64,000 bases of DNA from Candidatus Gottesmanbacteria bacterium (GCA_023245335.1 JAHFKK010000001.1:81918-145917); one strand, 5' to 3'; counted from the first letter of the stretch, positions 1 through 64,000 are shown. The notes: generated by a model not told the origin, from the sequence alone. Made by a program: numbers and translations.

Positions 1-3000
1 CCCGCAATGATTGCATCCACCGTACCGGGCACGGGAGATTGAACGTTCTGCTGGGGCCGGACGACATACCCGGACCGACGAAACACCGTCGTGATTGTTT
101 GCGCGGTTCGTTGTATCGCAGCGATAATCTGTCTCGGAATACCAACGATACGATTACGGAAATCCGCCAACTGCTGCTGCCTCTTTACCTGGCCTGCGTA
201 TGTTTCTACCGCTTTCTTCTGTCCGGAAAACGCATCGGTCAACAATTTTTTGCTCGCAGAACTCAGCACATTGTTCGCCTGTTCATTCGTGATGCCGGTT
301 GCTTTCGCCAGGGCTTCTATCGCAGCCATACGATCATCTGCAACGACTCCATCTACCATCTCGGATGAAAGAGTTCCGAAATCGTAGAGCGTCCGGGATG
401 TTATGTACCGGGAAGCCGCAGATTCATATCGGTCAATTGCCGATACGGCGTCCTTATATGCCGGTTGCTGCAATGATTCCGGAGATACTGACTGACCGGA
501 TCGTACCAACGCTTCTTTCAAACGAGCTTGTATGTCGCCCTGTCTCGCATCGGACAATTTCTTACCGGTTGTGACGTCCGTGACGCTGGTACCGAACTGT
601 GTCAATAATTGAGATATATTTTTACCCAATTGTTGATATTGAGATAATGACGAGGAATTCGGAGCTAACGCTTCTTTTCTCTCCCGGGCAGTGGCTATGC
701 CCGTTTCGTCCAATGTATAATCGCCGGCAGCGGTATGGATAGTCACCTTCGTCGCGGTTATGGGAAGCGAGACAAACGGCGTTGCCGCGTTGATTCGATT
801 TTCGGTCTTATTTCCTCCTACTGATTCCTCGACTGTCATCTGCGTGCCGTCGGTAATCGTGAGCGCCACATTATTCCCTTTTTGATCCCGCACGATAACC
901 ACATCTCCTATGGTCAAAATTCCTGCGGTTTTCTCATATGCCCGTGATTCCAACCCTGCCTGTTCCTTTTGAGCCGTAGAGACGAGATCCGCGCCAGTCA
1001 GCCATGCGGCAGCTGCCGACAAAAGCGTCACGCGATTGGTGGCCGATGCGGAACGGCCGGTATTGACCCGGTCAGCAATCGACAGAGCGCCTTTCAGCGT
1101 ATTCTGAACGACATTTGCCTGCGTGATCTGCTGTTGTTGCGCTTCCACTGCAGTTCTCGTCATGGTGATTCGTTTTTCATCCACCCTGCCGGGAGTCAAC
1201 TGGGGTTCGGAATCGGCAGTCACTGTTTTGTTATGTGCGCTGCGGTAACTTGCAAGATCTCCTTGGAGAAGCGGTGCGTCCCGACTGTCGCCGGTCAGTA
1301 CGGCGGCATAGGCAAGCGGGTCCGCGCCGCTTGGTACCCCCTGCAACGCATTGCGACTGGCGAGCATACGGTTATAGATGTCCGGCGCCATCTTTTGAAT
1401 CGCTTCAAGATACTTCGTATTTGCGGAATCGGCAAAAAGCTGCCGATAAAAATCGACATCTCGAATAAACGCCGCATTTCTGGCAGTCAGCGTTTTACTC
1501 ACCTGTGCCTCCGCTTCTTCCGGCGTTTTGGGAATACTGAGACGGGTATCGAGCGGCTTTTCTGACGTCGAAAGCGTGAGGAGTTTTTGAGAGAACCAGT
1601 TGGCGACATCCTGGGCGATCGGATCATTAATCTCGCCAAATATCATGGCTCCGTGCGCGAGTGGGCGGCGAGCGGCGAGTTCAAGCCCCAGGGTATTTGC
1701 CTGTGCCGCTTGCGTCTTCTCATATTGTAACTGAACTTCCAATGCATGATTTTTAAACTCGGCAAACTGTTCCGGTGTCCCGCTTGCCGCCGCAAAATCG
1801 GTAACACGCGGAGCGTTTTTGTCTGCAAGGATAAGCTGCTGTTGTGCAATTCCCCCGGTGCGATCCAAACGGCTCGCCGACTGCAAAACAAGGTATTCTG
1901 GAGCATCTGTCGTGGTGAGCAAGGCCCCTGGCACATTTTCTGGCGTACGGATATTAGCTCCTGTTGCTGACCCTCGGTCCAGTATGGTCACGAGATTAGA
2001 CTCCCCTGCCTTGTATCGGGCGGCTAATGCATCTGCCGAAATTTCCCACTTTGCTAACGGCTCGCCGTTCGCATCCAGGTATCCGTCGGCAACAGCGCCA
2101 TCTTTGGTATATTTCATCTCATATAGTTTTTCTCCTCCGTAGGCTATGACATAGGTTTTGGAAGGATCTGCTGTTCCTTTTGCGATGGCTTGAGCTACGT
2201 CTTGTGCGCTTACCTGCAAATCCCCTCCGATAGTAATTTTCAGATTTCCTTTCGCGTCGGCCGCGAAGCTTTTCGCATAGTTCCCTCTTCTAATTCCGTC
2301 AACAAGCGCATCCACCGCCTGATCCGGAGCTACGCGCATAAACCGGTCGGCCGAGAGTCTCGTCTCCGCTTTCCCGTTCACGATGATGCTATCCTCAAAC
2401 ACGCGTGAAAATGTTTCGCCTTCGACGCGGGTGGAAAACCGATAGGCATTTTCCAAAACTCCCAACGTACTGCCGAGGGTACCGGTCACCCCGCCGACCT
2501 GAATATCACCAAAGAGAATGCGTGCATCAGCAATAACATCAGCGACTGTTGATTGATACGACCGCTCTGGCGCAACGGTAAGGTTTTCGTAGTTCGGCGT
2601 CTGCCCGTACGCGTATGCTCCGATCGCCTCCATGGCAGCCTGAGTGCGCGCTGTATACGTTTGCTGCGGGCTGGCAACTCCGTCATTTGCGGGAATGGTT
2701 ACATACCGTCCCTGCGCTTTGTTATAGACTCGCTGATAATTCGTCTCTTTGGCAAGCGGGAGGTTTTTGGCCATTTCGTTCAGCGCGTTGAGCACTTCCT
2801 GAGACTGGTGCGCCTGTTCCACCGTGAGTCCTTGTTGCTTCCATGCTTCTTCCAAAACAGCCGGGTTATCCCGAAACCGTTCGCCCAATTCGGAGACTTT
2901 TCGGAGACTGTCTTTGGGCAATCCTAATTTTTCCTCCAGTTTAGGAAGGACCGTAGACAAAGCTTCTTCAGAAAACCGCGGGTCGTTCACATGCTCCGTT

Positions 3001-6000
3001 ATGTCAGCGCCCTCGGCTGTTTTGCCGATCACTCGATCAAACCCGTCTACAATAGCCTGTCCGATACCCGGTACCTTCTTCCAAGCTGTCGGGTCATCCA
3101 TAGCAAGGATTTTTGCGTCGGCAAGGACCTCCTCTACTCCTCTCGTCGGATCGGTAATGGATTTACCCACGACGACATTGGATTCGTTGTTGGCGGGATT
3201 AATCATGTGAGTCCCGGTATCCATGGCCAAATGAATCTCGTCGATATTAAACCCAACGTTTTTAAGAGCCGAAAAGTATGCGTGAATAATATTGGCTCGT
3301 GTGGCAGCATCAGGATACGTCATGGTCGCCATATTTCTGATAAACGGCAGATCAGATGGCTCTACAATAATTGCCTTCGCTTTGGCTATCTGTGCAGAAA
3401 CTTTCGCGATATCATCGGCATTCCCATGAAACAAATCCGCATTGAGCCGCACTACATCTTCGGCGTTGGGATACAAGTCTTTTACATAGCCCTCAAACGT
3501 CCCTGCCTGCCCGTTCCGGAACATGATGACTGCTTTTCGACCAAATACTTCGTTATTTATCCGTGCCATCGCGGTGAGGACCCAGGTTTTCCCCTGAGAG
3601 GTCCCCAACTCCAGCGCAACTCCGTCATTCGAAAGCAAACTCAAAACTGTCTGAAGCTGTTTCGGACGGAATGAACGGAAATCATCTTCCCTAAGTGTCA
3701 GGCGGTATTCAGTATCCCGGATGATATTTTCCAGCTTGAGTCGTGTGGATTCATCCAGAGATTTGAATACCGAGAGGTCAACCTCTGTGGATGCCCGAAG
3801 CGAGTTAGCAAGTTCGGTGTTACCCTCACTTTCTGCTTTTCCAATCTGCGTCGTGAGATCCAGTTGCTTCAGAAGACTCCGTACGGAAATATCAGCTCTG
3901 GCTAACTGATCGCTTCCTGTGCCGTAAATCTTTTCGAGCGCAGTATCGAGCTTCACCATCGCTGCATCATGCGCGGTAAGCACGTCAGTACGATCTACCG
4001 TCGGATCAGTGAGGTTTCTGTGCGCCGCGATAAGCTCATCAAACGCGCTGAGAGCTTCCGATATGTTTCCTTGAACGAATAATCCTTTGCGATCTGCCAA
4101 CGTCTTTGCAAATGTTTCACGGAGCGCATCCACAGAAGGGACCGTTTCCTCCGGAAGAATCTTTTTGAAATATCCTTTACTGATTTCATCTATTTGGGCA
4201 AGTCGTTGAGTCCGAAGCTCGGACTGAGGCCCTTCAACACCTGCTTCTGCTTGACGATCCGCTACCCGTTCCAGTACGTCTATAGATTTGAGGACACGTT
4301 CAAATTCCACCTGAGCGTTGGTTATACCTGCATATTTTTTCGCCTGCTCAGGCGAGATTCCCACACCGGCCTCCTTCAAAAGTTGAGCTTTGATTTGCAC
4401 GGCTTTTCTGTCCGAAAGCGCCGTGACATCGGCGGTAGCCGAGCGGGCAAAAAGTCGAGAAGTTAACTCTCTGAACTGGCCTCGGATACTACCTGCATCG
4501 GCGATTGACCGATTCAGCCCGTCAATTTTTGCGGTAATTTGCAATTCTTGCGCCCTGGTTGACGAAAGTTCCGCTATGGTGTTGGTGACTTCCGTCTGAC
4601 GCTGCGCCGCGCTGTTTCCTATGGCGACATCCCGCGAAGAAATCGCCTCCATCCGGTCAAGGGACTGTTGCGCCTGGACGACTAACTCCCGCGCTTTATT
4701 TATGACAGAAGTATCTGCATTGTTGGTGATAAGGTCGGCAAGTTGTTGTTGACGGGTGTTGAGCCCATCCGTCCGAGTTTTCAGCTCGGCCGCTATGTCT
4801 TCAGGTCGGGACAAGTACGTAATAGTTTCGGCTAATTGCGTATCCTTCTGACTGAGCGGCTCGAGTGATTTTTGTACGGTATCTATTTGGTCGGCATACC
4901 CTTTTTGCACCCCGGTATAGCCGGACGTTTCTATGGTCTTTTTGACTGAGGTCAGCGCATCCTTGGCTGCTTCATACTCGGGCGATCCCGGTTCGTGGAG
5001 CTTAGCGACTTCAACGAACGCCTTTTCTTCCGCCGAAAAGTCGTTCAATTTGGCGCTTCTGCCGACTGCTGCTGCCGCCTGATCACCCAACGATGTCAGT
5101 TTCGGCTTTGTCCGCAAGGCCTGTTCATCCGTCACGATCTTCTGCTGCCCCGTGATTGCTACCTGGAGCTTCTGCACCATGTCGGGCGTAATCGATTTTG
5201 TGATACGCCCCGTCGCATCCCGGACTGCGTCTTTGAGCGTCCCGTCGGGATTTACTGCGTCTTTCCACTCTTTCGTCAGATCAGCAAGCTTTTGTTCGGG
5301 TACGGTAAAGTCCTTTGCGTCTTTCGGTAACTCTTTGATGATTTCTTTCACGGCTTTGTTCGTCGAGCCGACGAGCTGTCCGGCGGACATAATACCCGCG
5401 CCGTACGTCTGCTGTGATTCGGTGAAAAGCTGCGCACGGTTGGCATTCGTGACTTCTACTGACTGCATGGCATACGACGATTTGCCGTTTGCATCCGTTA
5501 CCAATTTCAAATAGGTCACACTGCTTCCTTCCGGTGCTTTTTGGATATCTCCCATCGCAGTCAACGCCTGCTCCTGTACCTTCCAAGGATCAGCAAACTG
5601 TGCCTGCGATTTCTGCAGGGACTCGACAGCCGCATGTCCAAACGTGAGTCCGGCCATCATCGCAGTCGTATGACAACGCTCAGATGACAATCCTTCCGCC
5701 GCGCAAGCCGCAACAGCTAGACCCGTGTTCACTGCCTGATCTGCGGTCATCACTGTTCTACCGACCGCAGTTGCCGGATTGGTGAGGCTCGCAGGAAGAA
5801 CTGCCCGGGTCCCGGACACTATAGCTAGCCCCGCAGAAAGTAAGCAATCCGCATTAAATGCTCCGGTCTTTGAACACGTATTCAGCGCCTGCGCACCAAA
5901 TGTCGCTGTCCCCACGACATTAAGAGCACGCTGGGCAAGTGGGTTTGGCGAATCGGCCGAAAATACTTTGGCAATCAAGTTTGTCGCTTTTGTGCTATTT

Positions 6001-9000
6001 TGTGTCGCGGTTTCAAGGGCTTTCTTTGAGACTGTAGCTGCGGCCTCTGCTTCTGTCGCCCTAACTGTCGCGTCTGCAAAAGCATTCTTCGCGTTTTGTA
6101 CCGCAATCTGCGCGGCTTCCGCGACGGCCTGCGCTTCGGTAGCTGTCGCCTGCGCTGCTACATTCTCCACTGCTTTTGCCGCAGCGGCTTGTAGCCGTTC
6201 GGCTTCCACCTTTGCAAGATCGGCTGTCGCTTGTGCACTGGCGGCTTTGGCAGCTGCATCAGCTACTTCTTTTGTTGCATTACCGACCGCCAAAGCAGCC
6301 CCGTCCGCCTGGGAGGCAAGATTAGCAACCTTCACCATCTGGTTAAGACCTCCCACGGAAGATATTGCCGATCCACCCATAAAAACGAGCATACCCGTTG
6401 ACATCGAGCATGCGCCGGCATCCATATCTGCGTGGAACGTACATTTGGTCGCCACATCCGTCGCGGCCGACCCGGTCATCTGGATAGAAAGCGCCGATCC
6501 CGCGACGTTGAGAAGCGCCGGCAATGTTACCGCGCTTATCCCTGCTCTGACCAACGCACCACCGGGGATAACCAACGCAAGTCCGTCCGCAACCGGTTCG
6601 GCCATGCCCATGACGATCGCGCGGCCCTTGTCCAATGTTGTGGAATTGGGATCATGATACAAAAGGTTCGCCCGGACCGTATTCCCGTGAAAAAACTCAT
6701 TCCAACCCATTTGGAATGCAACGGTCGGGTTATTTTTTTTGAGATCGTCGAAGGCTTGGGCGGTACCGGTGACGTTGGGTACTGTTCCATCAAGAACTTG
6801 TTGGACCCCGATCGGTTTATCCGCCGAATTCATGAAAAACTTGAGGTGCTCCACACTGTCAGAACCGCTCATGAGTGCCGCGAGTTGGGTTTTTTGCCAT
6901 TGTTGGATCACTTTGGGATCGGTCGTCCCGAGTTTTTGACTCCACGTCGTGGCATATTGTTTTTCGATATCGGGGTCCAATCCGGAAACGTATGCATCCG
7001 CAAGCGCCGTCGCCTGCTGATATTTGACCTGATCGGTAATCGCAGCGAGCGCCCGTTGCGTCTGCGGAGCCAGCCCGCCCCGACCGCGGTTCGCCCCACT
7101 GTACTGCAACTGCGCCTGTTGATACGTCGCGTTTGCAGCGTCTAATTGCGCCTTGAGCTGATCGACGCTTCCCGTGCTGTGGAGTGCGGCATTGGTAACC
7201 CAACCGGGGTCGTATGCCAACAACTCCTTCGCGCCGCTTACCTGATATCCCCCGGCCCGCACATTGTCTTCCAACGCGTACACCGTCTCCAGACGGTGTA
7301 CCGCAAAATCCGCCATCGTCTTATGCGCGGGATCGGTAACAGTTTTTTGCCAGTCAGCGTATTCTTTTTTGAGGGACGGATCGTTATTGACTCCTTGTTC
7401 CAGCGTAGAGAGGCTATTGGGGTTCGTTTTGACGTTATAGTCAACTACGATTTTCGCCGCCTGTGTCTGTTGGGATTTCACGCCCTCGGGGTTGAGCCTG
7501 GAAGCTCCTCCGCTTGAAAACGAATCAAAGATACTTACAAGAGGCGACTTTATTTTATCCCCGAGACTAAACGTTGCCACCGCCTTTTCGACACTGCGGG
7601 TACCGGATAATAGATCATACAAATAGGCGTTTTCACTCTCCTGAGAATTCGGATGAACCAATCCGAGTTGCTCCAGCTTTGGTTTATTCTTGTAATACAA
7701 CTCCATCTCATGCGCCAGGTAATCTTCCGGGGTTTTCCCCTTGTTTTCAGCCAACCACTTCTGAGCTTCCGGATTCGTGGGCTGCGCCGCCAGGAACTGT
7801 TTTTTGGTATCCGGAGAAAGCAAGTCGACATACCCCTGCCCGTGTGTGCGGGCGACTCCGGGAAGTTCTCCCAACGTATTCTGTATGTTAATTTTTGAAG
7901 TCGTGTACAAATCAGAAACGCTAGTGGCGGCCCAGGTGCTAAAACTGGCCCCGGCAGTATTCAGGGAATGTATCCAACCGACCTTTCCTCCCGTCGCGGT
8001 ATCCAGTACCCCCGCGAGTGTCGGAAGTTTCGCGACGCTATTTATCGCTGCGGCCTGGCGGTTAGCCGCTTCCAAGGGAACAAATTTCCCCGCCTGCCAG
8101 TCCGAAACATTTTTCTCGAGCGTGCCGTCTGCTTTCCATACTTGCTCCATTTGCGTGATCGCTTGCTGATTTGCGATATCATAACCTTCTTTTTTCTGTT
8201 GCTCGGTCTGTACCCCGCCCCGCCCCATAGCGGCAAGCTCTTTTTCATACGTCACAAATTTTTGAGCATATGCACTGTCTTTGGGTACCTCATCCACTAG
8301 CGGTTTCGGCTGTATTTGCTTAATCGTACTATCCGCCTGTGCCTGTAAACTACCGGGCAATCTCCCACGGAAATTTGCGAGAAAAGCATCTCTACTTTTT
8401 TCGTCCGTACAGGTCTGACAGAGCTCCTGAAGCTTTTTGGGGTCAACGCTCGCTGCGACATAATTCTGAAAATCTTTGCTTAACTGAATATCCGCATTTG
8501 CCTGTTCGAGATCCGCTGTTTTTAAGCTTGCCCGCATCGTTGCCAAAAATGCTTGTTTCTTGGCAGCGGTATCACAGTATGAACCGCATTGTCTGACAAG
8601 TTCATCGTCGGAGAGACTTGCATTTTTATAGTTTGATATATTGTTATATCGTGTGACAACATCAGTGGCCCAGGCAGAATTGACTTTCTTAAGATTATCA
8701 ATCACTCCAAATGCGTTCTCGCTGCACTGATCCCTCTCTCCTTTGTCCGTAGCACCGCCACAAGCTCCCCGTGCCTGTGCGTAATCATAAAGGTATTTAT
8801 TTTGGATATAGTCCGAAAAACCTTTATCCAGCTCTGATGTATCTGCTCCGTAGTAGCCGTCCGTTTGCTTAAACGCCTGACTCATGAGCGACTGTATATC
8901 GGCACATGCCGCCGCTCCTTTGCCATTTTTATTCTCGCAGCCGGCCAGCAGTTCTTTTTGTTTGTAATACTCAGTGGCTGCATTTCCTGCGACGGTCTGA

Positions 9001-10022
9001 TTAAGTCGTTCTACTCCGGCAGAAGAAATCTGCGCATCAGTTAGCCCGACGGCCACGAGCGCTTGTTTGGCTTGCGCCAACTGCTTACTCAGGGAGGCGC
9101 ACTCGGATGAGCCTCCTGCCGATTTGACGCATCGGTCATAAAACTGGGTGTTGAGATCAAAATACGTCTGCAGTTTCGGCTGTATGATGTTCTGATTTTG
9201 CTGTTCTATCCCGGCGGCAGAAATTTGTTCCTGGGTTAACCCGGCAGCAAGGAGCGCCTGTCTGGCTTGAGTAAGCTGGGTTCCAAGCGCCGAACATTGG
9301 GAAGAACCTCCCCCTGACTTGACGCAAGTATCGTAAAATTGAGTATTAAGATCAAAATAAGTCTGCAGTTCTTTCTGATGCGTGGTGGTAAGGCTCGTTT
9401 TGTTGTACAGGTACTGCAGATCCTTTTGTGACGGCCCTCCTGCGCTTTCCGATACGGGATAATACTTACCGTTGGGCGCCTTATAAAAACCGGAAACATC
9501 GACGCCGGACGCACATCCGCCGCCAGTTTTACAATCGTATCCGGTCCTGTTCTGTTCGGCATCCGAATTTTTAATTTGATCGAGCGTATATCCGCCTCTG
9601 GTATCCGGTGATGAAGCCGCCGGCGAATTTGATGCGCCGTCACCATTTCCTGAACCCCCGACCGACGGATTATTCTGAGTTGCCTGCTGCGCATTGATAT
9701 CCTGCGAGAGTTTCATCTGGCATTTATCACCGGCGTCCGAATTTCCTAACGCATCGCATCCCTTTCTTCGTGCCGCAATATCGTTGGTAGTTAGCTTGGG
9801 CGCCGGAGGGTACGCTTGATCATCTTTTTGTTTTGGGGGGCTTTCTCCTCCGGGTCCACCTGAACCTGAAGGGGGTGGTTTCGATGCCGGAGCCGGGGGC
9901 GCATGGACACACCCACTTCCTTTACACCCGTTCTCTATTTTCCATTTTGCGCCACCTGATGCGAAATTTCGTATATCCGCTATTTGCGGCAACCCCCCCA
10001 CTCGCCAAACGATAATTCCCAT
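1..10022 (-). CDS. Giant membrane-anchored surface protein of at least 3,340 aa, hypothetical. It is 3'-truncated by the window edge, and the true start may be an upstream TTG (10121) or GTG (10202/10220).
   Basis: By manual reverse-complement translation, one minus-strand frame (codons phased to 10022) stays open from the stop at 10227-10229 down to position 1. The ORF track omits it because no stop lies inside the window, the same behaviour it shows for edge-truncated copA. No + strand ORF above 300 aa exists across these 10 kb. The N-terminus is a hydrophobic anchor (...KSGFIPVWSLLLLAVFVVSMGIIVW). It carries Cys-containing tandem modules (QTYFDLNTQFYD[TR]CVKS[GA]GGSS.C) and an Ala-rich helical tract (AAKAASAQATADLAKVEAERLQAAAAKAV...). 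The manual translation may contain individual base-reading errors. Confidence 0.6.
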   Translation of the reverse strand, partial: MGIIVWRVGGLPQIADIRNFASGGAKWKIENGCKGSGCVHAPPAPASKPPPSGSGGPGGESPPKQKDDQAYPPAPKLTTNDIAARRKGCDALGNSDAGDKCQMKLSQDINAQQATQNNPSVGGSGNGDGASNSPAASSPDTRGGYTLDQIKNSDAEQNRTGYDCKTGGGCASGVDVSGFYKAPNGKYYPVSESAGGPSQKDLQYLYNKTSLTTTHQKELQTYFDLNTQFYDTCVKSGGGSSQCSALGTQLTQARQALLAAGLTQEQISAAGIEQQNQNIIQPKLQTYFDLNTQFYDRCVKSAGGSSECASLSKQLAQAKQALVAVGLTDAQISSAGVERLNQTVAGNAATEYYKQKELLAGCENKNGKGAAACADIQSLMSQAFKQTDGYYGADTSELDKGFSDYIQNKYLYDYAQARGACGGATDKGERDQCSENAFGVIDNLKKVNSAWATDVVTRYNNISNYKNASLSDDELVRQCGSYCDTAAKKQAFLATMRASLKTADLEQANADIQLSKDFQNYVAASVDPKKLQELCQTCTDEKSRDAFLANFRGRLPGSLQAQADSTIKQIQPKPLVDEVPKDSAYAQKFVTYEKELAAMGRGGVQTEQQKKEGYDIANQQAITQMEQVWKADGTLEKNVSDWQAGKFVPLEAANRQAAAINSVAKLPTLAGVLDTATGGKVGWIHSLNTAGASFSTWAATSVSDLYTTSKINIQNTLGELPGVARTHGQGYVDLLSPDTKKQFLAAQPTNPEAQKWLAENKGKTPEDYLAHEMELYYKNKPKLEQLGLVHPNSQESENAYLYDLLSGTRSVEKAVATFSLGDKIKSPLVSIFDSFSSGGASRLNPEGVKSQQTQAAKIVVDYNVKTNPNSLSTLEQGVNNDPSLKKEYADWQKTVTDPAHKTMADFAVHRLETVYALEDNVRAGGYQVSGAKELLAYDPGWVTNAALHSTGSVDQLKAQLDAANATYQQAQLQYSGANRGRGGLAPQTQRALAAITDQVKYQQATALADAYVSGLDPDIEKQYATTWSQKLGTTDPKVIQQWQKTQLAALMSGSDSVEHLKFFMNSADKPIGVQQVLDGTVPNVTGTAQAFDDLKKNNPTVAFQMGWNEFFHGNTVRANLLYHDPNSTTLDKGRAIVMGMAEPVADGLALVIPGGALVRAGISAVTLPALLNVAGSALSIQMTGSAATDVATKCTFHADMDAGACSMSTGMLVFMGGSAISSVGGLNQMVKVANLASQADGAALAVGNATKEVADAAAKAASAQATADLAKVEAERLQAAAAKAVENVAAQATATEAQAVAEAAQIAVQNAKNAFADATVRATEAEAAATVSKKALETATQNSTKATNLIAKVFSADSPNPLAQRALNVVGTATFGAQALNTCSKTGAFNADCLLSAGLAIVSGTRAVLPASLTNPATAVGRTVMTADQAVNTGLAVAACAAEGLSSERCHTTAMMAGLTFGHAAVESLQKSQAQFADPWKVQEQALTAMGDIQKAPEGSSVTYLKLVTDANGKSSYAMQSVEVTNANRAQLFTESQQTYGAGIMSAGQLVGSTNKAVKEIIKELPKDAKDFTVPEQKLADLTKEWKDAVNPDGTLKDAVRDATGRITKSITPDMVQKLQVAITGQQKIVTDEQALRTKPKLTSLGDQAAAAVGRSAKLNDFSAEEKAFVEVAKLHEPGSPEYEAAKDALTSVKKTIETSGYTGVQKGYADQIDTVQKSLEPLSQKDTQLAETITYLSRPEDIAAELKTRTDGLNTRQQQLADLITNNADTSVINKARELVVQAQQSLDRMEAISSRDVAIGNSAAQRQTEVTNTIAELSSTRAQELQITAKIDGLNRSIADAGSIRGQFRELTSRLFARSATADVTALSDRKAVQIKAQLLKEAGVGISPEQAKKYAGITNAQVEFERVLKSIDVLERVADRQAEAGVEGPQSELRTQRLAQIDEISKGYFKKILPEETVPSVDALRETFAKTLADRKGLFVQGNISEALSAFDELIAAHRNLTDPTVDRTDVLTAHDAAMVKLDTALEKIYGTGSDQLARADISVRSLLKQLDLTTQIGKAESEGNTELANSLRASTEVDLSVFKSLDESTRLKLENIIRDTEYRLTLREDDFRSFRPKQLQTVLSLLSNDGVALELGTSQGKTWVLTAMARINNEVFGRKAVIMFRNGQAGTFEGYVKDLYPNAEDVVRLNADLFHGNADDIAKVSAQIAKAKAIIVEPSDLPFIRNMATMTYPDAATRANIIHAYFSALKNVGFNIDEIHLAMDTGTHMINPANNESNVVVGKSITDPTRGVEEVLADAKILAMDDPTAWKKVPGIGQAIVDGFDRVIGKTAEGADITEHVNDPRFSEEALSTVLPKLEEKLGLPKDSLRKVSELGERFRDNPAVLEEAWKQQGLTVEQAHQSQEVLNALNEMAKNLPLAKETNYQRVYNKAQGRYVTIPANDGVASPQQTYTARTQAAMEAIGAYAYGQTPNYENLTVAPERSYQSTVADVIADARILFGDIQVGGVTGTLGSTLGVLENAYRFSTRVEGETFSRVFEDSIIVNGKAETRLSADRFMRVAPDQAVDALVDGIRRGNYAKSFAADAKGNLKITIGGDLQVSAQDVAQAIAKGTADPSKTYVIAYGGEKLYEMKYTKDGAVADGYLDANGEPLAKWEISADALAARYKAGESNLVTILDRGSATGANIRTPENVPGALLTTTDAPEYLVLQSASRLDRTGGIAQQQLILADKNAPRVTDFAAASGTPEQFAEFKNHALEVQLQYEKTQAAQANTLGLELAARRPLAHGAMIFGEINDPIAQDVANWFSQKLLTLSTSEKPLDTRLSIPKTPEEAEAQVSKTLTARNAAFIRDVDFYRQLFADSANTKYLEAIQKMAPDIYNRMLASRNALQGVPSGADPLAYAAVLTGDSRDAPLLQGDLASYRSAHNKTVTADSEPQLTPGRVDEKRITMTRTAVEAQQQQITQANVVQNTLKGALSIADRVNTGRSASATNRVTLLSAAAAWLTGADLVSTAQKEQAGLESRAYEKTAGILTIGDVVIVRDQKGNNVALTITDGTQMTVEESVGGNKTENRINAATPFVSLPITATKVTIHTAAGDYTLDETGIATARERKEALAPNSSSLSQYQQLGKNISQLLTQFGTSVTDVTTGKKLSDARQGDIQARLKEALVRSGQSVSPESLQQPAYKDAVSAIDRYESAASRYITSRTLYDFGTLSSEMVDGVVADDRMAAIEALAKATGITNEQANNVLSSASKKLLTDAFSGQKKAVETYAGQVKRQQQLADFRNRIVGIPRQIIAAIQRTAQTITTVFRRSGYVVRPQQNVQSPVPGTVDAIIA

Positions 10023-10390
10023 GGAAACGACAAATACGGCAAGAAGGAGAAGCGACCATACTGGGATAAATCCGGATTTTGTTTCTTTTTTACTATATCT
10101 ATCTATAAAGAAATAGAACAAGTGGGAGGATTTTTGAAGATCTTGCAGGCAAGTTGATATATTCTTTTTTGTACTCTTAATCGCTGTGTTTGATGAATCC
10201 ACGTTGAAACGGCAAATCACCCGGTGTCACCAAACCAGCCTCGCATAGACGTGAGTCTAGGCGGGCCCCCTATAACATCAGGTGCTGTATTATTACTATG
10301 ATGAAATATAGCTATAAGTGTCAATAGCCTAGTTGAAAGTCAAAATTAGGGTGTTGACATTTCACGAAAACCGCGCGAAACTAAAAATTA

Positions 10391-10609
10391 ATGAAACGAA
10401 AACACGTTTCCCATCATCGACACCAAGCAGTCAGAGTTACCCGAACGGCTAAACCGAAAGAGCATTACCTTGTTGTCGTCCGGAGTTGGATGCTTCTGGT
10501 CATGTTTGCTCTCATGCTCGGTCTTGGAGCAGTCGTAGGCACATATCTCAACCAGCAGTCATCGGCTAATACCCCCACAGTTGCCGGAGTACAAACTGAA
10601 GCAAAGTAA
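10391..10609 (+). CDS. Small hypothetical membrane protein, 72 aa, with a basic N-terminus followed by one TM segment.
   Basis: ATG-start ORF MKRKHVSHHRHQ...LLVMFALMLGLGAVVGTY, followed directly by an intrinsic terminator. No recognisable family. Confidence 0.4.
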   Translation: MKRKHVSHHRHQAVRVTRTAKPKEHYLVVVRSWMLLVMFALMLGLGAVVGTYLNQQSSANTPTVAGVQTEAK

Positions 10610-10630
10610 TAACTGGGAATCAATAAAAAA

Positions 10631-10657
10631 CAGGAAGCCGTAAGGCTTCTTTTTTTA
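10631..10657. terminator. Bidirectional rho-independent terminator hairpin (GGAAGCC GTAA GGCTTC) with a T-run on the + strand and T-rich sequence on the minus strand.
   Basis: The sequence caggaagccgtaaggcttctttttttat is seen directly. On the minus strand the same stem is followed by ctgttttttatt. Confidence 0.6.
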
Positions 10658-10702
10658 TGGCCGTGCCACACGTAGCTCCGACTGAAAGTCGAGAGCGAAG
10701 TG
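10658..10702 (-). repeat. Conserved 45-nt tRNA 3'-trailer element, copy 1 of 2. The second copy is at 10852..10896.
   Basis: tggccgtgccacacg[t/g]agctccgactgaaagtcgagagcgaagtgtgg is identical in both copies except for one base, and each copy sits immediately 3' of a different tRNA-Ala gene. On the transcribed strand it can fold as CCACAC...GTGTGG, enclosing an inner CTCCGAC/GTCGAG hairpin. Confidence 0.6.
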
Positions 10703-10773
10703 TGGACCCGAGGGGAATCGAACCCCTTTCTACTCCATGCCATGGAGTCGTTCTACCGGTATACTACGGGCCC
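10703..10773 (-). tRNA. tRNA-Ala, anticodon GGC.
   Basis: The reverse complement reads GGGCCCGTAGTATACCGGTAGAACGACTCCATGGCATGGAGTAGAAAGGGGTTCGATTCCCCTCGGGTCCA. It has a 7-bp acceptor stem with the G3:U70 Ala identity pair, a T-arm GGGG-TTCGATT-CCCC and an anticodon loop ATGGCAT. CCA is not encoded. Confidence 0.8.
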
Positions 10774-10851
10774 GGTTGATTGTCCCACTCTTACAACGAA
10801 CGCTTCGCGGGACAATCTTCGCATTTTCCAATCAGTCAAGTTTATTACGAG

Positions 10852-10896
10852 TGGCCGTGCCACACGGAGCTCCGACTGAAAGTCGAGAGCGAAGTG
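10852..10896 (-). repeat. Conserved 45-nt tRNA 3'-trailer element, copy 2 of 2.
   Basis: See copy 1. Direct repeat seen in the sequence. Confidence 0.6.
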
Positions 10897-10970
10897 TGGA
10901 CCTGAGCGGAGTCGAACCGCTGATCTCCGCAATGCGAATGCGGCGCTCTACCAACTAAGCTACAGGCCCC
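10897..10970 (-). tRNA. tRNA-Ala, anticodon CGC.
   Basis: The reverse complement reads GGGGCCTGTAGCTTAGTTGGTAGAGCGCCGCATTCGCATTGCGGAGATCAGCGGTTCGACTCCGCTCAGGTCCA. It has G3:U70, the D-loop AGTTGGTAGAGC, the T-loop GGTTCGACTCC and an anticodon loop TTCGCAT. Confidence 0.8.
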
Positions 10971-11037
10971 GTGATGGCAATTATACATAAATTTCCGTTC
11001 ATTAACACGTTGCTCCGCACTGAAGAATTAACTGAGG

Positions 11038-12165
11038 CTATTTGAGGAACGACGTGGGATTGACCGGTGTCCCATTTCTTCGAACTTCGAAATGAAGGTG
11101 CGTCCCTGTGGATCGGCCCGTTGAGCCCATTTTTCCGATCACCTGACCACGGGAAACATGATCCCCATTTTTCACGTATATTTCTACCATGTGACCATAA
11201 AGCGTCGATAGTCCCCCGCCGTGATCGATAATGACGTGCCTCCCGTACCCGTAGGTCAGATACTCCACCAAAATAACGGTTCCATCTCCGGCAGCCGTAA
11301 CGGGAGGATTAGACGGGTTAGCTATATCAAAGGCCATATGGTACCAGATGGGATATTGTGTGATAATTCCGACCGTCGGCCACGCAAACTGTCCGCTCCC
11401 GCCAGCCGCGAGTGGTGATGTAGAAAACGATGGCGGCGCGATTGGTGCGGCATCGGGCATGACGCCATCAGGCACTATAAGCGGCTGTCCCACGTTAAGC
11501 GCAAATGTGTTGAGGTCCGTAAAGTCGTTAAACGGGAAGTTAACGATTTTTTGTGCATCGGTTTTATATTTTTTGGCGATGGAATAAATCGTTTCCCCTT
11601 CGTTCACTTTGATGACTAGCCCCGTGACAGGCGGGATTTTAAGTGCATCCCCTACGGTCAAACTATCGCTTTTTATATCGTTTGCCCATTTTATCGTATC
11701 AACCGATACGTTAAATTTTTGCGCGATAGTTGATAGAGTATCTCCCGATTGTATATTGTATGTTATCGTTTGATCACGTGGCTTTTCTGAAACCTGCGTT
11801 TGTATGCCGTAATCTGATAAATCAAGTGACGAAACGACTGCCGAAGGCGGAGTAAAATCGGCAAGTGCACCGGTAACACCACGGCCTGGATATGCATTAG
11901 CAAGAATAGGGGCAGAAAGAATCGCGGCTATGACAAGGACGCTGACCGACAGATGGAGAAACGGCCGTTGATATCCACCTCGGCGAGCCATGAGTATGTC
12001 TACCAGGACATCTTTATTCGTCTCGAACCATCCACCAAACCGACGGAGCCGATGGACGATATAATTGTACCATCCCCGCTCCCACAAAATGAGGTCTTCC
12101 TGCAATAATTGGAGCCTTTTTCTCATGAGACATTGTAGGGTATACCGAAACAGATTTGTTTGCAA
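11038..12165 (-). CDS. LysM-domain M23 family metallopeptidase (cell-wall hydrolase). The start is probably an internal M after the leader.
   Basis: An N-terminal TM/signal segment (LHLSVSVLVIAAILSAPILANA) is followed by two LysM-like repeats (YNIQSGDTLSTIAQKFNVSVDTIKWAN; VNEGETIYSIAKKYKTDAQKI). The C-terminal M23 motifs are HVIIDHGGG...YGHM and GSTGRSTGTHLHFEV. Confidence 0.85.
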   Translation of the reverse strand: MQTNLFRYTLQCLMRKRLQLLQEDLILWERGWYNYIVHRLRRFGGWFETNKDVLVDILMARRGGYQRPFLHLSVSVLVIAAILSAPILANAYPGRGVTGALADFTPPSAVVSSLDLSDYGIQTQVSEKPRDQTITYNIQSGDTLSTIAQKFNVSVDTIKWANDIKSDSLTVGDALKIPPVTGLVIKVNEGETIYSIAKKYKTDAQKIVNFPFNDFTDLNTFALNVGQPLIVPDGVMPDAAPIAPPSFSTSPLAAGGSGQFAWPTVGIITQYPIWYHMAFDIANPSNPPVTAAGDGTVILVEYLTYGYGRHVIIDHGGGLSTLYGHMVEIYVKNGDHVSRGQVIGKMGSTGRSTGTHLHFEVRRNGTPVNPTSFLK

Positions 12166-12311
12166 CTTTTACGAAGTAAAAGTCGTCAAACCATATCATA
12201 AGTTAATACTCGTAATAATTCTTGTTATGAAGGGTATAACACGTGAAAAACGAGGATGCAAATAAATACATTACCATTCTGGAACAAAATGGGTCAAAAC
12301 TACCTCAACTC

Positions 12312-14072
12312 TTATTCCTTCCCCAGGCCTTTGAGGAATTCATCGTTGTCTTTGGCCTTACTGAGGCGGTCTATAAGCATCATGGTGCGTTCTTCATCGG
12401 AAAGCAGACTCAGCATGTGCCGCAGTGTCGTTACCTTTTTCATGAGATCTTCGCCTAACAGGAGCTCATCGTGTCTGGTGCCGGACTTGCCCACATCAAT
12501 TGCCGGGAAAATACGCCGTTCTTGGAGCGCCCGGGAAAGATGGAGTTCCATGTTGCCGGTGCCTTTGAATTCTTCATAGATGAGATCATCCATCCGGCTT
12601 CCTGTCTCAACAAGAGCCGTGCCTATAATTGTGAGGGATCCGCCGTCTGTCACACGGGGAACCACCGGTTGTTCTCCGGCGACCTTTTTGGCTTCCTCTT
12701 CAGGAGTCAAAAAGGGTTCATTACAACGTGCTGCGCCCAAAAATTTCTTTGCCGGATAGAGTGCCGCGGGATCAAAGCCTCCGGTTAAAGTCCTGCCGGA
12801 AGGATTCACGACCAGATTATACGCGCGGGCAAGCCGGGTGATGGAATCAAGGAGTATGACGACGTCATGCCCCATTTCAATAAGCCGTTTTGCCCTATCG
12901 AGTGCTACTTCAGCCACTCTCGTCTGATGATCCGGTGATTCGTCAAAATTACTCGCATATACTTCTCCTTTGACGGAACGTGAAATATCCGTTACTTCTT
13001 CCGGCCGCTCACCGATGAGAACCGCCATAAGATGCACTTGCGGATAATTTGCCGAGATTCCGGCTGCCAGTTCTTTCAATATGGTCGTTTTTCCGGCTTT
13101 GGGCGGCGAGACGACGAGTCCGCGCTGTCCGAATCCGATGGGAGCTAGTAAATCAATTATCCTCGTAGAAAGAGTTGTCGCACTTGTCTCCAGCTTCAAA
13201 TGTTTATTGGGGTATATCGGCACCAAGTCCTCAAATCTCGGCCGCTTTTCCATCTGCTCTGCGGGCAATTCATTCACTTTCTCGACTTTCAGTAACCCCC
13301 AATATCGCTCATTATCCTTGGGCGGCCTCGCTTGGCCTTCCACCATATCGCCGTTTCGCAGTAAAAATCTTCGGATTTGAGATTGGGAGATGTATATATC
13401 CTTATCACTTGGTGTATATTTGGGACGCAAAAACCCATGGCCTTCCGGCATGGTGTCAAGCACTCCGCGTACGGTTTCTGTCGGGACATTGACATCAGGC
13501 GTGAAGCCTACGGCGTTTATGTCACTATAGTCACGTCGCTGATCCCCACCACTGAAATTATCCCGGTTGTACCCTCCCTGCGGCCCGCCATCCCGCCCAA
13601 AACGATCCGAGGCAGAATGATCACGCCATCCGCGATCCATACCGGGTCCTCCGCGCCTTTGATACCCTTCCCGCCCAAAACGATCCGATCCTGTCCGGTC
13701 TCCACCGCTGAAATTATCCCGATGATTTCCGCCAAATCGATGCGGACCGCGGGAAAAATCCCGTCGTGCACCACCACTGCTTCTACCACCGGTCATCGGT
13801 CCCCGGGAATACGATGATGGTGCCGGAGCTATCGGTTTGGGTTCTATGCTTTCTGAAGGAAGCGGTGTTACCGGAGGCTCATCCGTAACCGGTGCACCTA
13901 CCAGATCATCAACACTGATGCTTGATTTGGCTATTGGCGGCTCATCGGGAGGGAGCGAGACCGGTGAAGAAGGCATGGGAGATGGCACGACATCCTCCGC
14001 GGCTTTCGTGGACTTATCCCGAGATTCAGGAGATTTTTTGACGGTTGGTTTCCGTGATGCTTTAAAGACCAT
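12312..14072 (-). CDS. rho: Transcription termination factor Rho carrying an N-terminal RGG/FSGGD-rich low-complexity extension of about 300 aa.
   Basis: The C-terminal RecA-like core carries Walker A ([18 protein letters not shown]), [11 protein letters not shown] and a Rho CSD-like segment ([23 protein letters not shown]). The N-terminal region is built from repeats of RGGP..RD.FSGGD....GRDG and is intrinsically disordered-like. Confidence 0.9.
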
Positions 14073-14195
14073 ACAACAACAGTGGTTAGAAATTAGTGAT
14101 TAATTAACGAACGTGAAAATGCTGTTTCAAACCCTTTATTAGGATTTCATGGGAAAAATACATTCACACTACAGAGGAATCACAAATCTTGCCCT

Positions 14196-14224
14196 ATTTA
14201 ACCAAAGAACCGGGCATTTGTCAA
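14196..14224 (-). promoter_or_regulatory. Candidate sigma70-like promoter for rho: -35 TTGACA, a 17-nt spacer and -10 TTAAAT, giving a long leader of about 120 nt.
   Basis: The minus strand reads cccgTTGACAaatgcccggttctttggTTAAATagg, about 125 nt upstream of the rho start. Hexamers were inspected by eye. Confidence 0.35.
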
Positions 14225-14261
14225 CGGGTACTTCTTGTACCGTAGTTTCATTATGATTCAT

Positions 14262-16499
14262 TTAGCGCACTTCATAAACGACCGTCCCGCCCTGCGCAAA
14301 GACCTTTTTCCCGATGGCATCCAACTTCGGTTCCTGGATATTACTGAATTTTTGACGTTCGAGAGTGCCCACTATGATATAACGAACGTGGTATGCATGG
14401 AGCAGGTTTTCCGTCAAGGTTTTGTCCGGTGACTCATAAATTTTACGCACGTCATCCCGTCTCGGAGAGACAACATCATACGTACCCCGCCACAGCCACT
14501 CGTGAACAGCCCAACCGACCACTGTAGGAGAACCGGTAAATACGGAAAATTGATTATAGTCGGTGTAACTGTCCCCATCTGCTTCCAAGATGACGGAGGG
14601 CGCTGATTCGGCCTCAAAACGCGTATTCAACCAGGACATAGCGGCGTAATTATCCGGGTACTCGTGACTCAGCCAACCCAATCCCCATACACCATCGTAG
14701 GTCCGCAACTGACCGAAATAGCTCCGTACGGAAAAAATCGGATATATCGACACGAGAAACAATTGAGGAATCAAAAGGATAAGAAAGAGCTTGCTTACAA
14801 AATTCGTACGTACCGTATGGATAGCTTCCATGATTACGTATGCCGACAGTACCGCGTACAGCATGAATGCCTGATACCCAAGCTTAAACATCGTGTTACT
14901 CCGAAAATGCATGGGATATATGTCTTTGAAGTAAAAGAATTCCGGAAATATAATAAGAAGGACGGAAAAAACAAAGAAAATTATCAGTACTTTTTCTATC
15001 TGAGTAAATTTCTTATCCCATACTATCCGTACATCCCGTATAGACGTCACTCCCCAAATCCTTTTGAGGATAAACGTGCCGCCGCAAAACCAGAAAAACC
15101 CCCAAAGTAACCACATCATCCAGAGAGGCGACTTCTGACATTTTTCCACCCCCTCAAATAGAATCGGTCCAATATGCGTATTGGAAAGGAGTGCTGGTGG
15201 ACAATCCACGGCCAACCCGTTCACAAACGATTTGAAGTGGGCAAGAAACGGTAAACTCGTGATCCCTGCCGCCAATGCCACAATCCCCACTCGTATACCC
15301 CATTTTCGCCAATACGACGGATCGGTCCAATCACCGGGGTAAAGCACCAAGAGGAGAATAACAAATAACCCCAGGTACACAGGGCCATCCAATGCATTCG
15401 TCATGAGAAGCACGCCGACCAAAAAGCCATAAAATCCGAGAAAGTATGAGGTAAGCGGCCCGCGCCAGAGCATTGTTTTGGTACGACTCACAATTTTTGT
15501 GAACGGATCGCGAAGATCGGCAAAATATACAATAAGAAGTGCGATGGCAAGAAGCACAAACGGAATACTGAGAACGTGCCCGTGCACGTCGGAAACAACA
15601 AATGAGTAGCTGGGAAATTCATGGATGGTATAGGGAATGAAGCGTGTCGCGTTGGCGTACCAATATCGATCTATTCCTTCGGGCAGACGCGAAAATAAAT
15701 CCTTTATCGGCCACGCGAGTTGCCAAAACGGTTTGACGTTATCGCCTGTATACCCTTGGGTGAACGCATAAATCGTCTGCATGTTGCCTGCCATCGTCAC
15801 TAAAAACGCCGTGAGCGTCCCTGCAAACAGTGCACTGAATCTCCCCCCTCGCTTCAGCCCGCCCATGACCTGATGTCTCATAAGCGAGAGCTGATAGCCG
15901 ATCGAAAAACTCATCGTGAGACAAAAAGCGAAAATTGCCGCCAACATGAGATTGAAGGTATACCCAAGCTCCAGTCCGGAGAGTTTGGTAAGGATTGCAG
16001 TCACCAAATGACCGAAATAGTAATAGTTAATGGGGAGCGGCGGATACCACATATCTGCCGGGGGGAAATACCGGGAATGCAGTATGGAATTCATGAATCC
16101 GTAATCCATGAATTTTTCCAAGCCCCGGATACTCGGCTCGTGGGCTTTCACCCAAGACCAAAAAAGGAGTGCAACGAGAAAAAATAATTCTTCGACTATT
16201 ATGGCGCCAAAAAGGGCGCGATCCGGCATACGGAGTTTTTTGATGTTATGCCCGACCGTTCCGGCCAAAAAAACAACGCCGATGGCGACATAAACGGTGA
16301 CGTTGGTAAACGGTGCGATATGCGCCATTCCCAGTGCAAATACGATCCACGTCACAAGTGCCATACCAACCGCTTTGCTGAAAAGGTAACCCCGGTCAAA
16401 CCAACGGCCAAAAAGCATGCTGGTCAGAGGAAATGCGGCAGCGCCGAAAAGAAAAAGAGTCCCCCACCAGCGCATGACAATCCAAAAATCAGCAGTCAT
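14262..16499 (-). CDS. Polytopic membrane protein of the YYY-domain/DUF2298 family (TIGR03662-like), a putative membrane glycosyltransferase.
   Basis: 745 aa with more than 12 predicted TM segments and the signature PPLPINYYYFGHLVTAILTKLSGL, plus large loop domains. The family assignment comes from the YYY motif and the overall architecture; no tool was run. Confidence 0.6.
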   Translation of the reverse strand: MTADFWIVMRWWGTLFLFGAAAFPLTSMLFGRWFDRGYLFSKAVGMALVTWIVFALGMAHIAPFTNVTVYVAIGVVFLAGTVGHNIKKLRMPDRALFGAIIVEELFFLVALLFWSWVKAHEPSIRGLEKFMDYGFMNSILHSRYFPPADMWYPPLPINYYYFGHLVTAILTKLSGLELGYTFNLMLAAIFAFCLTMSFSIGYQLSLMRHQVMGGLKRGGRFSALFAGTLTAFLVTMAGNMQTIYAFTQGYTGDNVKPFWQLAWPIKDLFSRLPEGIDRYWYANATRFIPYTIHEFPSYSFVVSDVHGHVLSIPFVLLAIALLIVYFADLRDPFTKIVSRTKTMLWRGPLTSYFLGFYGFLVGVLLMTNALDGPVYLGLFVILLLVLYPGDWTDPSYWRKWGIRVGIVALAAGITSLPFLAHFKSFVNGLAVDCPPALLSNTHIGPILFEGVEKCQKSPLWMMWLLWGFFWFCGGTFILKRIWGVTSIRDVRIVWDKKFTQIEKVLIIFFVFSVLLIIFPEFFYFKDIYPMHFRSNTMFKLGYQAFMLYAVLSAYVIMEAIHTVRTNFVSKLFLILLIPQLFLVSIYPIFSVRSYFGQLRTYDGVWGLGWLSHEYPDNYAAMSWLNTRFEAESAPSVILEADGDSYTDYNQFSVFTGSPTVVGWAVHEWLWRGTYDVVSPRRDDVRKIYESPDKTLTENLLHAYHVRYIIVGTLERQKFSNIQEPKLDAIGKKVFAQGGTVVYEVR

Positions 16500-16513
16500 A
16501 TGGGTAAAGTATA

Positions 16514-17095
16514 CTATGCGGGATTCAGGAGCGTTTGCTTGCCGCCGGCGATGGTATTTATGACGCGGCCGACGTGCTCGGCGACCGACGTACCCGCTTG
16601 AGCTTCCCAGGAAACAAGCCGGGACACGGGTCGCAAAAGTATAAGTGACCCGCTACCGGCGGCAAGTTTAGTCGCCGTTTTCATTGTTGCGTCAATGAAA
16701 GGCTTTCCGGTGCGCTCATGAACCAAAGGGACTAACGCAATACGGCGTTCTCTTATGTCAGAGTTTCTGTGCGTATCGCGGAACATGCCGACGCTCAACG
16801 ATGCGCAAACAGTAGCCAAAGTGATATCTACGACTGTGCTTCCAACTGCTACCGTTTTACCTATCGTGTCTGCATGGGTTTCTAGCGTTGACCGTAATTT
16901 TTGTAACGCCGGCGCGTCAAATTGTTCGCTCATAATACGAATGCTCTTCGCTGTGTTTTCGCTGATGGGGATATGTACCAGACGATCAAAAAGGCTTTGC
17001 CTGGTTTTTTGTACCACTTGATCAACAGTCGCCGCCGAGTTAGATAATTCCGTAGTGCCCGATTCCATAAATACCCCTCGCTCCTTTGGGCTCAT
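16514..17095 (-). CDS. Hypothetical protein, 193 aa.
   Basis: ORF with even codon usage and no motif I can assign. It lies convergent with the + strand oxidoreductase gene. Confidence 0.4.
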   Translation of the reverse strand: MSPKERGVFMESGTTELSNSAATVDQVVQKTRQSLFDRLVHIPISENTAKSIRIMSEQFDAPALQKLRSTLETHADTIGKTVAVGSTVVDITLATVCASLSVGMFRDTHRNSDIRERRIALVPLVHERTGKPFIDATMKTATKLAAGSGSLILLRPVSRLVSWEAQAGTSVAEHVGRVINTIAGGKQTLLNPA

Positions 17096-17175
17096 TATAG
17101 AGGGGTCGCATCGTTTCGTAAAGCGACGCCGTCATACTCGTCCGCACCCGTCATTTTCTGCTACAATCACGGGAT

Positions 17176-18465
17176 ATGGACATCGCAGTAATCGGTGGGG
17201 GTTTTACCGGACTTACCGCGGCCTATACGCTTACAAAACTCGGTCACCGAGTCAGTATTTTTGAAAAGGAATCATTTCTCGGGGGTCTTGCATATGGTTT
17301 TACTTTCCCGGGTTGGGAATGGCATATGGAAGGCGCGTATCACCATTTATTTACCAACGACAATTCAATTCTTTCGCTTCTTCAGGATTTGGGTCTCAAA
17401 GACGACCTCATCATCAAACGTCCGATCACCGCTTCTCTTTGGCATAGCGTCATGTATCAGCTTGACTCCCCCATATCACTTTTCACGTTCCCTGGTTTAG
17501 GACCGGTCGACAAATTCAGGACGGCAATTCTCTTGGCGTTTCTGAAAGTCATGCCGTTTTGGCAACCCCTTGAAGGAATAACAGCTGAACAACTATTAGT
17601 TTCAATTGGCGGAAAAAATGCATTCACAACAATCTGGGAACCTCTCCTTTATGGCAAATTCGGGGAGTATGCACCCAAAGTCGCAGCATCATGGTTCTGG
17701 GCCAGAATCCAAAAACGTACGCCGAGTCTCTGTTATATCCGCGGCGGATTTCACACCCTGGTTGAGGCCTTACGCGCCGTAATTATAAAAAATGGCGGAA
17801 CGATTCTGACTTCAACGGTAATACATTCCGTTAAAAGGACATCCGCTGATTCATATACCCTCTCGTGGGGATCCAATAAACAAACCTTCGACAGGATTCT
17901 TCTTACTATCCCGACTCCCGCCGCCTTCAAGCTTATACCCGACCTCCCGTCCACCGACAAAAGATACGCGGCACTCTCCGCGATCCCGCATCTTTTTGCC
18001 CAAACGCTCATTCTAGAGACAGATGCGCCCATCCTCAAAGACGTCTACTGGCTGAACGTAACCGATCGGTCGTTCCCGTTCCTTGCCGCGGTAGCTCACA
18101 CAAACTTCATGGATAAAACCCACTATGGAGGCCATCACCTCACGTATTTCGGAAATTATCTGCCGCAGGGACATCGGTATCTATCCATGACCGCACAAGA
18201 ACTTCTCAAGGAATTCCGTCCGTTTATTCATAGTTTGTCGTCCGGCACTCGATACAAAATACTTCATACACATATGTTCATCGGCCCTTTTGCACAACCC
18301 GTCCATACACGCCACTATTCACAAAAAATTCCTCCGATTACGACTCCCCTACCCAGCACATATCTCGCAAATATGGATTTCATCTATCCGTGGGACCGGG
18401 GAACAAATTATGCCGTTGAATTAGGACAAAGGGCAGCCAACTTGATAGTAAAAAAAACAATATGA
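17176..18465 (+). CDS. FAD-dependent oxidoreductase (amine oxidase/phytoene desaturase/protoporphyrinogen oxidase-like Rossmann fold).
   Basis: The N-terminus carries the dinucleotide-binding motif MDIAVIGGGFTGLTAAYTL...VSIFEKESFLGGLA. It is 429 aa, and its stop overlaps the next start (ATGA at 18462-18465). Confidence 0.8.
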   Translation: MDIAVIGGGFTGLTAAYTLTKLGHRVSIFEKESFLGGLAYGFTFPGWEWHMEGAYHHLFTNDNSILSLLQDLGLKDDLIIKRPITASLWHSVMYQLDSPISLFTFPGLGPVDKFRTAILLAFLKVMPFWQPLEGITAEQLLVSIGGKNAFTTIWEPLLYGKFGEYAPKVAASWFWARIQKRTPSLCYIRGGFHTLVEALRAVIIKNGGTILTSTVIHSVKRTSADSYTLSWGSNKQTFDRILLTIPTPAAFKLIPDLPSTDKRYAALSAIPHLFAQTLILETDAPILKDVYWLNVTDRSFPFLAAVAHTNFMDKTHYGGHHLTYFGNYLPQGHRYLSMTAQELLKEFRPFIHSLSSGTRYKILHTHMFIGPFAQPVHTRHYSQKIPPITTPLPSTYLANMDFIYPWDRGTNYAVELGQRAANLIVKKTI

Positions 18466-20177
18466 CCGATCAAAAATCATCAAACAGACCTCGTGTCACG
18501 CGCGCGCCGCACGCATCACTCTTAGTGGGAGTATTTGCCCTTTTCCTATTCTCCTTTTACCTCATGTTTCATACGTTTTCCTATAACTCCGGAACACATG
18601 AAATACTCATTGCCTCCAAGGCCTGGAGCGACTTCGGCGCACACATACCGCTTATTCGCTCTTTTTCTTATGGACCAAATCTTGCCCGGCTCTTCCACGG
18701 TCAACCGGTAGAGTCACCGCTATTCCCTGGTGAACCGATCCGCTATCATTTCGGCTTCTATGCACTGGTCGGATTATTAGAAAAGCTTGGCGTTCGGATC
18801 GATTGGGCCCTGAACATTCCGAGTGCACTCGGATTTTTTCTCTTACTTGGCACCATATATCTTTTGAGCTACATACTGTTTACTGACCGCAGGGTTTCTT
18901 TGCTTTCCGTCATTTTTTTTCTCTTCAACGGGTCGTTATCAGCACTTCGATTTTTCCAAAGCCATCCGTTGAATCCCAATACCGTCACCGACATCATCAC
19001 CAACTCCCGCTTCCCTGCCTTCGGGCCATGGGACGGCAATACGATCACCGCCTTCTGGACGCTCAATATTTACACGAACCAACGGCACCTAGGGCTCTCC
19101 TATGGCATTATCTTGAGCATTCTTTGCCTCTTACTGCTCCCATCAAAAAAGCCCGCCGCGCGCGGGGTACGGGACGCCATAACGATTGCGATACTTTCGA
19201 GCTTATTGCTTTTTTTCAACTATCCTGCGGCACTTATCCTCGCCGTGTGTTGTCTCGCTGTCTTTGCGGTGCGCCCGGACATTCGTCTCCCGCTTGCTAG
19301 TGCCGGCGTCATGAGTCTTCCGGCCCTTTTTCTCCTCTATCATGTCGCTCACATCAGTTCGGACATCGTTTGGCAACCCGGCTATCTTGCATCTCCCTTG
19401 ACACCGACTCACTTTGTACAATTTTGGTTTGATAACCTTGGGTTACAGCTTCTGTTTATTCCGCTGGGGCTTCTGTTTGCACCAAGGTCCATACGTCGAA
19501 TGTTTCTGGGCCCGCTTTTGGTCCTTTTCATCCTCCCGAATCTGTTTCGTTTTTCTCCGGACATGATCAACAACCATAAATTCTTTAATTTTTTCCTTGT
19601 CATAGGCAACATGTTTTCGGCGTATGCACTATTTCGTATTCTCAAACTATATGAAAAGTCTCCTCATAAACAATTGAGAAAACTCCTACAGATTATTACC
19701 GGCATAGTTTTTGTTGTCGCACTCACGTTATCTGGCATCATAGATTTCTTCCCTATTGTGAACGATACCAAAGGGGCAATCCCTGACGTTAGGGTAAATA
19801 ATGACGCACAATTTTTTCTCTATCACATCGCCCCCACCGCCATCATCGCCAATTCCACGTGGTTTTACCATCCCGCCTCAATCGCGGGACGCTCATTATT
19901 CTCCGGCTACACATACTTTACCTGGTCCTACGGATACAATCAGGTCGAGAGAGAACAAATACTCAAAAATCTCTATAACGCCTCGGATCTTCGGGCTATA
20001 TGTTCGATCCTGGGGAAAAATCATATCGCCGCAGTCGAACTTAATCCGAAACCAGAGTCATATCTTGCGATTAATTTTCCGCTCTGGCTTTCCTTCCCCG
20101 CCGCATATGAGAATACGAAAACGGGGCTGAAAGTATTTCTCACCCGAGACCTATGTACGAACATAACGACACACTGA
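18462..20177 (+). CDS. GT-C fold membrane glycosyltransferase-like protein (PMT/ArnT-like, 12 or more TM).
   Basis: 571 aa with many TM helices. It is translationally coupled to the upstream oxidoreductase and adjacent to two further GT-C paralogs. The family call rests on architecture only. Confidence 0.5.
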   Translation: MTDQKSSNRPRVTRAPHASLLVGVFALFLFSFYLMFHTFSYNSGTHEILIASKAWSDFGAHIPLIRSFSYGPNLARLFHGQPVESPLFPGEPIRYHFGFYALVGLLEKLGVRIDWALNIPSALGFFLLLGTIYLLSYILFTDRRVSLLSVIFFLFNGSLSALRFFQSHPLNPNTVTDIITNSRFPAFGPWDGNTITAFWTLNIYTNQRHLGLSYGIILSILCLLLLPSKKPAARGVRDAITIAILSSLLLFFNYPAALILAVCCLAVFAVRPDIRLPLASAGVMSLPALFLLYHVAHISSDIVWQPGYLASPLTPTHFVQFWFDNLGLQLLFIPLGLLFAPRSIRRMFLGPLLVLFILPNLFRFSPDMINNHKFFNFFLVIGNMFSAYALFRILKLYEKSPHKQLRKLLQIITGIVFVVALTLSGIIDFFPIVNDTKGAIPDVRVNNDAQFFLYHIAPTAIIANSTWFYHPASIAGRSLFSGYTYFTWSYGYNQVEREQILKNLYNASDLRAICSILGKNHIAAVELNPKPESYLAINFPLWLSFPAAYENTKTGLKVFLTRDLCTNITTH

Positions 20178-21919
20178 AACCAAAAGTGGCTGTTTGCATT
20201 CTCATCCTTATACTCGGGATTGCAGCGGCATTTCGCTTCATCGGCCTCGACTGGGACGGGCATGCACACCTGCATCCGGATGAACGGTTTCTTACCATGG
20301 TGACAACCGGCATCTCCTGGCCAAAAGATCTACAACAATATTTTGATACCAATGTCTCTCCTCTGAACCCGCAAAATAACGGATTTTCCTTTTACGTATA
20401 CGGCACATATCCTATCCATCTCACCAAATTTGTCGCCATGGTCCTCCATAACGACACCTATGACGGTGTCACGTTGGTCGGGAGGGCACTTTCCGGTATT
20501 CTCGACCTTGCTACTCTTATCACTGTCTATCTTATTGCTTCATATCTCACCAAAAAGCGGATAACCGGCCTTATCGCCGCCGCATGTTACGCCGTTTTTG
20601 TACTCCCCATACAGTTATCACATTTCTTTACCGTCGACCCGTATGTCACTCTTTTCATCACGGTCGTCCTTTGGCGGATTCTCCGAAGCAAGTTTGATTT
20701 CATAACCGGGGTCATGCTTGCGTTTGCAGTTGGGGCCAAGGCTTCGGCCGTCATCATCGTCCCGATTATCGCTCTCGCATATGCTCTTGAGTGGCCTTGG
20801 GCCGGTCACACGACGGCGGTACGTCAAAAAAGGCGCCACATGCTCCTTATGGCGTGCGGGTGTCTCATTGGATTCCTCCTGACTGTACGGATTGTGTACC
20901 CCTACTTATTTGTCGGCATGACGCTGAACCCAAAGATTCTCGCAAACTGGCGCGAACTCTCCTCCTTCGACTCCCCGAACACGACATTTCCACCGGGCTT
21001 GCAATGGATCACCGTCACCCCCATCCAACCCATCCTGGATTTACTCGTTTGGGGTCTGGGAATACCCTTAGGACTTCTCACTGTTATTGCGATAGGGGCG
21101 GGTATGGTACGCGCCGCAAAACACGTGGCGAAGCACACTCTGATGGTCATCCTTCTCGTGTGGATTATCTTTGCGCTCATCTATCAGGCTGTTCAATTTG
21201 CCAAACCAATGCGCTATTTTTGGCCGATATATCCGTCGCTTGCCGTCATGACGGGATGGTATCTCACGGAAAGAATCAAACACTGGCGTCCTGTCATTTG
21301 GACGGCTTTCATGGTTGTTCTCCTCATTTGGCCGGTCGCATATCTTAATATCTACATGCATACAACGACCCGTGTGTCTGCGAATGACTGGATTTATGCG
21401 CATATCCCCGTGGGAAAAACTATCGCCTGGGAGTCGTGGGATGATCCGCTCCCCTTCCCGAAAAATGGCTTTTCTCCTGGGGTCTACCACACCCCAGCAC
21501 TTCCGGTATTTGATCCGGACTCACCGGAAAAATGGGCAAAAATTGAAGCCGCGCTCGCACAAGCCGACTACCTCATCCTTTCCAGTAACCGCGGGTATGG
21601 CGCTATGGGACGGGTAAAAGATCGATATCCGGAAACATACCGTTACTATCAATTACTTATAAACGGGTCGCTCGGATTTCGTCCGGTTGTCCAATTTGTA
21701 TCACGCCCCGCTTTGCCGATTCCCGGACTTGCCGTATGCATTCGCCCGCCGGGTTTTTCGTATGGATTTCTTGCCGACCAGCTCGACACCTGCAAACAAA
21801 CCGGGATCACATTTGTCGATGATGGTACGGACGAAACGTTTACCGTGTACGATCATCCGAAAGTCATCATATTTCAAAAAGTCGGGACGGTGAACTATTC
21901 CGAACTCTTGGGAAAATAA
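20153..21919 (+). CDS. Glycosyltransferase family 39/83-like (dolichyl-phosphate-mannose-protein mannosyltransferase/ArnT-like).
   Basis: An N-terminal TM segment is followed by the loop motif LHPDERF (a DE-type motif typical of the first periplasmic loop in PMT/ArnT enzymes). It has multiple TM segments and a C-terminal soluble domain, 588 aa in total. Confidence 0.65.
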   Translation: MYEHNDTLKPKVAVCILILILGIAAAFRFIGLDWDGHAHLHPDERFLTMVTTGISWPKDLQQYFDTNVSPLNPQNNGFSFYVYGTYPIHLTKFVAMVLHNDTYDGVTLVGRALSGILDLATLITVYLIASYLTKKRITGLIAAACYAVFVLPIQLSHFFTVDPYVTLFITVVLWRILRSKFDFITGVMLAFAVGAKASAVIIVPIIALAYALEWPWAGHTTAVRQKRRHMLLMACGCLIGFLLTVRIVYPYLFVGMTLNPKILANWRELSSFDSPNTTFPPGLQWITVTPIQPILDLLVWGLGIPLGLLTVIAIGAGMVRAAKHVAKHTLMVILLVWIIFALIYQAVQFAKPMRYFWPIYPSLAVMTGWYLTERIKHWRPVIWTAFMVVLLIWPVAYLNIYMHTTTRVSANDWIYAHIPVGKTIAWESWDDPLPFPKNGFSPGVYHTPALPVFDPDSPEKWAKIEAALAQADYLILSSNRGYGAMGRVKDRYPETYRYYQLLINGSLGFRPVVQFVSRPALPIPGLAVCIRPPGFSYGFLADQLDTCKQTGITFVDDGTDETFTVYDHPKVIIFQKVGTVNYSELLGK

Positions 21920-23406
21920 AGCGACACGAAGACATTTTGTCCTGTCCCGCTCTTGTGGACTGACTGCACAGCATCAGGCCGACAGGTATAGAATTTTGTA
22001 ACCCACGACGCGTCATCCGGCCGACCAATGACAATGATATTTTTCCGTCTATCGATGTCCCGGCATTGCAGATTTTGTACGGCAAGAAGATTACTTCTCT
22101 TCTCCTCTCTTTGCAGCTGATAATATATGGCCTTCGGCTCCGGTTGCCCCCACCCTCCCCAACAGCATGAGGCGAGATAAACGGGAAAACTCACCGGAAT
22201 CGTATCTATGTATGCGGCGACTACTCGGGCATACGGCGTGTTATCGTTTGGTAATCCTTGCGGGTATTCCATAAAGTATTTATGCAGATTGAGGACGCCT
22301 ACAAAAACTGTGAGAGCTATCACTAAAAATATAGAAATGGACTTCGTTTTGCGAGAAAGAAGGTCATAAATAAACTTCATCCCGTATACAACACAGACCA
22401 TCACAAAGGGCAGTATCCCGATCGTTCTGCCGCTATTTGGGATTTCCGCTTCCGGTAACGCAGGCGATATGGACGGCAAGACGAGGACACTAATCGGTAG
22501 CAGGATAAATACCAGCTTCTTTTTATCCCCGCGCCATATCCATGCCACTATCCCTAGAAGGAAGAGTAAACCGGAAATGACATCAAGCTGGGGACTCCCC
22601 GGCACATTGACACGAAACACGCCATCCCCGCGCACATGCAGCATGAGCGCGGTAGTCGCGGCATAACGCAGGAGTCGGCCAAAAAATATCACCGGCGATG
22701 TGGTAAATGCGGGCCATATTTTGGATCCTAGATATCCGGAGCTAAAAACATCGGCGGAGCGGAATACGACGAGATACCATAATATCCCGATGATGCATTC
22801 GGTGGTTATGATCCACTTCCCATCGCGACGCCATGAGACTCGCTGGTGTTCTGAGACGGTCAACAAAAGAAAAAGTATCGGTAACACCCATGTCTGGGGA
22901 TACACAAATAATCCTAACGAAGAAATAACCGTTCCCAACACCGCATATCGGGCATGACCCGTTTTCCACCATCGGTACGCAAACCAAACCGTGAGTGAAG
23001 TCAGGGTGACGATAAAAATTTGCGAATTGCCGAGTCGCTCCCAGACAAGCCACCAAAACGACGTTCCCGCAACCAATGCGGTAAGTGCTCCCCAGGTAAT
23101 TCCTAATACTTCTGCCGCCAATACATAGGTCGCGACAACTCCTATCATGCCGACCGCCACTGACATAAATTTGTATGAGAGGTAGCTATGCCCGATAGCC
23201 GCGATACCGGGAGCTATGAGGTAGTGATACAGCGGCCCCGCAGATGCGACATAGTGCCACGGCCACAAGCCGGCAAGCACATCCCGTACGTATTCATGAA
23301 CAATAGATATGTCGCCATACCAGTCTCCGGGAATATCTGTGAGTTTCCACACTCCGACAACGCCACAAACGAAAACTACACCACAAAGAAGTGCTATCCG
23401 CTTCAT
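21895..23406 (-). CDS. ArnT/PMT-like GT-C membrane glycosyltransferase.
   Basis: 503 aa, polytopic, with a Trp/Tyr-rich N-terminal loop. It is convergent with the 20153..21919 gene and overlaps its end by 25 nt. Confidence 0.55.
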   Translation of the reverse strand: MKRIALLCGVVFVCGVVGVWKLTDIPGDWYGDISIVHEYVRDVLAGLWPWHYVASAGPLYHYLIAPGIAAIGHSYLSYKFMSVAVGMIGVVATYVLAAEVLGITWGALTALVAGTSFWWLVWERLGNSQIFIVTLTSLTVWFAYRWWKTGHARYAVLGTVISSLGLFVYPQTWVLPILFLLLTVSEHQRVSWRRDGKWIITTECIIGILWYLVVFRSADVFSSGYLGSKIWPAFTTSPVIFFGRLLRYAATTALMLHVRGDGVFRVNVPGSPQLDVISGLLFLLGIVAWIWRGDKKKLVFILLPISVLVLPSISPALPEAEIPNSGRTIGILPFVMVCVVYGMKFIYDLLSRKTKSISIFLVIALTVFVGVLNLHKYFMEYPQGLPNDNTPYARVVAAYIDTIPVSFPVYLASCCWGGWGQPEPKAIYYQLQREEKRSNLLAVQNLQCRDIDRRKNIIVIGRPDDASWVTKFYTCRPDAVQSVHKSGTGQNVFVSLYFPKSSE

Positions 23407-23408
23407 AC

Positions 23409-24179
23409 TTACGTCCGTTTCAAGACATAAAACAACGCACCTGCATCCGCGAGTGGAACCGATTCATCCATAAATGAGGAAAGAAAACGATGCGGATACC
23501 AATGAGTTATTTGGGGAAATACCACCCATTTCTTCACGGCCGCATAACTCAAGAGGTTCGGCAGGGATACATAATGCAAGACATCCAGAAGCGCCCCTGC
23601 ATTGGCGGAAAGGTACGGCAGCACCGTCGCGACACGGAATCCCGACCGACGAAACGCCGCGGACCATTCGGCGGATGATAAAAGATTCACGTGCACTTGT
23701 TTTTTCCTCATCCATCGTCGGTACCAATCCCCCAATACTTTCGTACCGAAAAGATACTGTTCCCACGGAGCTGCCATGACCGTCGTGAGACACGTGCCGC
23801 CCGGGACGAGCACACGGTGAGCTTCGTCTATTATCCGTGGCAAGTCATCCACATGTTCTAAAACACTGTTTATGACGACCGTCTGAAACGAACGGTTCGG
23901 AAACGGTATGGTATACCCGTCGTACGTCACGACGCTTTTGTATGCATCGCTCTTTTTGGCCTGACTTATCCTACTATCTCCCATGTCCAGCCCGACATCG
24001 ATTTTACGTTTTCCGAAAGTGACGCGCGCAAAAAATCCATCGCCGCAGCCGACATCCAGTATCGGGTGCCTGAGGGGTAAAAACTGCTGATAGAGTGACG
24101 CTTCTTTCGCCCGCAGTACGGAGAGAAAAAACGGCCGCTCCCGGGCATAGAGACGCAAATAGCTTTGGGTATCCGTCAT
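23409..24179 (-). CDS. Class I SAM-dependent methyltransferase.
   Basis: Motif I ILDVGCGDGFF plus the post-I acidic residue and motif II pattern (VINSVLEHVDD). Confidence 0.8.
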   Translation of the reverse strand: MTDTQSYLRLYARERPFFLSVLRAKEASLYQQFLPLRHPILDVGCGDGFFARVTFGKRKIDVGLDMGDSRISQAKKSDAYKSVVTYDGYTIPFPNRSFQTVVINSVLEHVDDLPRIIDEAHRVLVPGGTCLTTVMAAPWEQYLFGTKVLGDWYRRWMRKKQVHVNLLSSAEWSAAFRRSGFRVATVLPYLSANAGALLDVLHYVSLPNLLSYAAVKKWVVFPQITHWYPHRFLSSFMDESVPLADAGALFYVLKRT

Positions 24180-24181
24180 AA

Positions 24182-25315
24182 TTATATGAGCAATGTAGCA
24201 AATTTCTGTATGGACTTTTCTTGGGAAAAATATTTTTGTACGGCCGGCACATCCTTCATGTAGTCAGCCTTATGCGTCAGTACGATTGTAATAGCCCGGG
24301 CAAGAGCACCCGGATCTTCCGGCGGCACCACGATACCCATACCTATTTTTATCACCGGCACGCGGACACCGGGAAGGTCGCTTGCGACGACGGGGACGCC
24401 CATAAGCATCGCTTCCACCTGTACCATACCAAAGGCCTCTGTGCGGTTAATGGAGGGCAGCACAAGGACATCGAGTAATCGGTAAAACGATCCCATATCC
24501 TGCGGACTTATTTCTCCCAAAAAAATGACCCGGCGTGCATATTGCTTAACCAACTTCATGATTTTTTCTTTATAGAGCGTCTCACCAACTGGTTCCATCG
24601 GACCCGCCAGCACAATTTTGAATTGTCGATCTGGAATCCGCGCCTGAAGCTTCGGGATTGCGGCAAACAAATGCTCTATCCCCTTCTCTGCCGCAAGGCG
24701 CGCAGACAGACCGATGACTGTATCTGCCGCTCCGATTTTTTTTCTCAAGCGCCCCATGAGAATTCTGTTTACACGGAGCTTCGGTATGGGCGGAACTATG
24801 TACGTAAGCTTCCCGCGTACGTGCCGCAACAACATGCTTGAGCGCGCATAATCACTCGTATATGTCACCACGCGATCAGAAACACCGAGGGTCACCATAT
24901 TGGACACTTCCAACAGAGACTGAATGACGCTGTTCATAAATCCTTCCGGAAGCACGACCTCACAGTGATACAAGACAATAATCTTTTTGCCCATGAATTT
25001 CGCAAGTATCGCCGGGACAACTCCTTCAAACTGCGGCAGATTTACCACAATCACATCATGCGTTTGGACTAATCGCCATGATTGGATGAGCCAGGAAAAT
25101 GAGAAGAACCCCTTGCTGAATTTAAACTGCCACGGCGTTCGCACGATTCGCACGCGCCGTATCGTTTCCGTCTCGGCCAGGCGCGGATCATGCTGCATCG
25201 TAAGTACCGTCACCTGATTCCCTTCTCCGGCAAGTCCTTCGGCAAAACGGGACGCTGCAATAGTAAGTCCCGAGACGTACGGGTGGTAATACGTGATGGT
25301 AAATAATACCTTCAT
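24182..25315 (-). CDS. Glycosyltransferase family 4 (GT-B, retaining).
   Basis: The C-terminal region carries EAFGMVQVEAMLMGVPVVASDLPG (the E-x7-E motif region) and the N-terminal region carries the GT4 fold signature (YYHPYVSGLT). Confidence 0.85.
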   Translation of the reverse strand: MKVLFTITYYHPYVSGLTIAASRFAEGLAGEGNQVTVLTMQHDPRLAETETIRRVRIVRTPWQFKFSKGFFSFSWLIQSWRLVQTHDVIVVNLPQFEGVVPAILAKFMGKKIIVLYHCEVVLPEGFMNSVIQSLLEVSNMVTLGVSDRVVTYTSDYARSSMLLRHVRGKLTYIVPPIPKLRVNRILMGRLRKKIGAADTVIGLSARLAAEKGIEHLFAAIPKLQARIPDRQFKIVLAGPMEPVGETLYKEKIMKLVKQYARRVIFLGEISPQDMGSFYRLLDVLVLPSINRTEAFGMVQVEAMLMGVPVVASDLPGVRVPVIKIGMGIVVPPEDPGALARAITIVLTHKADYMKDVPAVQKYFSQEKSIQKFATLLI

Positions 25316-25947
25316 GTCTTGGTAATCCGCAGTAATGACTTTTCTAAATACGGATACTTATGCTGATACGGTTTATTCCGATCAAACACGTTATAAATCC
25401 AATGAATCTCTGTCGACAATTTTTTGGTTGCGAGATACGAAACGATATCCCAATTATCTTCCACGAAATAGTCCAGCTTTTTTGCCCGGATAATGCGCTC
25501 TTTAAACTCATGCGGCTGTTCTTCGTTGCGGTTCAGTGTCACCGATGTGAAGGTATCCGTAAATCCCCAAAATTTGAGGAACCGTTGAAGATTTGGTTCC
25601 AAAAATCCAAACCGCGATGTGACCAGGTGGGCCTCTATACGGCTATCTTTTACTAGGTTACGTAATCGGGATGCGCCATAGGCCGGGAACATGCTGGACT
25701 CATGTGCAAGTGACCAAAACGCCCGCTCGACGGAATTTTTTGGAACAAAAAATGAGACCTTTTTAATGCCCAAAATATTTTGTTTAAAAAAAGATATGGG
25801 ATATCGTGCAAGTCGTGCGGGGTTGTACGCGACAACGCCGTCAAAATCAAATCCTACAATCGGTTTTCTCATGGTTGCCATCATATCACAAAAAAACGCG
25901 CTCTCTATGGGAGATAGTTCGCCTGCCCAACAAACTATCCCCCACAC
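25312..25947 (-). CDS. HAD-superfamily hydrolase. The real start is probably an internal ATG near 25872-25884.
   Basis: HAD motif I VGFDFDGVV lies just after the internal Met cluster (MMATMRKPIVGFDFDGVVA). The ORF stop overlaps the GT4 start. Confidence 0.6.
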   Translation of the reverse strand: MWGIVCWAGELSPIESAFFCDMMATMRKPIVGFDFDGVVAYNPARLARYPISFFKQNILGIKKVSFFVPKNSVERAFWSLAHESSMFPAYGASRLRNLVKDSRIEAHLVTSRFGFLEPNLQRFLKFWGFTDTFTSVTLNRNEEQPHEFKERIIRAKKLDYFVEDNWDIVSYLATKKLSTEIHWIYNVFDRNKPYQHKYPYLEKSLLRITKT

Positions 25948-26318
25948 AAAGCACGTTTAAATATTCTCGTATACTTTTAATCCTCAAATATTAGTATACA
26001 GATTGAAATCGCAGCGATAGTAACACCAAAAATAGACTATTGTCAATCAGAAAAATGAAATGATGAACGAGTAGCTGAAAGTTTACAAAAGAGGAAAATA
26101 TTTCGGGGTAAAAATTGTGGTGTATTTTTCGTTACTGCAACAATCTAGAAAGACAAACGTAGCTTCAATAATTTATTTGACAAGATTTTTTTACGTTGTT
26201 ATTGTTGCTCTCGGTATCATTCCTTTTGCCCATTGCGAATGATGCCATATATAAAAGGCATTACTATACGTAGCGATCCCAAACCCAAAGCTAGCGGTAG
26301 TGATGCTTTTTTATTGGC

Positions 26319-26531
26319 CTAAAGAGTAAACACCGGTATACTTAACCCCTTTTCCTTGAGCTTCAGGAGCTCTTTGCGCCCATCCGCCTCATATTTACGG
26401 CGCTCCCTCTCAAAAGGGCTAATACGGGCCTTTTTGCCCAATCCTAAGGCCCGAAGGATATTTCCCAAACCCAAAGCTATCTGTATCACTATTCCAGTAA
26501 ACTCCTTTGTAAAGTCTTTGTCAAGTCCCAT
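26319..26531 (-). CDS. Small hypothetical protein, 70 aa, with a Gly/Leu-rich N-terminus and a Lys/Glu-rich C-terminus.
   Basis: ATG ORF preceded by a good promoter-like element. No family assigned. Confidence 0.3.
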   Translation of the reverse strand: MGLDKDFTKEFTGIVIQIALGLGNILRALGLGKKARISPFERERRKYEADGRKELLKLKEKGLSIPVFTL

Positions 26532-26572
26532 AATAATATTTGTATATATTATGGGATGTACCTATAGTATAT

Positions 26573-26601
26573 GACATGTATATAGCGCGTCAGAACGGGA
26601 A
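26573..26601 (-). promoter_or_regulatory. Candidate promoter: -35 TTCTGA/TCTGAC, a 17-nt spacer and -10 TATACT.
   Basis: The minus strand reads gtTCTGACgcgctatatacatgtcaTATACTatagg, located 40-70 nt upstream of the 26531 ATG. Confidence 0.3.
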
Positions 26602-26702
26602 AAGAACTTTTAAAAAATCTTTGTGGATAACTTGTGGAATCACCATTATGCCGGAAAATGCTTAGCGGAGTGGCTGTCGCGAGGGTCTCATCGGCACCCG
26701 TT

Positions 26703-27533
26703 TTATTTCATTCGAGCAAAAAACAACTGGCCGGCAGGTGTTTGGTGAATTTTGGTCACAATCACGCTTATCTCCTGCCCTACCCTATCTTTCGCATTCT
26801 CAACTACGACCATAGTACCGTCGGTGAGATATCCTACTCCCTGCTCACGCTCACGGCCCTCGTGAGTGATCTTTATGATAAACTCTTCTCCCGCCACCAA
26901 TGCTACCTTCATCGCCTGGGCCATGTCGTTTACGTTCAGGACACGCACACCTTGTGCACGCGCCACATGAGCGAGGTTGAAGTCTACGGTGAGGAGTACC
27001 CCTTCCCAACGCTTGGCAAGGGCAACCAGCTTGCTATCCACTTCTTTCACATCCAAAGGGTCGTCAGATACTATTTTCATTTTGGCCCACGGATTCACCT
27101 TTTGGCCCCGCAGCTTATTGATGACATCGAGAGCCCTTCTCCCCTTGGCACGGCGAAGCGGGTCGCTATCATCAGCTATATGCTGCACTTCCTGCAGGAC
27201 AAATTGCGGGATGATGAGCGTACCGGTAAGAAACCCGCTGTTGACGATCGTGAGCACCCTGCCGTCTATAAGAACGCTGGTATCAACGAGCGTCGGGTGT
27301 TCTCCTATAGATGCTCTCGTTTCCGGTGTTGTAGGCCGATGGAACGGTCTGGAGGTAATTTCTCCCAGTGTCGTAAGATTCTTTACTATCTCGCGGGCTA
27401 ATGCTTGGGTAAACGCAGTCGTCGGCTTGACCACCTGGGGCACTCCGCTGACTTGTGCCTGTTTATAGTTTTCTTTTTTGCCGAACAAACTCGCCTTTTC
27501 GGCTTTATTGGGCGATAATACCTGTTTCGTCAT
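26703..27533 (-). CDS. yacL: PIN/TRAM domain protein (YacL-like).
   Basis: The PIN core is TLVDTSVLIDGRVLTIVNSGFL and the C-terminal TRAM-like beta-barrel is GQEISVIVTKIHQTPAGQLFFARMK. It lies immediately downstream of radA, matching the Firmicutes radA-disA-yacL neighbourhood except that disA is absent. Confidence 0.8.
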   Translation of the reverse strand: MTKQVLSPNKAEKASLFGKKENYKQAQVSGVPQVVKPTTAFTQALAREIVKNLTTLGEITSRPFHRPTTPETRASIGEHPTLVDTSVLIDGRVLTIVNSGFLTGTLIIPQFVLQEVQHIADDSDPLRRAKGRRALDVINKLRGQKVNPWAKMKIVSDDPLDVKEVDSKLVALAKRWEGVLLTVDFNLAHVARAQGVRVLNVNDMAQAMKVALVAGEEFIIKITHEGREREQGVGYLTDGTMVVVENAKDRVGQEISVIVTKIHQTPAGQLFFARMK

Positions 27534-27613
27534 ATGAAAATTGTAGCATAAATACCGTCTATATACTCATCTTGGATCACGAAGCTGAAGATTACCTTAA
27601 AATAATCCGAGAA

Positions 27614-28942
27614 TTACGGCAGGTAAAGCGACGCTTTAGACAATGAAGCAACATTGGATGGCGCGCAGGCTGTCGCAAAGCCCAAACGCTTCGCTTCTTT
27701 GATCCGACGCTCCTCGGACACCACACGCCGGACCTCTCCAAGCAATCCGAGTTCACCGAACACAACGGTTTTAGGATCCATTGCCTTATTTTTGAAAGAT
27801 GAGAGGATGGCCATCGCTATAGAAAGGTCTACCGCAGGCTCTGCCACTTTGAGCCCGCCGCTTACATTGACAAAAACGTCAAAGCCTCCAAGCGGCAAAT
27901 TCAGGCGCTTCTGTAATATGGCGATTATTAATTGAAGCCGATTGTAGTCAACACCGTTCCCCACTCTTCTGGGCATAGCAAGTTGCGTTGGAACCGTCAA
28001 AGCCTGTATTTCTACGAGCATCGGGCGCGTTCCTTCCAGTATTACGGTGACTACAGACCCAGGTACATTTTTTACTCGATCTTGTAAGAATAGAGCGGAA
28101 GGATTGGATACTTCCTTCAGTCCTTGGTCACTCATATCAAAAATTCCGACTTCTTCTATCGCACCGAACCGGTTTTTGAGCGTCCGAAGAATTCTCGCAT
28201 TGGCAAAGCGCTCACCCTCAAGATAGAGAACCGTATCTACCATGTGTTCCAGTACTTTGGGTCCGGCAATCGCTCCCTCTTTCGTCACGTGCCCTATGAT
28301 GATAATCGGGATCCCCTGCGATTTGGCTGCTGCGATGAGAAGTTCTGTGCTTCTCCGTATCTGTCCGACGGATCCGGCCATGCCGTCCAGATCGCCTGAG
28401 GAAAGTGTTTGGATGGAATCCACAATGACCAGCTGGTGGACCTCCTTCGCATCAGACTTTAGAGCGTCAAAGCTGGCACAAATGTTCTCGGCGTTTGTTT
28501 CCGAGAGGATAGAAATATTGTCTCCGTTTATCCCTAACCGTTTTGCACGGAGTTTCACCTGTTCTGCTGACTCTTCTCCGGAAACGTACATGCCTCCGAT
28601 TGCCGCGAGGACATGGAGAAGAAGCGTCGACTTCCCGATCCCCGGATCGCCGGCAAGAAGCGTCACAGAGCCCGGCACTATGCCCCCGCCCACCACCCGG
28701 TCAAACTCAATAAATCCGCTTTTCAATCTGTTTTTCTCTATATGCCGGACTTCGGATAATTTCTGCGGCTTCGCAAGCCCCACGGAGCCTTGACGAAGTG
28801 ACGTGCGGCTCAATGATGCCCCGCCGACGTCTTTCACCGTTTCAACCATGGTATTCCATGAATTGCAGTTGGGGCATTTACCGTACCACTGGGGAGTTTC
28901 ATATCCGCATTGCTGACAAACGTAGGATGATCGCAGTTTCAT
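27614..28942 (-). CDS. radA: DNA repair protein RadA/Sms.
   Basis: An N-terminal C4 zinc ribbon (YVCQQCGYETPQWYGKCPNCNSW), Walker A (GDPGIGKSTLLL), the KNRFG motif and a Lon-like C-terminal domain. Confidence 0.95.
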   Translation of the reverse strand: MKLRSSYVCQQCGYETPQWYGKCPNCNSWNTMVETVKDVGGASLSRTSLRQGSVGLAKPQKLSEVRHIEKNRLKSGFIEFDRVVGGGIVPGSVTLLAGDPGIGKSTLLLHVLAAIGGMYVSGEESAEQVKLRAKRLGINGDNISILSETNAENICASFDALKSDAKEVHQLVIVDSIQTLSSGDLDGMAGSVGQIRRSTELLIAAAKSQGIPIIIIGHVTKEGAIAGPKVLEHMVDTVLYLEGERFANARILRTLKNRFGAIEEVGIFDMSDQGLKEVSNPSALFLQDRVKNVPGSVVTVILEGTRPMLVEIQALTVPTQLAMPRRVGNGVDYNRLQLIIAILQKRLNLPLGGFDVFVNVSGGLKVAEPAVDLSIAMAILSSFKNKAMDPKTVVFGELGLLGEVRRVVSEERRIKEAKRLGFATACAPSNVASLSKASLYLP

Positions 28943-28991
28943 AGGGGTATTCTACACCAGAGACACAATGATCGCGCAAGGAATACGCAAA

Positions 28992-29660
28992 TTACGTCGT
29001 CGGAGCAGTCAATCTATCTATAAATGCTTTTCGGGGAATGAGGAAGCAGGTACTATCAACGGTCTCTTCGGGGGCATACTTCAGGGCCCCCAACTTCATC
29101 GCGCCGAGCTTTTGCATGACTTCCTGCTGTTTGGGATCAAGCGCATTTCCCGTTTCATGCGTCACCCACACGGTCACAGCGCGCACATCTTTAAACTCAT
29201 CGTCCATAAATACCTTTGCGAGCGCCTGTTTGGTCGCACTTACGTCGCTATCGAGATTCGCCGGATAATCTTTCGAATATGACGCCATCTCAACCACCGC
29301 GCCGGTATCGTACGGACGGCGGTGACTCGCGACCAACATCTCATTCACCTCACTCATATGCTCTGGGGTATAGACATTCACGAAGCCGACCGCCTGATCT
29401 GCTGCGGCAAGATCAGCTTCTTTCGGGCCAAACACCCAGAGCGCTTTGACGCCACTCGCCCACTCCGCGTTCGATTCTTCCGGCTTCAGGTTTACGTTGA
29501 GAAGTCCTTCTTCTGCCTTTGCCTTGGCGCTAAGGGCGGTGAGCGTTTCATCAAAGCGGGGAAGATTGCGTTCCGTTATCGGAACCAATGCGACGGATTC
29601 TTTGGAAAGTATTTCCCGGATTTGTGCCCGGAAACCCATGGGTTGTATTTCACCTGGCAT
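28992..29660 (-). CDS. Hypothetical protein, 222 aa.
   Basis: Intact ORF between radA and rpsA on the same strand. No motif recognised. Confidence 0.5.
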   Translation of the reverse strand: MPGEIQPMGFRAQIREILSKESVALVPITERNLPRFDETLTALSAKAKAEEGLLNVNLKPEESNAEWASGVKALWVFGPKEADLAAADQAVGFVNVYTPEHMSEVNEMLVASHRRPYDTGAVVEMASYSKDYPANLDSDVSATKQALAKVFMDDEFKDVRAVTVWVTHETGNALDPKQQEVMQKLGAMKLGALKYAPEETVDSTCFLIPRKAFIDRLTAPTT

Positions 29661-29741
29661 TGGCTCATTCTAATGGCAAAGATACATTGCCGTCAAATGG
29701 AATAATTGTTTGTTGCGAAAAGCTGGTTTGTCCCGAAGCGC

Positions 29742-30944
29742 TTAGCGGTAGCCGATGGGTTTCTCTGTGAGGGCCATGGAAAGACTGATTTTGCGTTGAT
29801 CCGGCTTGACGTCTTCCACAATACAGGTAATTTCATCTCCCGCCTTCGGTTCCGTGCCTGGAGTCACTTTGCTTATATGGATAAGCCCCTCTACTCCCGG
29901 CGTCAACTCAACAAATATGCCATAGGGAGTCGTACGTGTCACTTTGCCTTTGATCTGGCTGTCTTTTTCGAACTGGTCGAGAACATGTTCCCACGGATCG
30001 GGTAACAACTGCTTCACGGAAAGCGTCACTTTACCGGTTGCGGCATCCACGCCGATTATTTTAACCTTGAGCGTATCGCCGGACTTGAGGTACTGGTTGG
30101 GATCGTCGACCTTTTCCCACGCAATCTCCGAAATATGGATAAGTCCCTCTATATCGTGCTTAACGCTGTCTTTCTCTACACTAAACTTGGCAAATGCACC
30201 AAACGGAGCAACGCCGGTAATTGCCGCCTCGACGGTATTATTGACCGTGATCGCATCCAGAAGCTCTTTTTGTTTTGAAAGTGCCGCTTCTTCAGTGATT
30301 GCCCGCTGTGAAAATACCAAACGGTTGGTCGCAGCGTCTACCTCTATGACTTTCACCTTTATACGCCGACCGGTCACTTTATCCAACTGTTTCGACAAAG
30401 AACTGTCTAACTGGCTCATGGGGATATACCCGCGGATACCGCCATAATCGACCAAAACTCCACCTCGGACTGGCTCACGCAACACGACATCGATCGCCTC
30501 TCCCGCCTTTTGCACGCCAGTGAGGTTCTGCCATCGCTTCTCAAGAAGTGACTTACGGATCGACAGAACGCTTTGCCCGCGATCGTTCTCTGCGACGATG
30601 ACTTGTGCGATGACGCTGTCTCCCGCCTTGAGGTGCGAAAGCATATCTTTGTACGTCTCAAGCTCGCGATCCATGACCACACCCTCGGTCTTCCCGCCGA
30701 TATTGAGAGCAATTTCGTGGCCGGAAACCCGGGTAATCATACCGGTAACTGTGTCACCTTTTTTGATACCCTTGAGGGTATAGCCTGCGTTTGCAAGAAG
30801 TTCCTCCATACTGGAGGCTGCTTTTTTACCCGCCGTAGCTTTAGCGGAGGTGGGAGAAGATTTTTTGGGGGGTTCTGTTACCGCTGTGTCTTCTGTCTTA
30901 CTATTTTCTATTTTCTTTTTACTATTTTCTGATTTTGTAGCCAT
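29742..30944 (-). CDS. rpsA: 30S ribosomal protein S1-like, with four S1 domains and a Lys/Ala-rich N-terminal tail.
   Basis: Repeated S1 OB-fold motifs (GDTVTGMITRVSGHEIALNIGG; GEAIDVVLREPVRGGVLVDYGGIRGYIP; ...GLIHISEIA; ...GLIHISKV). 400 aa. Confidence 0.8.
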   Translation of the reverse strand: MATKSENSKKKIENSKTEDTAVTEPPKKSSPTSAKATAGKKAASSMEELLANAGYTLKGIKKGDTVTGMITRVSGHEIALNIGGKTEGVVMDRELETYKDMLSHLKAGDSVIAQVIVAENDRGQSVLSIRKSLLEKRWQNLTGVQKAGEAIDVVLREPVRGGVLVDYGGIRGYIPMSQLDSSLSKQLDKVTGRRIKVKVIEVDAATNRLVFSQRAITEEAALSKQKELLDAITVNNTVEAAITGVAPFGAFAKFSVEKDSVKHDIEGLIHISEIAWEKVDDPNQYLKSGDTLKVKIIGVDAATGKVTLSVKQLLPDPWEHVLDQFEKDSQIKGKVTRTTPYGIFVELTPGVEGLIHISKVTPGTEPKAGDEITCIVEDVKPDQRKISLSMALTEKPIGYR

Positions 30945-31002
30945 TCATTCATTCCGCCTTTCGTTAGGGATATGGGGATTATACACGGTTCCACGCCCAG
31001 GC

Positions 31003-31341
31003 TCAAGGAGTACGCTTAGGCGGCTTGGGGAGCTTATCATTCAGGAGCGCTTCTACCTCTTCCAGCGCGCCTTTCACTTCATCATGGATTTCTTTCGGAG
31101 TTGCGGGATTTTGCAGTGCGCCTTCGATAAGCTCAAGATACCGATTGATCGTCACCTTCTCGGGATTCCCCGTGACATCTTCGAGAATATATTGAGGCAC
31201 ATGGGAGACGATAATGGGCCAAACGAGGTGATGGAGTCCCGCGCTTATCCGGGCATAAATATCTGCTTTTTCCGTATCACGAAGCGGAGACTCAGATATC
31301 TTTGTCACAATTCTTGTCAAAATGGCATCGATGTCGTCCAT
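31003..31341 (-). CDS. Member of a conserved ~105-aa small-protein family (4 copies in the window). This is the dispersed copy.
   Basis: MDDIDAILTRIVTKISESPLRDTEKADIYARISAGLHHLVWPIIV... aligns with the array copies at 54066, 54929 and 55813 (pattern M.DKL.A[IL][IV]TRIE.S.L.D..K..LYTTI..GLQ.T[VI]WP). Its start lies 8 nt after the stop of the glycine-zipper gene. Confidence 0.6.
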   Translation of the reverse strand: MDDIDAILTRIVTKISESPLRDTEKADIYARISAGLHHLVWPIIVSHVPQYILEDVTGNPEKVTINRYLELIEGALQNPATPKEIHDEVKGALEEVEALLNDKLPKPPKRTP

Positions 31342-31349
31342 AAAAAGAA

Positions 31350-32051
31350 TTAGTAGTACCCTCCGCCTCCCCTGCCAGTGAGTGCTGACGCTATCGATCC
31401 GCCCGCACCGGCGATACCACCAGCCACGCCTCCTCCTAATGGATATATGATGACAGGCGGACCCATGATCCTATCTTTAATGCGCATACCGACTGACACG
31501 CCTCCGCCGATAGCGGCGCCGAGCGCGGCTCCTACCACAGCCCCTCCAAGTCCACCTGCAAGCGTACCGACTTCTATGCCTTTGTATAGTCCGTACCCGA
31601 CACCGCCTACTATGCTTCCTGTGAGCGCTGCGGGAAGGAAATTATTCCGGTAAGCCGTACGTGCTGCAGTCGCGGTCTTGGTCGTCCGCATGGCAAAATC
31701 CCCCCATGCCTGTGCCCGAGAGAGCTCCAACTGGTAGTACACGTCTTTCGGAAAATCCTTATCTGCACGTATCATCGGCGAAGTCACGACATTTCGTATA
31801 AAATCCGATACCCGTGCCCCGTATTCAGAAAACCAACCGTTAATTTTTACGAAGAACTTCTGCACATCGACCATGAGCGTATCCCGATTCTCTTTTGGAA
31901 GCGTATCGATAAGCCGCTGGAATTTCTCCTGGTACTGCTCCAGTATGAGCTCACGGCCTCCGTGCGTGGCTCGGCGCTCAAATATCGCACTCACCGCATC
32001 GGCAAGCGGCACGTTCGGCTCTACTTCTGGCAGTGATTGTCCTTCCGGCAT
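31350..32051 (-). CDS. Protein with a soluble N-terminal domain and a long Gly-rich hydrophobic C-terminal tail (glycine-zipper-like), 233 aa.
   Basis: The C-terminus reads ...LTGSIVGGVGYGLYKGIEVGTLAGGLGGAVVGAALGAAIGGGVSVG...LGGGVAGGIAGAGGSIASALTGRGGGGYY. It is paired with a small family member in the same way as the 54-56 kb array. Confidence 0.6.
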   Translation of the reverse strand: MPEGQSLPEVEPNVPLADAVSAIFERRATHGGRELILEQYQEKFQRLIDTLPKENRDTLMVDVQKFFVKINGWFSEYGARVSDFIRNVVTSPMIRADKDFPKDVYYQLELSRAQAWGDFAMRTTKTATAARTAYRNNFLPAALTGSIVGGVGYGLYKGIEVGTLAGGLGGAVVGAALGAAIGGGVSVGMRIKDRIMGPPVIIYPLGGGVAGGIAGAGGSIASALTGRGGGGYY

Positions 32052-32090
32052 AGCTCCATACAGTATACCTAATGATTTACTATTCCGTCA

Positions 32091-32930
32091 TTACCGTGAA
32101 CGAAGTGAGGCGGATGGATTCTGTTTTTTGGAAGCTTCGATGCGCTTCCCCTCTTCTATATACTCACCAGCTATATCCCAAAATTTCGAAAAAATCTGCT
32201 TATACATCTCGGCGAATCCGGGATTCGTGATTTCCACCCCGACTTTGTTACCGTCGGCCCAGTTAAGAATAGAGATCGTGTTGTTAAATATCACCTGGTA
32301 TTGCCGTATGTTAAGGATCTTCGGCGGAATATACCTTGAGCGGTAAAATTTACCCCAATGAGGGACCGCGGTATACCAATAGTTCCCTTGGTCAGTCGCA
32401 TTTTCGATTTCTACCTTAGTTATGTGCCGTGCGACCTGCTCAAAACGAATGGTCTCGGCAAACGCCTTACCGGCGATATCGTTCCGGTTTTCATATCCAA
32501 AAACCAATATCTCCTTTTTGGCTGACAGGTGATTCCAGAGCATTTGTTTGAGGCCCTCAGTTCCGTGATAATGCTTAATCTCAAACCCGCTCCGTCCCGT
32601 AACGGGGAGCGAGACCAGCTCCTTGAGAAGCTCCGGGAGAGCTTCTTTTTGCTGCTTAAGCTCATTCTCACGCTCTAGAATAAGAAGCTGGAGGCTGTCG
32701 GGACTCGCTGCTTTTAGCCTCAATCCTCGGCCTTTATCCGTTTCCTCGAGCAATCTCTTCTCCCGCAGCCTATCAATATACCGGTATATTTTTGATCGGT
32801 TGATGCTTGTTTCACGCGAAAGATCAAGCGGAGTTTTCATACCGCCTTCAAGCAAAGAGAGGTAAATCTGAACCTCCACCTCATCAAGGCCGAACCGGAT
32901 AAGCTGTGTGGTGATAACTTGTTTGTTCAT
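32091..32930 (-). CDS. TrmB-family transcriptional regulator.
   Basis: An N-terminal winged HTH (TTQLIRFGLDEVEVQIYLSLLEGGMKTPLDLSRETSINRSKIYRYIDRL) and a C-terminal TrmB-like sensor domain. Confidence 0.7.
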   Translation of the reverse strand: MNKQVITTQLIRFGLDEVEVQIYLSLLEGGMKTPLDLSRETSINRSKIYRYIDRLREKRLLEETDKGRGLRLKAASPDSLQLLILERENELKQQKEALPELLKELVSLPVTGRSGFEIKHYHGTEGLKQMLWNHLSAKKEILVFGYENRNDIAGKAFAETIRFEQVARHITKVEIENATDQGNYWYTAVPHWGKFYRSRYIPPKILNIRQYQVIFNNTISILNWADGNKVGVEITNPGFAEMYKQIFSKFWDIAGEYIEEGKRIEASKKQNPSASLRSR

Positions 32931-32977
32931 ATGAACGAACAGATGTTTGCATGTAAGTATACATTACCCATAATATC

Positions 32978-33009
32978 TTGTCAATTCAATCTAAATAATT
33001 GTTTATATT
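32978..33009 (+). promoter_or_regulatory. Candidate promoter (-35 TTGTCA, an 18-nt spacer, -10 TTTATA/TATATT) in the divergent TrmB/33040 intergenic region.
   Basis: The + strand reads cTTGTCAattcaatctaaataattgTTTATATTatt, about 30 nt upstream of the 33040 ATG. Confidence 0.3.
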
Positions 33010-33039
33010 ATTAGACAATAGAATCGGGGTGAAAATTTT

Positions 33040-33267
33040 ATGGCAAAAGCAGAAGTACTTTCAGACGACCAACAAGCATTCAGGACCGCCCTTAATCAGG
33101 CAACTGAGGAGTTATCACAAAAAGGAAGGGTCAGTGCCAAAACCGCAGATGAATTAACGTTCAGAGTATTTCAGAGAGCAGGAGTATCGGGTTCTGGGTG
33201 GGAGGCTCTTCATGAGGCTCTAAAAAGGAGATATTCAGGAAGAAATAGGGATAAGACGCCTAACTAG
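33040..33267 (+). CDS. Small hypothetical protein, 75 aa.
   Basis: ATG ORF downstream of the promoter-like element. Charged and helical; no family assigned. Confidence 0.4.
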   Translation: MAKAEVLSDDQQAFRTALNQATEELSQKGRVSAKTADELTFRVFQRAGVSGSGWEALHEALKRRYSGRNRDKTPN

Positions 33268-33302
33268 ACTTTGCAGTATTAACGAAGGAGGTGTGCATCA
33301 TT

Positions 33303-33560
33303 ATGTTAAAAAAAGAACCGGAGAAACCGCTGGAACAAGACAGCAATATCCGTGTGGGAGGAAGAATCCATAACGGACCGCGGGAACCATTTCCAACTGA
33401 CCCGGGTGCCGTAATTCGCTTCTTGGTTAGTACAGGCGGCACGGCCGATGAACAGAAAAAATTTATAGTTTTTACCGCTGAACAATTGCGATCTGATGAG
33501 AGTCTCACAGAGGCTGATATTATGGCGAGGTGGAGGGCGCGACAAAAGCCTGTTAGCTAG
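33303..33560 (+). CDS. Small hypothetical protein of about 85 aa. The real start is the ATG at 33303, after a Shine-Dalgarno sequence.
   Basis: AAGGAGG at 33285-33291 precedes the ATG at 33303 (MLKKEPEKP...). The track's 33291 start is a GTG rendered as M. Confidence 0.45.
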   Translation: MLKKEPEKPLEQDSNIRVGGRIHNGPREPFPTDPGAVIRFLVSTGGTADEQKKFIVFTAEQLRSDESLTEADIMARWRARQKPVS

Positions 33561-33620
33561 TCTGATAAACCCGCCATGCGTAGTAACTCATCATATTACT
33601 GAGCGCGGTTGTGTTGTGTT

Positions 33621-34484
33621 TTAGATTGATATCGCCGCGATGCCGGCAATAATCGCAAGGGCGGCTATGATATGCCGGGGGGTCATTTTTTCCTTGAGGA
33701 ATATCCACGCTAGAGCGACGGTGACCAGCGCATAGGCGCTGGCTATCGGCAGAATGAATGATGAATTCGCCTGCAATTCTCCGAGTGACAGGCTCATAAA
33801 CGCCGCGAAATCAAAGGCACCGATGACGAAGAGCTGTCCCCAAGGCATCCTCCCCTTCTTTTGTATAAAAGGCGTTTTCGTCGCCATCATGTAGAGGGAT
33901 AAACAAACAATGAGGATAAGCCGGAATACAAATGTCGGCAAAAACCAATTGACGCTTTTGGTTGGCATGACGAGAAGAAAAAGCGATATCCCCCATGCAA
34001 ACATGGCGATTACCCCTTCTTTTACCCCTACTGTGAGCGCTACTTTCTTTGAAGAAAATAACTTTTTAATATCGATGGATAGCCCGATAATACCGGCTAA
34101 AATCAGCAACACCGCCCCTACCTGGTGGAACGCAAAATGTTCTTTGTAAAATATGACGCCGAGAAGCGCACTGATGAGTCCCCAAGAAGCCCCCAATGGA
34201 CTTACTAATGATACTTGGCCTTTCTCCAGACCTTTGTAAAAGGCTAAATACGCGATGAGCTGGAGGATGGCGATGACAAAGATAACCGGGAGAGCCGCCG
34301 CAAGATTTGGTGAAGAAATCGCATGCACGTTCGGCAGATAATAGAGAAATCCGACGAGTAACCCGAAGACCTGCATCCAGAGAAGAGTAAGGATATTACC
34401 GATCTTCCGCGATACGATTGCCGCGAGGAATATCGCAACTCCCCAAGAGAACATACTCACGACCCCAGGAATAATTGCGTGCAT
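33621..34484 (-). CDS. EamA/DMT-family transporter with 10 TM segments in two EamA repeats.
   Basis: The hydrophobic repeats are typical of DMT transporters. The start is taken as the internal ATG (MHAIIPGVV...) because the upstream XRE gene ends at 34529. Confidence 0.7.
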   Translation of the reverse strand: MHAIIPGVVSMFSWGVAIFLAAIVSRKIGNILTLLWMQVFGLLVGFLYYLPNVHAISSPNLAAALPVIFVIAILQLIAYLAFYKGLEKGQVSLVSPLGASWGLISALLGVIFYKEHFAFHQVGAVLLILAGIIGLSIDIKKLFSSKKVALTVGVKEGVIAMFAWGISLFLLVMPTKSVNWFLPTFVFRLILIVCLSLYMMATKTPFIQKKGRMPWGQLFVIGAFDFAAFMSLSLGELQANSSFILPIASAYALVTVALAWIFLKEKMTPRHIIAALAIIAGIAAISI

Positions 34485-34528
34485 AAATTCGTTTGGCCCA
34501 TTATACCACTCCGGTAAATGAATAAGCG

Positions 34529-34819
34529 TTACGGGGAAAGCTGTTGGTAGACGGCGCGGACGAGGGATTTGGCGAGGCGGATTTCTTTTTTGTGGGTTTT
34601 CATAGTCGTGGGGAAGGTGATGGCATCCCAATAGAGGATTTCCTGAGGCACGCCGAAGGCCCGGCTCATAGAGGTAACGAGACCAAAGCTGGGCTCCTTT
34701 CGGTTATGTTCGAGGGCGGACACATACGTGGACGTGACCGCGACACGCTCCGCTAGCTGCGTCTGCGTCATGGCTATCTTTTCTCGATATTTTTTGATAG
34801 TTCGTCCCCAGTTAATCAT
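34529..34819 (-). CDS. XRE-family (Cro/CI-type) HTH transcriptional regulator.
   Basis: The HTH is MTQTQLAERVAVTSTYVSALEHNRKEPSFGLV. 96 aa. Confidence 0.8.
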   Translation of the reverse strand: MINWGRTIKKYREKIAMTQTQLAERVAVTSTYVSALEHNRKEPSFGLVTSMSRAFGVPQEILYWDAITFPTTMKTHKKEIRLAKSLVRAVYQQLSP

Positions 34820-34829
34820 AGATTTCTCC

Positions 34830-35150
34830 TTATAATCCCCTCCCGAGTATCATAATGACTGCTTTCACGATCGGATCGGGTTTTATGATCATGAGTATGA
34901 CGCGCAATATATCCGCGACTACCTGTATGGACACACTCACTCTCGCTTTGTGTTCGCTCGTGGCGACACTTCCCTCAAGCACGTCGGCGAAAACGACCGC
35001 AAGCCGCCTATCTTTCCCTTTGAGCTGACCGTTCGTCGATGCACGCCGTAAAACGTCCACCAGACCAACCGTCACCTCCAGGGGTACGAGAATTTCTTTC
35101 TGTTTCGTATTTGTCATATTTTCGGATGCGAAGCACCCCTCCATAATCAT
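34830..35150 (-). CDS. Hypothetical 106-aa protein immediately upstream of the XRE regulator. A possible regulator partner.
   Basis: Its stop lies 11 nt before the XRE start. No motif recognised. Confidence 0.35.
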   Translation of the reverse strand: MIMEGCFASENMTNTKQKEILVPLEVTVGLVDVLRRASTNGQLKGKDRRLAVVFADVLEGSVATSEHKARVSVSIQVVADILRVILMIIKPDPIVKAVIMILGRGL

Positions 35151-35234
35151 GAAAATCTGTTGGCATGTCGCTCTTACTCATACAATGAGTATAGCACCAC
35201 TTGCACTCACAGTACAACTATAGAAGGAAATACG

Positions 35235-36308
35235 CTATTTTACCCGCACGGAGAACCCAAGAAATGTGCCGTATCGCCGAGCCGCGGCAGCAATCTGCTG
35301 ACGGTCGGCATTAGTAAATTTGTTGAAGGGCTGCGGCATCACCGTGATACCCTTTTTTCCGATATCGCGCTTCCATGTGCCTACTATCCGACCATTTATG
35401 ACGATAATTGGCGCAAACATCCCGTTTAATCCATGATTCACCTCGCTTATATGCTCCGGATTAATGACCGCCGACCGGTCTTTGTAGCTTATGAAGTATT
35501 CGTCAAACGCCGGTAATAAAAGAGTAGCTTGCGATTGAGTAATTTTTGACTGTGACCGCGCCATAAAATACTGTTTACCGTCAATTATCTCTTCTTCTAA
35601 TTTCGATTTGACTGACGCAACTCCCGCTTTTACGTCCGCGACAGTGAGCCCGCTCCACCAGGCCAAATCCTGTATCGTCGCCGGTCCATGGCTGGTAAAA
35701 TATCGTAGCGTTACTTCCCCGATCGCCTCTTCGCGGCTTATCTTCCGTTTCTGCGGCACCCATTCATCCAATAACGTAAACGTCTGCTGTTTCCCCTGCC
35801 GCGGGCCGAAGCACACAATCGCCTCTTGTCCCAGCCGCCAGAGAATGTGGATCCCCCTACTCTGATCCGCCGGGATCTTTGCCTCAGTAAAAAGACGGTA
35901 GATACTATCCCGCGTCATACATTTGCCGCCGGAAAGGGCTTTGGTGACAATCTTCCGGGCCTTACTGATGATTTCTTCGGAAAGCCCTAACATTGGCATA
36001 TGGGCCGCATAAGTTTTAATGACGCGCTCACTTGAAAGCCGCACCATCCAATGCACGTCTTGTGCAGCTACCCAATGGAGCGTTCTGCGCATCGGCCAGG
36101 TCCGGACGATCTTGCGCTCTACGATAGCCTTCTCAACGTCCTTTTCCGTGTAGTTTTTGGTCCGCAATCCAATCGCCCACAGGCTGCCGAGATAATCCTG
36201 CGCCTGCATCGCTCCCATCCACGAAACGACCTCTTCAGGCTTGGTAAAACTCGTTTGAGAAATCTTCTGATTTTCGAGACGAAGGTTTGGAACATCTGTC
36301 AGGGTCAT
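35235..36308 (-). CDS. Winged-helix DNA-binding domain protein, AlkZ/YcaQ-like (DUF1006).
   Basis: About 358 aa from the internal start (MTLTDVPNLRLE...). The assignment is from memory of the family and is not tool-verified. The ORF track's longer start would overlap the terminator. Confidence 0.55.
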   Translation of the reverse strand: MTLTDVPNLRLENQKISQTSFTKPEEVVSWMGAMQAQDYLGSLWAIGLRTKNYTEKDVEKAIVERKIVRTWPMRRTLHWVAAQDVHWMVRLSSERVIKTYAAHMPMLGLSEEIISKARKIVTKALSGGKCMTRDSIYRLFTEAKIPADQSRGIHILWRLGQEAIVCFGPRQGKQQTFTLLDEWVPQKRKISREEAIGEVTLRYFTSHGPATIQDLAWWSGLTVADVKAGVASVKSKLEEEIIDGKQYFMARSQSKITQSQATLLLPAFDEYFISYKDRSAVINPEHISEVNHGLNGMFAPIIVINGRIVGTWKRDIGKKGITVMPQPFNKFTNADRQQIAAAARRYGTFLGFSVRVK

Positions 36309-36344
36309 GCCGATACTATACCAAAAACTGCACCTCACCCACAA

Positions 36345-36377
36345 AAAATCCCACCATTTCTGGTGGGATTTTACGAT
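36345..36377 (-). terminator. Strong rho-independent terminator closing the rRNA (5S) transcript. It is symmetric, so it may also act on + strand transcripts.
   Basis: The minus strand reads aaaATCCCACCAgaaaTGGTGGGATtttttgtggg, a 9-bp perfect stem followed by a T6 run. Confidence 0.7.
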
Positions 36378-36397
36378 TATCCTTGAGTCCCCCGGCC
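36377..36397 (-). repeat. 21-nt direct repeat (tatccttgagtcccccggcct). The second copy, at 36491..36511, is the 3' end of 5S.
   Basis: Exact duplication of the 5S 3'-terminal sequence 94 nt downstream of 5S, adjacent to the terminator. Confidence 0.5.
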
Positions 36398-36492
36398 TGC
36401 CCGCCATAGCTTGAGCGAAGCGAATGCGTCGGCGCAGAACCACCAAAAAACCGTGCAGACTATATGCCTACACGGTAATTTTGACTGTACTA

Positions 36493-36630
36493 TCCTTGAG
36501 TCCCCCGGCCTCGACCTATCTTCCAAGTTCCTTGCGAAACAGGTATTGTCAGCGCTAACATGTTTCACTTCCCTGTTCGGAATGGGAAAGGGTGGTGCCA
36601 TGTCGCTTAGGAGACCGAAAGGCTCAAGGA
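36493..36630 (-). rRNA. rrf: 5S rRNA.
   Basis: The reverse complement contains ...GCACCACCCTTTCCCATTCCGAACAGGGAAGTGAAACATGTTAGCGC..., matching conserved 5S helices (CCGAAC...GTGAAAC). The ends TCCTTGAG/CTCAAGGA pair as helix I. The exact ends are approximate. Confidence 0.8.
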
Positions 36631-37046
36631 TACGAACAAAATTTGTTCGCACATATCTTTTGTAGTACGTAATTGCCTCATAAGGGGGAACTTCCCTACC
36701 TTCTCGTGGTATTCCGCTTAAAAGCGGAAATTCAGTCTGAACAATCAGACATCCTTTGTTCCCCACAACTTCGACCGATTAGTACGAGTAAGCTAAGCGC
36801 CTCACAGCGTGTACACTCCTCGCCTATGTACGTAGTCATCTACTACGGGTCTATAACGATTTTTCATCTTGGGGCGGGCTTGGCGCTTGAGATGCTTTCA
36901 GCGCTTATCCCAACCGGATCTAGCTACCCTGCGATGCCGGCACGAATGCGCGACAACAGGCACACCAGGGATCCGTCCTTCTAGGTCCTCTCGTACTGTA
37001 GAAAGTCCCCCTCAAAAATCAAACGCCCACACAGGATAGAGACCGA

Positions 37047-37429
37047 CAAATTTGTTAATCTGTACATCGCTGTACAGTTCGGACTATATCTTTCCGCCCA
37101 AGGCGGATCTGACATGTAGTCTCTGAGGGTTCCCACGACAACGTCGGGGCCTTCCCTGCTGATTGTCTGGCACGTTATACGTGCCTTTACCGCGTTTAAC
37201 GCGGGGCACCATAAAACGATCAATGTTACATTTTCACTACAAAACTGTAGTAGCAACATATACTGCCAGAGTTTCCAGCAAATAGTCAGATTTATCTCCA
37301 CGATGCACTGTGTGCATCGGGATTGTTTTCTTCTTCTATAACAGTCAATTATGAATTCTCGAAGTGGTTACAAAACGTCTGAAAACAAGACAGCTCATTA
37401 TGACGGGATCTCAATCCACGCCAAGGTCT
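37047..37429 (-). mobile_element. Group I intron of about 383 nt with no ORF, inserted in 23S at the E. coli L2593-equivalent site (GACAGU|UCGGUC).
   Basis: The exon sequence is interrupted exactly between conserved GACAGT and TCGGTC, and the exon 1 side ends in U. The insert ends with G (omega-G) and carries a group I catalytic core: cagAGACTAcatgtcagatccgccttgggcggaaagataTAGTCcgaac (P7 5' strand, P8, P7 3' strand) plus GGGAAGGCC (P4/P6-like). Confidence 0.7.
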
Positions 37430-38085
37430 ACTGTCTTACGACGTTCTGAACCCAGCTCGCGTACCCTTTTAACCGGCGAACAGCCGGACCCTTGGGAGCT
37501 TCTCCACCCCCAGGATAGGATGAGCCGACATCGAGGTGCCAAACCGCCTCGTCGCTATGGACGCTCGGAAGCGATCAGCCTGTTATCCCCGGAGTAGCTT
37601 TTATCCGTTAAGCCCGCTCCCTCCCACGAGGGATGCGAGGATCACTAACACCTACTTTCGTATCTGCTCGACCTGTCCGTCTCGCAGTTAAGCTGGCTTG
37701 CCGCGTTTGCACGACACGTCCTGGTTTCCATTCAGGATTAGCCAACCTTTGTACGCCTCCGTTACATTTTTGGAGGCAACCTCCCCAGTTAAACTGCCCG
37801 TCTGACAGTGTCCTGTTCCGGGATTTTTATGCCGGAATAAGTAAGATTTCATCATTTCGAAGAGAGGTATTCCATTGTTGCCCGAAGGCTCCCTCCTATA
37901 CTCGACAGTCAAAATAATGTCTTCAGTGCCAAATTACAGTAAAGCTTCACGGGGTCTTTTTGTCCATGTGTGGGTAGGCCGCATCTTCACAGCCATTTCA
38001 ATTTCGCCGGGTAATGGTTCAAGACAGTTGCTATGTCATTCTGCCTTTCGTGCGGGTCGGAACTTGCCCGACAAGGAATTTCGCT

Positions 38086-38368
38086 CATCAAATAGTTGTG
38101 TTACCTTTATGTCGCCATAAAGATCAGACTATATCTTTCCGCCCAAGGCGGATCGCACGTCTAGTCGTTGAGGGTTTCCCCGACGCACGTTGCGTCGTGG
38201 ATCTTCCCTGCTGATTGACTCCGCTGACTGATTGTTACCTTGCGGTACAGTCAGATACACCGAGTTGTTCCAGCATATAGTGCAATTTTTCTGATTACCC
38301 ACTTTCCTTCTGCACGATGAGTATCAGAGAGGTTTGACTACCTCACTATGGCAACGAAAATATTCTTC
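38086..38368 (-). mobile_element. Second group I intron of about 283 nt with no ORF, inserted in 23S at the L1931-equivalent site (CUA.GGU|AGCGAAAUUCC).
   Basis: The conserved helix 69-71 sequence is split. Exon 1 ends ...AACTGTTCTATGGT and exon 2 resumes AGCGAAATTCCTTGTCGGG. The intron ends in G and carries the same core as intron 1 (caACGACTAgacgtgcgatccgccttgggcggaaagataTAGTCtgatc), followed by a P9-like hairpin CTTTATGgcgaCATAAAG. Boundaries are accurate to about 3 nt. Confidence 0.6.
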
Positions 38369-39835
38369 ACCATAGAACAGTTATAGTTACTGCTGCCGTT
38401 CACCGGAGCTTAAAAAGCTAGCTTCCAACTTTCGAAGGTCACCAACCATTTTTAACTTACCGGCACTGGGCAGGCGTCAGCCCCTATACGTTGCCTTTCG
38501 GCTTCGCAGAGACCTGTGTTTTAGTTAAACAGTTGCATAGCATCATTTACTGTGACCTCGCTTACGCGAGGCAGGGCATCTCCAATATGTTACGCCCAGC
38601 TTTTGTTGCCGAGTTCCTTGAACCATGATCACCCGCTTGTCTTGGTACTCTAATACCAGCGCACCAGTGTCGGTTTGCGGTACGGACAAAAATATGTTCC
38701 CCAACGAGGCTTTTCTTGGAAGCGAAACTATGTGCATTGCCCGCAGCTTGCGCTTTGGACTTCCTGTCACTCCTCAAGTTAAACATGAAAACGGATTTGC
38801 CAATTCTCACTACTTTGGAGCTTCGTGGCTTTTCAACCAGCACACACATTCCCCTTCGTTACCCCTTTAGGTCTTAATCAACATACTTTCGGTACAGGAA
38901 TATCAACCTGTCATACATCGAGCTACGCCCACAAAAAGCGGGCCTCGCCTTAGATCCGACTCACCCGAAGTCGACGAACGTTGCTTCGGAAACCTTGCGC
39001 ATTCGACAATAAGGATTCTCACCTTAAAACGCTACTCATGCCGGCATTCGCACTTCTATCCGCTCCACACCGGTTTCCACCGTATGCTTCACTGCAAATA
39101 GAACGCTCCCCTACCACGTAAACCAAAATAAATTTTAGATTACATCTCTGTCTTCGGCGCTTTGCTTGAGCCTCGATCATTTTTGGCGCCGCAGTTTTCA
39201 TCCAGTGAGCTGTTACGCTATCTTTAAAAGGTGGCTGCTTCTAAGCCAACTTCCTGGGTGTCTTAAAACCGCGACTTCCTTAACCACTTAGCAAAGAACT
39301 TAGAGGCCTTAGACGAAAATCTGGGATGTTTCCCTTTAGCCACACGAGCTTAGCCCCGCATGACTGACTGCCTGGATAACGGTAACTGTATTCGGAGTTT
39401 CATAGAAAAATCTCGATTTCTCTTGACATTTCTTTGAGTGCTCTACCCCAGTACCACATAACCAGACGCTATACCTAAATATATTTCGGGGAGAACCAGC
39501 TATCTCCGGGTTCGATAGGCATATTACCCCTAACCACAAGTCATCTCACAGATTTGTAACTCTGACGAGTTCGGGCCTCCTGTCTGATTTCTCAGACACT
39601 CACCCTGCTCATGGTTAGCTCACCCGGTTTCGGGTCTATTACGACGTACTGTATTGTCGCCCTATTCGGACTTGGTTTCCCTGCGCCTCCCCCCTCTTCG
39701 GGGTTAAGCTAATGCACGTCGAAATAACTCACCGGCTCATTCTTCAATAGGCACGCGATCATCCGCCTTGCGGCAGACTCTCGCTGTTTGTTAGTCGACA
39801 ATTTCAGATACTATTTCACTCCCCTTCCGGGGTGT

Positions 39836-39873
<38 letters not shown>

Positions 39874-40715
39874 GCAGTTGCGTGTTTAGTCTTGGAGGAT
39901 GGTTCCCCCAGCTTCCCACATGGCCTTCGTGCCACATGGTACTTGGGAACAGACTAGAGGTGTTTTGAGTTTCGGATACGAGGTTTTCACTCTCTTTGAC
40001 TACCTATTCCGAGGTATTCTCCTACTCTCAACACTCCCATATTGTCTGCCCCACAACCCCCAGATAAATCTGGGTTTAGACTTTTCCGCGTTCGCTCGCC
40101 GCTACTGACGGAATCTCATTCGATTTCTTTTCCTCACCCTACTTAGATGTTTCAGTTCAGGTGGTGCCCCTCACACTGTTACCTCAATCTTTCGACTGAC
40201 TTCGCAGTGCAATGACCATAAATGGTCGGATTGCTCCATTCGGAAACCGCCGGATCGCGGGATATTGACTCCTCCCCGGCGAATATCGCTGCCAATTGCG
40301 TCCTTCTTCGGCACAACTGCCCAAGGCATCCATTGTCGACTTGTAGCGTTGCGGAGAACAAAAGATATCTCAATCCGCCTCCCCGGCGGAAAGAGATCTT
40401 TGTTTCCCCTTAAAAACGAAATAGCCACGATAAGAAGGAAAAATTCCCCCTTACGCGGCAACTACCATACTACAAATAAATATCTGTGTAACAGGAATTG
40501 CACCTGCACTACACAAATGTCATTAAATTATTAATGAGCGAATTCGCGCTCTTGTCGCGAGAATACGCGCCTATTATATATAAGGTATGTATTCCCGATA
40601 CAAGAACCGTGTTCAATCTCTATGGCGTCCCGCCTTCATCAGGTTTGTGGCGCCGCGACTACGCGGCATCCACATCAGTACGGCTTGCTCGTCTACGCAC
40701 AACGCCTACTGTCTG

Positions 40716-40788
40716 TGGACCCGGGCGGAGTCGGACCGCCTACCTCTTCATTGCAAATGAAGCGTTCAACCAGGTAAACTTCGGGCCC
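40716..40788 (-). tRNA. tRNA-Ala, anticodon UGC, upstream of 23S.
   Basis: The reverse complement reads GGGCCCGAAGTTTACCTGGTTGAACGCTTCATTTGCAATGAAGAGGTAGGCGGTCCGACTCCGCCCGGGTCCA. It has G3:U70, an anticodon loop TTTGCAA and a T-arm GGCGG-TCCGACT-CCGCC. Confidence 0.75.
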
Positions 40789-40855
40789 TATTGTAGGGCA
40801 AACCCCGTCTCCTGGCAGCTCACCCCGTTTCTGTCCGAGTCGCTATGTCAAAAGT

Positions 40856-40892
40856 GCAAAAAATAACCCCGCCTTTATGCGGGGTTTGGACT
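40856..40892 (-). terminator. Rho-independent terminator ending the 41089..57597 minus-strand gene cluster, positioned before the tRNA-Ala/23S unit.
   Basis: The minus strand reads aaaCCCCGCataaagGCGGGGttattttttgcac. Confidence 0.6.
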
Positions 40893-41088
40893 CATCTCTT
40901 TGACGAGATATTTACACAACACGCAAACGTCGCCTGATTAGGTTTGTTTTGTATGAAGTGATGGTTCTCATGAAAAAAGAAAAGTCTTGCCTCCGCATTC
41001 CGAGTCACCGTAAATTGGTGAACAAAGGCAAAAGGTATTTTACGTCAGGACGTTATCTACTGTCAACAGCGAACTATTATTTATATTA

Positions 41089-41949
41089 TTAAATTACTCG
41101 TACCATCGCTGCTAACAATTCCTCTGCCTCCATTTTTCCTGCACTTCTACTCTCGGCTATAAACACTCCCAAAGCCATATAAATCATCTTGCCTGTTGCC
41201 GTGTGGAGGGGCGATCTCTCCTGCAGCATCGCCAACCGCGATGTTGCTTGTTCAAACAAGGCGCCAGCAATAGGTATTTGAGATATGATGCGTATATAGC
41301 TTTCAAGGGTTGCCCCATTTACATAATCGTTCGTTTCCTTCCACCCTGTTTGGATTGTATCAGCCCCCTTATCCGCTACCTCATGGATAAAGCCGCGTTT
41401 CCCGGATAAATTCTCCGCGAACTTGTTGCCAAGTGCAGTCGCGTATTTATCGTTCATAACATCAATTAATTTTCTCATTGCACGGTTTCGTGCGTTGAAT
41501 CTTAACTGATCAGATGTCAAATGAAGTTTGTTAATAATATTTTGTTTAGGCTCTTCTTTGTCTAGTGTGACCGGGAATAACCACTCAACTGGCTTACTCG
41601 TGACATAATCAAATGCGGTAAAAAGAGTAATAATCTTAACGAGTGCACCCACCCGCTCCAATCGCTCTTCTACTCCACCAATATCCTTCTCACCACGGAA
41701 TTCATAGTCGATCTTTCTGATATGCGTGCCGGCATTTTTGATGAACTTCCCGGGGTCCGTGATCCACTCGTACGAAGCATCCCGGAATGCATCCCACTTA
41801 ATGGGCTTTTTTTCCTTGTCGTATGGAGTATATTCCCCCATCTGAAGGACTTTTTGCCAGTGCTTTTGATTCGCCTCAGTCAAGTCTTTTTTCCACGAAG
41901 CGACTGCGTCAGTTGAGGCCGAAAATCTTGGTGCTTCTTTGGTTGTCAT
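41089..41949 (-). CDS. Hypothetical protein, 286 aa. Member of a three-copy paralog family in this locus.
   Basis: Its C-terminal region (NDYVNGATLESYIRIISQIPIAGALFEQ) aligns with 42039 (DFINPVNVEAAFRLVEEIPVVGEGVHW) and 44678 (RFINSMVNPSTIEAGFRTLSAIPIGGHIVEN). It has no TM segment and no signal peptide. Confidence 0.6.
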   Translation of the reverse strand: MTTKEAPRFSASTDAVASWKKDLTEANQKHWQKVLQMGEYTPYDKEKKPIKWDAFRDASYEWITDPGKFIKNAGTHIRKIDYEFRGEKDIGGVEERLERVGALVKIITLFTAFDYVTSKPVEWLFPVTLDKEEPKQNIINKLHLTSDQLRFNARNRAMRKLIDVMNDKYATALGNKFAENLSGKRGFIHEVADKGADTIQTGWKETNDYVNGATLESYIRIISQIPIAGALFEQATSRLAMLQERSPLHTATGKMIYMALGVFIAESRSAGKMEAEELLAAMVRVI

Positions 41950-42038
41950 ACAAAAACGACGCCACTAGGCATCAAGCAGTATTGTACCATACAAATGAGC
42001 CTATAGCAATATAAGGGATGTCGCGTAATATCGGACTA

Positions 42039-42953
42039 TTAGACCTGTTTTACGTTTCTGCCGATGTGGAATCCGAGGATGCCTTTCGAGGCGAGCGTAT
42101 TCGTCCATTTACCCACGGTAGCCTCCAACGCAACATCGGATTTCTCACGCAGCCAATGGACGCCCTCCCCGACCACGGGAATCTCTTCCACTAGACGGAA
42201 GGCAGCCTCAACGTTCACGGGGTTTATGAAATCCATAGTTTTATACGCACCCTTCAATTTGAACACATGTCTATAGGTATTTGGTATATTTTTATCTTTA
42301 CCCCATTTGATTTTGAACAGATCGTCAGCAACCCATTTACCATTAATGGTTGGGTGGGGCAATTTCTTCCCAATAAGCACATCATCAAAAAATACCTGGC
42401 TGATTATGTTTCCCCAATCAGCAAGAAAAGCTGAAGTTTCAGACACATACTTAGCCTCGTTTATACCCGTCATCATGCGTACCCAGGCATTGGCTGCTGT
42501 GGCGTATAGATTATCTGACGCCCATTCTTCCGCAAAATCAAAGGCGCCTTGCAAGCCTTGTTCCCGTTTCGCTGCATTCGTCAACTTCTCTTTCTGCTCT
42601 TGCCAATTTTTAGCCAAATGAGCAGCGTTCTTGGCAATGTCTTGATCGTAAGCAGGTTGGTCATATGTATTAGCAGTGTCCTTCATCGCATCAACACGTT
42701 TTTCAAGCTTATCCCGGAATAGATTCGTCACAAGATTACCTTCCACTAAATCAGCAGCAGTTGCGCCCAAAAGGATAGAAAAGTTTAGACCGGCACGTTT
42801 CATACCGTCACCAGGCTGAGATTGAGATTTGAATTCAGGAAGAAGGAGCCTCTGGGAGCCCCGTTGTGATGGAGAAAATTCTCTGGTTTCTGCGCTCATA
42901 TTTTCTGAAAAACCAAACGATCTACGCTTGGTTAAAAAAGGAGTATACCACAC
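42039..42953 (-). CDS. Hypothetical protein, 304 aa, paralog of 41089 and 44678.
   Basis: Shares the [FY]IN....T.EA.FR....IP..G motif block. Soluble, and Trp-rich in its C-terminal half. Confidence 0.6.
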   Translation of the reverse strand: MWYTPFLTKRRSFGFSENMSAETREFSPSQRGSQRLLLPEFKSQSQPGDGMKRAGLNFSILLGATAADLVEGNLVTNLFRDKLEKRVDAMKDTANTYDQPAYDQDIAKNAAHLAKNWQEQKEKLTNAAKREQGLQGAFDFAEEWASDNLYATAANAWVRMMTGINEAKYVSETSAFLADWGNIISQVFFDDVLIGKKLPHPTINGKWVADDLFKIKWGKDKNIPNTYRHVFKLKGAYKTMDFINPVNVEAAFRLVEEIPVVGEGVHWLREKSDVALEATVGKWTNTLASKGILGFHIGRNVKQV

Positions 42954-42994
42954 AGCTAGTCCTATAGCAAGTATCCGGCATCACACAATTTTGG

Positions 42995-43288
42995 CTAGTT
43001 TGCAGGTTTGAGAAGTGCTGTACCCATGAGGACTTCATCTATTGCTTCCTGATTCTTGTTCCGCTCGTCTTCAGGCATGTCTTTGAGTATGGCAGCAAGT
43101 CTCTCGCGGATCTCGGCACCCCGCTTCTCCATAGCCTTTCCGTACTCGCGGTCAAACGCGTCGATCCCTTCCTCGAGCTTGCGGACGTCCTCGTCACTCG
43201 CTCCTTCGAGCTTCACGAGGAGCTCGACCTTCTGCGGATCGGAAAAAAGCCTGGTTTTTTGTATCTTTCTACGCACCTTTGAGATCAT
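42995..43288 (-). CDS. Small acidic helical protein, 97 aa, a candidate cognate/immunity-type partner.
   Basis: Highly charged (EDVRKLEEGIDAFDREYGKAMEKRGAEIRERL...). It overlaps the upstream gene's end by 20 nt and is followed 41 nt later by the next large gene. Confidence 0.5.
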   Translation of the reverse strand: MISKVRRKIQKTRLFSDPQKVELLVKLEGASDEDVRKLEEGIDAFDREYGKAMEKRGAEIRERLAAILKDMPEDERNKNQEAIDEVLMGTALLKPAN

Positions 43289-44336
43289 ATTCCTCCAACC
43301 TCTTCAGGTCATCGTCCTGTTTGGACTGACCGTAGTACACTTTGTTCCCGGCCCACTTCTTCTCACCTTCCTGCCGCCGGTTATCAGTCCGCGGACGCCA
43401 ATCTTCTTTTTTGGGCATAGGCACGCTTTTCCCCGCCAATCCGCCCTTTTCGCGCCTCAATTTATGTACTTCTTTAAAGTTTTTTATGAGTGTCGAGATC
43501 CCAGTCCCCACCATGTCGACTCCGAGCTGCGTCACCGGATTGGAAACGTCAAACACATTGAGAAAAAACTTCTCGGTATCCCCAATGTTCGGAGTCGAAA
43601 AACCAGTTACTCTCGTTTTCTCCAAGTCTTGGATCTGCTTGTCTAATCCTAGTATTTTGTCATTCAATTTTTGAGGATATACGAATTTATTTTGACCTCT
43701 GTCAAAATGACCACCCCTGCTCGCCTGGTCAAGTTTCTCTCCAAGCGCTTCCTGTTGTTTGCCGATCATCTTGTTTGTGCTAGTAGCGGCTTCGAACTGC
43801 ATTTGAGCCGGAAGCGAAGGGAGGGTAGCTGCCGCTACTATGTTTGTGACCAGTGAGCCGACGAGGTGTTGTGACTTGGCTTTCTCCAAAAGCGGTTGAG
43901 ATCGAAATGCCAGGAAGTTATAAAAAATGGCCATCGTGAGGTCCTGCGTGCTTTCCTTGATGAGGTAATACAACCGGGCATTGAGGTCACTCTTCCCGGC
44001 AAATTCGTTCATCTTCCCCGCCATACCCTCGCCGAATCTTGTCTTGTCGTAATAGGGTATTTCCCCTTGCCAGATTTTCTCCCAGACGAAATCCATAGAT
44101 TTTTCTAGTCCCACCCCTACCCCGGTAGATACAAATCCTTTGGCGGTACGCATGAGCGCTGTGTCGCCTTCAAATTTATCTTTCGCCATTTTGTTAGCGG
44201 TATCTATATCCCGGATGGTGTCACCTACTGCCGTACCCAACTTGTCTAATAGTGACTTTTCCTTTTCGGGCTTCATGTCCGGCACGCGTAGCGGCATGTC
44301 TTTCAGAGATGGCTTCGGTGTTTCTACGGATGGCAT
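43269..44336 (-). CDS. Hypothetical protein, 355 aa, with a K/E/R-rich C-terminus.
   Basis: Intact ORF. Its weak C-terminal motif (FLNVFDVSNPVTQLGVDMVGTGIS) is reminiscent of the paralog family block. Confidence 0.55.
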   Translation of the reverse strand: MPSVETPKPSLKDMPLRVPDMKPEKEKSLLDKLGTAVGDTIRDIDTANKMAKDKFEGDTALMRTAKGFVSTGVGVGLEKSMDFVWEKIWQGEIPYYDKTRFGEGMAGKMNEFAGKSDLNARLYYLIKESTQDLTMAIFYNFLAFRSQPLLEKAKSQHLVGSLVTNIVAAATLPSLPAQMQFEAATSTNKMIGKQQEALGEKLDQASRGGHFDRGQNKFVYPQKLNDKILGLDKQIQDLEKTRVTGFSTPNIGDTEKFFLNVFDVSNPVTQLGVDMVGTGISTLIKNFKEVHKLRREKGGLAGKSVPMPKKEDWRPRTDNRRQEGEKKWAGNKVYYGQSKQDDDLKRLEEYDLKGA

Positions 44337-44370
44337 ACAGTATCAGGGTACTTGGTTTATCCGGCTGCGG

Positions 44371-44685
44371 TCAAGGTGTATGGACCGGAAAAAGATTTTT
44401 CTCTTGCTTCCTGACTTTGGCAATTAACTGCTTTTTTTCGTCCTCGGGTATAGTTTCCGTCGCTACAGTTTGTTCAAACTTATTATATGCATGCACGAGG
44501 TGTTTCCGCAGGACGTACTCCCGATGTTTTGATCGCTCGTCAAACGTCGAAAGGATCCTCACAATGCGCTCACGATACTCTTCCGGCAACAATTCCGGCT
44601 TGTCCAATAATTCCCGCTTTTGTATCGCGGTGAGTAGCCGGCTTTGTATAACGGCTCTAGTAAAATTATCACGTAGGTTATTCAT
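44371..44685 (-). CDS. Small charged helical protein, 104 aa.
   Basis: Overlaps the end of the upstream paralog (44678..45478) by 8 nt, which suggests translational coupling. Confidence 0.5.
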   Translation of the reverse strand: MNNLRDNFTRAVIQSRLLTAIQKRELLDKPELLPEEYRERIVRILSTFDERSKHREYVLRKHLVHAYNKFEQTVATETIPEDEKKQLIAKVRKQEKNLFPVHTP

Positions 44686-45478
44686 GAGGTTTTACGTATT
44701 TCGCCTTTGCAGCAAGCATCGTTGCCGCCAGGTCAAATCCATAGGGAAATAAACCTTTTTCTTTCAGTAAAAATTGATTTGCCGCCGCATAGACGTTTTC
44801 AACAATGTGTCCGCCGATAGGTATTGCCGACAGCGTACGGAATCCGGCTTCAATCGTACTCGGGTTTACCATAGAATTAATAAACCGATGCATGCGTTTC
44901 GCCTCGGGAGCGAGGGTAAATGATATCGCGATATTCCCCACCTTAGACAGAGTGTCGGAAAGCGGCGACACGAACTTCACGTCACCTCTATTAGTCGCCT
45001 GCTGCACCGATAAATCCGAAAATTTACCGATAAGCGAATCCGTTATCATCTCCCACCCGGCCTTTAAAGCCTCCCGATTTCCTTGATTCTCGAGCGAAAC
45101 ATACTGTTTATTCTTCCAGGTAAACAAACTCCCCTCTTTTTTAAGAAGTCGTGATGTAAGTTCATCCCCGCCAAAGTCCATAAGTGCCGAGGCACCGCCC
45201 AAGACGCTAAACAGAAGTATCCGTTCGAGCTTGTGCGGGATCTCGCGCCGTTTTTCCCAAATATATTTCTTCTCCGTGAGTGTTTGTGCAGTGAGAAGCG
45301 CAATCTCAGTTTCCGCATTCCGTGCATCTATCCGCTCTTCCAGCGCATGGGGGGCGACGATATCAAACACTTCCTGCATGTGTTTGTGCTGTAGCGTATC
45401 GGGCTTGGTGAATGTCGGTTTCGGCGCCTCCGCCGAACCGACAAACTGATAAATGGTCCCTTCTGCCATAGATATCAT
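44678..45478 (-). CDS. Hypothetical protein, 266 aa, paralog of 41089 and 42039.
   Basis: Carries the shared C-terminal motif. Its start abuts the stop of the 45478..45732 gene. Confidence 0.6.
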   Translation of the reverse strand: MISMAEGTIYQFVGSAEAPKPTFTKPDTLQHKHMQEVFDIVAPHALEERIDARNAETEIALLTAQTLTEKKYIWEKRREIPHKLERILLFSVLGGASALMDFGGDELTSRLLKKEGSLFTWKNKQYVSLENQGNREALKAGWEMITDSLIGKFSDLSVQQATNRGDVKFVSPLSDTLSKVGNIAISFTLAPEAKRMHRFINSMVNPSTIEAGFRTLSAIPIGGHIVENVYAAANQFLLKEKGLFPYGFDLAATMLAAKAKYVKPHE

Positions 45479-45732
45479 TAACTCGGTTTCCCCGTCCCGA
45501 CATATACCGTATCCTGTCCCTTTACGAGCTCTTCGAGCATCGCATCAAACGAATCAGACAATTCCTTTTTGTGACCTAATACAAACTGCCGCTCTGCCGC
45601 AAGATATTTACCGATTACATCTACCTGTTGATCCGTCAAAGCCGGCACACGATCGATAAGAGTGAGTTTGTCATCATCCGTAAGAAGCACGCTTGCTTCT
45701 ATAAGGGTCACTAAAGCTACTTTTTTGTTCAT
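45478..45732 (-). CDS. Small acidic protein of about 84 aa, taking the start as the internal ATG (MNKKVALVTLIEAS...).
   Basis: The track's longer ORF (to 45822) would overlap the upstream gene by 94 nt. The internal ATG at 45732 instead overlaps the upstream stop as ATGA. Confidence 0.45.
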   Translation of the reverse strand: MNKKVALVTLIEASVLLTDDDKLTLIDRVPALTDQQVDVIGKYLAAERQFVLGHKKELSDSFDAMLEELVKGQDTVYVGTGKPS

Positions 45733-46898
45733 ACAGCTGGTGTCATCGCTTTCTGCGGCAAAAACACTCCCGCCGCTTTCTCTACCTTCTTTTCTTCCAG
45801 ATGGTCGACACGCTGATTCCAATGCCGTTTCACGATCTCTATCGCTTTTTTGGATGTTTCATAACTCATAGTGAAATCTTCTACCCGATTGTGAAGATAT
45901 TGCCAGACGGGCGGCACGAGTCCCGCCCACCACTGACCTCCAAAACCCTCCAGTACGTACGACGCAGTCGAAACCAACGGAGGGACATCAGGGATCGGGT
46001 TAATAATTGGCCCTAGGTTCTCCCATAATAAATGTATCCCGACGAGTTTCGCTCCCCGCTTGAACTTATCACCCTTCGTAAATACTGGTGCTTCTCCGTT
46101 GGCGGTGATCCTGATCAATTCTGCTTCGGTCACCGGCACATTATGTTTTGCATATTCTGACTTATTCTTCAGGTATTTCTCTTTAAATTCTGTATCTGTA
46201 TGGATATTCGCAGCCTTTCGTACTGTTCTGGATGCCCAGCCCTCTTTTTTGGTAGGGTCCGGTGTATTATTGAGCGCATCTAAAGCTTTGTTCCGATACG
46301 GTGTGTATTGCTCTCGCGTAGCTGCCTGTTTTTCTGCGGCAGTAAAATACGCCGTTTCCTTTGCTTGCATTTGTTCACGCGCTTTATCTACACCCGTTCC
46401 CCTTTTAACGGCTTTATTATATTTTTCAATGGAACTCGCATACTCGGTCTGCGCTTTAACTTCTGCCTTCATGTCCTGTGCAAGCGGTACTTCTGCTTTT
46501 GCGGCCTTTTCCACCGCCGACACGGTAGTTGCCTCCTTTGCGGCAATTTCTGCCTGTGCGGCTAGCTGAGGACTTTTTCCAACGAGTGCCTCTGCGGCAT
46601 TAACCGGCTGTGCAGCTATTCTGGCTGTATTCCACTCACTTACCTTATTGATAAATGGAACTATCCCTAATGCCACCTTGGCGTCCTTAAACAGAATGCT
46701 GAGCCTGTGAAGTGTCGTCTCTTTCCCCAGCCTCCCAAGCTCAGCAAACATACTGAGTTGTTCGGTGGGTTGCGCTATCTGGGCTGCGGGATCCCGCATC
46801 TCTGTTTCAATGGCGGTCGTGGCATCCTTTATCGTAGCTCCGAGCTCCGGCGCAATGACAGTTTGTTCTTTTTGCGGAATTTCTGACTGCTCGTCCAT
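45729..46898 (-). CDS. Hypothetical protein, 389 aa, with an Ala/Lys/Glu-rich central coiled-coil-like region.
   Basis: Intact ORF located 38 nt downstream of the last ABC gene. No TM segment. Confidence 0.55.
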   Translation of the reverse strand: MDEQSEIPQKEQTVIAPELGATIKDATTAIETEMRDPAAQIAQPTEQLSMFAELGRLGKETTLHRLSILFKDAKVALGIVPFINKVSEWNTARIAAQPVNAAEALVGKSPQLAAQAEIAAKEATTVSAVEKAAKAEVPLAQDMKAEVKAQTEYASSIEKYNKAVKRGTGVDKAREQMQAKETAYFTAAEKQAATREQYTPYRNKALDALNNTPDPTKKEGWASRTVRKAANIHTDTEFKEKYLKNKSEYAKHNVPVTEAELIRITANGEAPVFTKGDKFKRGAKLVGIHLLWENLGPIINPIPDVPPLVSTASYVLEGFGGQWWAGLVPPVWQYLHNRVEDFTMSYETSKKAIEIVKRHWNQRVDHLEEKKVEKAAGVFLPQKAMTPAV

Positions 46899-46938
46899 AG
46901 CTTCAGTATGGGTTCTTTATCCCATTTTGACAAGGTTA

Positions 46939-49176
46939 TTATGATGGTTTCGCCATTGCCTCCAAGACTTGATGATCTCCGAGCTTCATCATCTCAGATG
47001 ATTTATTCAGCTTTTCGAAATCGACGACCTTTTCGGCGATCTTTTCAAAAACCGGATCGTGCGTAATCGCAACCACCGTCATGTCCGGACGGGTTTTCCT
47101 GAGTTCCTGGATAATCGCAAGCACCTGCTGTGCGGACGCCTGGTCCAGATTAGCAGTCGGTTCATCCAAAAATAGTATCTTGGGATCTTTCAGTAACGCG
47201 CGGGCAATCCCTATTCTCCGCAGTTCCCCACCCGAAAAGTGTTTGACCGCCGTATCCAGCCGTGGCGCAAGATGATCTAGCTTCAGATCTTTCAGAAGTA
47301 CTTGCACTTTATCATCTGATATATCCTTTTTGGTCCATAACAGCAAGTTTTCCCGAAGTGTCATCCCATCCATCACTTGCGGCGATTGGTTTGCGTATCC
47401 TATGGCGTTATAAAGTGAATCGTCCCCATACCGCTTCACTTCACTTACGGGAACCCCTCCGTATGTAATACCCCCGCCTTGCGGTGCGTACAGACCGATC
47501 ATCTCGCGGAATAAGGTGCTTTTCCCGATCCCAGACGGTCCTTTGACCGTCACAAACGATCCCTGAGGAATATCAAGGGAAACGTTATGCAAAATATCCT
47601 TAAACGAAACGTTTGAGACTTTGATGTCGTAGTTCGGGAGCTTGGACGCAGCGATTCGCTTCTGTTCCCGGGGACCATTAGGCATCTCCTGTACGTCATA
47701 CGGCCCAAGCAAATCATTCATGCGCTTGATATCCTCAAGTGCCGGGATCACCTGATACGTGTAAAGGTTCGTGAGCTGCATAATGCTGGACTGCAGGTCC
47801 TGCCCAACCATCTTGGCATCGGCAATCATGTTGTACTTACCGTACATATTGAGTAACACATCTCCGACGGGTATTCTGGGATCCTTTCGTATATTTTTAT
47901 AGAGATTAACCCCTTCTATAGCAAAAGGTGCATTATCAATAAGATCCAAAACCGTTTTTACCCACCGCGTACTCGTTTTGTGTTTGCGGAGACCTCCGGA
48001 GAGTATAGTATCCCGGTCTTCGAGCGTCGTCGCCAGGCGCTTCATGCTCTCCTGCGCTCCCCCGGACGTACGTACTGTCTCGAGGTTCCCCAATGTCGCT
48101 GCGAGCCTGGTATTTGCTAAATTCCACATCTCCCGCTCCTGTGTTGTTATGTTGCGATAATCTTTTGCCTGTACCCACGCGTTCGTCCCGATAAGAATCG
48201 ATTTGGCCCAAGCGGCATACGATAGTTTTTTATCGACGATGCCTTGCCGCTGCAAGATACTACCGATATTGACAAGAAGCGGCAGCATATCCGCATACGT
48301 TGTAACGACGAGATTTGCCGTGGACGCCTTGCCCCGATCAATGATGTTGATCATTTCTTCAACCGGCTTGTCATGTAAAAATTCGAAGTCGCGCATGAGG
48401 ATGGAGCGCGTAATACGCGTATTTATCGACTGCTGCAACTTTTGCTGTTCCTTAAAAAAAAGGTTGTCTGCGTACCGACCAGTGACGTTCTCAACCAAAT
48501 ATGAAAGCGGCTGGCTCCAAATGGGCCATGTCGCATCACGAAGAACGGTCATTGCTTTTTTGTTAGTCACCAAATCTTTTACGAAGGACTTTTTCAAAAG
48601 ATCTCCTCCGGTCGTGGCTCCTGCTTCCTTAACCGCGTCGACGACGCCGTCGAGCATACGGAAAATGAGCTGACCATCTTTGTTTGCCCGAACGACGTAT
48701 CCGTCCAAAATGTTGCGCGCCGCAATGTTCCCCGAGTAAATCCCCGACATAAGCCACCACTTCCCTGACCCAAGCTGATACGTTTGGAAAATATCCCCGA
48801 CTGCCTTCCAATACTCATCCAAATCTATTGCCGCCGGTTCATGTGTTTCAACCGGCCGTTCCTGTTTCGGTTTTTCCCCACTTGGAGATGCGGGCGGCGA
48901 CTCACTCATACGGGAAACGGCAGACTGCACATCGGCCGGCGTCACGTCTATACCTTCCTTGTGCAGATCACCAGCCACCGCATTCACCACTTCTTTCACG
49001 TCTTTGGGAGATGCTGAGGCTTCGGATGATTTTTGGGCAAGTTTTGCAGAGGCGACCACCGTATCCGGTGAAAGGACAACCGGCTTCAGAGACTCCACTG
49101 TGCGTGGGGCTTCCGGGCTAATAAGCGGTGCTGCGATAGGCCTCTCAGCAGTCATACTCCTTATTGTAGCGCACAA
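46939..49176 (-). CDS. ABC transporter, fused divergent TMD plus ATPase (type I exporter-like half transporter), paralog 1 of 3.
   Basis: The C-terminal NBD carries Walker A GPSGIGKSTL, the signature FSGGELRRIGIARALL, Walker B ILFLDEPTANLD and the H-loop AITHD. The N-terminal domain of about 480 aa has six weak hydrophobic helices and the family motif ILMRDFEFLHDK. Confidence 0.8.
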   Translation of the reverse strand: MCATIRSMTAERPIAAPLISPEAPRTVESLKPVVLSPDTVVASAKLAQKSSEASASPKDVKEVVNAVAGDLHKEGIDVTPADVQSAVSRMSESPPASPSGEKPKQERPVETHEPAAIDLDEYWKAVGDIFQTYQLGSGKWWLMSGIYSGNIAARNILDGYVVRANKDGQLIFRMLDGVVDAVKEAGATTGGDLLKKSFVKDLVTNKKAMTVLRDATWPIWSQPLSYLVENVTGRYADNLFFKEQQKLQQSINTRITRSILMRDFEFLHDKPVEEMINIIDRGKASTANLVVTTYADMLPLLVNIGSILQRQGIVDKKLSYAAWAKSILIGTNAWVQAKDYRNITTQEREMWNLANTRLAATLGNLETVRTSGGAQESMKRLATTLEDRDTILSGGLRKHKTSTRWVKTVLDLIDNAPFAIEGVNLYKNIRKDPRIPVGDVLLNMYGKYNMIADAKMVGQDLQSSIMQLTNLYTYQVIPALEDIKRMNDLLGPYDVQEMPNGPREQKRIAASKLPNYDIKVSNVSFKDILHNVSLDIPQGSFVTVKGPSGIGKSTLFREMIGLYAPQGGGITYGGVPVSEVKRYGDDSLYNAIGYANQSPQVMDGMTLRENLLLWTKKDISDDKVQVLLKDLKLDHLAPRLDTAVKHFSGGELRRIGIARALLKDPKILFLDEPTANLDQASAQQVLAIIQELRKTRPDMTVVAITHDPVFEKIAEKVVDFEKLNKSSEMMKLGDHQVLEAMAKPS

Positions 49177-49203
49177 CTCCCCGAAGTGGGACTGGTGGAA
49201 ATA

Positions 49204-64000: not shown

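Follow-up and report, generated by a model that had tools for sequence, protein, structure and literature searches.

A conserved block of alternating large and small genes beside ABC ATPases in Candidatus Gottesmanbacteria, with a possible chaperone–client organization

What is the role of a block of eight closely packed genes, alternately large and small, that a Candidatus Gottesmanbacteria bacterium carries at positions 41,089–46,898 of a 64,000-nt stretch of its genome (GCA_023245335.1, JAHFKK010000001.1:81918-145917; hereafter, the window)? The original prediction, made from the sequence alone, noted that the genes are tightly coupled in translation, that three of the proteins are paralogues, and that the small proteins are like immunity or chaperone proteins. 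Our analysis tentatively suggests that the small proteins serve as dedicated chaperones or adaptors, and that the large helical proteins are clients of a neighboring ABC ATPase for export or envelope assembly, a reading to which we assign a probability of about 0.38. All eight ORFs lie where they were predicted, on the minus strand, and the surrounding features, in the direction of transcription, are as follows.

55813–56166 then 55247–55810, minus strand: first upstream pair, a small S′ protein followed by a medium-sized protein
54929–55240 then 54429–54932, minus strand: second upstream pair, small S′ then medium-sized protein
54066–54377 then 53491–54045, minus strand: third upstream pair, small S′ then medium-sized protein; together, the three pairs (S′ of 103–117 aa, then a protein of 167–187 aa) make up the upstream part of the island, 53491–56166
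51265–53406, minus strand: third ABC paralogue (abc51265), 713 aa, with six weakly hydrophobic segments
49204–51183, minus strand: second ABC paralogue (abc49204), 659 aa, whose presence differs among species
46939–49176, minus strand: ABCB-like ATPase (abc46939-type, 738–745 aa), immediately preceding g45729 at all related loci
45729–46898, minus strand: g45729, 389 aa, large protein that opens the block
45478–45732, minus strand: S1 (g45478), 84 aa, small S family
44678–45478, minus strand: L1 (g44678), 266 aa, L-family paralogue 1, predicted to be all-alpha
44371–44685, minus strand: S2 (g44371), 104 aa, S family, basic
43269–44336, minus strand: g43269, 355 aa, large protein
42995–43288, minus strand: S3 (g42995), 97 aa, S family
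42039–42953, minus strand: L2 (g42039), L-family paralogue 2, longest ORF 304 aa
41089–41949, minus strand: L3 (g41089), 286 aa, L-family paralogue 3
40865–40886, minus strand: strong terminator-like hairpin (8-bp stem with 6 GC, T-run), ~200 nt downstream of g41089

The alternation of large and small genes and their tight coupling are real. The g45729 and S1 genes overlap by ATGA at 45729–45732, g44678 and S2 overlap by 8 nt (ATGAATAA, 44678–44685), and g43269 and S3 overlap by 20 nt (43269–43288) with GGAGGA just upstream of the S3 ATG, while the junction between S1 and g44678 is TAATG at 45478. The longest ORF at the S1 locus would encode 114 aa from a TTG at 45822; the 84-aa form is correct, because every orthologue begins at the ATG at 45732 (MNKK[VI]AL). 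For g42039, the true start is probably ATG 42899 (286 aa) rather than GTG 42953, because the orthologues begin at the equivalent M..ET.. and a promoter-like site (42942–42970) overlaps the GTG. Another promoter-like site precedes g41089 (41981–42009), and the island transcripts probably end at the hairpin at 40865–40886, before tRNA-Ala and 23S rRNA are reached.

The block lies within an island of ~15 kb, with gdhA on one side and tRNA-Ala/23S on the other. This island, of which the eight ORFs form the invariant distal half, is vertically inherited and restricted to one Patescibacteria clade, with MAGs that carry the label “Candidatus Gottesmanbacteria” or “Patescibacteria group”. In the 13 related loci covering the block from end to end, from about 10 Patescibacteria species, the order ABC (abc46939-type)–g45729–S1–L1–S2–g43269–S3–L2–L3 was invariant, and the eight genes were single-copy, strictly syntenic orthologues at a fixed chromosomal site. 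All eight, the small ones included, are under purifying selection (dN/dS 0.02–0.16). The small ORFs were kept in every related locus, with pN far below pS (0.05–0.19 vs 0.59–0.74 between loci L003 and L011), which rules out that they are non-coding, a possibility that the original prediction had raised against itself. The cluster proteins shared 27–66% identity, compared with 77–83% for the flanking housekeeping genes gdh and S1 (the latter distinct from the small gene S1 of the block), and synteny was kept regardless; fast evolution combined with synteny is frequent in envelope and host-interface proteins.

In agreement with the prediction that nothing in the cluster belongs to a known family, the searches of Pfam, NCBIfam, PHROGs, PADLOC, and PDB profiles were empty: the eight proteins had no match above noise in the first four libraries, where the small and medium-sized upstream proteins likewise gave only sub-threshold noise. 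A match of g44371 to HTH_40 was also sub-threshold (E 5.5e-4). The families are very rare, with 38 matches in 1.84 billion representative proteins, and the module is built entirely from families missing in every library and collection searched here. Searches of the literature on Gottesmanbacteria and on ABCs, effectors, and episymbionts of Patescibacteria turned up no mention of this cluster. A phage, defence, or mobile origin was considered and rejected, there being no PHROG or PADLOC match, no integrase, and a fixed chromosomal position.

The proteins g41089, g42039, and g44678 had been grouped by a C-terminal motif whose literal pattern matches none of them (0/3), but the family itself was upheld by profile–profile comparison with hhalign (E 4e-10 to 6e-13). 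The g42039 profile matched g44678 with P=97.9% and E=6e-13, g41089 matched g44678 with P=96.7% and E=4e-10 over 195 columns, and g41089 matched g42039 with P=82.7%; the homology spans most of the protein length, and a relaxed block, [FYV][IV]N..[TNS][ILV]E[AS].[FI]R....IP..G, is present. L is a new protein family. From their NP.T motifs, g45729 and g43269 were suspected by eye to be L relatives, without support from hhalign, which also detected no relation of g45729 to the other families of the block. The N-terminus of g45729 (MDE.[SP]EIPQKE) is conserved, and its middle is variable and A/E/K-rich.

An AlphaFold2 model of g41089 showed a compact bundle of 12 helices (pLDDT 83.5, pTM 0.76); all-alpha structure was modelled for the L family only, among the five large proteins. 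The model matched no known fold, solved or viral, and no lipid-binding fold; the proposed structural check for toxin folds came out negative, and an elongated helical bundle with a hydrophobic head, as in ClyA or Hbl, was not found. In the sequence-profile search of the PDB, the best match of the L family was FPP synthase, with E 0.16. The five large proteins have no TM helices by hydropathy and no strong hydrophobic segment. Their N-termini are polar, which speaks against a Sec signal peptide.

The small proteins are related to one another in hhalign comparisons (S3 with S1, P=94.8%; S3 with S2, P=83.8%; S2 with S1, P=66.9%), with the alignment in register, indicating that S1, S2, and S3 are a single paralogue family, S, of ~85–105 aa. 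Each follows a different large protein, and those three large proteins are mutually unrelated; this arrangement fits secretion-chaperone families, not cognate immunity proteins. L2 and L3 have no small partner. The acidity predicted for the small proteins holds for two of the three (pI 4.8 and 5.6), whereas S2 is basic (pI 9.6). A terminal VYVG motif occurs in three unrelated proteins, in 14/14, 9/14, and 10/13 of the orthologues; its background frequency is 0.23 per 1000 aa. Short V[YF][VLY]G peptides are conserved in the tails of S1 (V[YF]VGTGKP), of g44678-type proteins, and of g43269-type proteins, the last of which end in a highly charged tail with KVY[VY]GKS. The upstream 103-aa S′ family was suspected to be related to S because of a shared S.L[ST]..[QE]K..L, but hhalign found no relation.

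In the chaperone–client reading, each S protein would be made 1:1 with the large protein encoded directly upstream, by means of the overlapping stop and start codons, and would bind that protein as its dedicated chaperone or adaptor. The ABCB-type ATPase or ATPases next door would use ATP either for export of the large proteins or for their assembly at the cell envelope or at the interface with the host, and the V[YF][VLY]G tail peptides could be docking signals. A partner or chaperone role is the most plausible reading of the small proteins, so that this half of the predicted likeness stands, while the toxin/immunity half is unsupported. Several observations speak against the chaperone–client reading: abc46939 has no convincing TM helix, its N-domain shows weak homology with the TMDs of exporters, L2 and L3 lack an S partner and apparently have their own promoters, and one distant L homologue has no ABC gene within 10 kb.

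The gene of the ATPase abc46939 lies ~40 nt upstream of g45729 on the same strand. In all three ABC paralogues, Walker A (GPSG[IA]GK[ST]), the signature (FSGGE), Walker B with the catalytic Glu ([IV]LFLDEP), and the H-loop (..[IV]TH) are intact, and the match to ABC_tran has an E-value of about 1e-30. In NCBIfam and PDB comparisons, the NBD is closest to the exporter-type CydCD, PrtD, and ABCB1/4, and the best full-length PDB matches include ABCB4 (a phosphatidylcholine translocator) and ABCB1. The N-domain is less clear: 4 of 17 members matched ABC_membrane (PF00664), in register at profile positions 70–212 and all under the gathering score (best E 3.5e-5). Its profile had ABCB6 TMDs as the top PDB matches, weakly (E 0.2), and the PrtD model aligned to the ABC over positions 180–524. 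The N-domain alone found no PDB match with phmmer.

On the crude hydropathy scales applied, the six hydrophobic TM helices of a half-transporter were not found in the adjacent ABCs. Four of five abc46939-type orthologues have no segment at KD ≥1.5 or Hessa sum ≤6, and the fifth (locus L021) has one marginal segment (Hessa 5.8); the KD maximum of abc46939 is 1.47. One marginal segment occurs in abc49204, and abc51265 has six weak segments (KD 1.0–1.6) with the spacing of a type IV exporter TMD, whereas the membrane proteins of the window that served as controls have 8–13 strong segments (KD 1.8–2.8). Since abc46939 has no convincing TM helix, it may not be a membrane exporter.

In a rival explanation, which we consider rather doubtful, nothing would be exported, and the ABC ATPases would form, with L, S, and the other helical proteins, a stable cytoplasmic or membrane-peripheral complex, such as one for remodelling, scaffolding, or loading. 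The large proteins would then be subunits instead of exported clients, and the TMD-like domain of the ABC would have lost its hydrophobicity, in keeping with the missing segments in four of the five abc46939-type orthologues. The island has no evident membrane channel or fusion protein, its gene content is fixed under purifying selection like that of the subunits of one complex, and stoichiometric assembly is compatible with translational coupling. However, the NBD is nearest to those of exporters, abc51265 retains its six weak segments at exporter spacing, the 167–187-aa upstream partner proteins each have one TM-like segment (weakly to moderately hydrophobic), and the housekeeping neighbors evolve far more slowly than the cluster proteins. 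If this explanation is true, the ATPase would contain a water-soluble descendant of an ABC-exporter TMD, which would be notable for ABC-transporter biology.

The organization proposed in the chaperone–client reading is comparable to that of chaperone–substrate pairs of type III secretion (CesT/SycE class I) and of flagella (FlgN, FliS, FliT). Class I chaperones are homologous small partners of unrelated clients. Here, too, a small partner lies beside each putative client, the partners are homologous and the putative clients unrelated, the latter are helical with no Sec signal, and an ATPase is encoded in the locus. The size and adjacency of class I chaperones are present in S, with no Pfam match and with the pI values of 4.8, 5.6, and 9.6. 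In contrast to those systems, the ATPase is an ABC protein and not of the FliI/InvC F1 type, there are no export-gate genes, one S protein is basic, and no sequence matches their families. Type VII pairs (EsxA/B, PE-PPE, LXG-Lap1/Lap2) are similar in combining small proteins of ~100 aa with larger helical ones, as paralogous pairs that recur; in the upstream half of the island, the small gene precedes the larger one, as in PE-PPE, and the short terminal peptides could signal as YxxxD/E does. Unlike in type VII systems, no WXG100, PE, PPE, or LXG domain was found in the eight proteins or the upstream small proteins (Pfam, NCBIfam), and no FtsK/SpoIIIE-type EccC/EssC ATPase was found in the island within the 64-kb window; the three ABCs, its only ATPases, are the motor candidates. 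At the sequence level, no component of the island is homologous to type III, flagellar, or type VII systems.

With ABCB-type exporters (type IV fold; PrtD/HlyB, PCAT), the ABC paralogues share a C-terminal NBD with intact motifs and an N-domain that matches ABC_membrane weakly but in register. They differ in that the TMD-equivalent helices of abc46939 and abc49204 are strongly de-hydrophobised (0–1 marginal segments), up to three paralogous half-transporters stand in tandem, no C39 peptidase is present, and the putative clients have neither RTX nor a double-glycine leader. Tripartite alpha-pore toxins of the ClyA superfamily (Hbl/Nhe, AhlABC, XaxAB/PaxB) are also encoded as several paralogous all-alpha proteins of ~300–390 aa in one operon.

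A bolder version of the chaperone–client reading, which we regard as unlikely, is that the island encodes a clade-specific export or assembly apparatus of Patescibacteria that had gone unrecognised, comprising a de-hydrophobised ABCB ATPase, clients of new fold, and S chaperones with VYVG docking; if true, episymbiotic bacteria would possess a novel type of machine for secretion or for the host interface. The general view is that Patescibacteria live attached to other microbes, and to our knowledge, their proteins of attachment are almost wholly uncharacterised beyond Saccharibacteria. The module is compact and strictly conserved and occupies about 1.2% of a genome of ~1.2 Mb. If clients, chaperones, and ABC do work together, they would represent a new way to move or assemble proteins and, for an uncultured lineage, a concrete candidate for host interaction that can be tested.

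Patescibacteria are generally regarded as lipid auxotrophs, and in this bacterium, presumed unable to make its own lipids, amphipathic helical proteins could instead be carriers of lipids or other hydrophobic ligands, loaded or unloaded by an ABCB-type flippase-like ATPase for lipid scavenging. This idea, which appears improbable, is consistent with the ABCB4 and ABCB1 matches, with the long A/E/K-rich helices of g45729, and with apolipoprotein A-I as the top PDB match of the S-family profile (E 0.0019). However, the apolipoprotein match is probably compositional, reflecting low-complexity helical sequence, the similarity of the ABC falls within the generic NBD, and g41089 was modelled as a compact bundle of 12 helices (pTM 0.76) rather than an extended apolipoprotein-like belt.

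That the large proteins are polymorphic-type toxins or effectors with the small downstream proteins as immunity proteins, in line with the toxin slant of the original prediction, is highly improbable: as in polymorphic toxin–immunity and type II toxin–antitoxin loci, large genes are followed by small overlapping ones, two of the small proteins (of three) have an acidic pI, and all are orphans, but neither a domain nor a fold of a toxin (nuclease, deaminase, ART, pore-former) was found in the large proteins, nor any N-terminal trafficking domain (LXG, Rhs/YD, PAAR, CdiA, etc.; Pfam scan, E ≤1), the small proteins are paralogous to one another yet stand beside large proteins that are not related, L2 and L3 have no partner, and strict single-copy synteny at a fixed site under strong purifying selection, with no cassette variation, is unlike polymorphic toxin cassettes.

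In more distant relatives, on short contigs, the large-then-small alternation is retained, and a fourth pair, of a 234-aa and then a 93-aa protein, occurs in relatives. A distant, solitary L-family gene adjoins a sortase and giant proteins.

All eight minus-strand ORFs called in the original prediction (41089-46898) lie where it placed them, and the claimed ATGA, 8-nt, and 20-nt overlaps were all found in the sequence, together with an additional TAATG junction that joins the 84-aa gene (g45478, named like the others by its lower coordinate) to g44678. The start of the 84-aa gene at 45732 was backed by all orthologues, and g42039 probably starts at the ATG at 42899, not at the GTG at 42953. 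Every related locus spanning the block carried an orthologue of each of the eight genes, the small ones included. Between two related species (loci L003 and L011), pN was 0.04-0.19 and pS 0.46-0.74 across the eight genes, and dN/dS was 0.02-0.16 for the genes in which dS could be estimated; in g45478, synonymous sites were saturated (pN 0.053 vs pS 0.74). With orthologues in all spanning loci and pN far below pS, the small ORFs are coding, which removes a doubt that the prediction had itself raised, and all eight genes are real. In a Hainich groundwater contig (L014), the g44678 orthologue was broken into three ORFs, reflecting either pseudogenisation or long-read indel errors. One promoter-like element, TTGCTATAGG-N7-TGT[GA]TGGTA[TC]A (an extended -10 with TG), occurs in the intergenic region ahead of g42039 and again in that ahead of g41089. 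A hairpin before g41089 might act as the g42039 terminator or in translational control.

Features of the island and its surroundings in the window
about 41089 to 56166, minus: island, bounded by gdhA (56269-57597) and a terminator-like hairpin (40865-40886)
55813-56166, 54929-55240, and 54066-54377, minus: copies of a second small-protein family, S'
51265-53406, minus: ABCB-like half-transporter paralogue, abc51265
49204-51183, minus: tandem paralogue of the same type, abc49204
46939-49176, minus: third tandem paralogue, abc46939
42942-42970, minus: promoter-like element before g42039
41981-42009, minus: promoter-like element before g41089, of shared sequence
41957-41974, minus: hairpin and T-run, terminating exactly at the g41089 ATG
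36503-40788, minus: rRNA operon, tRNA-Ala(UGC)-23S-5S
31003-31341, minus: fourth S' copy

The gene order was invariant in 13/13 related loci spanning the whole block (about 10 species): an abc46939-type ABC gene, always directly upstream of the block, then g45729, S1 (g45478), L1 (g44678), S2 (g44371), g43269, S3 (g42995), L2 (g42039), and L3 (g41089). The window itself belongs to a Patescibacteria (CPR) genome, and the MAGs behind these loci carry the label "Candidatus Gottesmanbacteria" or "Patescibacteria group". The alternation of a large gene followed by a small one was kept in short contigs of more distant relatives (L012, L013, and L028). Further upstream the content was variable, with zero to two more ABC paralogues and a differing number of small-plus-medium gene pairs; after the block, where the locus was long enough, there were tRNA-Ala/23S genes or intron-type LAGLIDADG ORFs. 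Some relatives had a fourth large-then-small pair upstream of the ABC genes (221-234 aa, then an overlapping S-family member of 93-94 aa; L003 3154-4136, L004 313-1264, and also L007, L008, and L018), which is missing from the island of the window genome.

The three large proteins g44678, g42039, and g41089 had been proposed to be paralogues on the basis of a C-terminal motif. None of the three (0/3) matches that motif as literally written; the homology itself is real, as judged by hhalign run on family alignments of 12-14 orthologues each, and reaches well past the motif in two of the three pairs. The relationship was strongest for g42039 and g44678 (P=97.9%, E 6e-13), followed by g41089 and g44678 (P=96.7%, E 4e-10, 195 columns) and g41089 and g42039 (P=82.7%), whereas g45729 and g43269 showed no detectable relation by hhalign to this L family or to each other. 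On the same kind of evidence, the small proteins g45478, g44371, and g42995 also form one family (S), newly found here (g42995 and g45478, P=94.8%, E 5e-8; g42995 and g44371, P=83.8%; g44371 and g45478, P=66.9%), aligning in register over a common N-terminal "I..[ST].L[LF][ST]...K..L[LI]...[FY][DE]" block. Their description as acidic holds for two members (pI 4.8 and 5.6) and fails for the third (pI 9.6).

The model of g44678, built from 10 sequences, was poor (pLDDT 51), and that of g41089, built from a 59-sequence alignment, was a confident all-alpha structure of 12 helices (pLDDT 83.5, pTM 0.76). Foldseek searches with the g41089 model found at best E 1.4 in the PDB (TM <= 0.2) and E 0.41 in BFVD, so that, at this sensitivity, the predicted L fold has no counterpart among solved or viral structures. 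The residues conserved throughout the L superfamily (D...RG.D.G; a buried hydrophobic helix with D at its end; NP..[IV]E...R; P..G) would fit roles in helix capping, turns, and i/i+4 salt bridges, and alone are no sign of an active site. The families were also rare.

Database searches and matches
g44678 as a single query, 5.8 billion clustered proteins: 10 proteins
g44678-family profile, 1.84 billion representatives: 38 proteins at E <= 1e-3
L superfamily profile: 60 clusters
S-family profile: 37 clusters
185,579 GTDB species: 6 species
241 million metagenome records: 11 loci

Every match was unnamed or a "hypothetical protein" without a Pfam domain, and the proteins themselves had nothing above threshold in Pfam, NCBIfam, PHROGs, or PADLOC, in agreement with the prediction that they belong to no known family. 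The module has no known counterpart in sequence, nor in predicted fold for the one L member modelled. CPR genomes often contain orphan clusters, so this is less of a surprise.

The three tandem ABC paralogues shared 37-45% identity, and in each of them every motif of the C-terminal NBD was intact. They best resembled exporter-type ABCs (CydCD, PrtD, and ABCB1/4), and their N-domain aligned weakly and in register with exporter TMDs: PF00664 matched 4/17 N-domains (best E 3.5e-5, a weak match), ABCB6 matched weakly at E 0.2, and a conserved "RTV..GG" region aligned with ABCB1. On the KD and Hessa scales, which are crude measures, four of the five abc46939-type orthologues checked had no segment at KD >= 1.5 or Hessa sum <= 6, and the fifth had one marginal segment at 5.8; abc49204 had one marginal hydrophobic segment, and abc51265 six weak segments with exporter-like spacing. 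Bona fide membrane proteins had 8-13 segments with KD 1.8-2.8, and because this control comes from the same window, the contrast is real. The TMD-equivalent domain is largely non-hydrophobic, and the ABC copy that is always conserved may have evolved from an ABC exporter into a protein that is soluble or sits only at the membrane periphery.

At their N-termini the large proteins are polar, which argues against Sec signal peptides, and hydropathy shows no TM helices in them. Cluster proteins were 27-66% identical vs 77-83% for housekeeping neighbours, indicating faster divergence. Furthermore, three cluster proteins that are unrelated to one another carry a short "V[YF][VLIY]G" motif in polar tails at their termini, conserved among orthologues from loci L003-L022: at the S1 C-terminus (~45478-45510; 14/14 orthologues), at residues 333-336 of g43269 (~43330-43340; 10/13), and at the g44678 N-terminus (9/14). 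In window ORFs its background rate is 0.23 per 1000 aa. The motif may serve these proteins as a common peptide for docking or targeting. From these features, the partner pattern, and the adjacent ABC, we therefore tentatively favour, at a probability of about 0.38, a reading in which the S proteins would act as chaperones or partners of the large ones, and these in turn would depend on the ABC as its clients, to be exported or assembled at the envelope. The dedicated chaperones of protein export (T3SS class I and flagellar) are likewise mutually homologous small partners of unrelated adjacent clients, and the small-plus-large helical pairs recall type VII secretion with its PE-PPE and LXG-Lap pairs; no homology of the block proteins to any of these systems was found. 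A distant solitary L-family gene (P0039; L029 8000-12161) adjoins a 575-aa sortase-domain protein, a CLIPPER-domain protein, and ORFs of 1261-1449 aa, which hints at a cell-surface context; no S-family gene was found nearby, and no ABC within 10 kb.

The hydrophobicity anomaly of the ABC sustains the main rival, a non-secreted complex built round a de-hydrophobised ABC, which we consider rather unlikely; a lipid-handling role is more doubtful still. The toxin-immunity slant of the original prediction is very improbable, given that no toxin fold was found, that a single S family stands beside three unrelated large proteins, that two L paralogues have no partner, and that the genes show strict single-copy orthology and purifying selection; for the small proteins, a partner or chaperone role is plausible and an immunity role unsupported. 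What makes the block a good experimental target is its strictly kept gene order, its two families of internal paralogues, a new fold modelled with confidence, and an odd ABC partner.

The S' family has four copies in the window (103-117 aa, up to 89% identity between species). Three lie in the island's upstream half, each before a 167-187-aa protein with one TM-like segment; the fourth, about 22 kb off, adjoins the ribosomal protein S1 gene, and L010 has a copy in a similar place (16579-16896). Toxin-antitoxin genes were inserted within the island in two Hainich groundwater contigs (ParE/Phd and PIN with an 85-aa partner; L014 3091-3610 and L015 6413-7068). The rRNA operon downstream of the block has no linked 16S gene in the window, and two group I introns interrupt its 23S gene (37060-37364 and 38105-38335); at the equivalent position, the relatives L004 and L014 have LAGLIDADG ORFs.
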